A DNA stretch of 64,000 bases. Origin: Cyanophyceae cyanobacterium (GTDB lineage Bacteria > Cyanobacteriota > Cyanobacteriia > Cyanobacteriales > JBHJGN01). Of the stretch, positions 1-64,000 are shown piece after piece. The translations under genes were made by a program, and so were the position numbers. The stretch spans positions 46,515-110,514 of the forward strand of contig JBHJGN010000016.1 in the NCBI GenBank assembly GCA_050331735.1. The letters run 5' to 3'. Below the pieces are notes generated by a model, which had not been told where the DNA came from, did not search any database, and saw nothing but the letters and a program-made list of their open reading frames with translations. Numbering within the stretch: the first letter of the stretch is position 1; each line of letters opens with the position of its first letter.

Positions 1-120
1 GATAATAGCCGTTCGTCTTTCAAAAAGCGATTTAACGTTGTTCAAATAGCTGAATAGTCCAGCTTTTTGACGGGGTTGTTGAGGAATTTGCCTGCGGCTC
101 TTTTTTTTGAGCTTTAGCAA
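1..120 (-). CDS. possible 5' end of a gene running off the window (hypothetical)
   Basis: Open frame from TTG at 120 to the window edge (LLKLKKKSRRQIPQQPRQKAGLFSYLNNVKSLFERRTAII) with GGAG upstream; no recognisable motif. Confidence 0.3.
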   Translation of the reverse strand, partial: MLKLKKKSRRQIPQQPRQKAGLFSYLNNVKSLFERRTAII

Positions 121-323
121 ACTTGACGAACTCCAACTCTAGCTTGCTAAAACGCCAGTTTTGTGTTCTAGCTAACTGCAACGCGCAGTGCTTTCTTTAG
201 CGGCAATGCCACAGTGTGTTGCCTCATTCTAAATCGGTCCAAACGACACTTCCCTAGGGAATATAGAGCGGACAAAGTTGCATCGACAGTATCTACATCT
301 AAGGCATAGGAGAAACCTCAATC

Positions 324-3300
324 GTGGCGACTATTTTTACAGAAAGCTTTGAAACAGATGGCAACGGCAGCCGTTACACCACATCAATCCCGGAATTTAC
401 CGACGGTAGTAGCGATTTCTTGACTCGCACCGACGGTAGCAACATCAGCGGTGGCTATGATGTCACTGGTTCAGACGGCAGCTTTTACTTTGCCGCCCAG
501 GATATTGACGGTGAAGGGGATGCCTCACAACAAACCCTGATATTCTCTGAGATTGACATCGCCAATTTTACCAACCTCAGCTTTAGTGCCCTGTTTGCTG
601 AAGATGATTCTAGTGACGGCAATGAAGACTGGGATGCCCCCGATTTTGTAACCGTTGAGTATCAAGTTGACGGTGGCGGATTCCTCGACTTGCTAGCCTT
701 TGAGAATGACGGCAGTACCTTCAACAGCGCTCCTCTTCAAGACACGGATTTTGATGGCACTGGTGACGGCACCGAGGTTACAGATACCTTTGCGACCTTC
801 TCAAACACCATTGATGCAACAGGTTCCACACTAGACCTCCGCATTACCTTTGACCTTGACTCCGGTGACGAGGATATTGCCATCGACAACATCCAGCTCA
901 TGGGCGACGCTGCTACTTCAGAACTATTAATCAGCGAATTTCAGCCAAATCCCCCCGGCACCGATCCCTCTTCTCAAACATTTGAACTGAGCGGAACACC
1001 GGGTGAGTCTTTCAGTGGCGTGATTGTCGGTATTGAGAGCGATTCTGGAAGTGCCAACCCAGGAGATATCAATAACTTCGAGTCAGTTTCAGGAACCTTT
1101 GATGCCAATGGTTTGTTGACTGTCAGCATTGATGACTTAGAAAACCCCTCGTTTACCGTTGCTTTGCTCTCCGATTTCACCGGGGATACCTCCACGGATA
1201 TCGACCCTGACGACGATGGAATGGCGGATGACCTCTCCACCTTCGGGACCGTTTTTGATGCGATCGGTGTACTGGACGCAATGAGCGATCAGTCATTATT
1301 GTACGGAGCACAGCTTGGCGGAACGGACTTTGACTTCACAGGGTCTGAACCCGAAATTATCTTTCGAGACGCGAGTGTAGGAGCCCTATTTGCGGTTAAC
1401 GAGCTCGGTGTTAATGAAGTTTTTGATACCGCCGGGAACAGCGTAGACCCAAACTCTTTTGACATCAACCCTACTACCGGGACAACCTTTGGAGCAATTA
1501 ACCCCAGTTCCGATAATGGTGGGACAACGCTATCGATTCAGGCTAGCGATGCGGTTCAAGCTGAAGGAGACAGCGGTACGACTAGTTTCACCTTTACGGT
1601 AACTCGCTCCGGCGATACTAGCGGAGCAACCGACGTTGATTTTGCCGTTTCCGGTGAAGCTGATGCGGCAGACTTTGGCGGCACACTTCCCTCCGGTACG
1701 ATTAGCTTCGCGGCTGGCGACACCACTCAAACAATCACCCTTGCCGTATCGGGGGATACAGATACAGAAGCAGACGAAGACTTCACTGTTACCCTCTCCA
1801 ACCCGACTAACGGAGCCACAATTGCGACTGCTACCGCTACAGGCACAATCCAGAACGACGATATTACCGTCACCCCGATCTTTGAAATTCAAGGAGCTGC
1901 TCAAAGCTCACCGCTCGCAGGACAATCTGTTTCCACAATAGGGATTGTGACAGCAGTGGATACCAACGGATTTTACCTGCAAGATCCGACTGGAGACGGT
2001 GACAGTGCTACCTCTGACGCTCTGTTTGTCTTTACTAGCTCTGCTCCTGGCGTAAGCGTCGGCGACGAACTTCAGGTGAGCGGTACGGTTAGCGAGTTTA
2101 TTCCTGGCGGTGCGGGGACAGGCAACCTATCGATTACTCAAATCAGCGGCAGTCCCACGATTACCACCTTATCTACTGGTAATGCGCTACCGAACTCGGT
2201 GGTTTTAGGGGTCGATCGCACTCCTCCCACAGAAATTATTGATAACGATCAAGACACTCAGTACAACGTTCTGCAAGGCGGCGGCGACTACGAACCGACC
2301 GCAGACGGCATCGACTTCTACGAAAGCCTAGAAGCGATGAGAGTGACGGTTAACGAGCCAGTTGCCGTTGCTGGAACCTCTCAATTTGGTGAAATCTTTA
2401 CGGTGGTGAATGATGGTGCTGGCGCCAGCAATTTGAGTCAGCGCGGCACAGCAAATATTGCTCCTGAAGACTACAACCCAGAGCGAGTTCAGATTGACAG
2501 TGACTCGTTTACTCCAGGCGGAATTCCGGATGTCGCGACCGGGGCTGAGCTTAACAACGTCACCGGCGTAATCAGCTACAGCTTTGGCAGCTTTGAGGTG
2601 CTGGCGACAGAAGCCATTACTGTTACTGAATCAAACCTAGAGCCAGAGATCAGCACCATTGCACCAACGGCTACGAACCTTACCATTGCCACCTACAACG
2701 TCCTCAACCTCGACCCGAACGATAACGATGGCGATATGGATGTGGCCAACGGACGCTTTGAGGCGATCGCTAACGACATTGTTACTAACCTGAATACGCC
2801 GGACGTCATTGGTTTACAGGAAGTTCAAGATAACGATGGTTCCGACAACACCGGCGTTACTTCTGCCAGCGAAACATTACAGCTATTGGTTGACGAAATT
2901 GCCGCTGCTGGTGGTCCCCAGTACGAATTTATCGACAATACCTTTATCGAAGATGGCGAGAGTGGCGGTCAGCCGGGCGGTAACATCCGCACTGCCTTTT
3001 TGTATAATCCGAATCGTGTCAATCTCGTTGATGGTTCGGTTCGTCCGATCGGCGATCAAGAGCCAGGTAGCCCCTTTAATGGGTCACGTTTACCTTTAGT
3101 GGCCGATTTTGAGTTCAACGGTCAAACAGTAACCGTTGTTGACAACCATTTTTCCTCCAAAGGTGGCAGCAGCCCGCTCTTTGGGGCGATTCAGCCTGCT
3201 AGCGATCTTCAAGAAGATCCAGACATTAACGGGAGCCTAGATGAACGTCGGGAGCAGGCGCAGGCGGTGAATGATTTCGTCGATGGAATTTTAGCTAACG

Positions 3301-4514
3301 ATGCCGATGCCAACGTTGTCGTTGTCGGTGACCTCAACGAGTTTGAGTTTATTTCTCCTCTTGATATTTTGGCCGGGACGACAGTAAGCACCAACGGCGG
3401 TCAAGAGACTGCCCCGGGTGGAGAGGCTGTTCTGACCAACCTCGTCAATACCATTTCTGAAGAGGAGCGCTATAGCTTTATCTTCCAGGGCAACTCTCAA
3501 CAGATCGATCACATTCTGGTCAGCGATAGCTTGCTAGAGGGAGCAGTTATTGATAATGTTCACGTCAATACTGAATTTGCAGCGACCGATGAACGCGCCA
3601 GCGATCACGATCCGGTGATTGCGAGCCTGAGTCTCGAAAGCGATCGCACTGTTAACGAGATTAACGGAACTCGCGGAGACGATACCATTACCGGGACGAA
3701 CGAGGATGATTTGATTCGTGGCGATAACGGCAATGACATCGTTAATGCTCGCGGTGGTAACGATACCGTTATAGGCGGTCGCGGCGGAGATTCTCTGAGA
3801 GGAGGGGCTGGCGACGATGTGCTGGCCGCCGATCGCGTTGATCGCTTTGACGACTTCGACGGGACTACTAGCTTCCTCAGCGGCGACAGCGGTAACGATA
3901 CTATCTTTGGCGGTCGTAAAGACGACACTATCGGTGGCGGTAACGACGACGATGTTCTATTTGGCAAGGGCGGCGACGATCTGATTCGCGGAGGAAGCGG
4001 TGACGATCTCCTCAACGGCGGTGTTGGGAATGACACCCTTCGCGGTCAAGGCGGTATCGATACGGCTGATTATTCCGACCTCACCTTTAATGGAGTCTTC
4101 GCCAGCGTCGCGGGTCTGGATGTGAACCTGTCTGACAACAGTGCTCGTCACTCCAGTACTAACAATGCCCTGACTTGGGAAGACACGTTGACCACCATTG
4201 AAAATATAATCGGGACCAGCCGCAACGATCGCTCGATCGGTAACGGCCAGAACAATGTCTTTGACGGCCAAGGGGAAGTCGGTCGCAGCGATCGCCAAAC
4301 CCAATTTACCGCTCTTAATGGGGAAACCTACAGCGTCACGGCTGATGTGGTCGAATACAGCGGCTCCCAGAGCGACTTGACCTTCATGGGCAGTGCCGAT
4401 AGCTTCACCGTCATGGGCAGCGGCATCGGCACAGATACTCTAATAGACATTGAGTTTGTGAGGTTTAATGCAGATAGTGCTGTCGTGGCAACGTCTGATC
4501 TAGCCTTCGCTTAA
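324..4514 (+). CDS. large secreted ExeM/NucH-like endonuclease (Calx-beta, OB-fold, EEP nuclease domain, RTX Ca-binding repeats)
   Basis: TYNVLNL, GLQEVQD, NHFSSKGG, GDLNE, IDHIL and SDHDP are EEP catalytic motifs; Calx-beta 'EGDSGTTSFTFTVTRSG'; C-terminal GGxGxD nonapeptides; AGGAG RBS before GTG. Confidence 0.85.
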   Translation: MATIFTESFETDGNGSRYTTSIPEFTDGSSDFLTRTDGSNISGGYDVTGSDGSFYFAAQDIDGEGDASQQTLIFSEIDIANFTNLSFSALFAEDDSSDGNEDWDAPDFVTVEYQVDGGGFLDLLAFENDGSTFNSAPLQDTDFDGTGDGTEVTDTFATFSNTIDATGSTLDLRITFDLDSGDEDIAIDNIQLMGDAATSELLISEFQPNPPGTDPSSQTFELSGTPGESFSGVIVGIESDSGSANPGDINNFESVSGTFDANGLLTVSIDDLENPSFTVALLSDFTGDTSTDIDPDDDGMADDLSTFGTVFDAIGVLDAMSDQSLLYGAQLGGTDFDFTGSEPEIIFRDASVGALFAVNELGVNEVFDTAGNSVDPNSFDINPTTGTTFGAINPSSDNGGTTLSIQASDAVQAEGDSGTTSFTFTVTRSGDTSGATDVDFAVSGEADAADFGGTLPSGTISFAAGDTTQTITLAVSGDTDTEADEDFTVTLSNPTNGATIATATATGTIQNDDITVTPIFEIQGAAQSSPLAGQSVSTIGIVTAVDTNGFYLQDPTGDGDSATSDALFVFTSSAPGVSVGDELQVSGTVSEFIPGGAGTGNLSITQISGSPTITTLSTGNALPNSVVLGVDRTPPTEIIDNDQDTQYNVLQGGGDYEPTADGIDFYESLEAMRVTVNEPVAVAGTSQFGEIFTVVNDGAGASNLSQRGTANIAPEDYNPERVQIDSDSFTPGGIPDVATGAELNNVTGVISYSFGSFEVLATEAITVTESNLEPEISTIAPTATNLTIATYNVLNLDPNDNDGDMDVANGRFEAIANDIVTNLNTPDVIGLQEVQDNDGSDNTGVTSASETLQLLVDEIAAAGGPQYEFIDNTFIEDGESGGQPGGNIRTAFLYNPNRVNLVDGSVRPIGDQEPGSPFNGSRLPLVADFEFNGQTVTVVDNHFSSKGGSSPLFGAIQPASDLQEDPDINGSLDERREQAQAVNDFVDGILANDADANVVVVGDLNEFEFISPLDILAGTTVSTNGGQETAPGGEAVLTNLVNTISEEERYSFIFQGNSQQIDHILVSDSLLEGAVIDNVHVNTEFAATDERASDHDPVIASLSLESDRTVNEINGTRGDDTITGTNEDDLIRGDNGNDIVNARGGNDTVIGGRGGDSLRGGAGDDVLAADRVDRFDDFDGTTSFLSGDSGNDTIFGGRKDDTIGGGNDDDVLFGKGGDDLIRGGSGDDLLNGGVGNDTLRGQGGIDTADYSDLTFNGVFASVAGLDVNLSDNSARHSSTNNALTWEDTLTTIENIIGTSRNDRSIGNGQNNVFDGQGEVGRSDRQTQFTALNGETYSVTADVVEYSGSQSDLTFMGSADSFTVMGSGIGTDTLIDIEFVRFNADSAVVATSDLAFA

Positions 4515-4540
4515 GCTCAGCCGGGAATTTTACGTCAAGG

Positions 4541-4569
4541 AGCAGGACAGCTACCTGTCCTGCTTGTTT
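4541..4569 (+). terminator. rho-independent terminator
   Basis: agcaggacag-ctac-ctgtcctgct hairpin followed by tgttt, after the nuclease stop. Confidence 0.6.
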
Positions 4570-4726
4570 GCGTGGAGAGAATCTCCCCATTTGTGAGAGC
4601 ACAGATACTACAGTTTAGAAGGAAGCTTAATAACAAAGCGTCAACTTCCAACTAACAAGGAAGCAAAGGCTGTCAAAACGACAACAACTTCTATTAGCCT
4701 GTAAATATCCCTGTATTCGCTTATCC

Positions 4727-7702
4727 TCACTGAGCATCCATCCAGTTTTGCCCGACGCGCACATCCACAACCAAAGGTACGCTTAGCTCTACCGCATTCT
4801 CCATTGTAGAAACAATCTGAGGCTGCAACCCTTCCCACTCATCGGGGGGAACTTCAAACACCAGTTCATCGTGAACCTGAAGCAACAACTGGGCCTGATA
4901 GTTTTGTAAAATGGAGTGTAGCTTGACCATCGCAATTTTAATAATATCAGCGCTAGAGCCTTGGATTGGGGCGTTAGCGGCGGCTCTAAGCAACTGGGCA
5001 TCGCCGTAGTTCATCTTGATTTGGCTCAGGTTGAGCGCATCCGGGTTGCAGCCGCGCAGCTTCATTAAATTTTTGCTGGCAAAGTTGAAGTAGCGCCGCC
5101 GTCCTAAAATGGTGGTAACGTATCCATGAGCGATCGCCTCTCGCTTCATCTTCTCTAAATACGCAAATACCTCAGCATAGCGGCTGCGGTACTTTTCAAT
5201 AAACGCTTTACCTTCTTTCGCGCTCACTCCCGCTTCTCTAGCGAATCGCTGCGCTCCCATGCCGTAGATCACGCCGAAGTTAATAATCTTGCCAAGGCGG
5301 CGTTCTTGAGAAGTTACGGACTCTTTATCAAAAATTAGCTTCGCCGTCACGCCATGCACGTCACTTCCAGTACGATAGGCTTCTAGCAGCACTGGCTGCT
5401 GAGTGAGGTGAGCCAAAATTCTCAACTCAATTTGGGAATAATCCACCGCAACCAATTGCCATCCTGGCTTAGGAATAAATGCCTGACGGATTTTGCGCGA
5501 GAACTCAGTCCGAATCGGAATGTTTTGCAGATTGGGATCAGAAGAAGAAAGTCGTCCGGTGGTGGTAACGCTTTGATTAAAGTTGGTATGTACTCTCCCC
5601 GTATCTGAACGAACCAGCGCTGGTAAAGCATCAACGTAGGTAGACTTGAGCTTAGACAGCGTACGATGCTCCAGCACCGTGCTGACGATGGCGTGGTCAT
5701 GCTGGAGCTTTTCTAAAGTCGCGTGATCGGTTGAATATCCTGTTTTTGTCTTTCGCGACTTACTGCGATCGAGTCCAAGTTTTTCAAACAAAATCTCGCC
5801 AAGCTGTTTCGGAGAACCGAGATTAAATTCCTCGCCTGCATACTGATAAGCCTGAGCTTCCAGCCTTTGCAAATCCTGTTCTAGCTGCTGAGACAGTCTG
5901 TGCAGATACTCTGTATCAATGCATACCCCGCGATCTTCCATCGCCGCTAAAACTGGTTCTAGTGGTTGCTCAACCTCCAACAGCAGCTTGCGGAGTTCCG
6001 GTTGTTTCAGTTCAGCGTTGAGGACTGAAACGAGGCAAAAAGTAACATACGCATCTAAGCCACAGTAGTCAGCTACTTTCTGAATTTCTAAATCGGCAAT
6101 GGTTTTTCCTTTGGGAATTTTTAGCTCTTTATAACTCAGAGATCTGATTCCCGATAAATATTCCTCGGCTAAATCCTCTAGTTTATGACTCTGTTCGGGA
6201 CGCAGCACGTAGCTAGCCAGCATTGTATCAAACACAACTCCGGCTAGCCTAATTCCCTGATGCCACAAAATCACCCGGTCGAATTTAGCATTTTGAAAGG
6301 CTTTTGGGTAGTTTTCATCTTCTAGTATCGGACGCAGCGCTGATAGAACCTGCTCCTTGGCAAGCTGGTGTCCTTGAGTATGTGCGGTGGGAATATACGC
6401 TACATCAGTTGCCCCCCAACAGCAGCCAATGCCAACTAATTCAGCATCTCGCGGATTTAACGACGTTGTTTCTGTATCCCAAGCAACGGGATGATTTTTG
6501 TCGGTATGAGTTTTAAGAAGCTCAACTAATTCTGTGAGTTGCTCTGAAGTGTCAATAATTTTTGGAGCAACGGACGATGAGTAAACGACGGTTTGTTCGG
6601 CTGACTCCGGCTGTTCAGAACTTGAATCAGATCCCGCTGCAAATAATGCCAACTGTCCATCTGGATTAGATGTCGCTGAAGGAAGTGGTTCTTTCCCTGA
6701 AATATTAGCACTATCTTCTACGGGGGCAGATGTACCGCCAAATTTTTCCTGTAGCCGGTCAATTCTCTTGAGGAATGTTTTGAGCTCTAGCTCTTCTAAA
6801 ATAGGTTTTAATGCTTCACTGTCAAATCCTTGAAGCTTGCACTCTTCTAAAACAACATCTACGGGAGTATCTAAGTGAATCTGTGCTAGGTACTGGGAGT
6901 GCAAAGCGTCTGCTTTGCCCGTTTCTAGCTTTTTCTGAACGGCTCCGCCAATGTTATCTAAGTTTTGATAGATTGTTGCTAGATCGCCGTATTCTTGCAG
7001 GAGTTTGACGGCGGTTTTATCTCCGATGCCGCGAACCCCGGGAATATTATCAGATTTGTCTCCACACAAGGCTTTATAGTCTACAACCTGATGAGGCTTG
7101 ATTCCAAGCTTTTCCTCAACAGCGATGGGATCCATTTCTATGTAGCCTTCGCTGGAGCGGTTTTTTAAAGCACTGTTGCTCAAGTAGAGAACTTTAATAT
7201 TATTCTGGTCAACCAGTTGAAATAAATCGCGATCGCCTGTTAAAATCTTGACTCGATACCCAGCAAGGCTTGCCTTTTGGGCTAGTGTCCCTAAAACGTC
7301 ATCGGCTTCGTATCCAGGAGCCGTAATCACTGGTAAGTTGAGAGCCGCCAGCAGCTCTTTGAGATTGTTTAAATCAGGAACAAAATCTTCTGGAGTTTCT
7401 TTTCTGTCAGCTTTATAGTTCGCATCCGCTTCATGGCGAAAGGTTGGTTCTCCACGGTCAAAGGCAACAGCGACGAACTGAGGCTGCTGGGACTCCACCA
7501 CCTGAGTCAAAGAATTAAGAAACCCAAAGCAGATGCTGGTGGGAATCCCCGTCGAAGTTTTGAGCGGACCTTTCCTCGATGTCGCAAACGCATAATAGGC
7601 CCGAAAAGCTAGAGAATGACCGTCTATCAAAACCAATAGCGGTGCTGTCTCTGACTCGGAACCGCCGGAGAAGGAAGGAGAGGAAGGAGAAAATTCAGAC
7701 AT
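4727..7702 (-). CDS. polA: DNA polymerase I
   Basis: 5'-3' exo (LIDGHSLAFRAYY, GDKSDNIPGV), 3'-5' exo (WDTETT), polymerase motifs DYSQIELR, KIINFGVIYG, QVHDEL. Confidence 0.98.
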   Translation of the reverse strand: MSEFSPSSPSFSGGSESETAPLLVLIDGHSLAFRAYYAFATSRKGPLKTSTGIPTSICFGFLNSLTQVVESQQPQFVAVAFDRGEPTFRHEADANYKADRKETPEDFVPDLNNLKELLAALNLPVITAPGYEADDVLGTLAQKASLAGYRVKILTGDRDLFQLVDQNNIKVLYLSNSALKNRSSEGYIEMDPIAVEEKLGIKPHQVVDYKALCGDKSDNIPGVRGIGDKTAVKLLQEYGDLATIYQNLDNIGGAVQKKLETGKADALHSQYLAQIHLDTPVDVVLEECKLQGFDSEALKPILEELELKTFLKRIDRLQEKFGGTSAPVEDSANISGKEPLPSATSNPDGQLALFAAGSDSSSEQPESAEQTVVYSSSVAPKIIDTSEQLTELVELLKTHTDKNHPVAWDTETTSLNPRDAELVGIGCCWGATDVAYIPTAHTQGHQLAKEQVLSALRPILEDENYPKAFQNAKFDRVILWHQGIRLAGVVFDTMLASYVLRPEQSHKLEDLAEEYLSGIRSLSYKELKIPKGKTIADLEIQKVADYCGLDAYVTFCLVSVLNAELKQPELRKLLLEVEQPLEPVLAAMEDRGVCIDTEYLHRLSQQLEQDLQRLEAQAYQYAGEEFNLGSPKQLGEILFEKLGLDRSKSRKTKTGYSTDHATLEKLQHDHAIVSTVLEHRTLSKLKSTYVDALPALVRSDTGRVHTNFNQSVTTTGRLSSSDPNLQNIPIRTEFSRKIRQAFIPKPGWQLVAVDYSQIELRILAHLTQQPVLLEAYRTGSDVHGVTAKLIFDKESVTSQERRLGKIINFGVIYGMGAQRFAREAGVSAKEGKAFIEKYRSRYAEVFAYLEKMKREAIAHGYVTTILGRRRYFNFASKNLMKLRGCNPDALNLSQIKMNYGDAQLLRAAANAPIQGSSADIIKIAMVKLHSILQNYQAQLLLQVHDELVFEVPPDEWEGLQPQIVSTMENAVELSVPLVVDVRVGQNWMDAQ

Positions 7703-7805
7703 ACATCTATTTTAGCGAGAGACTTTGGCCACCAAGGAACCCAGAAGGGTGCTGCGACCATAAACTTGTTTTGGTCGTAGGGAAATTCTGGGGCAGTAGT
7801 GAGAG

Positions 7806-8204
7806 CTAAGCACTATCTTGATTTTTGATATAGTCTTTAATTTTCTCTAAGGTAGCACCGCCGCAGGAGTTGACGGCATAACCCAGCGACCAAAGAACGG
7901 GCTTGCGATAAAACCCCGACAAATAATCGCTAAACTCCTTGCGAACCAGGCGAGAAGAAACCGTTTTAAGGTTGTTGACCAACTTGCTAGGAGCGACTTT
8001 TGGGTTAACGTCGAGCAGGACGTGCAGATGGTCAGCCTCCGTATTGAACTCCAAAACCGAGCAATCCCATTTAGAACAAGTATCGTGGAAGATTTGTTCT
8101 AGCCGTTCATGGATAGCTCGGTTAATCACTTTATAACGATATTTTGTCACTATAACTAAGTGTAGTTTCAAGCTGTAAACAGCTCCGCTCGTTGACTTGT
8201 GCAT
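7806..8204 (-). CDS. tnpA: IS200/IS605 Y1 (HUH) transposase
   Basis: HLVIVTKYR, HUH motif DHLHVL, LKTVSSR, catalytic Tyr in KDYIKNQ; ATG at 8204 gives a typical 132 aa protein. Confidence 0.93.
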   Translation of the reverse strand: MHKSTSGAVYSLKLHLVIVTKYRYKVINRAIHERLEQIFHDTCSKWDCSVLEFNTEADHLHVLLDVNPKVAPSKLVNNLKTVSSRLVRKEFSDYLSGFYRKPVLWSLGYAVNSCGGATLEKIKDYIKNQDSA

Positions 8205-8231
8205 TATTGGACTAAGTGATACAATCTGTTC

Positions 8232-9611
8232 ATGATACTCGCGCACGTCTACAAGCTCAAGCCCTCGCCCTCCCAATCGGCACTAATGCACGACTGGCTG
8301 AACATGCTGCGGGCGCACTACAACTTCTCCTTGCGAGACCGTATTGAAGCCTATGAACAGGCAAGAAGTCCTGTGCTAGGTAACTACTCTCGACTGGACA
8401 ACCAGGGGAGGACGCGACACCGGAACTTGGTTCCGGTGCGCGAGTCGTCCGTGGTGTGCTGCCCATTGACTTGCTCAGTTAACAAAACAGCAACAGTGGG
8501 CTATCCTTGGACAAAAGTGGGGAAGAGGCGCTCTGCGGGGATGCAGCAGGACGCTTACCTACCGGAGATGAAGTCAGCTAGACCTTGGTATAAGCGAATT
8601 AACTCTGACGTTCTGCAAACGAACCTGCGGCGGCTCAACGATGCCTTTAACCGTTTCTTTGACGGACTAGAAAAGTATCCCCAGTTCAAGACTCGCAGTA
8701 AGTTTCGCTCTTTTAGCTACAAGCCCAAGCAGGTCAAGATGGAAGGGAATCGAGTTTATCTGCCAGGGTTGGGCTGGATGCGCTTTTACCTATCTCGTCC
8801 TCTGCCAGAGGGGTTTGAAATTAGAACGGTAACGGTAAGGCGCAAGAGTGACGGCTGGCATATGTCGGTGCGGCTAGAGAACGAGGATGTTCCTAGCCTG
8901 ATGCCAAAAGAAACCAGCCAAATTGGTTCAGCCATAGCAGTAGACTTGGGCATTAGGAAGCTAGCGGCGTTGAGCAACGGGGAGTTGGTTGAAAATCCTA
9001 GATTTTCCAAGCGAGTCGAGCGCCGAAAACGGATTAGGCAAAAAGCCGCTGCCAGGAAGATCAAAGGGTCGAAGAATCGCGCCTCGGCGTATCGATATTT
9101 GGCGAAGCTAGACCAGAAAGTAGCTAGAGGGCGAGCCGACTATCACTGGAAGCTAGCTAACCAGTTAGCCCGTGCTGGAGATGCCATTATTTTTGAGGCA
9201 CTCAACATCCGAGGCATGATGGCAAGGTGCAAGCCGAAGCAGTGTCCAGAAACTGGGAAGTATCTTAAGAACGGGCAGGCGGCTAAGCGCGGTCTCAATC
9301 GCGTTATTGCTGATGCTGGCTGGGGAGAGCTAAAGCTAAAGACGAAAGCCGTAGCTGCGAAGCTAGGCTTGATCGTCTGCGAAGTTGACCCCAAGTTCAG
9401 CTCTCAAGAGTGTAGTGAATGCGGCTATATCTCTCCGGTTAATCGAGACAAGGAGAAGTTTCTGTGCGAGGCTTGCGGGTACTTCTGCGACGCAGATACT
9501 CAGGCTTCGCATAATTTGCTCCAAAGAGGACTAAAATCTCTGGGAATTAGTCCAGCCCAGCTACGGGGAGTCCCCTCGAAAGTTACACCTAGGAGTTCTG
9601 CTCAGCCGTGA
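8232..9611 (+). CDS. tnpB: RNA-guided endonuclease TnpB
   Basis: N-terminal HTH (YKLKPSPSQ), RuvC-I VDLGIRK, RuvC-II IIFEALNI, Zn ribbon CSECG/CEACG, RuvC-III DADTQASHNL. Confidence 0.93.
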   Translation: MILAHVYKLKPSPSQSALMHDWLNMLRAHYNFSLRDRIEAYEQARSPVLGNYSRLDNQGRTRHRNLVPVRESSVVCCPLTCSVNKTATVGYPWTKVGKRRSAGMQQDAYLPEMKSARPWYKRINSDVLQTNLRRLNDAFNRFFDGLEKYPQFKTRSKFRSFSYKPKQVKMEGNRVYLPGLGWMRFYLSRPLPEGFEIRTVTVRRKSDGWHMSVRLENEDVPSLMPKETSQIGSAIAVDLGIRKLAALSNGELVENPRFSKRVERRKRIRQKAAARKIKGSKNRASAYRYLAKLDQKVARGRADYHWKLANQLARAGDAIIFEALNIRGMMARCKPKQCPETGKYLKNGQAAKRGLNRVIADAGWGELKLKTKAVAAKLGLIVCEVDPKFSSQECSECGYISPVNRDKEKFLCEACGYFCDADTQASHNLLQRGLKSLGISPAQLRGVPSKVTPRSSAQP

Positions 9612-9827
9612 AATGCGGTCGCCCATCTGAATGCGGGACGCTGCATTCCGCAGTTCCCGCATGAGGAGCGACAGAAAACATCATCGGGGTTGCTCGATGA
9701 GCCTAGGAACCCTCGGCAGCTCAGTCTGTTCGAGTGGAGGAATGGTCAAGTAATTGGCTGTTCAGATTCTGCGACTGTAGCTTTAGCTCAATCGTAGAGT
9801 ATGTCAAAAGGACAAATGAGACAACCG
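9560..9827 (+). ncRNA. putative TnpB omega/reRNA (scaffold to 9807, guide from flanking 9808 to about 9827)
   Basis: Lies between the tnpB 3' end and the right end, as for known TnpB reRNAs; several stem-loops (9607-9618, 9631-9662, 9769-9797); 5' boundary is a guess. Confidence 0.55.
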
Positions 9828-10268
9828 CCCCATCTGTTCAGAGACTTTGTTGAGCTTATTCGCCAACCTTTACTGTCTTTTAATAAGTGTAAAGTCCTGT
9901 AAATATCAGGAGCCATGTTTTAAAGAAGGCCTTATCTTAATAAATAAGCACAGAGGCAAGCAAAGCTTAAAGGAAACAGAGATTAGAACTTGTGCTTCCC
10001 GTTCTCAATCTCACCGGCAACTCCTAGAGCTAGCGTCAATTTTAGATAGTTCTGCTTCTAATCTGCTAAGAGATTAATGCTAACAGATTAGTCAAAGTAG
10101 CCGCTATAAGTATCGCCTGAATCGGTGTTGTGATGCTAGCGAATTAAGAAGCTCTGTTGGTACGTCCACTCTAGTAATAACATTCTTCCTGTTTAGTTAG
10201 GAGTCCAAATCGCTTTTACGTCTTGTACACCCGATCGCCCGCCCTCCCTTGAAGGCGGGCAAATTGTT

Positions 10269-10901
10269 TTAAAGACAAAAGCTCTGGATTTGCTGCCAAA
10301 TCGTCGGCAATGTACTGGTTAACGTGTGATCGCTCTTCAGCTCAATTAATTCTACCCAAGGACGCTGACTAGCATAGTCTCGACTCGCCTGCACTGGAAT
10401 TACTTCATCCGAGCGTCCGTGAAGAATTAGCGTTGGCACAGGGCGCTGTAGCTGAAGTTCTGGGTACTGCTGGATATCAGGAACGAACTGATAGTGAAGC
10501 GGGAGACAGCGCCCCTCGCCGTAGTGATAGATTGATAAATACCCAGTTTCCTGCCATTGCTGAAGCCGACCTCCGAGTTGAGGCAACCAGTATTCCAGAA
10601 AGCTAAAAGCCGGGGCAAGAAGGACCAGTCGCTGTACCTGCTGATGCTGCTGCCCCAACCACGCTGCCGTTAAGCCCCCAAAACTAGAGCCAATAAGGGT
10701 GATTGGGGTAGACGCTGGAAATGCTGCTGCCGCCTGCTGCAATTGCCGGGTTAGCGTCAGATGCGAAAAATCCTCCTGATTCAGGTCGAGAATCTGAAGG
10801 TCAATGTGGCGTTGCCAAAAGCGATCGCGCAAGTACTGAGCCTTTGTTGACCGGGGACCAGAAGCAAAGCCGTGGAGGTAGATGTAGGCAGGTTGAACCA
10901 C
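10269..10901 (-). CDS. YqiA/YcfP-family alpha/beta hydrolase (esterase)
   Basis: YIYLHGFASGPRSTKA, GSSFGG nucleophile elbow, HGRSDEVIP. Confidence 0.85.
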   Translation of the reverse strand: MVQPAYIYLHGFASGPRSTKAQYLRDRFWQRHIDLQILDLNQEDFSHLTLTRQLQQAAAAFPASTPITLIGSSFGGLTAAWLGQQHQQVQRLVLLAPAFSFLEYWLPQLGGRLQQWQETGYLSIYHYGEGRCLPLHYQFVPDIQQYPELQLQRPVPTLILHGRSDEVIPVQASRDYASQRPWVELIELKSDHTLTSTLPTIWQQIQSFCL

Positions 10902-11039
10902 AATTTTATCAACGCTCTTAGCTCTTAGTTTCTAAGTTTTATACTAATCAGTTAGCGAATAGCTAAGGGCTAATCGCTATTCACTAGCTTGAAAGCCAAA
11001 AAGTGCTTAACTAAACTAGGGGAATGTGAGGAACTGCTT

Positions 11040-11327
11040 ATGCGCTGTGCTATTTCCAGTCGGGCTGGACAAATTCTTGCTAGAGGTCGGCTTGTTGTTC
11101 GTTCAGAAGAGGATGGATTAAGACTCTATTTTATGAGCGATCGCGGCACGACGATCGAGGGAGGACTGGCTGATGCTGATGGAGATTTAACTTCCGCAGG
11201 AGAAGTGCTGTTTGCAAAGCTGTTTGAAACCTGGGGGATGACAGATTTAACCCTGACGGCGATCGCCACAAGCGCCGAGGAAAAGCAAAAGCTACTGCGA
11301 GCTAAAGATGAAATTGAACTTCTCTAA
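11040..11327 (+). CDS. hypothetical protein
   Basis: ORF with GAGGA RBS before ATG 11040 (track start 10989 is probably too far upstream). Confidence 0.6.
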   Translation: MRCAISSRAGQILARGRLVVRSEEDGLRLYFMSDRGTTIEGGLADADGDLTSAGEVLFAKLFETWGMTDLTLTAIATSAEEKQKLLRAKDEIELL

Positions 11328-11530
11328 GAAGAGCCTGTGGAGGTCAGAATTGTGACGACAACGGATCCGGTTCTAAATCTCAGCGAGATTCTCAACAGAA
11401 CGAGGTCAAATCCTGTATAGTGCCTAGTTAGCAGCTTGTAGTATGTTCGAGCAGCGATCGCTCCTGATGGAAAATATTCCGCTTCGGGAGACATAATTGT
11501 TCAGTTTTGCATTTTGAACTTTGAATTGAC

Positions 11531-12727
11531 ATGGTTCCGTTCAGCTTGTGCATGATTGTCAAAAACGAAGAGGCAGCTCTACCACAGTGTTTAGAAAGCG
11601 TTCAGAATGTCGTTGACGAGATGGTGGTGCTGGATACTGGCTCTACCGATCAAACCATAGCAGTTGCCCAAAGCTTCGGGGCTAGGGTCCACACCTTTGA
11701 GTGGGACGGTAGTTTCGCTTCGGCACGGAATCAGGCACTTCAGCACGTGCAGGGAGACTGGGTGTTGGTGCTGGATGCCGATGAGGTTCTCAGACCAGAA
11801 GTGGTGCCGCTGATGCAGCAGGCAATGGCAGTGGAAAACAATTTAGTGATTAATCTATTACGACAGGAAATTGGAGCCGTACAGTCACCCTATTCTTCGG
11901 TGTCTCGCCTATTTCGCCGTCACCCGCAGATTTACTTTTCCCGCCCCTACCACGCCATGATAGATGACAGTGTGGCACAGCTTTGGCAGCAAGAACCTCA
12001 CTGGCAAATCGTTGAGCTATCAACCGTAGCCATTTTGCACTACGGCTATCAGCCAGGAGTCATTACCGCTCAAGATAAGTACGCGAAAGCCAGACAAGCT
12101 ATGGAAGGGTTTCTGGCGACTCACCCAGACGATCCCTATACCTGTAGTAAGCTGGGAGGACTTTACTTGCAAATGGGTCAAGTTGAGGAAGCGATCGCTC
12201 TCCTGACGCGAGGACTAACCGCCCAGGGAGATGCTCCTGTGCTGTTTGAGCTTCACTATCACCTTGGTAATGCCTATCGTACCCAAGATTCCAATCAAGC
12301 CGTTCAGCACTACCAGCGGGCGATCGCCCAGCCGATTCTGCCGAGATTAAAGCTCGGAGCCTACAATAATCTCGGTGCGTTGCTCCAGGCAGCCGGCGAA
12401 GGCCAAGCTGCCCAGAAAATTTATCAAATGGCGTTAGCAATTGACCCCAGTTTTGCCGTTGGATACTACAACTTGGGGATGACCCTTAAGGCCCAGGGAC
12501 GTTATTCAGAAGCGATTACCGCTTATCGGCAAGCCATTCGCCTCGAACCTCACTACGGGTTTGCCTACCAAAATTTAGGAGTCGCTTTGTTTAAACTGGG
12601 TCAGCTTCCGGAAAGTCAGGAGGCCTTCACCACCGCTATCCGTCTTCACGAAGCGCAAAATCCCCCAGAGGCGCAGAGACTCCGCCAAGGATTGCAGGCG
12701 CTCGGCCTGAGTCCTGCTACTTGGTGA
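11531..12727 (+). CDS. GT2 glycosyltransferase with C-terminal TPR repeats
   Basis: SLCMIVKNEE, DTGSTD, VLDADE; TPR motifs (YYNLGMTLKAQGRYSEAITAYRQAIRLEP). Confidence 0.9.
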   Translation: MVPFSLCMIVKNEEAALPQCLESVQNVVDEMVVLDTGSTDQTIAVAQSFGARVHTFEWDGSFASARNQALQHVQGDWVLVLDADEVLRPEVVPLMQQAMAVENNLVINLLRQEIGAVQSPYSSVSRLFRRHPQIYFSRPYHAMIDDSVAQLWQQEPHWQIVELSTVAILHYGYQPGVITAQDKYAKARQAMEGFLATHPDDPYTCSKLGGLYLQMGQVEEAIALLTRGLTAQGDAPVLFELHYHLGNAYRTQDSNQAVQHYQRAIAQPILPRLKLGAYNNLGALLQAAGEGQAAQKIYQMALAIDPSFAVGYYNLGMTLKAQGRYSEAITAYRQAIRLEPHYGFAYQNLGVALFKLGQLPESQEAFTTAIRLHEAQNPPEAQRLRQGLQALGLSPATW

Positions 12728-12837
12728 CAGCAAGGACTAACAGCCCTCTTCCTTGCTTCTCTGTGTTCTAGAATAGGCTATCATTCCCTCTCTCGATCTC
12801 TTGTCAGGAACACTTCACAAGCTGGACACTTCCACCG

Positions 12838-14280
12838 ATGCTCAAGCAACTTCTCCCCATCGATCGCCTTGCTCTCTCCTTAATGCTCGTCTTGAGTGTG
12901 ATGATTGGAGTATTAGTGTGGGGAGGAGAAGCGTGCGGCACAAACTGCTTGTTCCGTTTTGGATCTCCCATTCAATTTAGCTGGCAAAATCAAGAGATTA
13001 GCGCAGAGGATCAGGCATTTATTTTAACCTTTGAGCGCCCAGTCGATCGAGAAAGCGTTGAGCAAAATTTAGCGCTTGAGCCAGTACTCCCCGGCAAGAT
13101 TAGCTGGGCCGGGAAAAGACTAGCCTACACCTTAGAAACCCCGGCTCCTTACGGCGAATCCTACCGAGTCTTTTTGCAGGGAGTCAAGGTAGCCGCTAAT
13201 GAGGAAACACTGCCGCCCTTTGAAGGACAGTTTAGTACCCGCGATCGCGCTTTTGCCTATATCGGGAGCGAAGCAGAAGAACAGGGACGATTAATCTTCT
13301 TTAACCTCACCAGAAAAGCGAAAACGATTTTAACGCCTGCCGATTTAGTGGTCAGCGATTTCCAGTTCTATTCCCAAGGAAACAAAATTCTGTTCTCTGC
13401 TGCTCCATCTGATGCTAGCAATACGCTCCAGTCTTTGCGACTGTATACCGTTTCAATGAATGAACAGCCCCAGATAGAGTTACTGCTAGACAATCAACAC
13501 TATCAAAATCATCAGTTTGAGATTACCCCGGATGGTCAATCCGTTGTGGTTCAGCGGGTCAATCAACAAAATCCAGCAGATTTTGGGTTGTGGCTGATTA
13601 CCCCCGACCGAGAGCCCCGTCCGCTTAACATCTCTGGGGGAGAATTTTTAATTGCGCCGGACGGTCAAACTCTGGCTGTCGCTCAAGGAGAAGGCATCGG
13701 CTTGTTCCCCCTAGAGCCAGGGGCAGAACCGCTCAATTTTCTACCGCAGTTTGGTAAAGTTCTTAACTTTTCTCCCGATGGTTCTGCTGCCGCCATGGTA
13801 AATTTCAACACCAACGATCCGCAGCGTCGCTATACGCGATCGCTCTACTACGTCACTAATCAAGGGGAACAGAAAGAGCTGCTCAATATTAAAGGTTCTA
13901 TTGTCGATTGTCAGTTCGCACCGACCTCCACTGCTCTATACTGTCTGCTGACTGAGCTACTAGAGAAAGAGGAATACCAAGAGCAACCTTATTTTGCCAA
14001 AATCGATCTCCAAACCGCCACCATTCAGCCAGTGTTCACTCTCCCCGATTACCAAGACATCGAGGTTAGTTTAGCTCCCGATGGTTTAGGCTTGCTGTTC
14101 GATCAGATAGTGACCGCAGACATCCCCATGACTGATGCCCCCATTGCTGATTCTGGTGAAGCGATTGTGAGTAGTCGTCTGTGGATGCTGATTCTTCCTG
14201 CCGCGCATCTATCTGAGAATAGTCAACCCCAACTAGAGCCCCTACCGCTAGCAGGCATTCGTCCCCAGTGGATGCCCTGA
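12838..14280 (+). CDS. membrane-anchored Ig-like domain / TolB-like beta-propeller protein
   Basis: N-terminal TM helix, 'LTFERPVDRESVE' Ig-like segment, repeated (S/T/A)PDG blade motifs. Confidence 0.7.
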   Translation: MLKQLLPIDRLALSLMLVLSVMIGVLVWGGEACGTNCLFRFGSPIQFSWQNQEISAEDQAFILTFERPVDRESVEQNLALEPVLPGKISWAGKRLAYTLETPAPYGESYRVFLQGVKVAANEETLPPFEGQFSTRDRAFAYIGSEAEEQGRLIFFNLTRKAKTILTPADLVVSDFQFYSQGNKILFSAAPSDASNTLQSLRLYTVSMNEQPQIELLLDNQHYQNHQFEITPDGQSVVVQRVNQQNPADFGLWLITPDREPRPLNISGGEFLIAPDGQTLAVAQGEGIGLFPLEPGAEPLNFLPQFGKVLNFSPDGSAAAMVNFNTNDPQRRYTRSLYYVTNQGEQKELLNIKGSIVDCQFAPTSTALYCLLTELLEKEEYQEQPYFAKIDLQTATIQPVFTLPDYQDIEVSLAPDGLGLLFDQIVTADIPMTDAPIADSGEAIVSSRLWMLILPAAHLSENSQPQLEPLPLAGIRPQWMP

Positions 14281-15217
14281 CGGATGCTGACCGATGTTTG
14301 AAAAAACTGAACGACCTCCAGCGAACAACTAGCATTAGCAACTCTTTCCTCCTGCAAAGCTGCACATCACGCCTTCTGCCTTGCACCGGAGGGTCAGGAC
14401 AATCATCCTACAGCCGATGCGATCTCTTTGTTAATGAGAGTAATACCAATTAGAAAAAGTAATAGGAGACTTGATGAGTTGGGGGAAAGCGTTAAAGGAA
14501 GCACAGCAGCTCTTTGCCCTAGAACCTCCAATGCTTCGATAGTTAAAGGATCTATATCACTATTTTCCGTAAATGGTATAACGCTATGCCTGCATTTTCC
14601 GCTTGCTGAAACATTTTTCCTTTGTTATTCTCTCAACTCACAAAAAAGGAATAAAGACTCTGAGCGCGACAAGAAGAGAGCAGCTATCCTTTTGAGCAAT
14701 AATACTGACAGTGAGCTCTTGCTTATTTTAATTTGCGTGGTATTACAATTGCTCTTTTCCTATCTTGGCTTTGTAATCTGCAATCTTTTAATGCTTTTGA
14801 CGAATCAACAAACTCTGTACAAAAGCATTGTTTCTAAAACACTTTTTCTGGATGACAAGTGGCAAGGTTGCCATTCATTTGAATCTTGCAACTAATTAAG
14901 CTTTTAACTTTTTAGGTTTTCAACATTTCCTGATTAGTTTTGTCTTTCTGCTGGTGCAGCGAGCTAAGTAATCCGTGTACGCACTGACACATCAAGGTTA
15001 AAGCCTGAAAAATCAGTAGTATTACAATTTTTTCTTGCTGGCTCTGTTTTTACGATTGAAACCGAGAAGTGGATCTTTACCGAGTATCGGCTATCGAAAT
15101 ATTGAGTTTTCAATTCTTTTCTCATTCAATGGGTGTTCATCGCTGAACGCAGTTTGGGATTTTAATCATTACCAAAAAAAATATTAACAAGATTCGTTAC
15201 TTAAACTATTTGCACCT

Positions 15218-18200
15218 ATGTCTAACAACTCATCTTTTCAAGATTATTTTGAAACTATTGATTCACTTTTTAGCACTAACTTAAGTGAGGATTTGGCCAA
15301 TAGTGGCATGAGCGGGGAATTAGACAACGCGAATATTCAGCTCGCCTCATTTCAAGATTCCTCAACTGCTCAGCTTCTTCGTGAAATGACTCCTGAAGCA
15401 CCCAAGCCCAATCCTCTTCAGCAGTCAGAGAAGCGCCGCAATTTAGCATCGATCCAGCCCGAAGCGCTGCTCGACCGTTTCGCTGATATTCGCCAACGGG
15501 CTCAACAGAATGACTTTCAAGAGCAGCTTAGCGCTAACAATGCCACACAGCGTTCTACAAACATACTAGCCGAAAAGATAGGCTGGCTCGGCAATGGTGG
15601 CCAGTCAACTATGGAGCACTTGCTCATCTGTAGCTGTGCCTATTGCCACAATCCTGTCTTTGAGACTCCAGAAGTTGAGCGATCGCCTCAGCCAAGTGGT
15701 TCTGCTGTTGAGGTGAGTCAGGCGCTAGCAGCACTACCGCTATTGAGCAGCAATCCGAATGCAGACGCTAAAATCTATCTCGACTTTAATGGACACGTCA
15801 CCTCTAATACTTATTGGAACTCCAAGTACAAGGACGGTCAAGATTTTACAACTCCCGCGTATGATACTGATTCGGATACCAGTACCTTCAGTAGCTCTGA
15901 ACTCGGCAGAATTGAAAAAATCTGGCAGCGAGTAGCCGAAGATTATGCTCCATTTAACGTTGACATTACCACCATCGACCCGGGGGATTTTTCTGCCAAG
16001 TCAGGATTGCGGGTTGTCATTGGTGGTTCCTCAAAAAGTTGGTTCGGCAAAAGCGCCGGTGGCGTCGCCTTCATCAACTCGTGGCGGTGGAGTAGTGATA
16101 CTCCTGTGTATGTTTTTGAAAATCAGTTGGGCAACGGCAACATTAAGTATACAGCCGAAGCTATTTCCCACGAAGTGGGCCACGCCCTGGGCTTGTATCA
16201 TCAAAGTTCCTACAGTGCCAGCGGAGAGAAAACGTCTGAATATTATTCCGGTAGTGGTAAGGGAGAGACAGGTTGGGCTCCCATTATGGGAAACAGCTAC
16301 TCCAAAAATCTTACCACCTGGCATAACGGGACTAATAGCAAAGGCTCGGAGTCCTACCAGGATGAGCTCGCCATCATCGCTTCAGATACGAACGGATTTG
16401 GCTATCGCGCTGACGACCACGGCAATACCAATGCCTCCGCAACACAACTAATCGGCAGTGAGACGGTTAGCGGTGCAGGCATTATCAGCACCAAAAACGA
16501 TGTCGATGTATTTTCCTTCCAAACGGGGGCGGGAGACGTTAGTTTTGATATTGACGTGGCGACCGAAGGCGCCAACTTAGATATTGTTGCCGAGCTGTAC
16601 CAAGGTAACAAGCGACTGCTGCGCAATAATCCAACGGACAAACTCGATGCGAGCTTGAGTACCTTTCTAGAGGCGGGGACATACTCCCTCCACATCAAAA
16701 GCAACGGCGATTACGGACGACTGGGCCAATACACGCTGCAAGGCAACATTAATCCTCTAAGCCAGCCTGACCCAATTCTCTCCGTCAGCGACGTCACCAT
16801 CAGCGAAGGAAACAGTGACGAGGCTCAAGCACTAGTGACGGTAGAGTTGAATCAGCCATCCTCGAAACCAGTAGCTGTAAAGTACACCACGGTAGATGGG
16901 AGTGCGATCGCCGCTGAAGATTACGTGGCTCAAAACGGCACTCTCACCTTCAATCCCGGTCAGACTCGCCAAACAATTGCCGTTGACATCCTAGGCGATT
17001 TGCAAGCGGAGGACACCGAGACTTTCTCGCTTCAGTTTAGTCAAGCCACTAACGGACAGCTTTCCGATCCCGTCGCGACAGTTGCGATTCTCGATGATGA
17101 TGTAGCAGACTCCGTTACCGCAACCATCGCTGAAATTGGCCGAGTAGAGGCGATTAACCACCAGCAGCAAACCATTGTGCTTGACCAACGCTATACCAAT
17201 CCGGTCGTTTTTGCCCAACCTCTGTCTCGCAATGGCGGTCAAACTGCCACAGTTCGCATCGACAATATTCAAAGCGATCGCTTTACGGCCTCCATTCAAG
17301 AACCCGGTAATTTAGATAACTGGCATACCTCAGAAAGCTTTAGCTACCTGGTCGTCGAAGCCGGAACTTGGCAGCTAGCAGACGGCACTTTTTTAGAAGC
17401 TGGCACCTTAAACACCAATGCCACCACCACAGATGCTTGGGCAACGGTTAACTGGGAGACAGACTTCGACGGAACTCCAGTAGTCCTGAGTAACCTACAG
17501 ACTGACAATGATGCTGACTTCATGAACCTACGCCAGAAAAACATTGGGGCTGACGGCTTCCAAGTGGCGCTAGAAAAAGAAGAGGCGCTCAAAGGCTCTT
17601 CCTCTGCAACAGAAACGGTTGGCTGGCTAGCCATTTCCTCCGGGCAAGGCCAATTCAACGATCTCACCTACGAAGCAGGCTACACCGGAGATACTCTCAC
17701 CCATCGGTGGCATACTTTAAACTTTGAGCAAAGCTTTGCAGAGGAACCAAAACTCTTAGCTTCTATCAGCAGCTTCGACGGTGGCGATCCGGTCGGATTG
17801 CGCTACGAGAAACTGACCACGACAGGAGTCAAGCTCATGCTTGATGAAGATACTAGCCGAGACACAGAAACGGACCACACCAGCGAAAACGTGGGCTATT
17901 TAGCCATCGAAGGCAGCGGATTACTGACAGGCCAAGCGATTGAGCCTTTGACCGGAAAAGCGAGCACCGCTGAAGCGCTCGTTGGGGAAGCGGACATTCT
18001 CATGGGGTCCGCCAACTCAGATCGGTTTACTCTCCGTCCCAAGGAGCAAAGTGACGATCGTCCTTATCTCATTGTCGACTTCGATCCCAGTCAAGACATG
18101 ATTCAACTATACGGCAGTGCAGACGCTTATACCCTACGGGCAGCTTCCGGTATGTCAGGCACCGCTATCTATCATACGCAGCAAGACGAACTTGTTGGGG

Positions 18201-18250
18201 TAGTGGCAGGAGAAACTCTTGGACTTGATTCCTTGAGCTTTATCTCATAG
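15218..18250 (+). CDS. secreted zinc metalloprotease (metzincin) with PPC, Calx-beta and three lectin-like repeats
   Basis: HEVGHALGLYH zinc motif and Met-turn PIMG; 'DVDVFSF' PPC domain; Calx-beta 'ISEGN...GTLTFNPGQT'. Confidence 0.85.
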   Translation: MSNNSSFQDYFETIDSLFSTNLSEDLANSGMSGELDNANIQLASFQDSSTAQLLREMTPEAPKPNPLQQSEKRRNLASIQPEALLDRFADIRQRAQQNDFQEQLSANNATQRSTNILAEKIGWLGNGGQSTMEHLLICSCAYCHNPVFETPEVERSPQPSGSAVEVSQALAALPLLSSNPNADAKIYLDFNGHVTSNTYWNSKYKDGQDFTTPAYDTDSDTSTFSSSELGRIEKIWQRVAEDYAPFNVDITTIDPGDFSAKSGLRVVIGGSSKSWFGKSAGGVAFINSWRWSSDTPVYVFENQLGNGNIKYTAEAISHEVGHALGLYHQSSYSASGEKTSEYYSGSGKGETGWAPIMGNSYSKNLTTWHNGTNSKGSESYQDELAIIASDTNGFGYRADDHGNTNASATQLIGSETVSGAGIISTKNDVDVFSFQTGAGDVSFDIDVATEGANLDIVAELYQGNKRLLRNNPTDKLDASLSTFLEAGTYSLHIKSNGDYGRLGQYTLQGNINPLSQPDPILSVSDVTISEGNSDEAQALVTVELNQPSSKPVAVKYTTVDGSAIAAEDYVAQNGTLTFNPGQTRQTIAVDILGDLQAEDTETFSLQFSQATNGQLSDPVATVAILDDDVADSVTATIAEIGRVEAINHQQQTIVLDQRYTNPVVFAQPLSRNGGQTATVRIDNIQSDRFTASIQEPGNLDNWHTSESFSYLVVEAGTWQLADGTFLEAGTLNTNATTTDAWATVNWETDFDGTPVVLSNLQTDNDADFMNLRQKNIGADGFQVALEKEEALKGSSSATETVGWLAISSGQGQFNDLTYEAGYTGDTLTHRWHTLNFEQSFAEEPKLLASISSFDGGDPVGLRYEKLTTTGVKLMLDEDTSRDTETDHTSENVGYLAIEGSGLLTGQAIEPLTGKASTAEALVGEADILMGSANSDRFTLRPKEQSDDRPYLIVDFDPSQDMIQLYGSADAYTLRAASGMSGTAIYHTQQDELVGVVAGETLGLDSLSFIS

Positions 18251-18259
18251 GTTCCTCCA

Positions 18260-18441
18260 GGACGGGGCAAGAATACAGGAGCAAGGAATAAGCTGAGTCC
18301 CCCTCCCTTGGCCCTTTTCCCTGCGCCGTGCCTCCTGCGGAAGAACTGCGTAAACGCGTTAGCGTCTCCGCAGGAGAAGGCGCTTCCCCTTTCCCCGTTG
18401 CGGAGCACCTGTTTGCCCCTTTTCCCGCGCTCACGGCGCTA
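18260..18441. repeat. dispersed G/C-rich repeat with internal palindrome
   Basis: TTTTCCC runs, ctcctgcgga/tccgcaggag stem (18332-18376), end motif tttcccgcgctcacggcgct shared with 35098-35119 and 61799-61818. Confidence 0.6.
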
Positions 18442-18581
18442 ACGTATTGCCCGATACAAAACCTCGTCAAGAGTCAGTTTTTCCTGTTCCTCTTTGGCAA
18501 TCTTTGACTTTTAATTTTAATTATGTACCGGACAGTCATACACTTGACTTGGAAGGTATTGGCAGTCGAGAGGTTTATTTA

Positions 18582-19871
18582 GTGAAAAACGTATTAGGCA
18601 TTATCCTGGGAGGAGGCGCAGGAACCCGTCTCTACCCACTAACCAAGCTACGGGCGAAACCTGCCGTTCCTCTGGCAGGTAAATATCGACTTATTGATAT
18701 TCCCGTTAGTAACTGTATTAATTCGGAAATTACAAAGATTTATGTACTAACTCAATATAATTCAGCTTCTTTAAACCGTCACTTGACTCGGACTTACAGC
18801 TTTCCTGGTTTTACTGAAGGGTTTGTTGAGGTGTTAGCCGCTCAGCAGACGGCTGAGAATGACGGCTGGTTTCAGGGAACGGCTGATGCTGTCCGCCAGT
18901 ATCTGTGGCTGATGCGGGAATGGAAGGTCGATGAACATCTCATTCTGTCAGGCGACCATCTTTACCGAATGGACTATCGCCACTTTATCGAGCATCATCG
19001 CGCCACCGACGCTGATATTACCCTATCTGTTCTTCCAATCGATGAAAAGCGCGCCTCTAGCTTTGGCTTGATGAAGATCGACGATAACGGCAGAATCATC
19101 GACTTTAGCGAGAAACCGAAAGGGGACGCTCTCAAGCAAATGCAGGTTGATACGACTACGTTAGGATTATCATCAGAGCTAGCGAAAGAAAGTCCCTACA
19201 TTGCTTCGATGGGAATTTACGTCTTCAAAAAAGATGTCTTGATTAAGCTACTCGAAGAAAATCCAGAGCAAACCGATTTCGGGAAAGAAATTCTGCCTAG
19301 TTCTGCTACAGACTACAACGTTCAAGCTTACCTATATAAAGATTACTGGGAAGATATTGGAACCATTGAAGCTTTCTATGAGGCGAACTTGGCTCTGACA
19401 CAACAGCCTCAGCCACCCTTCAGTTTCTACGACGAAACGGCCCCCATTTATACTCGCGCTCGTTATTTACCGCCGACCAAAATCCTTAACAGCGAAATCA
19501 CTGAGTCGATGGTTAGTGAAGGCTGTATTGTGAAAAATTGCCGCATTCATCACTGCGTACTGGGTATTCGCAGTCGCGTAGAAGCCGACTGCACAATTGA
19601 AGACAGCTTGCTCATGGGGGCAGACTTCTACGAACCCTTTGCTGAGCGCGAATCCGGAATGCAGAGTGGTCGAGTTCCTGTTGGCATTGGTTCTGGATCG
19701 ACAATCCGTAAAGCCATTGTTGATAAAAACGCTCGCATTGGTCGAAACACGGTTATTACCAATAAAGATAGAGTAGAAGAATCTAACCGCGAAGACGAAG
19801 GATTCTATATTCGCAGTGGTGTCACCGTCATCTTAAAGAACGCGACTATTCCCGATGGTACTGTCATTTAA
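18582..19871 (+). CDS. glgC: glucose-1-phosphate adenylyltransferase (ADP-glucose pyrophosphorylase)
   Basis: [43 protein letters not shown] at 18582 with GAGG RBS gives 429 aa. Confidence 0.97.
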
Positions 19872-19899
19872 GGGGATGCTGTAAATTGAGTCAGCGTTG

Positions 19900-19925
19900 G
19901 GGTAGAGTGGCCGCTCTGCCCTTTT
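19900..19925 (+). terminator. rho-independent terminator after glgC
   Basis: gggtagagtgg-ccgctctgccc-tttt. Confidence 0.6.
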
Positions 19926-19961
19926 CTGCTCTTTACCAATGAATGCAGTGGAGTAACTCCT

Positions 19962-20144
19962 TTAGCAAGTTGCATCGAGCCAGTCCCACAAAAGCTCTAG
20001 CTGATTTAAGGTGATTAGCCCATACTGCCAAAGTACGATCGAGAGCTGATGAGGGGTTTCTCCGCCCTGCCTTTGTGCTAGCGTCAGTGAATCTGCTGAA
20101 ATAGCTAATTCTTCACGGAGGAACTTCCAGAACTGAGGTGTCAT
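19962..20144 (-). CDS. small cyanobacterial DUF2949-like protein
   Basis: FLREELAIS...LSIVLWQYGLITLNQLELLWDWL pattern. Confidence 0.7.
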   Translation of the reverse strand: MTPQFWKFLREELAISADSLTLAQRQGGETPHQLSIVLWQYGLITLNQLELLWDWLDATC

Positions 20145-20647
20145 TGTCTTCTAAAATTGTAGGCCTTGCCATCTAGTTAGCTTCCAAGCCATTCAATTTG
20201 ATGATGCTGAAGAGGACAAGTACTCGGCTGCCACAGCATCATGAGGTGCGCTGAACTAGTTGAGCATGTTCATTAAAGCATTCAATCACGACTACCGAAA
20301 AGCCAAGTTAGCGAAGTTTTAGTAAAGATTAACCAGAGCAAGACAAAGTTTTTGCAAAGGAATCCGAGGCTAGTCTACTAGGCTCTTCATCCTACCAATC
20401 TAACAAGTAGCACTCCCGAACCTGTTGCGGACTGGCGGCACTGGCTTTTAGGGCAAAACTGTCAAGAATCACGCCACTACAAGCTACCGAGCACAGTTAG
20501 CGAAAAGATATCAAACCCGGTTTTGTTGAAGGCTGCACTATTGAGCCACTGTGCCGGAATACACATCCCCACTGGCTTTGTTGTTAGTATCTATTTAACT
20601 GTCCAGTAAATTGAAGTATTAACGCGACTGGAATAGCGAGCAAGTTT

Positions 20648-22048
20648 ATGACGATTCAAGTAATTGGTGGCGGACTGGCCGGAACCGAAGCCGCGTGGCA
20701 AATTGCTCAGGCAGGAGTGCCAGTGGTGCTCCACGAAATGCGCCCACTCAAAAAGAGTCCGGCGCATCACAGTGCCGAATTAGCTGAATTAGTGTGCAGT
20801 AACTCCTTTGGAGCCATGTCGAGCGATCGCGCTGCCGGACTCCTCCACGAAGAACTACGTCGCCTCGGCTCGATTGTTATTAGTACCGCCAACAAACACG
20901 CTGTTCCAGCCGGAGGCGCTTTAGCCGTCGATCGCGCCGTGTTTAGCCGCGAACTCACCGCCACTCTCGCTAACCATCCCCTTATTGAGCTCCGCCGCTC
21001 AGAGGTAACGCACATTCCCACTGAAGGAATTGTCGTTCTTACGACCGGTCCGCTCACCAGTCCCTCCCTGGCCGCCAATTTGCAGCGTTTAACGGGAATG
21101 GAATACTTGAGCTTTTTCGATGCCGCTAGCCCCATTATTGTCGGAGAATCGATCGCTCGAAATGTTGCTTTTCTTGCTTCGCGCTACGACAAAGGGGAAG
21201 CCGCCTACCTCAACTGCCCCATGAACCGCGAGCAGTACCTCCACTTCAGGCAAGAACTCTGCGCCGCACAGCAGGCAGAACTAAAAGATTTTGAACGAGA
21301 CTCCGCCCAGTTTTTTGAAGGCTGTTTGCCCATTGAAGAACTAGCGCAGCGAGGAGAAGATACCATGCGCTACGGTCCCCTGAAGCCCGTAGGACTGTTT
21401 GATGCTCGCCTCGGAGATTTCCGCGACCCGGAAAACCGCTCCAACCGACCTTATGCCGTAGTGCAGCTTCGCCAGGAAGACAAGGCTGGACAGCTCTGGA
21501 ATCTGGTCGGGTTTCAAACCAACCTGCGCTGGGGCGAACAGAAGCGCGTCTTTCGGCTCATTCCTGGACTCGAAGCAGCGGAATTTGTGCGCATGGGTGT
21601 TATGCACCGCAACACCTTTATTAATTCTCCTCAGCTTTTGCACCCATCGCTCCAGCTTAAGCAGAGAGCAACCCTGTTTGCCGCTGGCCAACTGGTGGGC
21701 ACCGAAGGATACACTGCCGCCGCCGCTGGCGGATGGCTAGCGGGGACAAACGCTGCACGACAAGCGCGAGGATTAGAGCCGCTCGTGCTGCCGGGAACAA
21801 CCATGATGGGGGCGCTGTTTGAGTTTATTAGTACAGCTTCTCCAAAGCACTTTCAGCCGATGCCGCCCAACTTCGGCATTCTCCCCTCGCTACCACAGCG
21901 GATTCGCAACAAACGAGAGCGTTACGGAGTCTACCGTGATCGCGCTCTAGCCGATTTGGCCATCTGGCAGTCTCGGTTTGCAGCTCCCGTGACTCCGGCA
22001 GCTAGAAGCGAGGGAGAAAGCCTATCCCCTATAGGATTAGGAGGATAA
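20648..22048 (+). CDS. trmFO: methylenetetrahydrofolate-tRNA-(uracil-5)-methyltransferase TrmFO
   Basis: [45 protein letters not shown]. Confidence 0.96.
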
Positions 22049-22105
22049 GTCGCCCCGTTGCTTTGTTACTAGTCATTGGTCGATTGTCCGAATGACTAAT
22101 AACGC

Positions 22106-22252
22106 AAAAGCCCGATGCCGTGTTTGCTCGGGATGAGCTGACTAGTATTCCTGGGGAAATAGCTCTCTCTGGCGACGTGAAGTAAACGATGGCGGAACTG
22201 CCTTGACTGTTTAAAGCGAGCGAATACCTATCGGCAAAGCTTTTGACCGAAG
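22106..22252 (-). ncRNA. candidate small RNA (about 147 nt)
   Basis: Minus-strand TAATAT -10 box (22258-22263), 5' hairpin tcggtcaaa-agc-tttgccga, terminal hairpin cccgagc...gcatcggg then ctttt; no ATG-started ORF inside. Confidence 0.4.
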
Positions 22253-22622
22253 ACGCAATATTACTTTACAAAACTTGTTATAAACTTAATTAGCGAGATA
22301 AATCTAAAGAAACTCTTACGAAAGACCGATGCAGAGAAAAAAGCTGCCATTATATTCTGTAGTTACATAAACAACGGGGTCAGCCAAAATAAAGACCCTG
22401 ACTATATTAAAACTTTTAAGATAAGGGCGCTAGCTTTGCTAAAACCAGCGAGTTAGCGCTTTTAGCATTTGAATGAGTGAGGGTGACGTTTGCTGTCATA
22501 CAGGCAGAAAAGCTAATCGATGTTGTCGCGAGGATTTTTAGCGGCCAAAGATGCTCCTTCTAGCAGAAAATAGGAGACAGTTTCATTGAGACTCCTTTCT
22601 GCTGTTTTAAATTGACTAATTA

Positions 22623-23606
22623 ATGCCTATTCAAACTTTGGAGTTACCGAGCGATCGCTACATTTGGGATTGCTGGTTCGCTCAGCACAACTCGGAATAT
22701 CATCTTTTTTACCTCCACGCTCCCAAAACCATCGCCAACCCCGAACTGCGCCACTGGAACGTCGCCATCGGTCATGCTTGTTCTACAGACCTGCAAAAGT
22801 GGGAACTGCTGCCGGATGCCCTACACCCCGGTCCTGAGTTTGAAAAGTATACCTGGACGGGAAGCACCCTGTATCACCGTAACCAGTGGTATTTATTCTT
22901 CTCCTACTCCCGCAGTCAAGAGCGCGGTTTAATTCAGCGCGTTGGGGTAGCAACATCGACGGATGCCGTTACCTGGCACGAGCATCCAGAACCCATTATC
23001 GAGGCAGATCCGCGCTACTACGAACAGCTCGACCTCGACCTCTGGCACGACCAGTCGTGGCGCGACCCGTGGGTGTTTCAGCATCCCTCGGGAGACTTCT
23101 ACGCCCTGATTACGGCCCGGGCGAATCACGGTCATCCCCAGACGCGAGGCGTGATTGCTCTAGCACGGGCGCTGACACCCGAGCTGTTGACGTGGGAGGT
23201 ACTGCCTCCCATAGCGCAGCCGCAGCAGTATGGAGCGATGGAGTGTCCGCAACTGGTGTTCATTGATGGACGCTACTATCTCATCTTTTCCAGTCTTCCC
23301 TTTCATACTTCAGGAGAAATGGGAACTTACTACATGGTCGGAGACGCTCCTCTTGGACCCTTCTCAGAGCCTAGAAAACTGTGTGTCGATCCGATTGGTC
23401 GTTTCTATGCTGGTAAGCTCTTGCAGAGTACTGACGGAGAATGGTACTTTGTCGCCTGGCGCAATTTGGCTAGAGACTGCACCTTCTTAGGCGATTTGAT
23501 TGCTCCCGTCCCGGTACGGATTGATCGAGCCGGGTATTTATCATTGCCAGAACTCCAAAACAGGCTGAGCGAACTGCAATCATTCTCTTGCCCAGTGACA
23601 ACATAA
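22623..23606 (+). CDS. glycoside hydrolase, clan J (GH32/GH68-like beta-fructofuranosidase)
   Basis: WDCW nucleophile motif, WTGS, WRDP and MECP motifs of the five-bladed propeller. Confidence 0.8.
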   Translation: MPIQTLELPSDRYIWDCWFAQHNSEYHLFYLHAPKTIANPELRHWNVAIGHACSTDLQKWELLPDALHPGPEFEKYTWTGSTLYHRNQWYLFFSYSRSQERGLIQRVGVATSTDAVTWHEHPEPIIEADPRYYEQLDLDLWHDQSWRDPWVFQHPSGDFYALITARANHGHPQTRGVIALARALTPELLTWEVLPPIAQPQQYGAMECPQLVFIDGRYYLIFSSLPFHTSGEMGTYYMVGDAPLGPFSEPRKLCVDPIGRFYAGKLLQSTDGEWYFVAWRNLARDCTFLGDLIAPVPVRIDRAGYLSLPELQNRLSELQSFSCPVTT

Positions 23607-23725
23607 CACGACTTCTTGTGCTGAAGTGTTACACAAATTTAGAGCCTGGGTAAAGGGAAAGGGGGATGGCGCCTCTTCTGTAGTCAGAGGACAATTAACA
23701 ATTAACAAGAAACAAATTTTGGCCT

Positions 23726-25609
23726 CTATTTATTGAGCAGTTGCGCCACCACATCGATCAGCTTGTCAATCTCAACAGGTTTAGACAGATGCCGGTCGAA
23801 TCCGGCTGCGAGCGATCGCTTCTCGTCGGTTTCGGAAGCAAAGGCCGTCAGCGAAAGTGCTGGCAGCTCTTTGGCAGAGGCCAAAGCCCGGACTTTTTTG
23901 ATGAGTTCGTAGCCATCCATGCCTACCATAGCAACATCGCTAATCAACAGCTCTGGCTGAAACGGCTTAAGGGTCTCTAAAGCTTCTGCGCCCGATGTCA
24001 CCCCCTTGACGATCGCTCCCTCCTGCCCTAGAGCAAAAACGAGCAGCTCGCAGGCATCTGGCTCATCATCGACAACCAAGATTCTCCTGCCCCGAAAATT
24101 GGTCGTCTTCTCTGACGCGGTCTGTTGATTCTGAGGCGGTTTGGCAGCGGCAATTGGCAGCATCACGGTAAAGGTGGCTCCCTGTCCTAGCCCCGGACTG
24201 TTTGCACTAACCCTTCCTCCATGCAGCTCCACCAAATGGCGCACAATTGCCAGTCCCAGTCCCAGTCCACCAGAATCTCTCGTTGAGCTGCTGTCTGCTT
24301 GACGGAAATAGTCAAAGACATGGGGTAAAAACTCAGGAGCAATGCCTTTTCCGGTATCGCTAACCTGAATTCGGACCTGGGAACCAACCGTTGAGAGGCT
24401 AATGTCTACCTGACCACCATCGGGGGTAAACTTAACGGCATTGGAGAGTAAATTCCAGATCACCTGCTGGAGCCGCATCGGATCGCCATTCACTAAACCG
24501 ACATTGGCATCGATATTGGTATTGAGATGAATCGATTTGGCTTTCGCCGCTAAATAGGTTGTTTCTAACGCCCCCGCAATGACGGTTGGTAAATCGACGA
24601 TTTCCTCGGCCAGAGTCAGCTTACCTCGCACAATGCGAGAAATATCTAGCAAATCTTCGATGAGCTGCACCTGGAGGGTCGCGTTGCGCTCGATGGTTTC
24701 TAGCGCCGTCTCTGCTTGCGCCCGATCGAACTCACGTCGCCGCAGCAGTTGCGTCCAGCCCAGGATGAGGTTGAGCGGGGTGCGAAGTTCGTGGGAGAGG
24801 ATGGCGAGAAACTCGTCTTTAGCGCGGTTGGCGGTTTGAGCCTGTTCGAGAAGCTGACTCCGTTCGTGTTCAGCCCGCTTGAGGTCGGTAATGTCCCTCA
24901 GCGAAACCAGATAGGCAGGATTTCCTTGCCACTGAATGTTGGCAACGCGCATTTGCGCGACGCGGTATTCTCCGGTTCTCGAGAGCAAATCGACTTCTAA
25001 AAAGTCGCTGCCAACGACCGGAAACCCAAACGGCTGTCCGAGGAGTTCGTCGGCGTGGCGAGACAGTAGCTCCAGGGCTGCTGCATTGATAAACTGGACC
25101 TGGCGCTGAGCATCGACGACGATGATCCCGTCAGCATTTTCTGTAATAATGGTTTGGAGCTGGGCTTCACTGCTGCCAGTTGCGGGTCGAGCTAGCTGCT
25201 GGGTTTGGGCTGCCAAAGCTTTGTGAACGGCTAGCGGAAGCGACTGCTCAGCAATTAAATAATCAGTCGCTCCGGCCTGCATGTATTCAACCGCCGCCGG
25301 AACGCTGGGACTGCCGTTAACAATAATGAAAGGAATGTCGATACCCTGCGCTTGCTTGAGCAGCAGCGCGGCTTTGACCGTTAACTGAGCCAGGGCAAAG
25401 TCGGCAATAATCAGATCAAAACCTTCACCAAGATGCACCCTGTAGTCGGCTTCCGTCGCTACGCAGCGCCAGCGAACCGTGTACCTCGCTTCCTCGAGCG
25501 TTGAGGCGATCGCCTCTGCCTGCTGACGGCAGTTATGCAAAATCAATACCTGAAGCTGAGGCTCAATTGGAGAGGCGGAGACAGCAGTAAGCCGAGGATT
25601 CTGAGTCAT
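23726..25609 (-). CDS. hybrid histidine kinase (degenerate REC-PAS-HisKA-HATPase-REC)
   Basis: H-box FLAILSHELRTPL, N-box NLLSNAVKFT, G1 DTGKGI, G2 GLGLGL, C-terminal REC LVVDDE/LLISD/SKP. Confidence 0.92.
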   Translation of the reverse strand: MTQNPRLTAVSASPIEPQLQVLILHNCRQQAEAIASTLEEARYTVRWRCVATEADYRVHLGEGFDLIIADFALAQLTVKAALLLKQAQGIDIPFIIVNGSPSVPAAVEYMQAGATDYLIAEQSLPLAVHKALAAQTQQLARPATGSSEAQLQTIITENADGIIVVDAQRQVQFINAAALELLSRHADELLGQPFGFPVVGSDFLEVDLLSRTGEYRVAQMRVANIQWQGNPAYLVSLRDITDLKRAEHERSQLLEQAQTANRAKDEFLAILSHELRTPLNLILGWTQLLRRREFDRAQAETALETIERNATLQVQLIEDLLDISRIVRGKLTLAEEIVDLPTVIAGALETTYLAAKAKSIHLNTNIDANVGLVNGDPMRLQQVIWNLLSNAVKFTPDGGQVDISLSTVGSQVRIQVSDTGKGIAPEFLPHVFDYFRQADSSSTRDSGGLGLGLAIVRHLVELHGGRVSANSPGLGQGATFTVMLPIAAAKPPQNQQTASEKTTNFRGRRILVVDDEPDACELLVFALGQEGAIVKGVTSGAEALETLKPFQPELLISDVAMVGMDGYELIKKVRALASAKELPALSLTAFASETDEKRSLAAGFDRHLSKPVEIDKLIDVVAQLLNK

Positions 25610-25617
25610 GTCTTCAA

Positions 25618-27141
25618 CTATTCATTCTCTTCTAATAAGCTGCTTAAACGATCGATCTCGTTTTGACTGGTCGACGTCGGGTTTCCCGACAGAATACCGG
25701 AGACATTGCGGAACGGCTGCCCTAAGTGCATCCCTTGGTCGTCTATTGTATACTCGCGGATGCCTTTGTCATGAGCGGAACCGCGCATTTTTAAAACGGT
25801 GAGCCCCCGACGGATTTCTCCGTAAATTTCGATATACCGCAGCAGAATAATCAAGTCAGTGCTGGTCGAAATCTTATTTTGAGTAATCGACGCTCCCCCG
25901 GTTAAAGTAGCCGTGTTGCAGGTCAAAAACCCAGTAATGCCTCGCTCTTTGAGCAGCGCACTGAGGGTCAACAGAAATTCTCGAAATCCCTGGATAGTCG
26001 AAGCATTTTCTAACGCCGAAATACTGTCAAGCGCCACTCGCTGCGGCTTAAATTCCTCAATCTCTTCTCTCATCCGCACAAAATGCGATTCTAAGCCCAT
26101 CTCTTCTGGACTTCGACAAATGACTTTGAGGAGTCCTTCTTGCTCCATCTGCTCAAAGTTGACTCCCCAGTTGGCCGCATTTCTAATCAACTGCTGGCGG
26201 TTCTCTTCAAACGCCAGCAGCAAACTCCGCTCGTTGCTGGTGATGCCCCCAACTAAAAACTCCGTGGCCATCAAGGTTTTTCCAGTTCCGGTGGCTCCTG
26301 ATACCAGGACGACCGTTTCGCGGAAAAAGCCACCGCCGCATAGTTGGTCGAGTTCAGCATTACCGGACGTGATCCGATTCACTGAGGAAGTTTGGATCAA
26401 TCCCTTCGCTGAAAACGGAATGACGACGATGCCTCGGTCGGGAAGAATGGTAAACGGAAATTCGCCTCCTTGGTGTTCTGTGCCTCGGTACTTGAGGATT
26501 TCTACCGTGCGACGGCGCCTCTCCTGAGCCAGTACGTGCCGCAGAATAATCACGTTGTCGGCGACAAACTCTTCCACACCATAGCTGCTGATTTGACCGT
26601 ACTCGTCCGTACGTTCTGCTGTCAGCACGGCGGTAATGTCAAGCTCCCGCAGCGCCGCCGAAATTCTGAAGAGATCGCGGCGGACGCGACCCCGATCCGG
26701 AACGTAGCTGAGAATAGAGCTGATGGAGTCTAGAGAGATACGCTGAGCATCAACTTGGTTAATGGCGTATTGAATCCGAGCCAGTAAAGCACCCAAATCA
26801 TAATCGCCGCTGATCAGCAGGTCGCTAAAGTCTTCAGCCGTGGCATCCACAATGGCCCACTTGCCTTCCTCTTCCCACTGTTCGATATTCCAGCCGAAGC
26901 CGCGGACGTTTTTGCGAACCATCGCTGGCGGTTCTTCAAACGTAACAAATACCCCGTTTTGACCCCGCTTAATGCCCTCTACTAAAAACTGACAGGCGAA
27001 AATCGTTTTCCCTGTCCCCGCCGTTCCGGTCACTAGACTGGTACGACCTTTTGGTAATCCTCCAAGAGAAATTAAATCGAAACCAGGAATTCCCGTTTGG
27101 ACCTTTTTCAGCAGCTCTAATTCGTTGGGTGTGCTCATCAA
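25618..27141 (-). CDS. kaiC: KaiC-family double-domain ATPase/kinase (KaiC3-like paralog)
   Basis: Two Walker A motifs (GTAGTGKT, GATGTGKT), FEE in both domains, VEEFVADNV, ILKYRG, ISTSTD phosphosite loop, VLKMRGSAHDKGIREY. Confidence 0.93.
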   Translation of the reverse strand: MMSTPNELELLKKVQTGIPGFDLISLGGLPKGRTSLVTGTAGTGKTIFACQFLVEGIKRGQNGVFVTFEEPPAMVRKNVRGFGWNIEQWEEEGKWAIVDATAEDFSDLLISGDYDLGALLARIQYAINQVDAQRISLDSISSILSYVPDRGRVRRDLFRISAALRELDITAVLTAERTDEYGQISSYGVEEFVADNVIILRHVLAQERRRRTVEILKYRGTEHQGGEFPFTILPDRGIVVIPFSAKGLIQTSSVNRITSGNAELDQLCGGGFFRETVVLVSGATGTGKTLMATEFLVGGITSNERSLLLAFEENRQQLIRNAANWGVNFEQMEQEGLLKVICRSPEEMGLESHFVRMREEIEEFKPQRVALDSISALENASTIQGFREFLLTLSALLKERGITGFLTCNTATLTGGASITQNKISTSTDLIILLRYIEIYGEIRRGLTVLKMRGSAHDKGIREYTIDDQGMHLGQPFRNVSGILSGNPTSTSQNEIDRLSSLLEENE

Positions 27142-27172
27142 GATTAATTGCTTGGTATTTCTGCCCGTAGCC

Positions 27173-27469
27173 CTAGCTACCCTGGGCTTGCGACTTCGAG
27201 GGAATATTTAAGGCAAATAGGATAACTTCTGTATCCGACAAATCGCCAATAATGCGTTCGCAAGGGAGGGGCTGCTCTTTAACGAGAGTCGGTGTAATCA
27301 AGATTTTTTCCTCCTCCGCTACTTTAGGAGTTTTCAGGACATCGATAATGGTAATAGTGTGCTGTCCCGGTAGCTCTTGCTCGCAGAAACGATTCAGGTT
27401 AGCGATCGCCCGTTGCGATCGCAGCGTGTTTCCTGTAACGTACAGCTTAAGGAGATATTGTTCGGACAT
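27173..27469 (-). CDS. kaiB: KaiB-family protein (KaiB3-like)
   Basis: YLLKLYVTGNTLRSQRAI, IDVL, KILITPTLVK, RIIGDLSD. Confidence 0.93.
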   Translation of the reverse strand: MSEQYLLKLYVTGNTLRSQRAIANLNRFCEQELPGQHTITIIDVLKTPKVAEEEKILITPTLVKEQPLPCERIIGDLSDTEVILFALNIPSKSQAQGS

Positions 27470-27515
27470 TAAAAATTTACGGCGCAGAGTCCTGCGTCAT
27501 GGTTCCCAATCAGGA

Positions 27516-28388
27516 TCAAGACAAGTCATTATAGCTTTTCGCCAGATTAATTTTACTCAAACCAACGTAGTATCTTCGATAATAAGCTGTCAACTTGCCC
27601 ATCAGCTCCAACAGCAAAAACCGCCCTTCTTCCGTGTAGGCTTGAGCTTTTTGGGGCTTAGCCGTCTGCGCCTTTTGTTTTAAAACCTGCGTATGCAGCT
27701 CAATAATATCTCGGGGCGTTGCCTTGAGGTATCCCAACTGTTCGGCAAGAGCATCGAGCTGAGGAGAAATTTGGTACTCGACCTTATAAATTTGCCGCTC
27801 CAGCGCCCGCTCTAGCAGTTCCTCATACCGCTGCCGTAATTCTTCAAACACGTCTGGCATTCGGCTATACAGTGGCTCTAACCCGAGCAGTTTACTATCT
27901 AAGCTTGCCGAGCCGGTCATAATCTGCTCGAGCAGCTCTAATTCCTGCTCCTGCCGCTGCCGCTGGGGTTGCTCGCGCGCGGCGAGTTGCCGACTTCGTT
28001 CGATTGCGGTGCGAATTGCATATACTAGTAAGTTAGCATCTAGCTTAGCTTTCGGCAGGTAGCCACAGGCTCCTAAATCAAGAGCTTTCACCGCTACCGT
28101 TTCATCTTCGAGGACCGATTGCACAATAATTGGCATTCCTGCCGCTACCTGCTGCACTTCTACTAATGTCCCCATTCCCCGGCTATCTGGCAGCATAAGA
28201 TCGAGGAGAACCACATCAAAGTTTCGCTGTTGCAGTTGTGCTCGCCCTGCTTCTAAAGTGTCAGCTATATCTAAACTAAACCCCTCTTTAAAAAGAGTCG
28301 AGCGAGTGTTGCTCAGAAACTGTTGAATTCTTTGGCTTTCTTCAACATCGTCTTCAATCAGGAGAACCTGGCAGCGATGATTTAACAT
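27516..28388 (-). CDS. receiver domain fused to a KaiA-like C-terminal helical domain (KaiA3-type)
   Basis: Canonical REC (LLIEDD, LLDLMLPD, GYLPK); C-terminal 'PRDIIELH...EGRFLLLELMGKLTAYYRRY' resembles the KaiA C-domain 'IVELH...DYRLTLIDVIAHLCEMYRRS'; directly upstream of kaiB-kaiC. Confidence 0.8.
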   Translation of the reverse strand: MLNHRCQVLLIEDDVEESQRIQQFLSNTRSTLFKEGFSLDIADTLEAGRAQLQQRNFDVVLLDLMLPDSRGMGTLVEVQQVAAGMPIIVQSVLEDETVAVKALDLGACGYLPKAKLDANLLVYAIRTAIERSRQLAAREQPQRQRQEQELELLEQIMTGSASLDSKLLGLEPLYSRMPDVFEELRQRYEELLERALERQIYKVEYQISPQLDALAEQLGYLKATPRDIIELHTQVLKQKAQTAKPQKAQAYTEEGRFLLLELMGKLTAYYRRYYVGLSKINLAKSYNDLS

Positions 28389-28570
28389 TGATCCCTAAGT
28401 ACGTTCTTGCAGTTGTGAATAGTGCAGATCAGCATTAAGGACGTATAAGCAAATTTAGGTAAGCGTCGGGAGTTAAGCTGAGCTGCTGCCTCCTCTTAGA
28501 ATTCTTAAAGATATTTTAAGCTCTGTCAAGAATCGCTAGGAATAAATCAAGAATTAACAAATTACTTTAT

Positions 28571-30988
28571 CTATTGATGGTGGTCCTCGGACTGTTTGAG
28601 CGGGAGGCTGAAGATGATGGTGGTTCCTTGTCCAGGAGCGCTCTGAGCAAGAATGTCTCCGCGATGACGAGCAATAATTTTGCGACAGATTGCTAGACCT
28701 AAACCAGTGCCTTCGTACTGACTACTAGAATGCAGGCGATGGAAAGGCAAAAACACTTTTTGGTGGTATTGAGGATTAAAGCCAATGCCGTTGTCTTCAA
28801 TCGCAATGTGGCAGCGATCAGGGCTATGGAATTTACTGTTAGGGGAAGCGGGAAGCTGATAAATTTTGATCCGTGGAGCAACATGCGGCTGATGAAATTT
28901 CAAAGCATTGTTGAGCAGATTCTGAAACAGTTGACGCATTTGCAGCGCATCCGCTTCGAGGGTTGGTAGCTCATCGACTGCTACCTGTCCATCTGTCTTG
29001 GCGATTTCCGCTCCCAAATCGGAAACCACTTCTCGAACAATGGTGTTCAGATTCACGGTCGCAAAAGGCTGTACCTGAGTGGCAACGCGAGAAAAAGTCA
29101 GCAAATCTTTGATGAGAATCTGCATCCGATGAGTCAGCCTCCCCATGCGTTCAACATAGTCGCGCCCGTCGAAATCTAGCACTTCGCCATATTCCTCGAT
29201 GAAGATGTCGCTTAACATTTGATGCTTATATAGAGGAGCCAGCAAATCGTGAGACACAACGCTAGCAAATTCTTCTAAATCGCTGTTGCTGCGCTCCAGT
29301 TCGGCAACGAGATTCTCTGATTGAGATTCTACTCGCTTGCGCTGGCTAATATCCTGAATTTGAGAGACAAAATAGAGCGGTTGCGCCTCCGTATTTTGAA
29401 CCAGGGAAACGTTTAGTAACACCCACACGAGATGCCCTTGTTTGTGGATGTAGCGTTTCTCCATCTGATAGGTGCGAATGTCTCCCGCAAGCATCTGCTG
29501 CACGTAGGCAAGATCGATATCGAGATCGTCAGGATGAGTGAGGTCTTGAAACGTTTTTGCCAGCAGCTCTTTCGTGTCATAGCCCAATAGTTCGCATAAC
29601 GAGCGATTCACTCGCAAGAAGCGTCCGTCGGGAGCCACCAGTGCTTCTCCGGTGGCGGCATCGTCGAAGGCGCGACGAAAGCGTTCTTCGCTCTGGCGCA
29701 GTTGCTCTTCGACCTGCTTCATTTTAGTAATCTCTCGTCCTTCGGCAATGAGCCAGTTAACGTCGGTCTCTCCCACCGGACGCAGAGAAAAATCAATAGT
29801 AATAATCTGCTGATCGGCTCCCTGAACGTCCACTTCGTAGCGCACAAAGTTTCCTTGAGCAGCAGCGGCGATCGCCTCTTGCAGTCGCTCCTGAGCCTGA
29901 CGTGATATCCGCCACCAGTGAGCCTCCCAAAAGGGTTTACCCACCACATCTGAGCGCTGCATTCCCCCAAAGTCGAGAGCCGTTTGATTGACTTCTAACA
30001 GCAGTCCCTGCGGAGTCAGCAGCCCGATAAACTGAAACGTTTGATTAAATATAGCGCGAAAGCGGCGTTCGCTCGCTGACAGGGCACGGGTCATCTGCTG
30101 CTGCTGGCGGTCCAGCTCATTGAGTTTTCTAGCAACCCACCAGACAACCCACCCTAACAGCAATACCTCCACAATACTTCTGAGGGCAATGCCAAAATCT
30201 GCTCCATAGAAATTGTGGCGCAATCCCAACAGCACTAGCCAGCCGACAATCACTGGCATCCCTAAAACAATGGGGAGAAAGGTCCGGGCCATAATGCCTC
30301 CGGCTGCGTCGGTGGTGATCACTCTCATCCATCCTCGCTCCGGGTAGGTTCCTAACAGCGCCAGAGCGAGCAACACAAAATTGATTCCAGTAGGAATGGC
30401 CATCCCGGTGTAGGAATCGATACCGTAGAGGATCGTGAGGTCGTAAGCATGACCGACGAGACCCAAGAACGCAATCAGAAAAACGAGGTAAGCTAAACTC
30501 TGAGCAGCCCAGTAGCGCTGTCGGGTCAGCAACACGACTGCTGCACTCCACAAGAGAAAGTTGCTCGCCGTATTCGGAGCCATCTGACCCCGTGCTGTCT
30601 TGGCGATCGCCTCAGAAGAGCGAAAGAGAACTTCCTCGATGCCTAGATTGATATTTAAGGTGTACTGAATCAGGGTCAGCAGGCTCAAGAACACCACGCC
30701 AGCAGGAAGTGCGTAAACGAGCGGAAATAAATGGCGGTGTCTGCTGCTCTGGTGACGGACTTGGTGCTGATACCTCCCCAAAAACAAGCTGCTGCTGATA
30801 AAACTGAAGGCGGTACTGACGGCCATCGTTACCCGTTCCGGCAGAAAGCTTGTTAAAACGGCCACATCAAAGAGCCAGCCCAACAGCACCAAGCAGCTTA
30901 TCCCCAATACCACAAAACAGGCCGCGTGAGCCGCAAACATCAGCTTGCTGTTCAAGGAATCGACGGTTGACGGGGTTTGCTTAGACAT
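28571..30988 (-). CDS. membrane sensor histidine kinase with two PAS/PAC domains
   Basis: Multiple N-terminal TM helices, PAS 'FRAIFNQTFQFIGLL' and 'FRRAFDDA...THPDD', H-box FASVVSHDLLAPL, QNLLNNALKF, DNGIG, GTGLGLAIC. Confidence 0.92.
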   Translation of the reverse strand: MSKQTPSTVDSLNSKLMFAAHAACFVVLGISCLVLLGWLFDVAVLTSFLPERVTMAVSTAFSFISSSLFLGRYQHQVRHQSSRHRHLFPLVYALPAGVVFLSLLTLIQYTLNINLGIEEVLFRSSEAIAKTARGQMAPNTASNFLLWSAAVVLLTRQRYWAAQSLAYLVFLIAFLGLVGHAYDLTILYGIDSYTGMAIPTGINFVLLALALLGTYPERGWMRVITTDAAGGIMARTFLPIVLGMPVIVGWLVLLGLRHNFYGADFGIALRSIVEVLLLGWVVWWVARKLNELDRQQQQMTRALSASERRFRAIFNQTFQFIGLLTPQGLLLEVNQTALDFGGMQRSDVVGKPFWEAHWWRISRQAQERLQEAIAAAAQGNFVRYEVDVQGADQQIITIDFSLRPVGETDVNWLIAEGREITKMKQVEEQLRQSEERFRRAFDDAATGEALVAPDGRFLRVNRSLCELLGYDTKELLAKTFQDLTHPDDLDIDLAYVQQMLAGDIRTYQMEKRYIHKQGHLVWVLLNVSLVQNTEAQPLYFVSQIQDISQRKRVESQSENLVAELERSNSDLEEFASVVSHDLLAPLYKHQMLSDIFIEEYGEVLDFDGRDYVERMGRLTHRMQILIKDLLTFSRVATQVQPFATVNLNTIVREVVSDLGAEIAKTDGQVAVDELPTLEADALQMRQLFQNLLNNALKFHQPHVAPRIKIYQLPASPNSKFHSPDRCHIAIEDNGIGFNPQYHQKVFLPFHRLHSSSQYEGTGLGLAICRKIIARHRGDILAQSAPGQGTTIIFSLPLKQSEDHHQ

Positions 30989-31134
30989 CAGTGCCAGTGA
31001 AGGCTGCTTTCTCTATTGTCCAACATCCTTTTCCAGATTGGCTTCTCAAAAAGCGCTCGCCCCTTTTGCCTGGATATAAATAGTTCAACAGCTTTCGATC
31101 TATCCTAAGACATATTAATATTCTCTAACTCTAG

Positions 31135-31305
31135 AGAGAGCAGCGGCTCACTTTTGCAATGGAAGACTTCAGCCAAGCCCTCATTAGCAAATGTGTAGAT
31201 TCGTTTCGCCTTCAGCAAATTGTCTCAAATTTAGTCGGTAACGCGATCCGTTACACCGACTCAGGAGCAGTAACCGTTGAGCGTCTAGTCCGCCCGCGAG
31301 CTTAG
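31135..31305 (+). pseudogene. fragment of a histidine kinase HATPase domain
   Basis: Translates as ...DSFRLQQIVSNLVGNAIRYTDSGAVTV (N-box), bounded by in-frame stops; no H-box or G-boxes. Confidence 0.6.
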
Positions 31306-31385
31306 TCGTTCAGTTCTACTGAAAGTAGGATGAAGCAACGATGATTTATTCCCACAATAAAGGCGATACGATCGCTTTTATTGCT

Positions 31386-31541
31386 ATGGACCCCCAAACT
31401 CAGAAAGAAGATATCAACGCTAGACCTGTTCTCACTCCAGACAAAACGCCCTCTTGGAAGTTTGGCATTACTTTAACAGTGGTCGTCGCGCTGCCTCTCC
31501 TCATCATCGCTGGATTTTACTTTGGTCTTTTTAACCTGTGA
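31386..31541 (+). CDS. small membrane protein
   Basis: 51 aa with one C-terminal TM helix; alternative start at 31341. Confidence 0.55.
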   Translation: MDPQTQKEDINARPVLTPDKTPSWKFGITLTVVVALPLLIIAGFYFGLFNL

Positions 31542-31669
31542 TCCGGCTGAAGGAGTGAAGCGCGGCTAGGGGCATGAGACACAAGTTAGCAAACGCAGAC
31601 AAACAGCGATAACTGCGGTCAGAACCTATACAATATTTGGGACTGAAATATCATTCCCGGTGATAGTCT

Positions 31670-34600
31670 ATGCCCCGCCGCGACGATCTGCACAAAATTT
31701 TGCTTCTCGGTTCTGGTCCCATCGTGATCGGCCAAGCCTGCGAATTTGACTACTCTGGAACCCAAGCCTGTAAAGCCCTGCGAGAAGAAGGATATGAGGT
31801 GGTGCTGGTTAATTCTAACCCGGCCTCAATTATGACTGACCCGGAAATGGCGGATCGAACCTACATCGAACCGCTGACTCCGGATATCGTTGAAAAAATC
31901 ATCGCCAAAGAACGACCCGATGCTCTGCTGCCGACGATGGGCGGACAGACAGCGCTGAACGTTGCTGTCACTCTCGCCAAACAAGGTGTACTGGACCGCT
32001 ACAAAGTCGATCTGATTGGAGCCAAGCTTGGGGCCATCGAAATGGCCGAGGATCGTCAGCTCTTTAAAGAAGCGATGGCGCGGATTAGCATACCAGTGTG
32101 CCCTTCAGGAATCGCGAGTAGTTGGGACGAAGCCAAGGCGATCGCCCAAGTCATCGGCTCCTACCCCTTAATTATTCGGCCCGCCTTTACCCTCGGCGGC
32201 AGCGGCGGCGGCATTGCCTACAACCAGGAGGAGTTCGAGGAAATTGCTCAGCTTGGGCTAGATGCCTCTCCGGTTTCCCAGATTTTAGTGGAAAAGTCTC
32301 TGCTGGGGTGGAAAGAGTACGAACTAGAGGTGATGAGGGATCTGGCCGATAACGTGGTGATTATCTGCTCGATCGAAAACGTCGATCCGATGGGCGTACA
32401 TACCGGAGACTCGATTACCGTGGCCCCGGCTCAAACCCTAACCGATAAAGAGTATCAGCGACTGCGGGATGCGTCTCAGAAAATCATCCGCGAGATTGGA
32501 GTCGAAACGGGTGGCTCGAACATTCAGTTTGCCGTGAACCCCGTTAACGGCGAAATCGTGGTGATTGAAATGAACCCACGGGTGTCTCGCTCCTCGGCCC
32601 TCGCCTCGAAAGCAACGGGATTTCCCATTGCTAAGTTTGCCGCTAAGTTGGCTGTAGGCTACACCCTCAGCGAAATCAACAACGACATTACTAAAAAAAC
32701 GCCCGCTTCGTTTGAGCCAACCATCGATTATGTCGTCACGAAAGTGCCCCGCTTTGCCTTCGAGAAATTCCCCGGCACCAAAGCCATCTTGACCACGCAG
32801 ATGAAGTCCGTCGGAGAAGCGATGGCGATTGGACGCACCTTCCAGGAATCCTTTCAAAAAGCCCTCCGCTCCCTCGAAACGGGTCGCTACGGCTTCGGGT
32901 GCGATCGCGCCCAAACCCTGCCGTCTCTGGGGCAAATCCGCTCTCAGTTGCGCACCCCAAATCCAGAACGCATCTTTACGATTCACCAGGCGCTCCGGTT
33001 GGGAATGTCGGTAGAGGAAATCCACGAACTGACCGCCATCGATCTTTGGTTTTTAGACAAACTGGCGGAATTACTGGAAACGGAAAAATTCCTCAAGCGC
33101 ACTTCCCTCAAGCAGATTACCGGAGAGCAGATGCGCTCTATTAAACAGCAGGGATTTTCCGATCATCAGATTGCCTTTGCCACTAAAACCGGCGAAGACG
33201 AAGTCCGCTCGACCCGTAAACAATTGGGAGTCGTGCCAGTTTACAAAGTAGTCGATACCTGCGCTGCCGAATTTGAAGCCTTTACACCCTACTACTACTC
33301 CACCTACGAACCGGAAGAATCAGAAGTCACGCCCTCGGATAAACGAAAAGTGATGATCCTCGGCGGTGGTCCCAACCGCATCGGTCAAGGCATCGAGTTC
33401 GACTACTGCTGCTGCCATGCCGCCTTTGCCCTCAGCGATGCCGGATTTGAAACCATTATGGTCAACTCTAACCCCGAAACGGTTTCGACCGACTACGATA
33501 CGAGCGATCGCCTCTACTTTGAACCCCTCACGAGGGAGGACGTGCTTAACATTATTGAAGTCGAAAATCCGGAAGGCATTATTATTCAGTTTGGGGGGCA
33601 AACGCCCCTCAAGCTAGCCGTGCCGCTAGAAAACTATCTCAACGCACCCGAGGGCCAGGTCCATACCAAAATTTGGGGAACCGCTCCCGACTCCATTGAT
33701 GCCGCAGAAGATCGCGAACGCTTCGAGAAAATCCTCCGAGAACTCGACATCAAGCAGCCGCCCAACGGCATTGCCCGCAGCTACGAGGAAGCGTTGGCAA
33801 TATCGGGGCGCATCGGCTATCCGATCGTCGTGCGTCCCTCCTACGTCCTCGGCGGCAGGGCGATGGAAATTGTCTACTCCGACGAAGAGCTACAGCGCTA
33901 CATCACCTACGCCGTTGAAGTCGAGCCAGAACATCCCATTCTCATCGATAAGTTTCTGGAAAACGCCATTGAGGTCGATGTCGATGCCCTCGCTGACCAA
34001 ACTGGGCAAGTCGTCATCGGCGGCATTATGGAACACATCGAGCAAGCAGGGGTTCATTCTGGAGATTCGGCCTGCTCCATTCCCTACACCTCTCTGTCTG
34101 CCTCCATTGATACAATTCGTCGGTGGACTGAACAGCTCGCCCGAGCGTTAAAAGTGGTGGGATTAATGAATATTCAGTACGCGGTGCAGGGCGAACAGGT
34201 GTATATTCTAGAAGCGAACCCCCGCGCCTCTCGCACTGTTCCCTACGTTTCCAAAGCGACCGGAGTGCCGCTGGCCAAGCTAGCCTCTCAAATCATGTCT
34301 GGTAAAACGCTGAAGTCGCTAGGAGTGACTCATGAGCCCGTGCTTGAGCATATCGCGGTCAAAGAGGCCGTACTCCCGTTCAGTAAATTTCCCGGTTCCG
34401 ATACGCTGCTGGGTCCAGAAATGCGCTCAACCGGGGAAGTAATGGGCATTGATACCGAGTTTGGGCGGGCCTTTGCCAAGGCTGAAATTGCGGCAGGGGT
34501 AGATTTAGCGCTGGAGGGCACGGTGTTTGTATCGATGAGCGATCGCGATAAAGCAGCAGCGGTGCCCGTTGTTAAAGACCTCATTGACCTTGGATTCACA

Positions 34601-34915
34601 ATCGTCGCCACCTCCGGTACGCGACAGGTTCTCCAGGAAAACGGCATCGCTGACATTGAACTAGTTCTGAAGCTCCACGAAGGTCGTCCCCACGTGATCG
34701 ACTGGATCAAAAACGAGCAGATTCAGCTCATCATCAATACGCCTTCCGGGGAAGAATCTCAAACCGATGGCCGGAAAATTCGCCGTACTGCCCTCGACTA
34801 CAAGCTCCCCATCGTCACCACCATTGCCGGAGCCAAAGCAACGGTAGCCGCCATCCGCTCATTGCAGTCTCAGCCGTTAGAGGTAAAAGCGTTGCAGGAT
34901 TATATTATGCCGTAG
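31670..34915 (+). CDS. carB: carbamoyl-phosphate synthase large subunit
   Basis: [47 protein letters not shown]-terminal MGS domain. Confidence 0.98.
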
Positions 34916-35119
34916 GCGCGGGAAAAGGGGAAAGGAAAACGAATCCAGTTGTTGGAAAAGTTGAATTGGCTTGACTATCCCAGAGGAAACGTCGCGATCG
35001 CCGCTGACTGCTAACAGCAGCCGCTCTCGCGGAGAGAGCACCCGAAGGGCCGGTCAATGTTGATCTGGTGTTCTCTTCCGTCCTGGAAAGATTTCCCTTT
35101 TCCCTACGCCTACGGCGCT
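34915..35119. repeat. dispersed G/C-rich repeat with inverted arms
   Basis: gcgcgggaaaaggggaaagg on the left, ttcccttttccctacgcctacggcgct on the right. Confidence 0.55.
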
Positions 35120-35384
35120 ACTCCTCAATAATTCTATGATGAGCTGAGTGATGGTCTTGATGGCGCTCGAGGGAGTCTGGAGCATTGGCGTTGATAGCGG
35201 CTTCAATCACGGATAGGCGCTGCTCGATCTCTGTTAGTCTTTCTTGATAGGAAGAGAGTCCGAGGTAACTCTTCAACGCTTCGATGACTATCTCTGACTT
35301 TGACTGCCCGGTTTCGTGTACGCGAGCGGTCATCGCCTCGTTCAGTTCGGTCGGGATTCTGACGCCGATAAATGGGTTTGGCAT
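35118..35384 (-). CDS. ribbon-helix-helix (CopG-like) DNA-binding protein
   Basis: IGVRIPTELNEAM...GQSKSEIVIEALKSYL followed by a coiled coil. Confidence 0.7.
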   Translation of the reverse strand: MPNPFIGVRIPTELNEAMTARVHETGQSKSEIVIEALKSYLGLSSYQERLTEIEQRLSVIEAAINANAPDSLERHQDHHSAHHRIIEE

Positions 35385-35682
35385 ATCATCAGTCCCACTA
35401 CTGCCTAACATTTACTCTTTGAAGATCGTATCAGCCATTGACGATCGGCAGAATGCTTCTAAATATGAATTTAAATTAAATTCATTTACATAAAAGCAAG
35501 AACTCAAAAATCTGTATACGAAACTTAATATAATTCTGGATAGCCGCTTTTCTGGGAACGAAAGACTGTTGAGTGCTCAGACGAGTGGGTATCCGCAGGG
35601 TTCAATGAATATTTTTGTTATCATATTGATAATAATTCCACATTTTCTAGCTGAGGATCAAAACTAATCTAAGGAACAAGAC

Positions 35683-36408
35683 GTGGAACACCTGGAAAAA
35701 ATCCTGGTGGTGGACGATGAGTCTGCCGTCTGTCGAATTTTAAAAACTCGCCTGTCTATGGTTGGCTATGAGGTTGTTACGGCTGGTGACGGTCAACAGG
35801 CACTGCAAGCTTTTTCTGAAGAAAACCCCGATTTAATTGTGTTAGACGTAATGATGCCTCACGGAGACGGTTATTACGTCTGTCAGGAGATTAGAAAACA
35901 CTCTGACGTTCCCATTATTATGCTAACTGCCCTGGCCGATGTTGCCGATCGCATTACGGGGCTTCAGTTTGGAGCGGATGATTATCTGATTAAGCCGTTT
36001 TCTCCCAAAGAGCTGGAGGCTCGCATCAATTCGATCCTGCGTCGGGTGCGCAAGCGTCCGGCTGAGCTGTACGAATCTGGAGTCGTTCAGGTTGGTAACT
36101 TGCAGCTCGACAACAATCGGCGACGAGCTACCCTCGGCGATCGCCAACTACAGTTAACCGACCTAGAGTTTAATCTCCTTCAGCTTCTGGTCAGTCATTC
36201 CGGAGCCGCCATTAGCCGCGCCGATATCTTAACCGCGATTTGGGGCTACGTGCCCAAGCGACATCGAGATCTGAGGATTGTAGACGTTTATATTTCTAGG
36301 CTACGGGCCAAAATTGAAGCCGACCCCAAGCAGCCAGAGTTTATTATTACCGAGCGCGGCACTGGCTACTTATTTCGACGGATAGCCGAAGCACCGGAGT
36401 TGGTCTAG
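35683..36408 (+). CDS. OmpR-family response regulator, RpaB-like paralog
   Basis: EKILVVDDE..RILKTRLSMVGY, LDVMMP, DVADRITGL, KPFSPKELEARI, VDVYISRLRAK, RGTGYLF; close to but clearly diverged from RpaB. Confidence 0.85.
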   Translation: MEHLEKILVVDDESAVCRILKTRLSMVGYEVVTAGDGQQALQAFSEENPDLIVLDVMMPHGDGYYVCQEIRKHSDVPIIMLTALADVADRITGLQFGADDYLIKPFSPKELEARINSILRRVRKRPAELYESGVVQVGNLQLDNNRRRATLGDRQLQLTDLEFNLLQLLVSHSGAAISRADILTAIWGYVPKRHRDLRIVDVYISRLRAKIEADPKQPEFIITERGTGYLFRRIAEAPELV

Positions 36409-36416
36409 GTTGATGG

Positions 36417-37469
36417 TTAATGGTGGACTGGCTCAGTCTCGTACAGTGTCATGACTTCTGTAATGGGGAGTCGAGATTGAACGCCCAGCGAGAGTGAGGA
36501 AGTATGACCGCGATTGAGATGGTCAGCCGCCGCACAGCCAATCATAGCGGCGTTGTCTGTACACAGAGAAAGAGGCGGGAAATGAACGCTGAGATGATGA
36601 GCAGCAGCAGCGGACTGGAGATGGTGTCTTAAACCGCTGTTGGCGGCTACGCCACCGCCGACGGCAATTGCCTTTACACCATAGTCGAGGGCGCAGGCAA
36701 TGGTTTTGTTGGTGAGCGATCGCGCGACCGTCTCCTGAAAACTAGCAGCGAGATCGCTCACCGGTACGTTGTTCTCTGGGAGAGCCTGCACCAGCCGCAG
36801 CACCGCTGTTTTTAAGCCACTAAAGCTAGAATCGTAGGGATGATAGCCACCGCCGGGAAGAGAAATTTTGCCTTCTGGCAGGGCAAAGGCTTGAGGGTTG
36901 CCCGACTGAGCGAGGCGATCGATCGCGGGTCCGCCAGGATATCCCAAATCCAGCAGCCGCGCTACTTTGTCAAATGCTTCCCCGGCAGCATCATCGCGAG
37001 TTGCTCCAAGCTGACTATACACCCCACAGTCCTTGACGTAAATTAGGCTAGTATGTCCGCCGGAGACTAACAAACACAAGAAAGGCGGCTCTAGCTGGGG
37101 CTGACTAAGATAGGAGGCATAGATGTGTCCTTCTAGGTGGTGAATGCCGACAAAGGGTTTGTCGTGAACAATCGCTAAGGTTTTAGCGGCACTCGCTCCC
37201 GCCATTAAGGCTCCTACCAAACCAGGAGCGACCGTGGCCGCAATGCCGTCGATTTCTGACCAGTCACAATTAGCTTCTACAAGGGCTTGAGCAAGGCAGT
37301 GATTAATGGTTTCTACATGCTGGCGCGAGGCGATCTCAGGAACTACCCCTCCGTACTGGCGGTGAACGTTAATCTGCGAGGCCACAATACTGCACCGAAC
37401 TGCCCTGTCTTGAACAATGGCGACGGCTGTTTCATCGCAACTGGTTTCTATGGCTAGGATGGTTGCCAT
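36417..37469 (-). CDS. tsaD: tRNA threonylcarbamoyladenosine biosynthesis protein TsaD
   Basis: [44 protein letters not shown]. Confidence 0.97.
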
Positions 37470-37618
37470 TTTATTTTCTAGTTTGCTACAAAATACAACT
37501 TTATAGTTACTTAATCTTTACTGAGATCCCGCCTCAGAGTAAGATTGCTTCGTGTACAGATGAAGATTTCGTTTTTGTACAAAAAACTTTTTCTTTTGTA
37601 ATAAAAGGAAACAAATTT

Positions 37619-38131
37619 ATGCGACGATTGTTGGCTTTAGTAACAGTATTCATGCTGTGGTTTGGTTTAGTCTCTAGTGCTTATGCCGAACCAGTTAATG
37701 ATGTTGGTTTGCAGCGGCTCGTTCCCTGTAGCGAATCTCCAGCTTACCAGGAACGGGCAAAGAACTTCCGCAACACCATTGGCGATCCCCAGTCTGGTCA
37801 GAAAAGAGCAGAGCGATACGCCAAGCAGCTTTGCGGTCCAGAGGGTTTGCCCTATCTGGTTGTCGATGGCCGTCCCGGTAGTGCCGGAGACTTCATCGTT
37901 CCTAGTTTAATCTTTCTCTACATCGCTGGCTGGATCGGTTGGGTTGGCCGGTCTTACATTATCGATGTCCGAGATGATAAGAACCCCGAAATGAAAGAAA
38001 TTCAGATCGATGTTCCGTTAGCGTTGACGAAGATGTTTAGTGGCTTCCTCTGGCCCGTAGCCGCCGTTCAGGAACTTTTGTCTGGAGAATTAACGGCCAA
38101 AGAAACCGAAATTCCGGTTTCCCCCCGCTAG
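37619..38131 (+). CDS. psaF: photosystem I subunit III
   Basis: Signal peptide [44 protein letters not shown]. Confidence 0.95.
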
Positions 38132-38175
38132 GCTTAGCTCTAGCTCAGCATTGCAAATATATTGGAGAATAATTG

Positions 38176-38304
38176 ATGGAGAATTTTACCAAGTTTCTTT
38201 CTAACGCCCCGGTGCTGCTGTTTGCCTTCCTCTCTGTGCAGGCAGTGTTGTTAATTTTTATTAACTGGTTCTTGCCCGATCGCCTATTTTTTACCCTGAA
38301 CTAA
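38176..38304 (+). CDS. psaJ: photosystem I subunit IX (not in ORF track)
   Basis: MENFTKFLSNAPVL...INWFLPDRLF, GGAG RBS, directly after psaF. Confidence 0.88.
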   Translation: MENFTKFLSNAPVLLFAFLSVQAVLLIFINWFLPDRLFFTLN

Positions 38305-38338
38305 CTTGCTGATTTCCCAGTCTGGGACTGATCGGCTC

Positions 38339-38369
38339 AAAAAAGCTCGCGTTTTGGCGCGGGTTTTTT
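38339..38369. terminator. bidirectional terminator after psaJ
   Basis: aaaaaa-gctcgcgt-tttg-gcgcgggt-ttttt. Confidence 0.6.
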
Positions 38370-38429
38370 ATTTCCGAAAATTTCACAATGGCTGAATATA
38401 CTCTACCTTTACGAAACAGTTTTTCAAAA

Positions 38430-38615
38430 ATGAGCTATCAAAAAGGCGATCGCGTCAGAATTACGACGGGTATTTTGAGAGGTCAGGTCGGAGAAATCGC
38501 TGATTGCCGGTTCAATCTTTACTTTGTCAGAGCAGAATACACCAGAGAAGCTGATCTGATTCACTCCTACGGTCCGTTCCTCAATGAGGATATTGAACTT
38601 TTACAGAAAGCTTAG
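38430..38615 (+). CDS. small KOW/SH3-like hypothetical protein
   Basis: YQKGDRVRITTGILRGQVGEI is KOW-like. Confidence 0.5.
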   Translation: MSYQKGDRVRITTGILRGQVGEIADCRFNLYFVRAEYTREADLIHSYGPFLNEDIELLQKA

Positions 38616-38765
38616 ATTTGTTGACCAAGTTAAGCTTTTAATGGCAATCAGCTTGGCTCGTGCTGGAAACACTAATTTTCTGAGCGAATACCGCCAATTG
38701 GGGCATTGCTCCTCTAAAATGACAGGGAGGATTCGTTGCGACCGGGCGTACAGCGATTTCAAGCT

Positions 38766-39668
38766 GTGGAATTTTTGGCGATCGATCAATACGTTGGCGA
38801 ACTGGCGGCGTTGAGTGCCGCCTTTCTGTGGGCCGCTTCTTCAGCGGTTTATGGGCTTCTTGGTCAAAGAATTGGCCCTCTCCAGCTCAATTTGTATAAA
38901 GGGCTGGTGGCGCTAGTGCTAATCGCAATTACCTTAGCGCTAAGAGCGGAATTACCCCAACTAGAGGCAGTACCCGCCGGAATCTTGCTGTTGAGCGGTG
39001 CAGCCGGGATTGGCTTCGGAGATACGGCCTATTTCGCGGCACTCAACCGCCTCGGACCTCGGAAAACCTTGCTAATGGAGACTTTGGCTCCTCCATTCAC
39101 GGCTGTACTCGCTTTAGTCTTCTTGGGAGAACAACTCAGCGCGATCGCCTGGTGCGGCATTCTTGTCACCGTTCTAGGTGTTGCCTGGGTGATTGCTGAA
39201 CGTACGCCGTCTACCACCGCTGACAGTAACGTTCGCGGAATCATCTGGGGCGTTTTCTCGGAGATAGCTCAAGCCGTTGGCGCGGTGCTCTCTCGGTTTG
39301 CCCTCGTGGAGTCGGCCATTACTCCCTTGGGGAGTACGCTGCTGCGGTTGACCGCCGGGACAGTGGTGGTGCTACTGCTTCTGTGGGTGCGTCCTCGCCG
39401 CGATCGCCCCACTGCCGTCGCTTGGTCGGTGCGTCTCGTCAGCATCATTGCGATCGCCTCCTTTGGCAGTACCTATCTGGGCATTTGGCTTCAGCAAGCC
39501 TCTCTCAAGTTCGCCCCAGCCGGGATTGCCCAAACTCTGCTCGCTACCAGTCCTCTGTTTGTGCTGCCGATTGCAGCAGCGATGGGAGATAAAATTAGTC
39601 CAAGAGCGTTGTTAGGGGTTATCGTGGCGATCGCTGGGATTGCTCTTTTGTTTAACTCTAGTCAATGA
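38766..39668 (+). CDS. DMT/EamA-family permease
   Basis: About 10 TM helices, GELAALSAAFLWA, GIGFGDTAYF, duplicated EamA halves; start uncertain. Confidence 0.85.
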   Translation: MEFLAIDQYVGELAALSAAFLWAASSAVYGLLGQRIGPLQLNLYKGLVALVLIAITLALRAELPQLEAVPAGILLLSGAAGIGFGDTAYFAALNRLGPRKTLLMETLAPPFTAVLALVFLGEQLSAIAWCGILVTVLGVAWVIAERTPSTTADSNVRGIIWGVFSEIAQAVGAVLSRFALVESAITPLGSTLLRLTAGTVVVLLLLWVRPRRDRPTAVAWSVRLVSIIAIASFGSTYLGIWLQQASLKFAPAGIAQTLLATSPLFVLPIAAAMGDKISPRALLGVIVAIAGIALLFNSSQ

Positions 39669-39674
39669 GTCCGA

Positions 39675-39735
39675 GACGGGGAAGGGGAAAATTGTCCCCG
39701 GCGGGACGGGGAAAGGGGAAGGGGGAAAGGGAAAT
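39675..39735 (+). repeat. G-rich dispersed repeat
   Basis: gggaaaattgtccccggcgggacggggaaaggg is nearly identical to 61656-61687. Confidence 0.7.
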
Positions 39736-39817
39736 TAGCTGATATTTCCACGAGACTCCCCTAAAGAAAGATGAAGGGATGGAGTGGTCAGCTACACGAT
39801 CTCACTATATTACTCTT

Positions 39818-40615
39818 ATGACACCTTCTCAGTATCTATCAATGAACAGCCGAGATACAGTGCGGCAGATTCTTACTCTGGCTGCTATTCTGGCCGCTAT
39901 TATTGTCAACACCGTCACTAATTTGGCTCCGCCTAGCGGACAGAACGTTGGGGAAATTGCCAATACCATTCTGCAACCCGTTTTGATCATTCCAGCGAAC
40001 TATGCCTTTGCGATTTGGGGAGTGATCTACTTAGGCTTAATTTGCTTGGCAGTTTATCAAGCACTCCCTGCTCAAAAGCGTAAACCCAATCTGCGCAAGC
40101 TGGACCATCTATTGGTCATTGCTAGCCTAGCCCAGATTGTTTGGATCTTCCTCTTTTCCTATCAATTATTTGCCCTGTCGATTGTGGCAATGCTGTTGAT
40201 TCTCATTCCTCTGATTGTGCTCTATCTACGCCTCGGCATTGGTGTCGAACGAGTTCATCGCCAGGAGAAGTGGTTTGTAAATATTCCGGTGAGTATTTAT
40301 CTAGCCTGGATCAGCGTCGCCACGATTGTTAATGTGGCGAGTGCTCTTTACATCAGCAACTGGAACGGATGGGGATTAAGCGATGAGGTTTGGACCGTGG
40401 TGATGCTGGTGGTGGCGGCGCTGATTGGAGCAACGGTGGCCGTTCAGCGGCGTGACCTGGCGTTTGTGCTCGTTTTTGCCTGGGCTTTCGTCGCGATCGC
40501 TGTGGCCAATCTCAGTATCGTCACCATTGCCGCCACGGGAATCGGACTAGCCGTTGTCCTGATTCTCCTCGGGTTATTTCGGCAAGGTCGCCGTCGGTCA
40601 ATGCAGCCTCAGTAA
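39818..40615 (+). CDS. TspO/MBR-like tryptophan-rich membrane protein
   Basis: PANYAFAIWGVIY, SIYLAWISVATIVN; start uncertain (39779, 39818 or 39842). Confidence 0.75.
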   Translation: MTPSQYLSMNSRDTVRQILTLAAILAAIIVNTVTNLAPPSGQNVGEIANTILQPVLIIPANYAFAIWGVIYLGLICLAVYQALPAQKRKPNLRKLDHLLVIASLAQIVWIFLFSYQLFALSIVAMLLILIPLIVLYLRLGIGVERVHRQEKWFVNIPVSIYLAWISVATIVNVASALYISNWNGWGLSDEVWTVVMLVVAALIGATVAVQRRDLAFVLVFAWAFVAIAVANLSIVTIAATGIGLAVVLILLGLFRQGRRRSMQPQ

Positions 40616-40620
40616 CCACC

Positions 40621-41211
40621 ATGCAGGACAAGGAACAGTTTTTCGACCGCTGGGCTCCTCACTACGATGCATTGCTGACGACGGTCGTGTACCAGGCAAT
40701 CCACAAGCGGCTGCTCGCAGAGGTGGAACTCCCCCAACAGCCCTGTGTGCTCGATCTCGGCTGCGGCACAGGTCGCCTGTTAAAGCGTCTGGTTGCTCAG
40801 TTTCCCACTCTCCGGGGAACCGGACTTGATCTCTCCGCCGCCATGCTGCGGCAAGCGCGACGCGATCGCCATCCTCATCTCATTTTTATTCAAGGTAATG
40901 CTGAATCACTGCCGTTTGCAGAGGGTCAGTTCGATGCCGTCTTTAACACCATGAGCTTTCTGCACTATCCTCATCCTGAGCAGGTGTTGGCAGAGGTAAG
41001 CCGCGTACTGCGTCCGGGAGGATGCTTCTATTTAGCAGATGCCACCTTTAAAATTCCGATAGCCTATATTCCCTTTTCTCCTGGCGGATTGCGCCTGCAT
41101 ACTCCTCAGCAGCGCGAGCAATTGGGGAAAACAGTCGGTTTAGAATTGGTGAAACATGCTGATCTTCTTGGACCCGTTATGCTGACTATTTTTACTCGCA
41201 GTCGTGAATAA
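40621..41211 (+). CDS. class I SAM-dependent methyltransferase
   Basis: VLDLGCGTG, GLDLS, LPFAEGQFDAV, RVLRPGG. Confidence 0.9.
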   Translation: MQDKEQFFDRWAPHYDALLTTVVYQAIHKRLLAEVELPQQPCVLDLGCGTGRLLKRLVAQFPTLRGTGLDLSAAMLRQARRDRHPHLIFIQGNAESLPFAEGQFDAVFNTMSFLHYPHPEQVLAEVSRVLRPGGCFYLADATFKIPIAYIPFSPGGLRLHTPQQREQLGKTVGLELVKHADLLGPVMLTIFTRSRE

Positions 41212-41214
41212 TAC

Positions 41215-41832
41215 ATGGATACTCAAGAATGCCTGCTCATTTTTACTCGCTACCCAGAACCCGGAAAAACCAAAACCCGACTGATTCCAGCACTCGGGGA
41301 AGCAGGCGCAGCCAATCTACAGCAGCAAATGACTCAGCATACTCTGAAGCAGGCCAAGGAACTGCGATCGCAGCGTCCTTTATCCATCCAGGTATATTAC
41401 GCTGGCGGGAGTTCAACGGTAATGCAGGCATGGTTAGGCCCTGACTTGACCTATTGCCAGCAGGGAGTAGGAGATTTAGGACAGCGGATGAAACAGGCGT
41501 TTCAGTCTGCCTTGGCTGCGGGGATGGAGCGAGTGGTGGCCATTGGCACTGATTGCCCCGACATCGATGCAGCAATACTTGCTAAAGCCTTGACCGCGCT
41601 CAAGCAGCATGACTTAGTGCTAGGTCCGGCAGAGGACGGAGGCTATTACCTCATCGGGCTAAAACGCTTAGTGCCAGAACTGTTTACCGGAATCGACTGG
41701 GGAACCGAAACGGTTCTTCGGTCAACTCAACACATTGCTCAAACACTTGGACTTACTGTATATTCCTTACGCCTACTTAATGATGTCGATCGCCCAGAGG
41801 ATTTATCAATTTGGGAACCATATCAACAGTGA
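41215..41832 (+). CDS. DUF2064/TIGR04282-type nucleotidyl/glycosyltransferase-like protein
   Basis: FTRYPEPGKTKTRL, GDLGQRM, IGTDCP, GPAEDGGYYLIGL, DVDRPED. Confidence 0.85.
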   Translation: MDTQECLLIFTRYPEPGKTKTRLIPALGEAGAANLQQQMTQHTLKQAKELRSQRPLSIQVYYAGGSSTVMQAWLGPDLTYCQQGVGDLGQRMKQAFQSALAAGMERVVAIGTDCPDIDAAILAKALTALKQHDLVLGPAEDGGYYLIGLKRLVPELFTGIDWGTETVLRSTQHIAQTLGLTVYSLRLLNDVDRPEDLSIWEPYQQ

Positions 41833-41894
41833 CCAGTGTCCGACAAGGTTCGCAAGCGGGATAGTCAGAAAACCATCAACAATCAACAACCCAA

Positions 41895-42590
41895 TTAAAG
41901 TAAATACGAAACCCACTCTTGTGTTGCTTCAGGAGAACCATACCACATCCCCGGAGACTTCGGCGAGTGCCACACTCCTTCAAGGGTAAGATTGGTGGCT
42001 CCTGCTAAATGGGCGGCAGCAATGGGGGTAATGCCGTCTCCCCAAGAATTTCCCTCGCCAATTGTGAGCTGATAGCTGTTGTAAGCCAGCCAGCTTTGGA
42101 AGCGTTTGCCATAAACAGCCTTGCCAGCAACACAGACGTAGCGAATGTGAGGATAGAAAGCGCCCGGGTAATTGTCCTTGACAAAATCCAAATTCCGTTT
42201 GGTCCAGCGTTCTTGACTGACGTGCGGAGTTCCCAGAGTAACTAGCGTAGCGACATGGGCGTGAGCATTCCAGACCCCTTGGGTTTGAGCGACATCGTTA
42301 TGAATGGTGTAGGGAATGTCGCCTAAATAGATCCGAGCAATCCAGCCACCAGCAGAATGTCCAATCACATTGATCGGAGACTGATACTGTTCCCGCATCG
42401 CCTGCACCGTATCCTCGATTCGGCGCAGAATGGGTATCATGGAGCGGCCACCGACGGTAGGCAACCAGTCTCGTAATTTGAGCGGTACGGTCGTAGTCGG
42501 AAACCCGCGGGCAGTGAGTAGCTGTTGCAGAGCACAGTATTCGTTTGAGCGAGCAAAATAACCCGGTACAATAACGGTCGGTAGTGACAT
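41895..42590 (-). CDS. lipase-like alpha/beta hydrolase
   Basis: VIVPGY, IGHSAGG, TLGTPH, GDGITP. Confidence 0.8.
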   Translation of the reverse strand: MSLPTVIVPGYFARSNEYCALQQLLTARGFPTTTVPLKLRDWLPTVGGRSMIPILRRIEDTVQAMREQYQSPINVIGHSAGGWIARIYLGDIPYTIHNDVAQTQGVWNAHAHVATLVTLGTPHVSQERWTKRNLDFVKDNYPGAFYPHIRYVCVAGKAVYGKRFQSWLAYNSYQLTIGEGNSWGDGITPIAAAHLAGATNLTLEGVWHSPKSPGMWYGSPEATQEWVSYLL

Positions 42591-42604
42591 TCTAAAAGCA
42601 AGCG

Positions 42605-43312
42605 GTGGGAATAGGGACTCTCTACGGAATTAGCGTTGGGACAGGAGATCCGGAACTGATTACGGTCAAGGGATTACGCCTGTTACAGAGCGTTCCGGCG
42701 ATCGCCTTTCCGGCTGGCGTTGGTAACAAACTAGGGATTGCCCAGCAAATTATCTCATCGTGGCTTACTCCCGCTCAGCACAGCCTGCCGTTGCGCTTTC
42801 CCTACGTCCAGGACGAGCAGATTCTCGCTCAGGCATGGCAGACCGCAGCCGCTACTGTCTGGCACTACCTTCAAGAAGGCGATGTGGCTTTTGCCTGTGA
42901 GGGAGACATCAGTTTTTACAGCACCTTTACTTATTTAGCACAAACGCTACACCAACGGTACCCAGAGGTTGCAATTCAAACAGTACCAGGAGTGTGTTCG
43001 CCAATGGCAGCAGCGGCAGCGTTAGGCATTCCGTTGACAGTCCGCAGCCAAAATCTAGCGGTGTTGCCGACTCTCTACAGCGTTGAGGCATTAGAATCGG
43101 TGCTACAGTGGGCCGATGTCGTGGTGCTGATGAAGGTCAGTTCGGTATACAGGCAAGTATGGTCACTGCTCAACCAGCATCACTTGCTGAAGCAGTGTTA
43201 TGTCGTAGAACGAGCCACTCAGCCCCAGCAAGTAATTTACCGCGACTTGCGCGATCGCCCAAATCTAGAGCTGCCCTACTTTTCCTTACTGATCGTACAG
43301 GTTCGTCAATGA
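42605..43312 (+). CDS. cobI: precorrin-2 C20-methyltransferase
   Basis: LYGISVGTGDPELITVKG, CEGDISFYSTF, VPGVCS, LPYFSLLI. Confidence 0.92.
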   Translation: MGIGTLYGISVGTGDPELITVKGLRLLQSVPAIAFPAGVGNKLGIAQQIISSWLTPAQHSLPLRFPYVQDEQILAQAWQTAAATVWHYLQEGDVAFACEGDISFYSTFTYLAQTLHQRYPEVAIQTVPGVCSPMAAAAALGIPLTVRSQNLAVLPTLYSVEALESVLQWADVVVLMKVSSVYRQVWSLLNQHHLLKQCYVVERATQPQQVIYRDLRDRPNLELPYFSLLIVQVRQ

Positions 43313-43482
43313 GGAAAGTTGCCGATAATATAAAGAAATTCAAAAGTTTTAATCTTTGTTTAAGTTCTCTGCCAGATATATGTAGAAATATTTAGACTTG
43401 GAAAGGAAAGCGCCTGATGTCTTCTGGTGGCGTGATAACGTCTATACTGAGTAATCTGAATACCAAGGAGAAAGAAGTTTTG

Positions 43483-43677
43483 ATGCAATCTGCTCCCTCA
43501 CCAAATTTGTTTCGTGAAGATATCAGCGAGTACGTCGCCCAGCTCCAGCTTCACATGACGCTACAGGCACGCAATCTAGTGCCAACGCTAACCAGGGCCA
43601 ACGATAGCCGAGAGCAGCTTTTGCAGGAAACTCAAGCCAATATCGAAAAACTGGTTTCTCGACAGGAAGCTGAGTAA
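43483..43677 (+). CDS. small hypothetical protein
   Basis: 64 aa ORF with AAGGAG RBS; helical 'EYVAQLQLHMTLQARNL'. Confidence 0.6.
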   Translation: MQSAPSPNLFREDISEYVAQLQLHMTLQARNLVPTLTRANDSREQLLQETQANIEKLVSRQEAE

Positions 43678-43865
43678 TAACCGGAATTGAGACGGGCAGA
43701 ATCAGTTCTGTCTTTGTCTAGTCGCAATTCTTAAACTCGCACTTCTCCAGCCGGTTTTTTTGAACTGAAACAGTTAGAGCAGTAGGTAAGCGCCCTACTG
43801 CTTTTTTTACTCAACTCTCAGCGAGTAGTGTTATAAATATTGAGTCAACGACAAACGATACAGCC

Positions 43866-44396
43866 GTGAAGATTCTAGATTCTAAAGGGCGCTTATTCGG
43901 CAAAGTTTCAGTTTTAGATCTTGGCGCTGCCTGCGTCATTGCGTTAGCCATCGTTGGGATTGTTTTTTTTCCCGGCACTTCTGGGTCAATCGCTCAGCAG
44001 GTGAGCGGCAATCGACCAGTAGAAGTTGATGTGCTGGTCCGCGGGCTCAGTGTACGAGAACCCCAGGCCTTACTTAACCAGTTGCAAGAAGAAAAAACGG
44101 CGAGCATTGTTATTCGTAATCAACCGGCTGGTCAAATAGAAGTGGTGGCGGCTGAAGTCCTGCCGCGAACCGTGAGCGTACCTCAACCGGATGGTTCAGT
44201 CAAAGCGCTTCCCGATCCCAGACCAGAAGTAGCTTTTGTCACTGATATGATCGTCAAAATCGTGGGAGATGGCCAGATCACCAGTAATGGTGCTGTTCTC
44301 GGCAATCAAAAGGTCAAGATTGGCAGCGTCATCGAAATTGACGGTTCTGACTACAATTTCAGAGGAAGCGTCATGGATGTTAGTTCTGGGAGCTAA
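43866..44396 (+). CDS. DUF4330-family protein
   Basis: ILDSKGRLFGKVSVLDL followed by a TM helix; IVIRNQPAG. Confidence 0.8.
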   Translation: MKILDSKGRLFGKVSVLDLGAACVIALAIVGIVFFPGTSGSIAQQVSGNRPVEVDVLVRGLSVREPQALLNQLQEEKTASIVIRNQPAGQIEVVAAEVLPRTVSVPQPDGSVKALPDPRPEVAFVTDMIVKIVGDGQITSNGAVLGNQKVKIGSVIEIDGSDYNFRGSVMDVSSGS

Positions 44397-44426
44397 TGGC
44401 GTGAAGGAGCAAGGAGGCGAGGACGA

Positions 44427-45338
44427 CTAAAATGTGCTATTTACTCCTTCCTTCTCCCCAAGAATTCCTAAGTATTTTTGAATTAAGCCAATCGTGACTT
44501 CCGGCAGTTCGAGCTGAGGAGTTAAGCCAACATCCTCAATTTCTTGAAACAGGACTTTTGTATTCAGAGCCGCCAGCCTTTTACCAATTTCAGGTCCGGT
44601 GAACTGAGATTTCTCTCCCCAAATTATGGCTGTTGGCGTGGTCAACTGCGCTATATATTTGGATAAATCGAAGCAGAGGTCGCCACGGACAAAGGAAAGG
44701 GCGGCATATTCAGCGTTGGGTTGTTGAGCCGACTCTAGATAAGCACGCACGATTTCTGGATAAACCCGTTCAGGACGAGCAAACTGCCGCGATCGCAAAA
44801 AATTGAGAATGCCGTTTTCAGTGGCCACGCCAGCACTGTAGAAAAACTTATCTAGAATAGGGGTACTGACTAACTGAGCAAAGAAGCTCCGGGTGTAGTC
44901 TTCGCCAAAATCCGATAATCCGGCTGGCGCACTGAGAATGAGCCTCTGAAAAAGCTCCGGACGCAGAACCGCAGCTCGAATGGTGAGGGCCCCCGTCAGG
45001 GAGGAGGCGACAACGGCGGCGGGTCCGTCGCTTGCTTGTTCTAGGAATTCAATAATGGTGTTGATATAGTCGTCCGGCTGATAGTTGCGTTCTGGGTGTT
45101 CGGAGCGTCCCCAGCCGATTAAGTCGGGGGCAAGCACACGATAGTTAGAAGCAAACGCCGGATATACTTTAGACCACTCATAGGCCGAAGAACCGCCACC
45201 AAAGCCGTGTAAAAAAATCAGTATAGGGCGGCTTTGAATGCTCTCGTTCTGCCAAGGCGGTTGAGTCGGCGTATAGTAGCTCATCTTCCCCAAGGAAGTC
45301 AGCAGAGACTTTTGTTCAACACCAGGCGGGTTAATCAT
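44427..45338 (-). CDS. alpha/beta hydrolase
   Basis: FLHGFGGGSSAYEW, APDLIGWGRS, ASSLTG. Confidence 0.85.
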   Translation of the reverse strand: MINPPGVEQKSLLTSLGKMSYYTPTQPPWQNESIQSRPILIFLHGFGGGSSAYEWSKVYPAFASNYRVLAPDLIGWGRSEHPERNYQPDDYINTIIEFLEQASDGPAAVVASSLTGALTIRAAVLRPELFQRLILSAPAGLSDFGEDYTRSFFAQLVSTPILDKFFYSAGVATENGILNFLRSRQFARPERVYPEIVRAYLESAQQPNAEYAALSFVRGDLCFDLSKYIAQLTTPTAIIWGEKSQFTGPEIGKRLAALNTKVLFQEIEDVGLTPQLELPEVTIGLIQKYLGILGEKEGVNSTF

Positions 45339-45550
45339 GGCTTTTAGGATTTCATCGCGCAATCTATGTGTTTTAGTCTATCTGCTGTGAATGTTAGGAC
45401 ACGTCGATACAGAGAGATACTTTTGGCCCTAGAGGAGAACTTCCATGAGCGTCAAACGCCAGACTTGAATCAGTCAGCACTATGCAACAATAGTAAGGTT
45501 GCCTAGTGAGAGTCTAGGCATTTGTGCTAATTAGCAGGGAGAACAAATGT

Positions 45551-45772
45551 ATGAAAATTGGCGATCGCGTCCGAGTCGTTAAATCTGTCGTCGTCTACCA
45601 TCATCCTGAACACAAAAAAGAACCGCACGATATCAAAGGTTTAGAAGGAGAAGTGATTGACATTGTTACCCAATGGCAGGGAAGGCCAGTCAGCGCTAAT
45701 CTGCCAATTTTGGTTCAGTTTAGTAAAAAATTTAAAGCTCATCTGCGCGAGGACGAGCTCGAGGTCGTTTGA
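45551..45772 (+). CDS. ftrV: ferredoxin-thioredoxin reductase variable chain
   Basis: MKIGDRVRV..SVVVYHHPEH, GRPVSANLP, FKAHLREDE. Confidence 0.92.
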   Translation: MKIGDRVRVVKSVVVYHHPEHKKEPHDIKGLEGEVIDIVTQWQGRPVSANLPILVQFSKKFKAHLREDELEVV

Positions 45773-45880
45773 TGGTTGCTAGCTGCTCAACCTGAATACA
45801 GGTCTCATCGCCGCCATCGCTGTTTACAATAAAAAAAGCATTTAAATTTTGTGTAGTCTCTCTAGACAAAAGCATAATCT

Positions 45881-46900
45881 ATGGCTCCTGCCGTTTTAAT
45901 TGAAAATCTCCAAAAGCGCTACGGCTCCGTAGAAGCCGTTAAAGACATCTCCTTTAAAGTCCAGTCTGGAGAAGTGTTTGGCTTGCTGGGTCCGAATGGT
46001 GCTGGCAAGACCACCACGATTCGCTGCCTCTGCACCTTAGCCAAGCCTGATGCCGGAAAGCTTACAGTAGGCGGTGTATCGGTACTGGACAATCCCAGAG
46101 CAGCACGACGACGGCTCGGCTACGTGGCGCAAGAAGTGGCGCTGGATAAAGTCCTAACGGGGCGAGAGTTGCTGGCTTTGCAGGCGGCGCTGTACCACTT
46201 ACCCAAAGCAGCAGCTCAAGAACGCATCGAGCAGCTACTAGAGTTATTAGGGCTAAGCGAATACGCCGACCAAAAAACCGGAACCTACTCTGGGGGGCTG
46301 CGCAAGCGCCTCGATTTAGCGGCTGGTCTGCTGCATCAACCAGAAGTGCTCGTCTTAGATGAACCGACGGTCGGACTCGATATTGAAAGTCGCCGCGTCG
46401 TTTGGGATTTTCTGCGTCGGCTGCGGGAAGCGGGAACAACGGTGCTGATTACCAGCCACTACCTCGAAGAAATCGATGCCCTAGCCGATCGCTTGGCCAT
46501 TATCGATCGGGGAGTGGTGATCGATGAAGGTACGCCAACCCAGCTCAAAGATCAGCTTGGGGGCGATCGCGTAACGCTGCGGATTCGGGAATTTTCTCCG
46601 ACCGCAGAAGCTGAACTCGCTAAAGACCTCTTACAGTCTCTGCCCTTTGTTGAAGAAGTCATTGTTAATACCGCCCAAGGAAATTCCCTGAACTTGGTGG
46701 TCGCTCGTCAAAGTAATCCGCTCAGTAAGATTGAGCAGTCTTTAGAAACGGCTGGACTGCCGATTTTTAGCATGGCTCAGTCCCGTCCCAGTCTCGATGA
46801 TGTATATCTAAAAGCAACCGGACGCACCATTATGGACGCAGAGGTGGCGGCAGCAGGAACCCGCGACCTCAAGGCAGAAAAGAAACAGCAGATGAAATAA
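45881..46900 (+). CDS. ABC-2 type transporter ATP-binding protein (DrrA-like)
   Basis: GPNGAGKT, YSGGLRKR, LVLDEPT, SHYLEE. Confidence 0.92.
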   Translation: MAPAVLIENLQKRYGSVEAVKDISFKVQSGEVFGLLGPNGAGKTTTIRCLCTLAKPDAGKLTVGGVSVLDNPRAARRRLGYVAQEVALDKVLTGRELLALQAALYHLPKAAAQERIEQLLELLGLSEYADQKTGTYSGGLRKRLDLAAGLLHQPEVLVLDEPTVGLDIESRRVVWDFLRRLREAGTTVLITSHYLEEIDALADRLAIIDRGVVIDEGTPTQLKDQLGGDRVTLRIREFSPTAEAELAKDLLQSLPFVEEVIVNTAQGNSLNLVVARQSNPLSKIEQSLETAGLPIFSMAQSRPSLDDVYLKATGRTIMDAEVAAAGTRDLKAEKKQQMK

Positions 46901-46948
46901 ATTCGGAATTCACTTTGAGCTAAATGAATTAAGTTTAGAGGAAATAGT

Positions 46949-47833
46949 ATGAGTCAAACGATTACACCCGATCAAGTCAGTTTGTCGCCGGGGGCAGTTG
47001 GACCGACCATTGAGCCGAACCGTCCGGTGAGCGATTTTGTGCAGGAAACCGGAGCGTTAACTAAGCGCCTGTTTATTCAGCTTCAGCGCCGTCCTTCAAC
47101 GTTAATCGCTGGCGTGATTCAGCCTTTCATGTGGCTGGTCCTGTTTGGCGCTCTGTTTGACAACGCCCCCCAAGGGCTGTTTGGCAACGAGCTGGGATAC
47201 GCCAAATTTTTAGCGCCTGGAGTGATTGTCTTTACGGCCTTTTCTGGGGCGTTAAATGCCGGACTCCCCGTGATGTTCGATCGGGAATTTGGGTTTTTAA
47301 ATCGTCTGCTGGTGGCTCCTTTGGCCTCTCGCTTCTCGGTTGTGGCGGCTTCAACGATTTATATTATTAGCCTCAGCTTCATTCAAACTGCCGTCATTGT
47401 AGCCGCTAGTGCCTGTTTAGGGGCAGGGTTGCCCAGCTTATCGGGGCTAGGAGCGATCGCCGTTATTGTCTTCCTCATTGTTCTGGGAGTGACGGCGCTA
47501 AGTCTGGGCTTGGCGTTTGCGCTTCCTGGACACATCGAGCTGATTGCCGTTATCTTTGTGACGAATCTGCCGTTGCTGTTTGCCAGTACGGCGCTAGCGC
47601 CGCTCTCGTTTATGGCAGGTTGGCTACAGGTTGTCGCCTCGTTTAATCCGTTGACCTACGCTATTGAGCCGATTCGCTACCTGTATCTGCATGGCGACTG
47701 GGCCTTGAGCAGCACCGTGATGCAGGCTCCTTGGGGTTCAGTGAGCTTTGGGGGAGTGCTGCTAGTCTTGCTGGCTTTCGATGCGTTGGTGTTGCTGCTC
47801 ATCCAGCCACTGCTACGTCGTCGATTTGCTTAA
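46949..47833 (+). CDS. ABC-2 type transporter permease (Ycf38-like)
   Basis: RLFIQLQRRP, FDREFGFLNRLLVAP, NPLTYAIEPIR. Confidence 0.9.
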   Translation: MSQTITPDQVSLSPGAVGPTIEPNRPVSDFVQETGALTKRLFIQLQRRPSTLIAGVIQPFMWLVLFGALFDNAPQGLFGNELGYAKFLAPGVIVFTAFSGALNAGLPVMFDREFGFLNRLLVAPLASRFSVVAASTIYIISLSFIQTAVIVAASACLGAGLPSLSGLGAIAVIVFLIVLGVTALSLGLAFALPGHIELIAVIFVTNLPLLFASTALAPLSFMAGWLQVVASFNPLTYAIEPIRYLYLHGDWALSSTVMQAPWGSVSFGGVLLVLLAFDALVLLLIQPLLRRRFA

Positions 47834-47908
47834 ATTGTCGGCAGTAGCTCCGAGAATCTAGAATTGTCGTTAAGGTAAAGGTTTCTTGATATTGTTTACA
47901 GGGTTGGA

Positions 47909-48241
47909 GTGATGAATAGATTTTACTTAACTGCCTTAAGGGGCATTGGAATGATTAGTTTCGTCGGCCTGGCGATCGCGTTGGGTTTAGAACCAGTACT
48001 GGCTCAAACCTTTCCCAATTCGGACAGTACGGAAGTCCAAAGAAATGAGTATGACCCGAACAGCAATAGCTCCCTCGGTACGTTAAACCCAACGGATCTA
48101 ATCCACCGGGCTAACTTAAGCAGAAGCCGCAATCTGCAAGAGTTCAGTGAAGACTCTCAGATAAATCTTGGCAATGCAGCCGAGGAGTATAAGCGTCTCC
48201 AGCAAGAACGCCTCCAGCAGACGACAACGCCAGACAACTAA
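47909..48241 (+). CDS. secreted hypothetical protein
   Basis: Signal-peptide-like N-terminus ending VLAQ; NPTDLIHRAN motif. Confidence 0.65.
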   Translation: MMNRFYLTALRGIGMISFVGLAIALGLEPVLAQTFPNSDSTEVQRNEYDPNSNSSLGTLNPTDLIHRANLSRSRNLQEFSEDSQINLGNAAEEYKRLQQERLQQTTTPDN

Positions 48242-48250
48242 ATCTTGACT

Positions 48251-48282
48251 GAGGCAAAGGGAATTTTGTTGTCCTTTGCCTC
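48251..48282. terminator. hairpin between convergent genes
   Basis: gaggcaaaggga...tcctttgcctc. Confidence 0.55.
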
Positions 48283-48294
48283 GGGGGAAAGAAA

Positions 48295-48729
48295 CTAACC
48301 GAGCTTGGCTAGAATGTCTTGAGCGTGGGTGCTGGTGTTGACCTGAGCATCCACCGAACTAATTTTCCCGTCGGTATCGATCACGTAGGTAACGCGCTTA
48401 GAGTAACCCGGTCCCTCGACATCGTAGGCTTTGGTAATCGCGCCGTCGCTATCGACTAAGAGGGGAAACGGTAAACCGTACTTCTCTTTAAACTGCTGGT
48501 GAGAAGCTTGGTCATCCATGCTGACCCCGAGAACAATAACGTCTTTATCCTCATACATTTTGTAGTTGTCTCGAAAGCCCTGAGCCTCTTTGGTACAGCC
48601 CGGGGTGTCGTCTTTTGGATAGAAGTAGAGCACGACAACCTTGCCCTTGAAGTCAGAGAGGGAGACAGTTTTGCCTGTGTCATCTACAGTTGTAAAATCA
48701 GGAGCCATTGTCCCTGTTGCCAAAGCCAT
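48295..48729 (-). CDS. peroxiredoxin (Bcp/PrxQ type, single Cys)
   Basis: VLYFYPKDDTPGCTKEA, KRVTYVID. Confidence 0.92.
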   Translation of the reverse strand: MALATGTMAPDFTTVDDTGKTVSLSDFKGKVVVLYFYPKDDTPGCTKEAQGFRDNYKMYEDKDVIVLGVSMDDQASHQQFKEKYGLPFPLLVDSDGAITKAYDVEGPGYSKRVTYVIDTDGKISSVDAQVNTSTHAQDILAKLG

Positions 48730-48826
48730 AGCGAGTTCATCTTGATTGTCAGTACACATTTAAAGATACCTGTTAAAGCCGTTATTTGCTTTTCCATTCG
48801 TCAAATTTAGTTGTAGTTCAGCGTTC

Positions 48827-49219
48827 ATGTCTTCAGCGAAGCAGTCTATCAGCTATTCTCCCGCCACGCTCTCCAGAGCCAAGCGAGCCCTTGGCTGTGC
48901 TCCATTCCGCCTGGGTCTGTTTGTCGCTATGCGCAACGAGAGTGTTCCCCTTCAAGAGATCGCAGCGGAATCACGGATGGGTCAGTATACGCGATTGACT
49001 CTTTCAGAAGGACAAATTGAGCGAGAATTAGGGTGGCTGATCAAAGTAGGGGTGCTTCGGCGTGAAGTAGATGGGCAGGGAATTACCGATAGCTTCCGGC
49101 TCACCCCTCTAGGCAGAAAATTAGTGGAAACTTGGGAACCTCAAGGAGAAATTCCCCCTCCTTCACGACAGGAGCGCTTCAGGAATCTCTGGAATCGCTG
49201 GTTGAGAGGGCTACCCTAG
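48827..49219 (+). CDS. conserved cyanobacterial protein (Npun_F0494-like)
   Basis: WLIKVGVLRREVDGQGITDSFRLTPLG. Confidence 0.75.
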   Translation: MSSAKQSISYSPATLSRAKRALGCAPFRLGLFVAMRNESVPLQEIAAESRMGQYTRLTLSEGQIERELGWLIKVGVLRREVDGQGITDSFRLTPLGRKLVETWEPQGEIPPPSRQERFRNLWNRWLRGLP

Positions 49220-49268
49220 AGCGCTGCTAAGGGCTATAACAGAGAAAGGTTCAAGCCGGGATTGATTT

Positions 49269-50750
49269 ATGAAAGCAATTATGGTAGTTGGGACCACTTC
49301 CCATGCAGGCAAATCTTTTCTGACCACTGCCCTCTGCCGAATGCTCACGCGACGAGGCTGGCGCGTCGCTCCATTTAAAGGTCAAAACATGGCTCTGAAT
49401 GCCTACGTAACGGTGACAGGAGGAGAGATTGGTCATGCCCAGGCAGTGCAGGCGTGGGCTGCCAAAACAACTCCTCGGGTAGAAATGAATCCGATTCTGC
49501 TCAAGCCCCAGGGAAATATGACATCTCAAGTCATTCTCATGGGGCAAGCGGTCGGCACCACGAAAGCGTCCGACTATTACGAGAAGTATTTTCAGCGCGG
49601 TTGGCAGGCGATTAAGGAATCCTTAGAGAAACTGTCGATCGACCACGATTTAGTCGTGTGTGAAGGCGCCGGCAGCCCAGCGGAGATTAACCTGAAGCAC
49701 CGCGACCTTGCTAACATGCGGATTGCTAAATATCTCGGGGCGCCTACCGTTTTAATTGTCGATATCGATCGCGGCGGTGCTTTTGCTCATATCGTCGGGA
49801 CGTTAGCGCTCCTGGAGCCCGAGGAGCGATCGCTGATCAAAGGCATTGTGATCAATAAGTTTCGCGGTCAGCGATCGCTCCTCGATCCCGGCATTACCTG
49901 GCTCGAAAAACACCTCAATATTCCGGTCATCGGAGTCATTCCCTGGACACAGCAGCTCTTTCCGGCAGAAGACTCCCTCGATTTGCTCGATCGGCGGGCT
50001 AATCGAAAATCTGACGGAGCCCTGAAGATGAGCATTATTCGCCTCCCGCGCATTTCCAACTTTACTGATTTTGAACCCCTAGAAGCGGAGACCACCGTTT
50101 CAGTTCAATACGTTGAGCTCGAAGAATCTCTCGGACATCCTGATGCCGTTATCATTCCTGGCTCTAAAACGACTCTGGCCGATCTAGTGGCTCTACACAA
50201 AAGCGGGATGGCCGCACAGTTGAAAGAATATGCGGCGGCGGGTGGAACGGTTTTAGGGATCTGTGGTGGCTTTCAGATGCTCGGCCAGCAGTTAAACGAT
50301 CCCCAGCGATACGAGAGCGAAACCGAAGCTGTTTCCGGACTCAATTTGTTGCCTCTAGCGACAATCCTTACCGACCACAAAATTGCTCGCCAAAGGCAGG
50401 TGGTTTCCAACTATCCTCAGTCTGGTTTACCGATTGACGGCTACGAAATTCACCAGGGACGCACTAAGATGCTGGACTTAAATGGGGGATCTGCTTTTCT
50501 ACCCATTTTTGACGATCCGAGGCTGGGAATGGTGAATCAGACTCAGACAGTTTGGGGGTGCTACCTGCATGGTTTATTCGATAACGGTCCTTGGCGACGG
50601 GCGTGGCTCAATCGCCTGCGTCACCAACGCGGACTGTTCTCTCTGCCGACGGGGATTTCCAACTACCGCGAACAGAGAGAATCGATGTTAAACTCGCTTG
50701 CTGATTTTGTCGAAGACCATCTAGATTTAACTCCCGTGTTACCCAAGTAA
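49269..50750 (+). CDS. cobQ: cobyric acid synthase
   Basis: GTTSHAGKS, PFKGQNMALN, EGAGSPAEINL, GICGGFQMLG, GCYLHGLF. Confidence 0.95.
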   Translation: MKAIMVVGTTSHAGKSFLTTALCRMLTRRGWRVAPFKGQNMALNAYVTVTGGEIGHAQAVQAWAAKTTPRVEMNPILLKPQGNMTSQVILMGQAVGTTKASDYYEKYFQRGWQAIKESLEKLSIDHDLVVCEGAGSPAEINLKHRDLANMRIAKYLGAPTVLIVDIDRGGAFAHIVGTLALLEPEERSLIKGIVINKFRGQRSLLDPGITWLEKHLNIPVIGVIPWTQQLFPAEDSLDLLDRRANRKSDGALKMSIIRLPRISNFTDFEPLEAETTVSVQYVELEESLGHPDAVIIPGSKTTLADLVALHKSGMAAQLKEYAAAGGTVLGICGGFQMLGQQLNDPQRYESETEAVSGLNLLPLATILTDHKIARQRQVVSNYPQSGLPIDGYEIHQGRTKMLDLNGGSAFLPIFDDPRLGMVNQTQTVWGCYLHGLFDNGPWRRAWLNRLRHQRGLFSLPTGISNYREQRESMLNSLADFVEDHLDLTPVLPK

Positions 50751-50754
50751 GCCC

Positions 50755-51006
50755 ATGAAACTCCATCAAGACGTTCAGATTCGGTTTTTGCCCGACGATA
50801 TCGTTGTGACAGCCAAGCCGGGAGACTCCCTATTAGAGGTAGCCCAAAAAGCCGGAGTATTTATTCCGACGGGCTGTTTAATGGGTTCGTGTCACGCCTG
50901 TGAAGTGGAGTTGAACGATGGTACTCCCATCTGTACCTGCATTACTGCTGTCCCCACAGATGTGAAGGAGTTAACCGTTAATCTTTATGCCGACCCGGTG
51001 TGGTAA
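50755..51006 (+). CDS. 2Fe-2S ferredoxin-like protein
   Basis: GCLMGSCHAC...CTC. Confidence 0.85.
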   Translation: MKLHQDVQIRFLPDDIVVTAKPGDSLLEVAQKAGVFIPTGCLMGSCHACEVELNDGTPICTCITAVPTDVKELTVNLYADPVW

Positions 51007-51040
51007 ACTGCCAGTTGCCTGCGGCGAGTTGCGTTTGCGA

Positions 51041-51508
51041 CTAATGAGAGGGCGATGGGGGACTCGACTGCGCCTGAAGATTGAGAGTATAGTCTCTAAA
51101 CCGCTCCAGGTCTGCCTGAATGGTCGATTCAACCACCTGTCCGAGGAACAAGTTGTCCATAAGCCTGCCGAGAAAGCCGGGGATAGCGTAAGCCACCGTC
51201 AATTTGACAACGCTGCTGGTGTGGCGGTCGTAGAAGCGGATAGCTCCCCGATTTGGTAGGCCATCAACGGATTCCCACTGAATAATTTGATGAGGAGTCA
51301 CCTGGAGTATGCGGGAGAGCCAGCTAAACTTCAGTCCGCCCGTGGCCAGTTTCCAGCGGGAAAGCTCTGGATTGTCATCTAAGACCTCGACAGAGTCGAT
51401 CCACTTCATCCAGCGAGGCATTTGCTCAAGGTCTGACCACAGATTCCACACCAAATCGATGGGAGCATCAACCTCGACCTGTACGCTATGTTCTAACCAG
51501 TTTGCCAT
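51041..51508 (-). CDS. SRPBCC / polyketide-cyclase family protein
   Basis: MANWLEHSVQVEV..WSDLEQMPRWM; usual neighbour of zds. Confidence 0.85.
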   Translation of the reverse strand: MANWLEHSVQVEVDAPIDLVWNLWSDLEQMPRWMKWIDSVEVLDDNPELSRWKLATGGLKFSWLSRILQVTPHQIIQWESVDGLPNRGAIRFYDRHTSSVVKLTVAYAIPGFLGRLMDNLFLGQVVESTIQADLERFRDYTLNLQAQSSPPSPSH

Positions 51509-51637
51509 TGAAATTACCGATGTAACGCGGTGACGTTTTCCTATGTTAGCTGACAGCCGGGAGCAGCTCTCAGCCATTAGCTATCAGCTCTTAGCTTTTT
51601 TGGACTAAATTGCTAATAGCCGAGAGACAATAACCTG

Positions 51638-53104
51638 CTACATCGTCAGCGACGGAGCCTGCAACCGATTGTCCTTGCTCAATCTCTCTGACTCAAGAAT
51701 GGCTCTAGCAGCCTGACGGCCTGATAAAGTAGCACCTTCCATGCTATCAATGTAGTCTTGCTGAGTGTAGCTACCGGCCAAGAAAAAGTTAGCAATGGGA
51801 GTTTGCTGAGGCGGACGGTAGGGGTCCATTCCGGGAGCTTCACGATAGAGAGACTGAGCTAGCTTGACTACGCTATACCAAGTCATGTTCAGCTCTCGCG
51901 AAGAGGGAAACAGCTCATGGACCTGCTCTAAGACGCGGTGAGCGATCGCCTCATTTTTCTCCCGAATAAACGGATCGCCCGGAGTTAGCACCACCTGAAG
52001 CAGCGATCCCTGCCCTTCCCGATAGTAGTTCGCTGGACTCGTCAGCGCCAGGTCGGCAAAGCAGGAAAAGTCGGCATCTGGAGTATAGAGCAGATTATCA
52101 ATGCCCTCGGCCCGCTCAAGCTGCTGGCGCTTGTGGGCATCCTGTAGCTCGGTTACCCAGCCGTCGAAACGTAGCTGCACTGTGGCCACGGGCACCGTTT
52201 CCAGCCTATAGATATTGTCAAATTCTGGCCATTTACGCCACTCGGGCGGCAGTAGCTTCTGTATCCCCGGAACGTCGCAGGCACAGACATAGGCATCAGC
52301 CGTAATGGTGGTTTCCATGTCGCCCTGAGCCACGACTAGCCCCGTAACTCGCTCTTGAGCATGCAGAATTTGCCGCACCCGCCGACGAGTGTAAATGGTT
52401 GCGCCGCGCTCTTTGAGGTAGTTGACAATCGGCTGATGGAGATACTCGTCCGGCGAACCTTCCAGCATGCGCAGCACCGACGCTTCGGTTTTCGCAGCAA
52501 ATAGCTGAAAGATCGTGAGCATGCAGCGAGCCGAAATTTGTTCCGTGTCGATAAAGCCCAGCGCATAGGCAATTGGATTCCACATCCGCTTCAGGCTCCC
52601 ATCGTTGCCCCCCTGACGGCGAAACCAGTCCGCAAAGCTAATCGAGTCAAGGTTGCGAATTGTTTTCATCGCTCCCTCAAAATCTACTAACCCTCGTACA
52701 AGCGGGCTAGTTCCTAACGCCAACGAGTTCGCCAGCTTATCGACCGTCGATAGTTGGGAGGTGGTAAAAAACGCCTTTAAGCCGTTGAACGGAGCACCGG
52801 TCAGAAAGCGGAAGTCGAGTTCCCCGACTCGTCCCTGTTTGTTGATAAAGGTATGGGTGTGTTCCTTGAGGCGCAGGTGATCGATTGCGCCCACCTTCTT
52901 CATGAGGTCGAACAGTTGAGTATAGCAACCAAAGAAAACATGAAGTCCCATTTCGACATGATTGCCGTCAGCATCAACCCAACTACCCACTTTTCCCCCA
53001 ATAAAGGGACGGGATTCAAAAATTTCGACAGAATGACCAGCGTCAGCCAAATCGACGGCAGCCGACATTCCCGCTAGTCCTGCTCCTACAATCGCAACAC
53101 GCAT
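51638..53104 (-). CDS. zds: 9,9'-di-cis-zeta-carotene desaturase
   Basis: [47 protein letters not shown]. Confidence 0.95.
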
Positions 53105-53184
53105 GCAGTTTCCTCTCAGGTTCTTTACATATTGTAACGGAGAGCGCCCTTAAGTAACACAGTCGGCAAACCTAGACTAGGGTA

Positions 53185-53766
53185 CTATGGGCTGCTAGCA
53201 ACCGCTTTCAGCTTCCAGTAAAACTCGGACACTTCCAATGACGGTGTAAATTGTTCAATAGATGAGTGTGCCACACCGAGACTTTCTAAGACTTGATCAG
53301 GTTGTGGAGCTGGTTTGCGCTCTTTTAAAGAGAGAGTCGGTGAAGAAACAGCAGCGGCTGAGCGGTTGACCAAGGGACAAGGAGGCGCTGCTGAGTCGTA
53401 TCGTAAGGTGTACTGGCTTTTGCGTTTATGGCTTTGGCGATGCCATACCGTGGTCGTTTTTTTAAAATGCTGATTGGCTAGATTACGAGGCAGATTGTGG
53501 CAGATTACACATTCAAAATCACGATTAAAGTGAACAACCGGGGTTCCGCGTCGTCGCCAACCGCTAAGAATTTGCTCTACCGAAACAGCTTTGTAGCGTC
53601 CCAGATAAAGAGCCTCAACAACTGCTAACCGGATCCAGAACACTGAGTACTGATTCGACCACCGAGAGACCATTTCTTGAACAGTATTCCTGGATGTTTC
53701 AAAGCTATAATGGGTCATTAAAGCGATGGCTTGGGCAATAGCTGAGTCGCGGGTAGTGTCTGTCAT
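53185..53766 (-). CDS. conserved cyanobacterial hypothetical protein
   Basis: WIRLAVVEALYLGRYKAVSVEQIL and FYWKLKAV motifs. Confidence 0.7.
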   Translation of the reverse strand: MTDTTRDSAIAQAIALMTHYSFETSRNTVQEMVSRWSNQYSVFWIRLAVVEALYLGRYKAVSVEQILSGWRRRGTPVVHFNRDFECVICHNLPRNLANQHFKKTTTVWHRQSHKRKSQYTLRYDSAAPPCPLVNRSAAAVSSPTLSLKERKPAPQPDQVLESLGVAHSSIEQFTPSLEVSEFYWKLKAVASSP

Positions 53767-54051
53767 GGGTTTTGATGGACAGTGAAGAGAAGATTAGCTA
53801 TTCAACGTGCAGAAATCGTTAATTTTTGAGTGCTTTATAATCTTCTGACCTTTAACCTTACTTTTCATCCCTTAATTTGTGACTATTTTGCCATTAATTC
53901 GGTATTTCACACTACATTTTTAGAGAAGCTCGAGTCTATTGAGATTAGAAATATTTATGCTAAGGGCAGGCGATGGCTTGAGACCTGAAATTTTTAGTTG
54001 ACCGACACTGCTTCCAATGACAAATTTCACCAACAGGCAGCCCACTCTAGT

Positions 54052-54098
54052 AGAAGAAGCTGTTAGCATTGCCTTTGGCAATGCTAACAGCTTCTTCT
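54052..54098. repeat. perfect 22-bp inverted repeat
   Basis: agaagaagctgttagcattgcc-ttt-ggcaatgctaacagcttcttct. Confidence 0.85.
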
Positions 54099-54141
54099 CT
54101 AGGAAGAAAAAGAAACGTCAGCCCAAATTGAAATTGCTAAA

Positions 54142-54171
54142 CGTTCACCCGAAATTTTTTCTGGGTGAACG
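54142..54171 (-). terminator. hairpin right after the metK stop
   Basis: cgttcaccc...gggtgaacg. Confidence 0.5.
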
Positions 54172-54172
54172 C

Positions 54173-55438
54173 TTAGGCGCCTACGGAAACTTCTGACCGT
54201 TTCTCTGACAGAGATTTTTGAAGAACGTCTACCTTATCTAGCTTTTCCCACGGTAGCTCTAGGTCCGCTCGCCCGAAATGACCGTAGGCGGCGACATCTT
54301 GATAAAAGCGGCCCTCTCGCTGACTCGGAAGGCGACGGAGAGCGAATGACTGGATAATTCCGGCAGGACGAAGTTCAAAATGCTGTCTGGTCAATTCCAG
54401 GATTTTTTCTTCGGCTATTTTGTGAGTGCCAAAGGTCTCAACCATAATGCTGACGGGTCTGGCAACGCCGATGGCGTAACTCACCTGGACTTCACACTTG
54501 TCGGCCAAACCAGCCGCCACAATATTTTTAGCAACGTAGCGACAGGCATAGGAAGCACTGCGGTCTACTTTAGTGGGATCTTTACCGGAAAAGGCACCGC
54601 CGCCATGACGCGAGTACCCCCCGTAGGTGTCAATAATGATCTTTCGGCCAGTCAGACCACAATCCCCTTGAGGGCCGCCAATCACAAATTTCCCGGTGGG
54701 ATTGACCAAAAAGCGAGTTTGCGGGTCGGGCTTCACCTCAATATCGACAAAAACTGGTTCTACGACCTGCTTCCACAGATCTGCCTTGATTTTTTCCTGA
54801 ACAGCCTCCCCCTCTAGGTCGTCGATAGTCTCGGTATGCTGGGTAGAGATGAGAATAGTATTAATCCCGACTGGTCGATCGTCTTCGTATTGAACGGTGA
54901 CTTGAGTTTTGCCATCCGGGCGCAAATAGGGGAGTTCGCCAGTTTTGCGAACGGCTGCCAAGCGACGAGATAAACGGTGAGCTAAGCTAATTGGCAGCGG
55001 CATCAATTCTGGAGTTTCGTTACAGGCAAAGCCAAACATCAATCCTTGGTCGCCAGCCCCAACCTGGTCTAGCTCGTCATCGCTGAGTCTTTCCCGCTGT
55101 TCTTGAGCCTTGGTGACTCCTTGGGCGATGTCTGGAGACTGTTCGTCAATGGCCACCAAAACTGAGCAGCTATCAGCGGAGAAGCCATTATTAGCATCTG
55201 TATAGCCAATTTCGGCAATTTTTTGTCTAGCCAGGTTGGCATAGTTGACAGAAGCCTGCGTAGAAATTTCCCCGGTGATCAAGACGAGGCCCGTATTGAC
55301 GACCACTTCGGCAGCAACGCGGCTTTGGCGATCCTGGGAAAGTAAGGCATCCAAAATAGTATCTGAGATTTGATCGCAAATCTTGTCGGGATGTCCTTCG
55401 GTGACCGATTCAGAGGTAAATAAGTAGCGACGAGACAA
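54173..55438 (-). CDS. metK: S-adenosylmethionine synthetase
   Basis: [39 protein letters not shown] start with GGAGGAG RBS. Confidence 0.98.
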
Positions 55439-55633
55439 TGGTATTGCTCCTCCTTAACGTTAAATAGGCGATCGCCCACTGTAGATTGATTGATTTAAAA
55501 TCAATTCTTACACAGATGACTCATGGCGCGGAAGCTAATCTTACCGCAATCAAAGCACGCTGACAAATCAATCCTCAGCACGTGCGCTTATCGAGCTAAA
55601 ACTTGGTTCGGTGCGACTCCCAGCAGTGTCCTG

Positions 55634-56362
55634 CTAAGTTGGAAATACCTGAATTTCATCGAGAGAGGCGACCGTTACATCCGCGGCCCTGAGATGAGGA
55701 ACCTGCGGCTGCCCCCAGCAAATGCCAATAGCTCCAGCCGCCCCCGCCTGCTTGGCCATCTCCACATCTCCCTGAGAATCGCCCACCATCAGGGTTTTCT
55801 GCGGTGAAACCCCCAAGGTTGTACAAGCCTGGATAAACAAAGCTGGATCGGGTTTCGTGAGTGGCTCAACTCCCACCGCTAACTCAAGATACGAAGAAAG
55901 CTGATGTCGGTCGATAAAGGCCTGTACACCAGCCGTTGAATCGGCGGAGAGAATGCCGAGCTTTAATCCGGCTCGGTGAAGCTGCTGAAGCACAACGAGA
56001 GAGCCAGCAAACAGCGGTGCTGGCTGACTGAGGTGTTGAGCCTGGGCAAAGGCGCTGCGAGCGATTGCTTTCGCCTCAAACCAGCTTCGACCTGTTTCAG
56101 CGATGTAGGCAGCGGCAGCAATTTCATTCTCAAAGCGGCTTCCGACCGCCATGAGTCCGGTAGGATCTAGCGCGTTGTTTTCCACTCCAAACGCCATCAG
56201 GAGCGGTTCGCCGATCCCCGGAACCTGAGCATCGATAAGACGCGCTCGCTTTTGCGCTAGCTCCCGCAGGGAGTCCTGGGAGTCCTCTAGCGTTCCGTCC
56301 TTATCAAAGAGAACCGCCTCGACGTCCGAAAACCAAACGGTTTGGCAGCGAATTCTAGTCAA
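55634..56362 (-). CDS. HAD-family hydrolase
   Basis: FDKDGTL motif I, KPDP, MVGDSQGD; TTG start at 56362 with GAGGAG RBS. Confidence 0.85.
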   Translation of the reverse strand: MTRIRCQTVWFSDVEAVLFDKDGTLEDSQDSLRELAQKRARLIDAQVPGIGEPLLMAFGVENNALDPTGLMAVGSRFENEIAAAAYIAETGRSWFEAKAIARSAFAQAQHLSQPAPLFAGSLVVLQQLHRAGLKLGILSADSTAGVQAFIDRHQLSSYLELAVGVEPLTKPDPALFIQACTTLGVSPQKTLMVGDSQGDVEMAKQAGAAGAIGICWGQPQVPHLRAADVTVASLDEIQVFPT

Positions 56363-56385
56363 GCTATCCTCCTCAACTGCATCCC

Positions 56386-56412
56386 AAAAAAAGAGGGAGC
56401 CGCCCTCTTTTT
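56386..56412 (-). terminator. terminator after rps1
   Basis: aaaaaaagaggg-agccg-ccctcttttt. Confidence 0.6.
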
Positions 56413-56436
56413 CAGTTTTGCTCCCCATCATCTTGA

Positions 56437-57399
56437 TTATTCTGTGGCCGATACCAGTTCTGACTGAGATTCCGAATCTAGCTCACCGAGTTCTCCAGCC
56501 GCTTCGGCTCTCATCTTCTCGCGATACCGCTCCGCCATTTCTTCGGCTTTCTCAAATACCAACTCTCGGTTTTTGAGCATATCTCCTGGTTCTGGCTCAA
56601 GCTGCTTAGTAGACAGAGAAATGCGGCCACGCTCGGCATCTAGGTCAATAATCATTACTTTCAGTTCATCATTAACGTTGAAGACGCTATGAGGAGTATC
56701 GATGTGATCGTGGGAAATTTCTGAGATGTGTAGCAGGCCACTCACGCCCCCAATGTCGATAAAGGCTCCATAAGGCTTGATGCCGCGTACCGAACCCACC
56801 ACAACTTCGCCCACTTCTAATCCGTTCATCTTGCGCTCTACCAAGGCGCGACGATGGCTGAGGACGAGGCGGTTGCGTTCTTCATCGACCTCCAAGAACT
56901 TTAGGGGGAGATCCTGTCCGACTAAATCTTCTTTGGCCTGACGAGTACTAATATGAGAACCAGGAATGAAGCCCCGCAGTCCTTCGATCCGCACTAACGC
57001 CCCACCGCGGTTGGTGGCAAAAACGCCAGAGCGAACGGTTGCGTCTTCTGCCTGGAGCTGGCGCACCCGTTCCCACGCTCTCATGTACTCAATGCGCCGG
57101 ATCGAGAGAGTGAGCTGACCGTCTTCGTTCTCATCGGTCAAAATAAAGAACTCTCGCGTCTCGTCGGGCTGCAATACCTCAACCGGATCGTCAACCCGGT
57201 TGATCGACATTTCCTGAATGGGAATGTAGGCGGCTGTTTTGGCACCAATGTCAATCAGAGCGCCCCTTGGTTCCATGCTGAATACCGTTCCGGCCACAAT
57301 ATCACCAGGGCTGAAGTGGTAGTCGTATTTATCGAGAAGGGCGGCAAAATCTTCGTGCGTAAAACCAATATTCTTCGTATCTGTTTGCTGACTGACCAT
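56437..57399 (-). CDS. rpsA: 30S ribosomal protein S1 (three-S1-domain cyanobacterial type)
   Basis: FTHEDFAALLDKYDY, GFIPGSHIS, GLLHISEISH. Confidence 0.96.
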   Translation of the reverse strand: MVSQQTDTKNIGFTHEDFAALLDKYDYHFSPGDIVAGTVFSMEPRGALIDIGAKTAAYIPIQEMSINRVDDPVEVLQPDETREFFILTDENEDGQLTLSIRRIEYMRAWERVRQLQAEDATVRSGVFATNRGGALVRIEGLRGFIPGSHISTRQAKEDLVGQDLPLKFLEVDEERNRLVLSHRRALVERKMNGLEVGEVVVGSVRGIKPYGAFIDIGGVSGLLHISEISHDHIDTPHSVFNVNDELKVMIIDLDAERGRISLSTKQLEPEPGDMLKNRELVFEKAEEMAERYREKMRAEAAGELGELDSESQSELVSATE

Positions 57400-57762
57400 G
57401 TGTGTTTCGTATTGTTTCCTTTTTTCTATCTCCGTAGTTACTGTGCCTCCTGCCGATGGTGCTTGAGCACGCTCGCGGGTTGACTACACCACCATATTTA
57501 GCCTCGGTCTTCTAGTCCGAGCAAGACTTAAGCATGAGTTGACCTAGTAATCAAAACAGCCCAAAGCGATAGTGTCTTTAAACGACTGTCGTCTATTTTG
57601 ACTTATCCAATCTAGTATATCAAATGTGTTGCACTAAAATGCTGCCGCGATAAACTTTGGAAGAGGGGTTTTCAGGGCCTCTCCGCTCGGGCAGACGTTC
57701 CCCATACCAGAGCGATGCTAACCAACACAAATCGGCGACCTGGTGGTGTCAGGAGCACCGGC

Positions 57763-58278
57763 TCAAGATGAAGTCATCAATGAAGATTCCGAATCCGCTT
57801 CTGGCAATGAATCTTCCCAAGGTGATTTCTGCATCTGCAGATGATTCAGAGCCTCAATAAAGTCTTTAATTCCTTTAAATCTTCCGTAAACAGAAGCAAA
57901 GCGAACGTAGGCGACTTCATTCTCTTGCTGGAGGTATTGAAGCACCAATTCGCCAATTTCGTGACTGGCAACTTCTCGCTCTGGTCGCTGCTGAAGTTGA
58001 GCTTCAATTTCTTCGACAATCGTTTCCAATCGCTGTCGCGAAAGAGCCGTTTTTTCACAGGCTCTCATCATGCCCCGCAGCAGCTTGTGGCGATCAAAAG
58101 ATTCTCGTTTACCATCTTGCTTAATGACGGTAATCGGAACAAACTCGATTCTTTCGTAAGTTGTAAACCGGTGCCGACACTCAAGACACTCCCGGCGGCG
58201 GCGGATACTCTGTCCGGCCTCAGTAGACCGAGATTCTAGCACTCGGCTATTTGTGTGTTGGCAATAGGGACACTGCAT
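57763..58278 (-). CDS. nrdR: transcriptional repressor NrdR
   Basis: [32 protein letters not shown] cone, [10 protein letters not shown]. Confidence 0.96.
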
Positions 58279-58458
58279 GGCCTAAAATCACCGATAGCGA
58301 TGCGGACTGGAAACGTTGCCAAAATCAATTTTGCGTAGAGAGACTCAAAAATAGTTAGGACAAAACTGAGCCGTTCGAGTCCGTGTAGTCAACTACAAAG
58401 CTCGAGGTCGGCTCAGATCCTCCATCGGGTCTCCACCGTCGCAAAGAGCTACGGCTCG

Positions 58459-58554
58459 TTATTTGTTGATTCTAGGGGGTTCTCGAAAGGCGATCGCAAA
58501 AAAGAGAACGGCTAAAGCCATTGTTAAAACCAGTATGTAAGCTACACTTTCCAT
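58459..58554 (-). CDS. psbT: photosystem II PsbT (not in ORF track)
   Basis: MESVAYILVLTMALAVLFFAIAFREPPRINK, downstream of psbB. Confidence 0.95.
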   Translation of the reverse strand: MESVAYILVLTMALAVLFFAIAFREPPRINK

Positions 58555-58677
58555 TTGAAAAATTCCCACTCAATTTATTAACAGTCTATCAAAAACCTTA
58601 AAATCTCAAAAAACAATTTTTGTCAGTAGTTCGCCGTGACCAATAATCAGTTTTTTTTACAAGAGCTGTCTGCCTTG

Positions 58678-58709
58678 AAAAAAAAGCAAGGCTGCTCGCA
58701 GCCTTGCTT
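58678..58709 (-). terminator. terminator after psbB
   Basis: aagcaaggctgc-tc-gcagccttgctt with a U-tract on the minus strand. Confidence 0.65.
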
Positions 58710-58737
58710 CTATGAGTTAATCGTTTAGCTCCTCAAT

Positions 58738-60273
58738 CTAGGCAGTTTCTTTGGGACGAATACGGGTTGTCTTATCACCCACTTTCTGGAATAGTCCCCA
58801 CTCGACCTGCTCTTCCAAGTCGGCCTCAACACCCGCAAACACGTCGCGGAATAGAGTCCGAGAGCCGTGCCAGATGTGTCCAAAGAAGAACAGCAACGCA
58901 AAGACCGCATGGCCAAAGGTAAACCAACCTCTAGGACTCGTGCGGAATACCCCGTCTGACTCTAACGTTTCTCGGTCGAACAGGAACGGTTCGCCAAGCT
59001 GAGCCTTACGAGCAAATTTCTTCACGCTAGGGGCATCGTCATAGGTTTTGCCGTTGAGTTCACCGCCAGAGAAACTAACGGTCACGCCAGTTTGCTCAAT
59101 GCTGTAGCGCGACTCCGCCCGTCGGAACGGAATATCGGCGCGGACAATTCCTTCTGAATCCGTTAGAACGACGGGGAAGGTCTCAAAGAAGTTCGGCATC
59201 CGGCGCACGGTTAACACGCGACCGTCGGCATCTCTAAACTCTGGATGACCGAGCCATGTTAGAGCAATGCCGTCCCCTTTATTCATCGGGCCGGTACGGA
59301 ACAAACCGCCCTTAGCCGGACTGTTGCCGATATAGTCGTAAAAAGCCAGTTTCTCAGGAATTTTAGACCAGGCTTCTGTTGGAGTATCTCCAGCAGCCAA
59401 ATTAGCCTGAACTCTACGCTCGATTTCCTGTCTGTAGTAGCCCTGATCCCACTGATAGCGGGTCGGACCAAACAGCTCTACGGGAGTGGTCGCATTGCCG
59501 TACCACATGGTGCCAGCAACAACAAAGGCAGCAAAAAAAACAGCCGCAATCGAGCTAGACAGGACCGTTTCAATATTCCCCATCCTGAGAGCTTTATAGA
59601 GTCTCTCCGGCGGGCGAACCGAAAGATGAAACAGACCGGCAATAACACCAACGACTCCAGCAGCGATGTGGTGGGCAACGACCCCGCCGGGATTAAAGGG
59701 GTTAAAGCCGGCTGGTCCCCATTCGGGAGCCACCCCCTGCACGTGTCCGGTTAAGCCGTAAGCATCGGATACCCACATTCCAGGACCGAATAGCCCCGTA
59801 AGGTGAAAAGCCCCAAATCCGAAGCAGAGCAGTCCGGATAAGAACAGGTGAATGCCAAACATTTTTGGCAGATCTAGCGCTGGTTCTCCAGTGCGGGGAT
59901 CGACGAATAATTCTAGATCCCAGTAAACCCAGTGCCATACGGCAGCGAGAAATAGCAGGCCAGATAGAACAATGTGAGCGGCAGCAACACCCTCAAAAGA
60001 CCAAAAACCGGGATTAACTCCCGATTCTCCAGTAATGCTCCAGCCTCCCCAAGACCCCGTTACTCCTAAACGAGCCATGAAGGGCAGCACAAACATGCCC
60101 TGTCGCCACATTGGGTTAAGAACCGGATCGCTCGGATCGAAAATAGCTAGCTCATAGAGAGCCATAGAACCAGCCCATCCTGCTACTAAAGCAGTATGCA
60201 TCAGGTGGACAGAAATTAGTCGTCCTGGGTCGTTCAGAACAACGGTATGAACGCGATACCAAGGTAGTCCCAT
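58738..60273 (-). CDS. psbB: photosystem II CP47 protein
   Basis: [33 protein letters not shown]. Confidence 0.99.
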
Positions 60274-60419
60274 CGACTACGCTCCTCCTGTTGAAATTGA
60301 TAAGGTTACTTCAACGCTTTTTCTAACACTTATATATTGAAGTTTATTTAAGAAGTTTAACGATTGTGAGAGCCGAATGCAAGTTTCCGTGAGCTTCTAG
60401 AACCAGATTAAGCTCTTCG

Positions 60420-60716
60420 CTACTGAGCAATCTCGGCGTTTGTTAACCGATCGATCACCTGCTCAGCACTCATTAAACGTTTGAGCACGACTTGACCAAT
60501 AGTCGGCACATCTGCCGTTTCTTGAAGAGGGCGAACCTCAACCATAATGACGGCATCTTCAACCTGATAGAGCCATAAAATCTCGTTTTGCTCAAGAATG
60601 CCAATTTTTATCCGTTCAATTCGAGGTTGACGCCGCCACGCACTTTCGTTCCATAGCCCGCCAAACTCCCAAACCCTGGCGTATGTCCAGCCGTCAGACA
60701 GAAAAAAGTATTTCAC
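60420..60716 (-). CDS. conserved hypothetical protein
   Basis: 98 aa ORF, MKYFFLSDGW..RVWEFGGLW, IGQVVLKRL. Confidence 0.7.
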   Translation of the reverse strand: MKYFFLSDGWTYARVWEFGGLWNESAWRRQPRIERIKIGILEQNEILWLYQVEDAVIMVEVRPLQETADVPTIGQVVLKRLMSAEQVIDRLTNAEIAQ

Positions 60717-61040
60717 TGCTTTTACGTAGGGGGTTACTAACCCTGCAATTGGGACAAGAGGTTGGTTGGGATTGTACTACCACTTTGAAACAACGCAAAG
60801 CAGCCCTTAACAAGCTGATGCCTCAAATCGAGATTTTATAAATTGACAGAGCTCTATCCAACAGGATTTTAAACAAATATCCATTGTGGGTTGTGAGCAC
60901 AGTTCGGCAGGAAGCAACGGCGAAAAACGAGCTAAGATCGCTCTATAACCAGTAGCCTAAAGATATTTAATTGTTTAGATTGGTGGCTAACTCTGCACGA
61001 GTCACTCAAATCGTTGAACCCGGTCTCGATCTGAATTGTT

Positions 61041-61622
61041 ATGAAGTCTCTCTCCAAAAAGTCTCGCGCTCAGCCTAGACAACGCCATCATCCGCTACTG
61101 TTCCTCTTGGCAGTTGCCTTAGTAGGAGTTGGCTATCAGCAAATTCAGGATTTCTTCGTGCAGCCAGAAGCCATTGTCGTTTTGGGAGGACACGAAGACA
61201 GAGAACGTTTTGCAGCTCAGCTAGCTCAGCAGCATCCTCAGTTACCAATTTGGGTATCTTCTGGTAGCCCTCAAGCGTATGTGCAGCAGATTTTTGCTCA
61301 GGCAGGAATTAGCCCAGAACGCCTGTACCTAGACTACCGCGCCCTGGATACAGTAACGAACTTTACCACCTTAGTTGACAAACTCAAAGCGCAGGGAATC
61401 ACAAGCGTTTATCTAATAACATCTGACAATCATATGCGTCGCGCTCGCCTGGTAGGAAAAATTATCTTCGGCAGTCAAGGAATTGCGCTCAAGCCTGTTT
61501 CTGTGCCTTCGCAAGCTTCTCCGGAATCTGTTCAAAAATGTCTGCGGGACGGGGCGAGAGCGATTTTGTGGATAGCAACGGGGCATACGGGAGTCTCACT
61601 GCGGGCTTGGACTGCTCGATAG
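61041..61622 (+). CDS. YdcF / DUF218-family protein
   Basis: TM helix, AIVVLGG, DTVTNF, LITSDNHMRRA. Confidence 0.85.
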   Translation: MKSLSKKSRAQPRQRHHPLLFLLAVALVGVGYQQIQDFFVQPEAIVVLGGHEDRERFAAQLAQQHPQLPIWVSSGSPQAYVQQIFAQAGISPERLYLDYRALDTVTNFTTLVDKLKAQGITSVYLITSDNHMRRARLVGKIIFGSQGIALKPVSVPSQASPESVQKCLRDGARAILWIATGHTGVSLRAWTAR

Positions 61623-61627
61623 AATAT

Positions 61628-61818
61628 GGCGCGAACGCGACGGGGAAGGGGGAAAGGGAAAATTGTCCCGGCGGGACGGGGAAAGGGTAAGTCGCTCCGC
61701 GACTGGAGAAAGGACACAGGATTAACGAATAATCTAGTTTATTTTCCCCTTTCCCGTTGCACAGCAACTTTTTCCCCTTTTCCCGCAGCGACAGATGCTT
61801 TCCCGCGCCTGCGGCGCT
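61628..61818. repeat. dispersed G/C-rich repeat with inverted arms
   Basis: G-rich left arm shared with 39685-39717; C-rich right arm ending tttcccgcgcctgcggcgct. Confidence 0.65.
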
Positions 61819-61949
61819 TTAGTACCTTTTAAGTAACTATCCAACTTCTAAGTCAGTACTTTACAGGGTTTATCTGTCGCCGATAGGATGGCCACTGTAG
61901 TGGAGTGCAAAAACACTTTGAGCGAATGTAGCCACAAAGGAGATCGTAC

Positions 61950-62612
61950 ATGGCTGATCAAGAACAAATCATGGGCTTGGTAGAGACAATTAAAGAACGC
62001 CGCGCCGCTAGAGCCTTTAAAAGCGAACCAATCCCTGACGAGACGCTGACAGCAATTCTGCAATTAAGTTTTCGGGCTCCCTCTGGCTTTAATCTACAGC
62101 CCTGGCGCTTTGTTGTGGTTAAAGAACAGGAAAACAAGGATAAGCTCAAAGCCTGTGCTTTCGACCAGCCGCAGGTCGGGCAAGCCCCAGTCGTTTTGAT
62201 CTGCTGCGGCTATCAGGATGTATCAGAGTCAGATTATATTGAGTCTGTCATTCAAGTTGGTACGGATGTGGGCGGGATTAACGATCGGTACGCGACCTAT
62301 CTGCGCGATTCGATTCCTAGCTTTTTTGAAAATCAGCCTTCCTTTGGTTCTAAAGAAGCCTGGACCAATCGGCATGCAATGCTAGCCGTAGCGCATCTGA
62401 TGATTGTGGCTAAAAGCTATGGGGTTGATTCCTGCCCAATGGAAGGTTTTGTCGCTTCTCAGGTCAAAGAAGCATTTAACATTCCTGGTAATGTAGACGT
62501 TTGCTGTTTGCTGCCGATGGGGTATGCGACTGAACCATTTAAGCAGTACGGCGGGCGCTTTCCGATTGAAAAAGTTTGCTTTGGGGAAAGTTACGGTGAG
62601 GCGTTTCATTGA
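61950..62612 (+). CDS. nitroreductase-family protein
   Basis: IKERRAARAF, APSGFNLQPWRFVVV, DSCPMEGF. Confidence 0.9.
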   Translation: MADQEQIMGLVETIKERRAARAFKSEPIPDETLTAILQLSFRAPSGFNLQPWRFVVVKEQENKDKLKACAFDQPQVGQAPVVLICCGYQDVSESDYIESVIQVGTDVGGINDRYATYLRDSIPSFFENQPSFGSKEAWTNRHAMLAVAHLMIVAKSYGVDSCPMEGFVASQVKEAFNIPGNVDVCCLLPMGYATEPFKQYGGRFPIEKVCFGESYGEAFH

Positions 62613-62616
62613 GGCC

Positions 62617-62671
62617 GTAGCGCTGGCGACTAAAGTCGCAGCTACCAAAACGAAGTCCGCCTGTGCGGACT
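62617..62671. repeat. REP-like double-hairpin element
   Basis: gcgact-aa-agtcgc (62626-62639) and agtccgc-ctgt-gcggact (62654-62671). Confidence 0.55.
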
Positions 62672-62811
62672 GAAACTAGGAAAGCCTGAGACTTGTATAG
62701 TCTACGCAAGTAGTTTGTGCTTCAGTAGCAACAATTTCTCCCCGCTACTATATTTATTTAATGGGAAAGGGACGCTTTTTTATTACATCCCTTTTCCCCT
62801 CCCGCACCGGA

Positions 62812-63240
62812 CTATCTCGCCTTGAGAGTCATCAAGTTTTGCTTAACTGCTTCAATGCCTGCTGAGTTTTCGTGCTGAGCATAAATTTCTCCGGCACGGG
62901 CGAGATTGCTAGCCGCTTCGTTATCTTGGCGCAGGTTGGCAAACGCTAAACCTCGATTGTGGTACGCTTGGGCTAATGTTGGAGCTGACTGAATGACTCG
63001 ACTAAATTCTTCGGCGGCTGCCTGAAAATCTCCACTGGTATAGGCGCTGGAGGCTCGCTCAAACGTATTTTTTAATTCAACAGGGAGTAGAGACGGAGGA
63101 ACCGCTACAGGTTGAGGAAACAGAATGGCTGTACTCCCAGAACCTTTATAGGCCCAAATCATCGTTCCCAAGCCAAACCCGCCGACAAGCGTAACACAGG
63201 TTAACCAGGCTAGAAAGTTAGTTGTTTCCATAGACTGCAT
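62812..63240 (-). CDS. membrane-anchored TPR protein
   Basis: N-terminal TM helix; AYHNRGLAFANL TPR motif. Confidence 0.8.
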   Translation of the reverse strand: MQSMETTNFLAWLTCVTLVGGFGLGTMIWAYKGSGSTAILFPQPVAVPPSLLPVELKNTFERASSAYTSGDFQAAAEEFSRVIQSAPTLAQAYHNRGLAFANLRQDNEAASNLARAGEIYAQHENSAGIEAVKQNLMTLKAR

Positions 63241-63398
63241 ACAGTCAATTACTGCGATAAAGCTTGCTGTGTTATAAAACTTATCTTAAAAAGAACTTAT
63301 TAACTTCACAAGAAATTTGCATTGAATTAAGAGCTGTGTTGGCAGGTTTTAATTCGATAATTAGAGAAGTAACTCAGCAGATCTGAATTGAGGTAGCA

Positions 63399-63557
63399 AT
63401 GAGTCTCCATAACTTTTTACTCTTGACTCTATTTAATACTGCATTTTGTCTTCTTCTACCAAGAATGATTACTTTGAACTGGGGACAGCTACTCAAAAGC
63501 GCGATGACTAACCTACTAAGAATGGAGTCAACAAAGCCAAAGGCTATAGTCAGCTAG
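63399..63557 (+). CDS. small hydrophobic protein, 52 aa (not in ORF track)
   Basis: GAGG RBS, MSLHNFLLLTLFNTAFCLLLPRMITLNWGQLLK...; hydrophobic N-terminus. Confidence 0.55.
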   Translation: MSLHNFLLLTLFNTAFCLLLPRMITLNWGQLLKSAMTNLLRMESTKPKAIVS

Positions 63558-63811
63558 CTTGAAAGATAGTCAAACGGATGGGGAGCGATCGCCCACCAAC
63601 TAAACCAGCAGCAACGGTAACTTTTTAGTTTGTCTGCTGCCTTACGTGTTTTGCTAGTCAGCGCCAAACGAGCCTAGGAGGAAGAGCGATCACCTCACCA
63701 TGAATAACTTAGGAGATCGCTCTTCCAAGGAAATTCTCCCGCTACATCACCTTTATCTTCATTGGAACAATAGGCAAAGAAATAGGACTCATTTGATCGG
63801 CTGGCAGCGGA

Positions 63812-64000
63812 TAGGAACCTATCCCACTAAAGAGCGATACAATAGCAGAAACTGACAATCAGGAACAATGAATGGCGGGAAGATTTGAAGGATTGAACGA
63901 TCTAGAGTGGAAACTGTTTGAAGATATATTGCCAACTGAGCCAGAAAAGCGAGGTCGAGGCATGCCTCATGTCCCATTCCGATACGTGGTCAATACTTTG
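63812..64000 (+). mobile_element. left end of an IS5-family element; transposase starts at 63872 and is truncated by the window edge
   Basis: MAGRFEGLNDLEWKLFEDILP..KRGRG..PFRYVVNTL fits the IS5 N-terminal 'L.D.EW...LP....GR' pattern; candidate end TA-GGAACCTATCCCAC near 63812. Confidence 0.7.

Follow-up and report, generated by a model that had tools for sequence, protein, structure and literature searches.

What kind of element separates polA from its upstream region in this cyanobacterium, where exactly does it begin and end, and would it carry a nuclease aimed at the site that it leaves behind? The question is raised by positions 7733-9807 of the window, the whole 64,000-nucleotide stretch of Cyanophyceae DNA that was analysed and to which all coordinates refer. 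These 2,075 bp are the span of an IS605-type element with diverging tnpA (minus strand) and tnpB (plus strand). It lies upstream of polA and 3' of a CCAC tetranucleotide, with the polA start codon 30 bp from the insertion and tnpA facing polA. The features that define its borders and genes are as follows.

7729..7732, plus strand: CCAC, the tetranucleotide targeted by TnpA, which stays behind in the left flank; predicted TnpB TAM
7733..7805, plus strand: left end (LE), with a 15-nt linker, guide GL (GGTG), palindrome IPL and a spacer to the tnpA stop
7748-7751, plus strand: GL GGTG, at +16..+19 from the proposed cut and abutting the left hairpin
7752-7780, plus strand: left hairpin IPL, 9-bp stem CTGCGACCA/TGGTCGTAG
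7806..8204, minus strand: tnpA, Y1 (HUH) transposase, 132 aa, ATG at 8204
8232..9611, plus strand: tnpB, 459 aa, RuvC D238/E322/D422, zinc finger C394/C397/C412/C415
9765..9807, plus strand: right end core, with GR GATT (9765-9768), IPR (9769-9797) and 10 nt ending in TCAA (9804-9807)
9808..9827, plus strand: right flank, presumed 16-20-nt omega-RNA guide by analogy with ISDra2

Ends and guides of the window copy

The right-end stem (CTGCGA.../...TCGTAG, 9769-9797) has GATT immediately 5' and is followed by ten nucleotides, AGTATGTCAA, that close with TCAA. Its foot, CTGCGA/TCGTAG, is common to the left and right hairpins. The right-end stem of the window copy has one C.A mismatch that is missing in relatives, and a 62-nt stretch of the left end folds as DNA with a z of -2.2.

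In IS608 of Helicobacter pylori, a Y1 TnpA likewise acts on subterminal hairpins on one strand, and 4-nt guides match positions -4, -3 and -1 of the cleavage sites. The third of these pairs, guide position 4 with -1, is said to go back to Barabas in 2008; tnpA and tnpB run in the same direction in IS608, whereas they diverge in the window element. Guide position 1 pairs with -3 and position 2 with -4 (PMC5934647). Applied to the window, the rule turns GGTG into C, C, n, C, which is CCAC, and GATT into T, C, n, A, which is TCAA. By hand arithmetic, with three specified bases per end at fixed positions, such a fit would arise by chance about once in 64 per end and once in 4096 for both. The spacings also equal those of IS608: the left hairpin foot lies 19 nt from its cut and the right hairpin foot 10 nt from its own, and PMC3201880 gives the same 19 and 10 nt for IS608, which shares TCAA as the right cleavage site. 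The differences are in the bases: IS608 has the target TTAC with guides AAAG and GAAT, and its third guide base is an A that inserts into the protein (PMC3201880), where the window element has a T.

A sequence-only reading of the window had located CCAC, GGTG, GATT, TCAA and both hairpins and had proposed that the IS608 rule leads from GGTG to CCnC and from GATT to TCnA. All six features are found where it put them, and the rule fits both ends. Its placing of GGTG at exactly +16..+19 describes the window copy but is not a constant of the family: the linker between CCAC and GGTG, 15 nt here, measures 17 nt in eight related loci, 16 nt in one and 14 nt in one, so that the left linker varies among relatives, in contrast to the 19-nt geometry of IS608.

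TnpA matches the Pfam family Y1_Tnp (PF01797, E 4.4e-40) and aligns to IS608 TnpA (2a6m/2vju, E 6.5e-23) with DHLHVL (HUH) and the tyrosine of DYIKNQ in matching columns. Its catalytic motifs are present and the protein looks intact. Five features by which the IS605 group is recognised are found together. Subterminal imperfect palindromes lie both on the plus strand, without terminal inverted repeats. Insertion is 3' of a fixed tetranucleotide without target-site duplication, as right flanks do not repeat CCAC. The 4-nt guides stand 5' of the hairpin feet and are complementary to the cleavage sites, and a Y1 HUH TnpA is accompanied by an accessory tnpB (OrfB_IS605, zinc-ribbon TNB). With ends read from the sequence and a TnpA/TnpB cycle taken over from IS608, ISDra2 and ISGst, 7733-9807 very probably forms a single, complete element of the IS605 group within the IS200/IS605 family.

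A 10-bp direct repeat, AGAGACTTTG (7718-7727 and 9840-9849), was considered as a target-site duplication and rejected because it does not adjoin the ends. When the 60-nt flanks were shuffled 200,000 times, such a repeat came up in 425 cases, and with 19 copies in the genome, where about 11 are expected, AGAGACTTTG does not count as a genome repeat.

Other copies and the position of the cut

The same genome holds matches to the left end (7728/9-7868, contigs C90 and C5, 95% identity) and to the right end (9671-9807/8, C45 and C70, 85% identity), all at contig edges and each with CCAC or TCAA at its border. Read depth rises from about 50 in the flanking DNA to 140-210 within the element, which shows that several copies exist, and at least three are found at different sites of this genome; for excision and integration as single-stranded circles, the proposed route, these are indirect signs. 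The two sibling copies have the same sequence at both ends and the window copy is 5-15% diverged from them, which suggests that the siblings are the recently active lineage.

Further relatives were found at 50 metagenome loci, whose TnpB reaches 78% identity along its full length. CCAC precedes every one of the 14 related left ends examined (three in the own genome and 11 metagenome loci, the latter all reading nnCCAC before the element), and the flanks are unrelated. On the right, TCAA is the end point of 24/24 resolved ends, with the sequences diverging after it. Among the metagenome loci, 21 of the 23 with similarity nearing the end stop at TCAA and two are unresolved, ten more distant loci having been left out. 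Similarity to all other copies stops at 9807. Different boundaries in other copies, or copies without CCAC, had been named beforehand as what would speak against the proposed ends, and neither was seen in these 14 left and 24 right ends.

The hairpins are conserved among relatives with compensatory changes, and the left hairpin and GGTG are kept in ten metagenome relatives. Two relatives have GAAT instead of GATT, still with TCAA, so that the unpaired third base alone has changed. Relatives within the same GTDB order (TnpB 45-62% identical) have dissimilar left ends, and the majority are elements with tnpB alone and with different ends. When guides and targets were checked for covariation in such genomes, G200 had AATA with TTAT and GAAT with TCAA; for G001 and G010, with two to three copies, the borders could not be fixed.

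Because CA follows CCAC at all 14 left ends, conservation alone cannot place the cut. An offset cut, with CCACCA or CCA as the target and the element starting elsewhere, would agree with this shared CCACCA, and under a strict IS608 spacing of 19 nt the cut would shift 2 nt to the right in the eight relatives with longer linkers. The reading frames of interrupted genes decide the matter. Eight loci holding both ends were joined in silico; two lacked the right flank, two were intergenic and four were informative. Keeping 4 nt (1 mod 3) gave the longest junction-spanning frames in all four, whereas retaining 3, 5 or 6 nt breaks the frame at every informative joint. The own-genome pair C5 and C70, joined after CCAC, gives 258 + 180 codons with a TonB_C domain right past the joint, and the joint at one metagenome locus (L063), with 4 nt kept, aligns without gaps to a TnpB homologue on C74. 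GGTG is moreover complementary to CCnC and not to ACCA. An offset cut is therefore highly improbable, and a cut directly after CCAC follows from the restored frames in the only insertions located in genes.

The empty site upstream of polA was not found in any collection examined. No genome of the same genus or family is present among 41 relatives, and in the closest of these (G010) polA and its neighbouring gene are only about 71% identical to those of the window. The 24-mer of the left flank has no match in the metagenome contigs. One sequencing run alone (X1, probably the source sample) carries the locus, and no X1 contig connects 7732 to 9808. A 24-mer for the donor joint or circle junction is absent from the assembly, and no RNA dataset is listed as carrying the locus.

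TnpB, its predicted guide RNA and TAM

TnpB contains HTH_OrfB_IS605 (PF12323), OrfB_IS605 (PF01385) and a Cas12f1-like TNB domain (PF07282), all above the cut-offs, and aligns to TnpB of ISDra2 from Deinococcus radiodurans (8bf8/8exa, E 6e-26). The AF2 model has a mean pLDDT of 82.6. The two proteins share a CCCC zinc finger, and D238/E322/D422 fall in the columns of ISDra2 D191/E278/D361, so that the RuvC triad is intact, as the sequence-only reading had maintained. In an alignment of 35 sequences D238 is at least 90% conserved and E322, D422 and the four zinc-finger cysteines are invariant. The window protein differs from ISDra2 TnpB by about 50 additional residues between the positions aligned to ISDra2 residues 51 and 57, by a QLxLF motif in the C-terminal tail of its relatives, and by a predicted CCAC TAM where ISDra2 has TTGAT.

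In ISDra2 the reRNA covers the 3' end of tnpB and the right end and uses the flank as guide, and the same arrangement is proposed here. RNAalifold on 16 relatives gave 60 pairs over the tnpB 3' end and the right end, 19 of them with compensatory changes. This scaffold, the two hairpin insertions of the window copy and the detached tail lie as follows.

9528..9807, plus strand: putative omega-RNA (reRNA) scaffold, made up of stems within the tnpB 3' end, then a variable linker, then a conserved core (9671-9807) with the right-end hairpin in it
8409..8455, plus strand: hairpin insertion 1 in the part of tnpB that encodes the REC region, 47 nt against 2 in the sibling, an in-frame gain of 45 nt
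9605..9670, plus strand: hairpin insertion 2, located in the unpaired linker of the RNA scaffold, 66 nt long with borders known to +/-2
9672..9797, plus strand: C-terminal tail cut off from TnpB but still in its reading frame; 9717-9731 encode QLSLF

Rfam gave no match at E<=1 over 7600-10000, and a promoter and terminator scan gave nothing above shuffles. A 28-codon ORF (ATG at 9816) has its AAGGA-N3-ATG start region partly within the right flank. The presumed guide is unique in the genome as a 16-mer; its 12-mer prefix recurs six times, at AAGGA-N3-ATG gene starts and never after CCAC.

By comparison with the known systems, TnpA would excise the plus ('top') strand as a circle and the donor would be resealed by joining CCAC, the end of the left flank, to 9808, the first base of the right flank. 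An RNA spanning the tnpB 3' end and the right end would carry about 16-20 nt of flank as guide, TnpB would cut the resealed site beside CCAC as its TAM, and recombination would then restore the element. A study of ISGst1-5 from Geobacillus stearothermophilus (Meers et al., 10.1101/2023.03.14.532601) describes a TAM shared by TnpA and TnpB, pairing of TAM and TEM with DNA guides, and a donor joint that is the target of the nuclease.

CCAC is probably the TAM of the TnpB family, or its core. Against this stands the less likely alternative that the family TAM differs from the TnpA target or extends beyond it. CCAC as TAM is a prediction for a clade in which the helix turn that contacts the TAM in ISDra2 gives way to a clade-specific stretch, about 35-50 residues long and containing a CCPLTC motif, and the literature search gave no paper naming TnpB, CCAC and TAM together as whole words. 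On the other side, in ISDra2 and in five ISGst families the TAM is identical to the TnpA target or overlaps with it, and because the base at -5 is variable among the 14 left flanks nothing longer is imposed by insertion. A separate TAM is thus rather unlikely, and CCAC remains the preferred candidate.

Private insertions and the C-terminal tail

Insertion 1 (DNA fold z -4.9) swaps one Glu for RTRHRNLVPVRESSVV (aa 60-75) and adds 15 residues. A sibling contig skips 8409-8455, the insertion is absent from 15/15 relatives aligned, and 46 nt of it recur at C65:553-598. Insertion 2 (DNA fold z -2.4) is skipped in a sibling contig (9604-9671) and is absent from 16 of 18 relatives, and the other two (L066 and L069) have other hairpins close to its place. 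It contains the TGA (9609-9611) that ends tnpB, which is the single in-frame stop. Downstream of it the reading frame continues into a tail that is fused to TnpB in all 12 full-length relatives, each with QLxLF, and through which the sibling on C45 reads. A literature search on small dispersed repeats in cyanobacteria gave nothing usable; Elhai reportedly published a paper on them in 2008.

The claim that the window element may encode an active nuclease holds only in this guarded form: the triad is in place, but there are two private hairpin insertions, which may weaken the nuclease of this copy, and it is somewhat doubtful that its TnpB is still active. A decaying copy, with correct ends but a dead TnpB and omega-RNA and perhaps mobilised in trans as a passenger by sibling TnpA, is conceivable, though we do not consider it probable. 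Both insertions are missing from the sibling copy and relatives, the first lies within the stretch bounded by ISDra2 residues 51 and 57 in the alignment, beside the TAM-contacting Y52 and S56, the TGA removes a tail that the full-length relatives keep, and the divergence of the window copy from its mutually identical siblings points the same way. However, the net insertions of 45 and 66 nt both keep the reading frame, and all catalytic residues of TnpA and TnpB are in place. The loop that holds insertion 1 is specific to the clade and disordered in the model (pLDDT <50 over residues 51-86). ISDra2 TnpB can cleave without its C-terminal domain and without the 5' part of its RNA, and in the window the last 137 nt of the scaffold, its core, are intact, with the 66-nt hairpin confined to the linker.

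Gomez et al. 2014 (PMC3971601) describe cyanobacterial IS200/IS605 OrfB proteins with a putative beta-clamp motif, and the QLxLF of the relatives resembles it; in the window the motif is split from TnpB by the TGA. What is in print is a 'putative motif' in cyanobacterial OrfB alone, described before the function of TnpB was known. The Gln, Leu and Phe codons of QLxLF vary synonymously (CAG/CAA; CTT/TTA/CTC/CTG/CTA; TTG/CTG; TTC/TTT), and the motif occurs in 7 of 14 distant relatives whose tails were inspected. It is a speculative and unlikely idea that the family TnpB carries a selected beta-clamp-binding tail, encoded within the guide-RNA scaffold and tethering the nuclease to the replication fork, which the TGA of a tiny mobile hairpin has uncoupled in the window copy. 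If true, a clamp-binding tail would place a homing nuclease where donor joints arise.

The element is of ordinary IS605 type; it adds a new member to the family and leaves knowledge of the family otherwise unchanged. At this locus it has displaced the native upstream region of polA, with tnpA pointing into polA. CCAC offers a G+C-rich, predicted TAM candidate for a TnpB clade, in contrast to the experimentally studied TAMs compared, TTGAT and the assayed ISGst1-5 motifs, which are AT-rich. The guide and cleavage rule of IS608, applied to one copy, predicted to the base the landing site of an uncharacterised cyanobacterial element, and the prediction was then borne out by twenty-odd independent insertions.

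Anatomy of the element and its position upstream of polA

The insertion at 7733-9807 has an IS605-type anatomy in which tnpA and tnpB diverge. The sequence-only reading had placed the motifs CCAC, GGTG, GATT and TCAA at exactly the positions listed here, and each is found there. The two hairpins share a common foot, CTGCGA.../...TCGTAG.

Features of the element and its left flank (window positions)
7729-7732, plus strand: CCAC, left flank, directly before the element
7748-7751, plus strand: GGTG, left guide, directly 5' of the left hairpin
7752-7780, plus strand: left hairpin
7806-8204, minus strand: tnpA, Y1 transposase, 132 codons (Pfam Y1_Tnp, E 4.4e-40)
8232-9611, plus strand: tnpB, 459 codons, with HTH_OrfB_IS605, OrfB_IS605 and Cas12f1-like TNB domains
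9765-9768, plus strand: GATT, right guide, directly 5' of the right hairpin
9769-9797, plus strand: right hairpin
9804-9807, plus strand: TCAA, right terminus

A 991-codon reading frame, taken for polA in the sequence-only reading, runs leftward from 7702 in the same orientation as tnpA, so the element starts 30 bp before the polA start codon. The element splits polA from its former upstream neighbourhood (7702-7806). Directed into polA, tnpA stops 104 bp short of the polA start, so read-through from tnpA may now feed this gene. A promoter scan of 7702-7806 found nothing. The flanks carry a 10-bp direct repeat, AGAGACTTTG, at 7718-7727 and 9840-9849, 5 bp and 32 bp from the element ends; such a repeat arose in 425 of 200,000 flank shuffles and it is not a dispersed repeat in the genome. 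In the window copy, the stem at the right end contains a C.A mismatch (arms CTGCGACTG / CAATCGTAG); relatives such as locus L068 are fully paired.

Borders, target and left cut

In blastn searches of the window's own genome, contigs C90 and C5 each finish in a further copy of the left end (from 7728/7729, 95% identity), and contigs C45 and C70 each start with a further copy of the right end (to 9807/9808, 85% identity). CCAC stands before each of the three left ends (ggCCAC, tgCCAC and caCCAC), and all three right ends terminate at TCAA, beyond which they diverge. In the single public run that contains the locus, contigs have a read depth of about 50 in the flanking sequence and of 140-210 within the element, with a second, diverged version at about 90. 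Together with the extra ends this indicates that the genome holds the window copy and about two sibling copies, the sibling interior being absent from the assembly.

A scan of metagenome contigs with TnpB gave 50 loci, 11 with left-end and 33 with right-end similarity. Every one of the 11 left ends reads nnCCAC and continues with CA into the element; the dinucleotides before CCAC are of every kind. Right ends were resolved at 21 loci, 18 aligned to the last base and three by eye, leaving out L076 and L077 (extra insertion) and 10 more distant loci. Each of the 21 terminates in TCAA, beyond which the sequence is unrelated, though L064 is without flank and L065 and L075 have flanks of just 1-2 bases. 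Members of the family have thus inserted at several different CCAC sites. Altogether CCAC precedes 14/14 left ends and TCAA closes 24/24 resolved right ends, so the boundaries first read from a single copy hold in the others.

The hexamer CCACCA is common to all left ends and conservation alone therefore cannot fix the cut. Flanks were joined by script with 0-8 bases of the CCACCA region kept, and the joints were scored by the long open frame restored. Eight metagenome loci have both ends; two of these are without a usable right flank, two are intergenic and four are informative. These four (L063, L069, L082 and L085) all give the best frame with 1 mod 3 bases kept, most clearly L063 (234+126 codons; 51 and 23 in the other phases). 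The L063 host gene is another tnpB, with OrfB_IS605 left of the insertion and the TNB domain right of it, and the joint with exactly CCAC kept gives a gap-free alignment with a TnpB homologue encoded by contig C74 of the window's genome. The C5+C70 joint opens a frame of 258+180 codons solely in the same phase, and a TonB_C domain (E 3e-8) begins 12 residues past it. With 3, 5 or 6 bases kept the frame fails in every informative joint. A left cut directly after CCAC has the best support obtainable short of a real empty site.

The L063 relative (TnpB 76% identical) lies within an unrelated tnpB, between its RuvC and TNB parts (L063:1-704 and 2663-3040), an IS605 element nested in an IS605-family gene. 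A sibling copy at C5:50209-50349 with C70:1-141 disrupts a TonB-like gene just before TonB_C. The C74 homologue (290-1002) is split between two frames near 553-559 and is therefore probably a frameshifted pseudogene.

In IS608, guide base +19 is said to pair with target -1 (a pairing attributed to Barabas, 2008). PMC5934647 gives +16 pairing with -3 and +17 with -4. Applied here, the rule turns GGTG into C,C,n,C and GATT into T,C,n,A, and CCAC and TCAA both fit. The cut-to-foot distances, 19 nt left and 10 nt right, are those printed for IS608 in PMC3201880. One difference is the third guide base, which in the window element is T at both ends; each IS608 guide has an A that is inserted into the protein. 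The spacing described as exactly +16 is correct for the window copy (CCAC-to-GGTG linker of 15 nt), but the linker is 17, 16 or 14 nt in relatives, and the spacing is thus a property of the lineage and not of the family. Distant tnpB-only relatives (L048-L061, genomes G200 and G117) have IS608-like right ends with a GAAT guide and a TCAA end; at least three of their left ends follow TTAT with guide AATA, consistent with the pairing rule. The reading of ends, target and guide start is supported.

Transposase, TnpB and private insertions of the window copy

TnpA aligns with IS608 TnpA (2a6m, 2vju; E 6.5e-23), with the HUH histidines and C-terminal tyrosine in aligned columns. TnpB aligns with ISDra2 TnpB (8bf8/8exa; E 6e-26). 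The RuvC triad, reported earlier as intact, is confirmed: D238, E322 and D422 occupy the columns of ISDra2 D191, E278 and D361 (residues from PMC10097598). Across 35 aligned sequences E322, D422 and all four cysteines of the zinc finger never vary, and conservation of D238 is at least 90%. An AlphaFold2 model on this alignment has a mean pLDDT of 82.6, with long low-confidence stretches just at residues 51-86 and the last 13.

Two insertions are private to the window copy. The sibling is without 8409-8455, having two bases instead, and the segment is found in 0/15 aligned relatives, so the window copy has a net 45-nt in-frame hairpin. It folds strongly (z -4.9) and replaces one Glu with 16 residues (positions 60-75 of TnpB) in a clade-specific loop, disordered in the model. 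The site lies between columns aligned to ISDra2 residues 51 and 57, adjoining Y52 and S56, which contact the TAM according to PMC10097598.

The second insertion, absent from the sibling (about 9604-9671), is a 66-nt hairpin at a linker unpaired in the consensus RNA structure; L066 and L069 carry different hairpins within a few bases of this site. It provides the TGA (9609-9611) that ends tnpB. The frame is open for 62 codons beyond, including a tail ...DEPRNPRQLSLFEWRNG... that is fused to TnpB in 12 full-length relatives and the sibling. By analogy with ISDra2 (PMC10097598), cleavage would depend on neither the tail nor the 5' stretch of the RNA, and the final 137 nt of the scaffold are unaffected, which would make the first insertion the larger risk to activity. 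Nuclease activity of the window copy is in doubt.

The 46-nt hairpin in tnpB (8407-8452) recurs exactly once more in the genome (C65:553-598), where it is read in another frame and lies in the linker that joins the DUF4277 and DDE_Tnp_1 domains of another transposase ORF. A 41-nt hairpin in the RNA linker of L066 (2206-2246) has the same outer frame (GGACGCGA...CGTCC) and a different, compensated inner stem. These hairpins look like a family of tiny mobile palindromes entering IS genes with the frame kept.

QLxLF, the beta-clamp-binding consensus, occurs among relatives L063-L085 and L015-L038: all 12 full-length close relatives have it at the C-terminus of TnpB, with synonymous codon variation, as do 7 of the 14 distant relatives whose tails were inspected. 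Its coding sequence sits inside the RNA scaffold, and in the window (9717-9731) it is severed from TnpB by a single TGA. In cyanobacterial OrfB, the tail was described in 2014 as a putative beta-clamp motif (PMC3971601).

Predicted guide RNA, classification and proposed mechanism

The consensus structure from the last 212 nt of the element in 16 relatives has 60 base pairs, 19 with compensatory changes, and includes two stems in the tnpB 3' end, the right-end hairpin and three stems lying between them. It fits a candidate omega-RNA/reRNA scaffold as in ISDra2; Rfam has no family for it. The predicted 16-nt guide occurs once in the genome, so no self-target is expected besides the donor joint. 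The right flank (9808-9902) begins AAGGACAAATG, with a Shine-Dalgarno-like AAGGA and then the ATG (9816) of a 28-codon ORF, and the predicted guide thus overlaps a translation start. The first 12-mer of this flank is also present at five other places in the genome.

The element adds a member to the IS605 group of the IS200/IS605 family, and as far as sequence can tell it works like IS608 and ISDra2. It is marked by its G+C-rich target CCAC, the T in third guide position, a left linker of variable length, a clade-specific insertion in REC and the C-terminal QLxLF. A literature search for TnpB, CCAC and TAM together as whole words returned no paper, a weak hint that the motif has not been reported.

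The empty polA site and nuclease activity are predictions. By analogy with the published systems, TnpA would bind both plus-strand hairpins and the guides would bring CCAC and TCAA into the active sites. Excision would release the top strand as a circle, leaving a donor resealed as CCAC plus right flank. RNA running through the right end would carry the first 16-20 nt of the flank (9808-9827), TnpB would cleave the resealed donor next to CCAC, and the element would be regained through recombination with the sister copy.

Follow-up and report, generated by a model that had tools for sequence, protein, structure and literature searches.

The element at 7729-9807 of the window (the whole 64,000-nt stretch of cyanobacterial DNA analysed here) is, by its sequence, an insertion sequence with a Y1 transposase and an RNA-guided nuclease, TnpB, and its relatives indicate that the 3' end of tnpB encodes a sliding-clamp-type peptide within the DNA of the guide-RNA scaffold. 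As the norm of the lineage, the tnpB frame passes the nuclease core, crosses the omega/reRNA DNA and stops within ~10 nt of the right end, and the tail encoded in this way bears a conserved QLxLF[E/D] motif, identical to the bacterial β-clamp-binding consensus. Because this peptide is written across one RNA hairpin, the tail segment is dual-coding. The window copy itself is ordinary, a derived variant without the tail: a structured insert of 66 nt seems to have landed in frame, at a junction that would be permissive for the RNA and the protein linker alike, and because the insert carries a TGA this copy makes a 459-aa TnpB that lacks the tail. The anatomy of the element, the in-frame relatives, the private stop borne by the insert, the covariation in the RNA and codon choices consistent with selection for the peptide are together held with great confidence. 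The full account, in which the dual-coding tail also tethers TnpB to replication forks via the clamp, is considered likely.

The element, which spans ~7729-9807, is of the IS200/IS605 type, with divergent tnpA and tnpB genes and the tail region as its 3' end. The left end (LE, 7729-7805, no strand assigned) was placed where homology with related elements starts, at 7728-7745 in blastn comparisons with related loci. CCACCA (7729-7734) is conserved at this boundary and possibly contains the target-adjacent motif; 3' of it lies a subterminal hairpin, CGACCA...TGGTCG, which is kept in 10 of 11 aligned left ends. tnpA (7806-8204, minus strand) is an ORF of 132 aa plus stop, translated from an internal ATG, and encodes a Y1 (HUH) transposase that matches Pfam PF01797 (Y1_Tnp) at 7809-8204 over profile positions 2-121 of 121 (E 2.6e-40). 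tnpB (8232-9611, plus strand), defined by its ORF and Pfam matches, encodes 459 aa and has the private TGA as its last codon. Its matches to PF01385 (OrfB_IS605), PF07282 (Cas12f1-like TNB) and PF12323 (HTH_OrfB_IS605) all exceed the cut-offs, and the HTH, OrfB_IS605 (RuvC) and zinc-ribbon TNB domains all lie 5' of the stop. By these matches the tailless protein has a complete core. A third RuvC motif, DAD, is present after the zinc finger, and all of 72 aligned sequences share D238, E322 and D422, candidates for the catalytic residues. The right end (RE, 9766-9807, plus strand) contains a subterminal hairpin and has GTCAA (9803-9807) as its last bases. Homology among 16 copies breaks off directly past GTCAA, and the two other partial copies in the same genome have the same end point as the window copy. 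The RE hairpin is backed by covariation (alignment columns 252-287) and the LE hairpin is similar to it; subterminal hairpins are thus found at both ends in place of terminal inverted repeats, as is characteristic of IS200/IS605 elements. In TnpB systems the flank past the right end acts as a guide, and the flank at 9808-9827 (plus strand), where the copies diverge in sequence from 9808 onward, would by analogy be transcribed into the guide portion of the omega RNA.

The omega/reRNA scaffold is predicted at 9561-9807 (plus strand) from its folds, its 5' end lying perhaps further upstream. As a single sequence it folds with -103 kcal/mol (z -3.45), and a consensus fold of 20 sequences comprises 47 predicted pairs, 18 of which show compensatory double changes. 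The hairpins of the window copy are at 9681-9700, 9710-9737 and 9766-9800, the last being the RE hairpin. The hairpin at 9710-9737 contains the QLSLF codons; those of Leu2 and Ser form the loop, and those of Q and the second Leu are in the stem. Three codon pairs, GAG CCT, AAC CCT and GAG TGG, are invariant at the nucleotide level in 32 of 32 sequences. Much of the conservation of the tail clearly lies at the RNA level, as judged from invariant third positions and covariation. An Rfam scan of 7500-10500 (E up to 1) found no family. In TnpB-omegaRNA systems such as ISDra2, the last part of tnpB and the RNA scaffold share the same DNA, and a structured scaffold that overlaps the tnpB 3' end and ends at RE, a feature of OMEGA systems, is predicted here as well. 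The element resembles ISDra2-type systems in its TnpB domain set, its Y1 tnpA, the structured RNA that extends to the right end and the flank as guide. It is unlike them in that the overlap in the window covers the whole scaffold and one hairpin encodes a conserved linear motif.

Translation of 9540-9800 in the tnpB frame reads ...RSSAQP, a stop, NAVAHLNAGRCIPQFPHEERQKTSSGLLDEPRNPRQLSLFEWRNGQVIGCSDSATVALAQS and a second stop. The original prediction had noted a TGA at 9609-9611, an open frame behind it up to the TAG at 9795-9797 and a QLSLF sequence in that frame, and all of these were exact on retranslation. The cut-off tail ORF (9612-9797, plus strand) has 61 codons and the TAG. Within it the codons CAG CTC AGT CTG TTC (9717-9731, plus strand) encode the sliding-clamp-type pentapeptide QLSLF, and the TGA of the window copy lies 35 codons 5' of this motif in the same frame. 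By an arithmetic estimate the chance of 61 stop-free codons in random sequence is about 0.05, and for this reason the open frame alone is weak evidence. It is the comparison with relatives that makes the tail more than chance, and from QKTS on it is homologous to their in-frame C-termini.

The TnpB proteins of the relatives are mostly 465-518 aa long, and the closest one has 518 aa as against 459 aa in the window. QL.LF is found within the final 50 residues in 88 of the best 120 protein matches, a set that includes the window's own protein and four fragments without the zinc finger, and a relaxed form is found in three more. At the DNA level (115 loci fetched, 16 of them not evaluable; evaluable total 100), QLxLF is in frame ahead of the first stop in 65 of the 100 evaluable loci, out of the tnpB frame in 15 and wholly missing in 16; in one subclade the hairpin is shortened and the motif is gone. 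Only in the window, one of the 100 loci, does the motif stand behind an in-frame stop. Most homologs are thus in frame through QLSLF, as had been expected, and neither a stop shared by all of them nor conservation confined to the nucleotide level, the outcomes named beforehand as contrary, was found. From the sequences, QLSLF would be part of the translated protein in relatives and in a sister copy, and is absent from that of the window copy. Judging from the loci without the motif or with the motif out of frame, it is dispensable. The contexts around the motif vary (EWRNG..., DFNLWSANLVIN, DLMGFCPES..., DISEWSAS), and the residues 3' of it, EW or D-rich, are conserved within clades. Among eight distinct C-termini of other TnpB paralogs in the same genome, a QLxLF-type motif is absent.

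The insert that carries the stop occupies 9605-9670 (plus strand), equals 22 codons and is in frame. It is specific to the window copy and missing from 14 of the 15 other aligned sequences; one relative, L088, has a different insert of 51 nt at the same junction. Its predicted fold has -31.9 kcal/mol. Neither the same genome nor the fetched loci yielded a second copy of the insert; the best other match in the genome is 70% over 67 nt (E 0.2). Loose ends in metagenome run X1 suggest that sequence related to the insert is present elsewhere in that metagenome.

Contigs of run X1, which comes from the same sample, also contain a sister variant, ~89% identical to the window variant, in which 9604 is joined directly to 9671; it has neither the insert nor the TGA, and its ORF runs into QLSLF. 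Its depth is 84-99, versus 52-55 for the window variant. The sister sequence is that of the starts of two contigs of the same assembly, C45 and C70. These starts are right-end fragments of 136-141 nt, identical to each other across 141 nt, and no other full copy was found in the genome. The state of the sister copy was taken from the run contigs because the upstream parts of C45 and C70 are unassembled, and its presence in the same cell as the window copy would rest on binning and a depth ratio of ~2:1. QLSLF is kept in C45 and C70 despite a change of CTC AGT to TTA TCA. The TGA proved private, since it lies in the copy-specific insert and the sister copy skips 9605-9670. Of the 'single TGA' originally described, the stop is present, but it is not a lone point change in ancestral sequence. 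As the aligned sequences indicate, the TGA arrived with the insert or arose inside it, rather than by mutation of an ancestral codon.

The window motif QLSLF matches exactly the published clamp-binding consensus QL[SD]LF (quoted in PMC6006769). A structure model of the genome's own DnaN with the 41-aa tail scored 0.69, and the best of three controls, which include a swapped first chain, scored 0.00; because clamp-peptide complexes have already been solved, this pass may be recall. Among solved complexes 116 of 157 come up to the mark of 0.69, as against 2 of 215 among mismatched pairs; this calibration is only rough because own alignments were used. The docking runs share at least 60% of their contacts, with a partner pLDDT of at least 49. 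In the model, tail residues 13-20 (NPRQLSLF) contact DnaN residues 176-181, 247-255 and 370-377 and lie in the canonical cleft. The fold of the tail itself is of low confidence (pLDDT 50-55), as in a flexible terminal region. The identity of the motif with the consensus and a model that passes its controls make it reasonably probable that the tail binds the clamp.

TnpB is the ancestor of Cas12 and helps its transposon to persist by cutting the empty donor site, and IS200/IS605 excision occurs at replication forks. In the proposed mechanism, the tail would dock into the DnaN cleft and hold TnpB-omegaRNA at the forks, the place of TnpA-driven excision of the element from the lagging-strand template. 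TnpB held there could cut the empty site once it re-forms, with repair from the sister copy. If this is true, the clamp peptide at the C-terminus of this large clade of cyanobacterial TnpB proteins would bring the nuclease to replication forks, and would bear on how TnpB reaches the empty donor site in time. The locus further offers a clear natural case of one sequence constrained at once by an RNA hairpin and by a linear peptide motif, and the natural knock-outs, namely the window copy and the out-of-frame clades, reveal what relaxes once translation is lost.

The choice of codons suggests that the peptide is under selection in addition to the RNA. The evidence comes from codon tables, from a Fisher test restricted to unique sequences and from a comparison of in-frame with out-of-frame copies, with statistics that ignore phylogenetic non-independence. 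Because the sets were selected by the motif pattern, the tables show Q, L, L and F as invariant by construction, and only the synonymous spread is informative. In 65 unique 36-mers, Leu2 is encoded by TTA (24), CTT (14), TTG (12), CTC (9), CTG (4) and CTA (2), and never by TTY; its third base is a purine in 36 and a pyrimidine in none after TT, and 6 and 23 after CT (Fisher p 2e-12, phylogeny-uncorrected). In the in-frame loci only, Q is CAA in 19 and CAG in 19, and F is TTT in 25 and TTC in 13. That the same DNA serves both a peptide and an RNA scaffold, as originally proposed, is supported by the covariation together with the synonymous changes seen in the codons of Q, L, L and F. It is unlikely that the QLSLF codons are conserved solely as an omega RNA hairpin, with the peptide and the open frame as by-products. 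The covariation of the hairpin and flanking codons invariant even at third positions would be expected from such an RNA constraint, and part of the Q/L4/F pattern also fits the RNA stem, where base 3 of the Q codon pairs with base 1 of the L4 codon as AU in 9, GC in 7 and GU in 4. The 15 loci that hold the sequence outside the tnpB frame, 9 of them with exact QL.LF, and the intact core of the tailless window TnpB also speak for it. However, 6 of the 15 out-of-frame copies carry another residue in place of Q or Leu2 (E, K, K and three times W), and such replacements accumulate when the frame is lost. Moreover, the loop-located Leu2 is always Leu and uses all six codons, TTR being present and TTY never, and Ser alternates between AGY and TCN. 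The stem pairs of Q positions 1-2 with L4 positions 2-3 show no compensatory changes; in the neighbouring hairpin such changes are common and the amino acids are free to vary. The motif also survives in clades with different flanking RNA and in unrelated OrfB subfamilies, and large upstream inserts in two relatives (L061 and L088) are in frame and stop-free.

A selected peptide might instead have a partner other than the clamp, which we regard as quite unlikely; candidates would be TnpA, a different protein of the replisome or of repair, or TnpB itself (autoinhibition, RNA loading). Short linear motifs can be ambiguous, the post-motif residues are conserved within clades too, and the peptides tested in the available portion of Gomez et al. 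2014 (PMC3971601) come from other IS families, not OrfB. Against another partner stand the exact agreement with the published consensus and the placement of the motif in the canonical cleft by a model for which all three controls gave 0.00. In addition, position 3 of the motif drifts (C, S, T, N, I, L, V, E, K, R) but Q, L, L and F are fixed, as expected of a clamp motif. Useful read-through of the window TGA, which would yield a short and a clamp-motif isoform from one copy, is very unlikely, even though all 61 codons past the TGA are open, strong structure lies 3' of the stop, and four Coleofasciculus copies shift frame at A_AAA_G, at which slippage by -1 would bring the tail back into frame. 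The arrangement of the window occurs in only one of 100 evaluable loci, and so offers no conserved read-through signal; the insert is young, being absent from the ~89% identical copy, and an open frame behind a young insert is expected without selection. The motif, furthermore, decays in out-of-frame clades. It seems just as improbable that the tail is a regulated dual-coded module in which recoding tunes the amount of clamp-tethered TnpB and balances nuclease against RNA. Such a module would rely on read-through of the TGA in the window copy, on slippage by -1 at A_AAA_G in the Coleofasciculus copies and on a +1 frame in those of Microcoleus; the RNA would fold only if ribosomes stop upstream, and the translated nuclease would be the fork-tethered one.

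The preferred reading, a clamp-binding tail, has precedents. Contact with the β-clamp, which ties an element to forks, has been proposed or shown for Tn7 TnsE (cited in PMC3971601) and for IS608 TnpA with DnaN (PMC5027513); as far as the latter source was available, mutation or deletion of the suspected motif in IS608 TnpA did not abolish the interaction with DnaN. These are transposition or targeting proteins, whereas the motif of the window family is on an accessory RNA-guided nuclease. In the literature searched, which had most subscription journals outside its range, nothing was found that links the TnpB guide-RNA overlap with a clamp motif, and within the same range the link between clamp and TnpB was not taken up after the function of TnpB had been discovered. 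The novelty is modest, because Gomez et al. 2014 (PMC3971601), the only relevant work found in that range, already listed a putative β-clamp-binding motif at the C-terminus of cyanobacterial IS200/IS605 OrfB, including the window family, in which motif and position are the same. That work predates RNA-guided TnpB, and its available portion does not mention the overlap with a guide-RNA scaffold and gives no codon-level evidence. Its Table S5 contains nine cyanobacterial OrfB tails, and the motif is reported in other OrfB subfamilies as well. Compared with these tails, as far as they are given there, the window copy is derived, its motif being cut off by the insert-borne stop. The tail listed for Crocosphaera watsonii OrfB (...EPGNPQ QLSLFEWVNGEVIPC and a stop; PMC3971601) matches the tails of two of the relatives analysed here, L079 and L099, without a difference over 41 residues.

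The TnpB of this family ends in a tail that carries a motif of the sliding-clamp-binding type and is co-encoded with the omega-RNA scaffold. The window copy has lost this tail through a TGA borne by an insert, and a sister copy has kept it. Homology with related elements starts at ~7729, where a conserved CCACCA precedes a hairpin, and homology among copies ends at 9807, directly after ...GTCAA. Between these limits lie tnpA (7806–8204, minus strand, divergent from tnpB), which encodes a Y1 transposase (PF01797, E = 2.6e-40), and tnpB (8232–9611, plus strand), a 459-aa ORF ending at the TGA in which Pfam places HTH_OrfB_IS605, OrfB_IS605 and a Cas12f1-like TNB zinc ribbon; homology limits and gene content therefore describe an IS200/IS605-type element of ~2.08 kb. 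Translation of 9540–9800 in the tnpB frame gives ...RSSAQP, the TGA (9609–9611), 61 sense codons and a TAG (9795–9797), with the QLSLF codons at 9717–9731, in frame downstream of the TGA; the coordinates and peptide of the original prediction were exact. The cut-off tail lies within the last 200 nt of the element. By default, the product of the window copy is read as a 459-aa nuclease without a tether.

A protein search returned 1066 relatives of the window TnpB among 7533 candidates. Most of the best 120 are 465–518 aa long, and the nearest relative (518 aa, 80% identity) has about the length of the window gene if read through. QL.LF lies inside the last 50 residues in 88 of these 120, which take in the window's own protein and four fragments without the zinc finger, and three more have QLSLW or QLSLL instead. 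DNA loci were fetched from genomes (35) and metagenomes (80); 16 without the zinc-finger/RuvC III landmark were left out, and the 99 evaluable loci together with the window make up a set of 100. The motif is in frame ahead of the first stop in 65, in frame behind a stop in one (the window only) and in another frame in 15, while three loci have the relaxed motif QLSLW and 16 have no motif. The tail is thus normally in frame in these homologs, as had been proposed, and a stop position shared by all of them was not seen.

An alignment of 16 close copies shows additional window sequence after the ...RSSA codons and before those for QKTS..., with the TGA inside the extra piece. A public DNA run containing the window stretch (X1) holds two tail variants among its contigs. 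One equals the window itself (0 differences, depth ~52–55); the other, the sister variant, is ~89% identical over 9340–9574 (25 substitutions, no gaps; depth ~84–99), and by our count from the listed positions third codon positions account for 16 of the 25. The sister variant connects 9604 straight to 9671, and because this omits 66 nt (22 codons), its ORF reaches QLSLF without a stop. The TGA is therefore private to the window copy. The first 141 nt of two other contigs of the window's assembly, C45 and C70, have the sister sequence; C45:1–141 and C70:1–141 (L002, L003) share this right end and then differ from each other. These contig starts, together with a sister depth ~2x that of the window variant, fit two further copies with unassembled bodies.

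The predicted fold of the 66-nt insert is stable (−31.9 kcal/mol). Its sequence was not found elsewhere in its own genome or in the fetched loci; metagenome contigs of run X1 carry 9606–9638 with other sequence on either side (loose ends at 9606 and 9638), and a relative of the insert is therefore present elsewhere in that community. Other in-frame, stop-free inserts occur at or beside the same junction in the 16-copy alignment (51 nt in L088, 45 nt in L061), and hairpin-forming in-frame inserts of ~30–51 nt recur in the linker between nuclease core and tail (loci L061:2180–2401, L067, L088:1763–1991, L070, L075 and L078; proteins P0017, P0029, P0040, P0041, P0050, P0079, P0081 and P0114). Families are seen among some of them (e.g., ...KDAMSEASSDISAVRT... 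and ...PVLRTGFPPQVTGGT...), and judged by sequence the linker inserts resemble small stem-loops, mobile or duplicative, that leave the reading frame intact. Inserts inside the QLxLF hairpin loop split or replace the motif (e.g., QLRSPRCLGFPQAFMTDVLFEW) in P0049, P0085, L089, L101 and L116, most of which stay open to the usual end.

The same DNA encodes the guide-RNA scaffold. The predicted fold of 9540–9807 has −103 kcal/mol (z = −3.45), and 18 of the 47 pairs in a consensus fold of 20 sequences keep pairing via changes on both sides. Window hairpins occupy 9681–9700, 9710–9737 and 9766–9800, the last being the subterminal right-end hairpin, with one more between the last two. QLSLF sits on the 9710–9737 hairpin, where the NP-x-Q codons pair with the L-F-E-W codons and the six loop bases are the codons of the first Leu (Leu2) and of position 3. 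GAG CCT, AAC CCT and GAG TGG are unchanged even at third positions in 32 close sequences, and in the 9681–9700 hairpin codons and amino acids vary freely, yet compensatorily; much of the apparent conservation of the tail is therefore conservation of RNA. In one subclade (L094, L095, L098, P0091, P0092, P0099, P0112 and P0115; …EPGNPQQIVERRGA, …GNPHQEWRGA) the hairpin is shortened and QLxLF is lost, with the EPGNP and E(W/R)RGA bases on either side kept.

The motif codons nevertheless carry a signal of their own. Leu2, in the loop, is Leu in all 65 unique 36-mers, with all six codons in use (CTT 14, CTC 9, TTG 12, CTA 2, TTA 24, CTG 4). Its third base is a purine in 36 cases and a pyrimidine in 0 after TT, and a pyrimidine in 23 and a purine in 6 after CT (Fisher p = 2e-12 for unique sequences, with no correction for relatedness), which is the dependency that the genetic code dictates for Leu. 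CTY and TTR are exchanged between close relatives (L019/L046, L054/L055, L041/L042, L085/L086 and window/sister): QLSLF is spelled CAG TTA TCA CTG TTC in the sister (C45, C70) and CAG CTC AGT CTG TTC in the window, so that Leu and Ser were both retained via multi-base changes. Position 3 drifts (C, S, T, N, K, I, L, V, E, R), with Ser spelled both AGY and TCN, and Q, the second Leu (L4) and F change synonymously only, in contrast to the neighbouring stem; as their codon sets were chosen by motif pattern, only the synonymous spread counts as evidence. Part of the codon pattern is RNA, since the Q3:L4.1 pair covaries (AU 9, GC 7, GU 4), and the absence or loss of the motif in the 16 loci and its loss in the shortened-hairpin subclade speak against selection on the peptide. 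On the other side, the motif is kept ahead of quite different sequence (EWRNG..., DFNLWSANLVIN, DLMGFCPESPSKSVI, DISEWSAS, DLEQWRGA), and OrfB subfamilies whose tails are unrelated carry it too. In out-of-frame loci the motif erodes, with E, K or W replacing Q or Leu2 in 6 of the 15 and the flanking RNA bases retained. Tail codon use thus appears to fit purifying selection at the peptide level and, with the compensatory pairs, supports the proposed dual coding.

The 15 out-of-frame loci comprise ten Microcoleus-type loci and L112 (frame +1) and four Coleofasciculus-type loci (frame +2). In the Microcoleus type (L028, L030–L035, L037, L038, L045) the +1 frame of the motif stems from a single additional base behind AACCCT, and tnpB is terminated by a TGA among the LFEW bases; what is left of the motif is eroding (ELELF, KLELF, QWELF) while the RNA bases around it are fixed. 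In the Coleofasciculus type (L021, L022, L024, L091, and protein cluster P0106 with 16 members) one hairpin-loop base is missing. This deletion may be an ordinary mutation or a site of recoding: the A_AAA_G that it creates lies at the precise point at which a −1 slip of the ribosome would bring back the tail frame, and the deletion is found in two different sequence backgrounds.

The window QLSLF matches the published clamp-binding consensus QL[SD]LF, as quoted in PMC6006769. The 41-aa tail, aligned with 61 relatives, was folded together with the 378-aa DnaN of the window genome (aligned with 29 orthologs). The model scored 0.69 (three runs, 0.68–0.72; best of three controls, 0.00), passing a mark attained by 116 of 157 complexes of solved structure and by 2 of 215 mismatched pairs, although this pass may be recall because clamp–peptide complexes have already been solved. 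At least 60% of contacts agree between runs, with partner pLDDT of at least 49. Tail residues 13–20 (NPRQLSLF) contact DnaN 176–181, 247–255 and 370–377, where T176, H179, R180, L181, P250, Y252, L370, M372, P373 and V374 are invariant among orthologs. The model shows likeness to a clamp ligand, short of binding, and makes clamp binding by the tail plausible. The testable parts of the original prediction (in-frame relatives, private TGA, dual coding) are thus supported; its clamp-tethered TnpB is a plausible hypothesis with which consensus motif and model agree.

TnpB cleavage helps to retain the element. We lean towards a reading in which the motif would dock in the DnaN cleft and concentrate TnpB–omega RNA on newly replicated DNA, where TnpA-mediated excision from the lagging-strand template would make an empty site, and the guide (the flank from 9808) could recognize this site.

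Gomez et al. (2014, PMC3971601) describe a putative beta-binding motif at the C-terminus of cyanobacterial IS200/IS605 OrfB and state that other phyla seem to lack it there. Their Table S5 has nine OrfB tails; that of Crocosphaera watsonii belongs to the window's TnpB family and shows full identity with L079 and L099 across 41 residues. The peptides tested came from nine other IS families, OrfB not among them. Lavatine et al. (2016, PMC5027513) showed an interaction of IS608 TnpA with DnaN and discuss fork targeting. No literature linking the OrfB/TnpB motif to the guide-RNA overlap or to the nuclease role of TnpB was found in a search that covered few subscription journals. As the motif is already in print for this TnpB family, the novelty is modest; the present analysis adds the anatomy of the dual coding, the evidence from codon use and the naturally occurring loss variants.

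Six genomes of relatives from the same order (G002, G006, G010, G020, G032, G036) have, besides the dnaN ortholog, one or more extra, divergent dnaN-like genes (35–43% identity to the DnaN of the window genome). With its left end at ~7729, the element begins only ~27 nt upstream of polA, whose start codon is at 7702 on the minus strand, and it therefore lies in the polA promoter or leader region. Inside polA (4727–7702), another clamp-type pentapeptide, QLALF, is encoded at 6641–6655 on the minus strand, within ...NPDGQLALFAAGSD..., in what looks from its sequence like a linker after the 5'-nuclease part.
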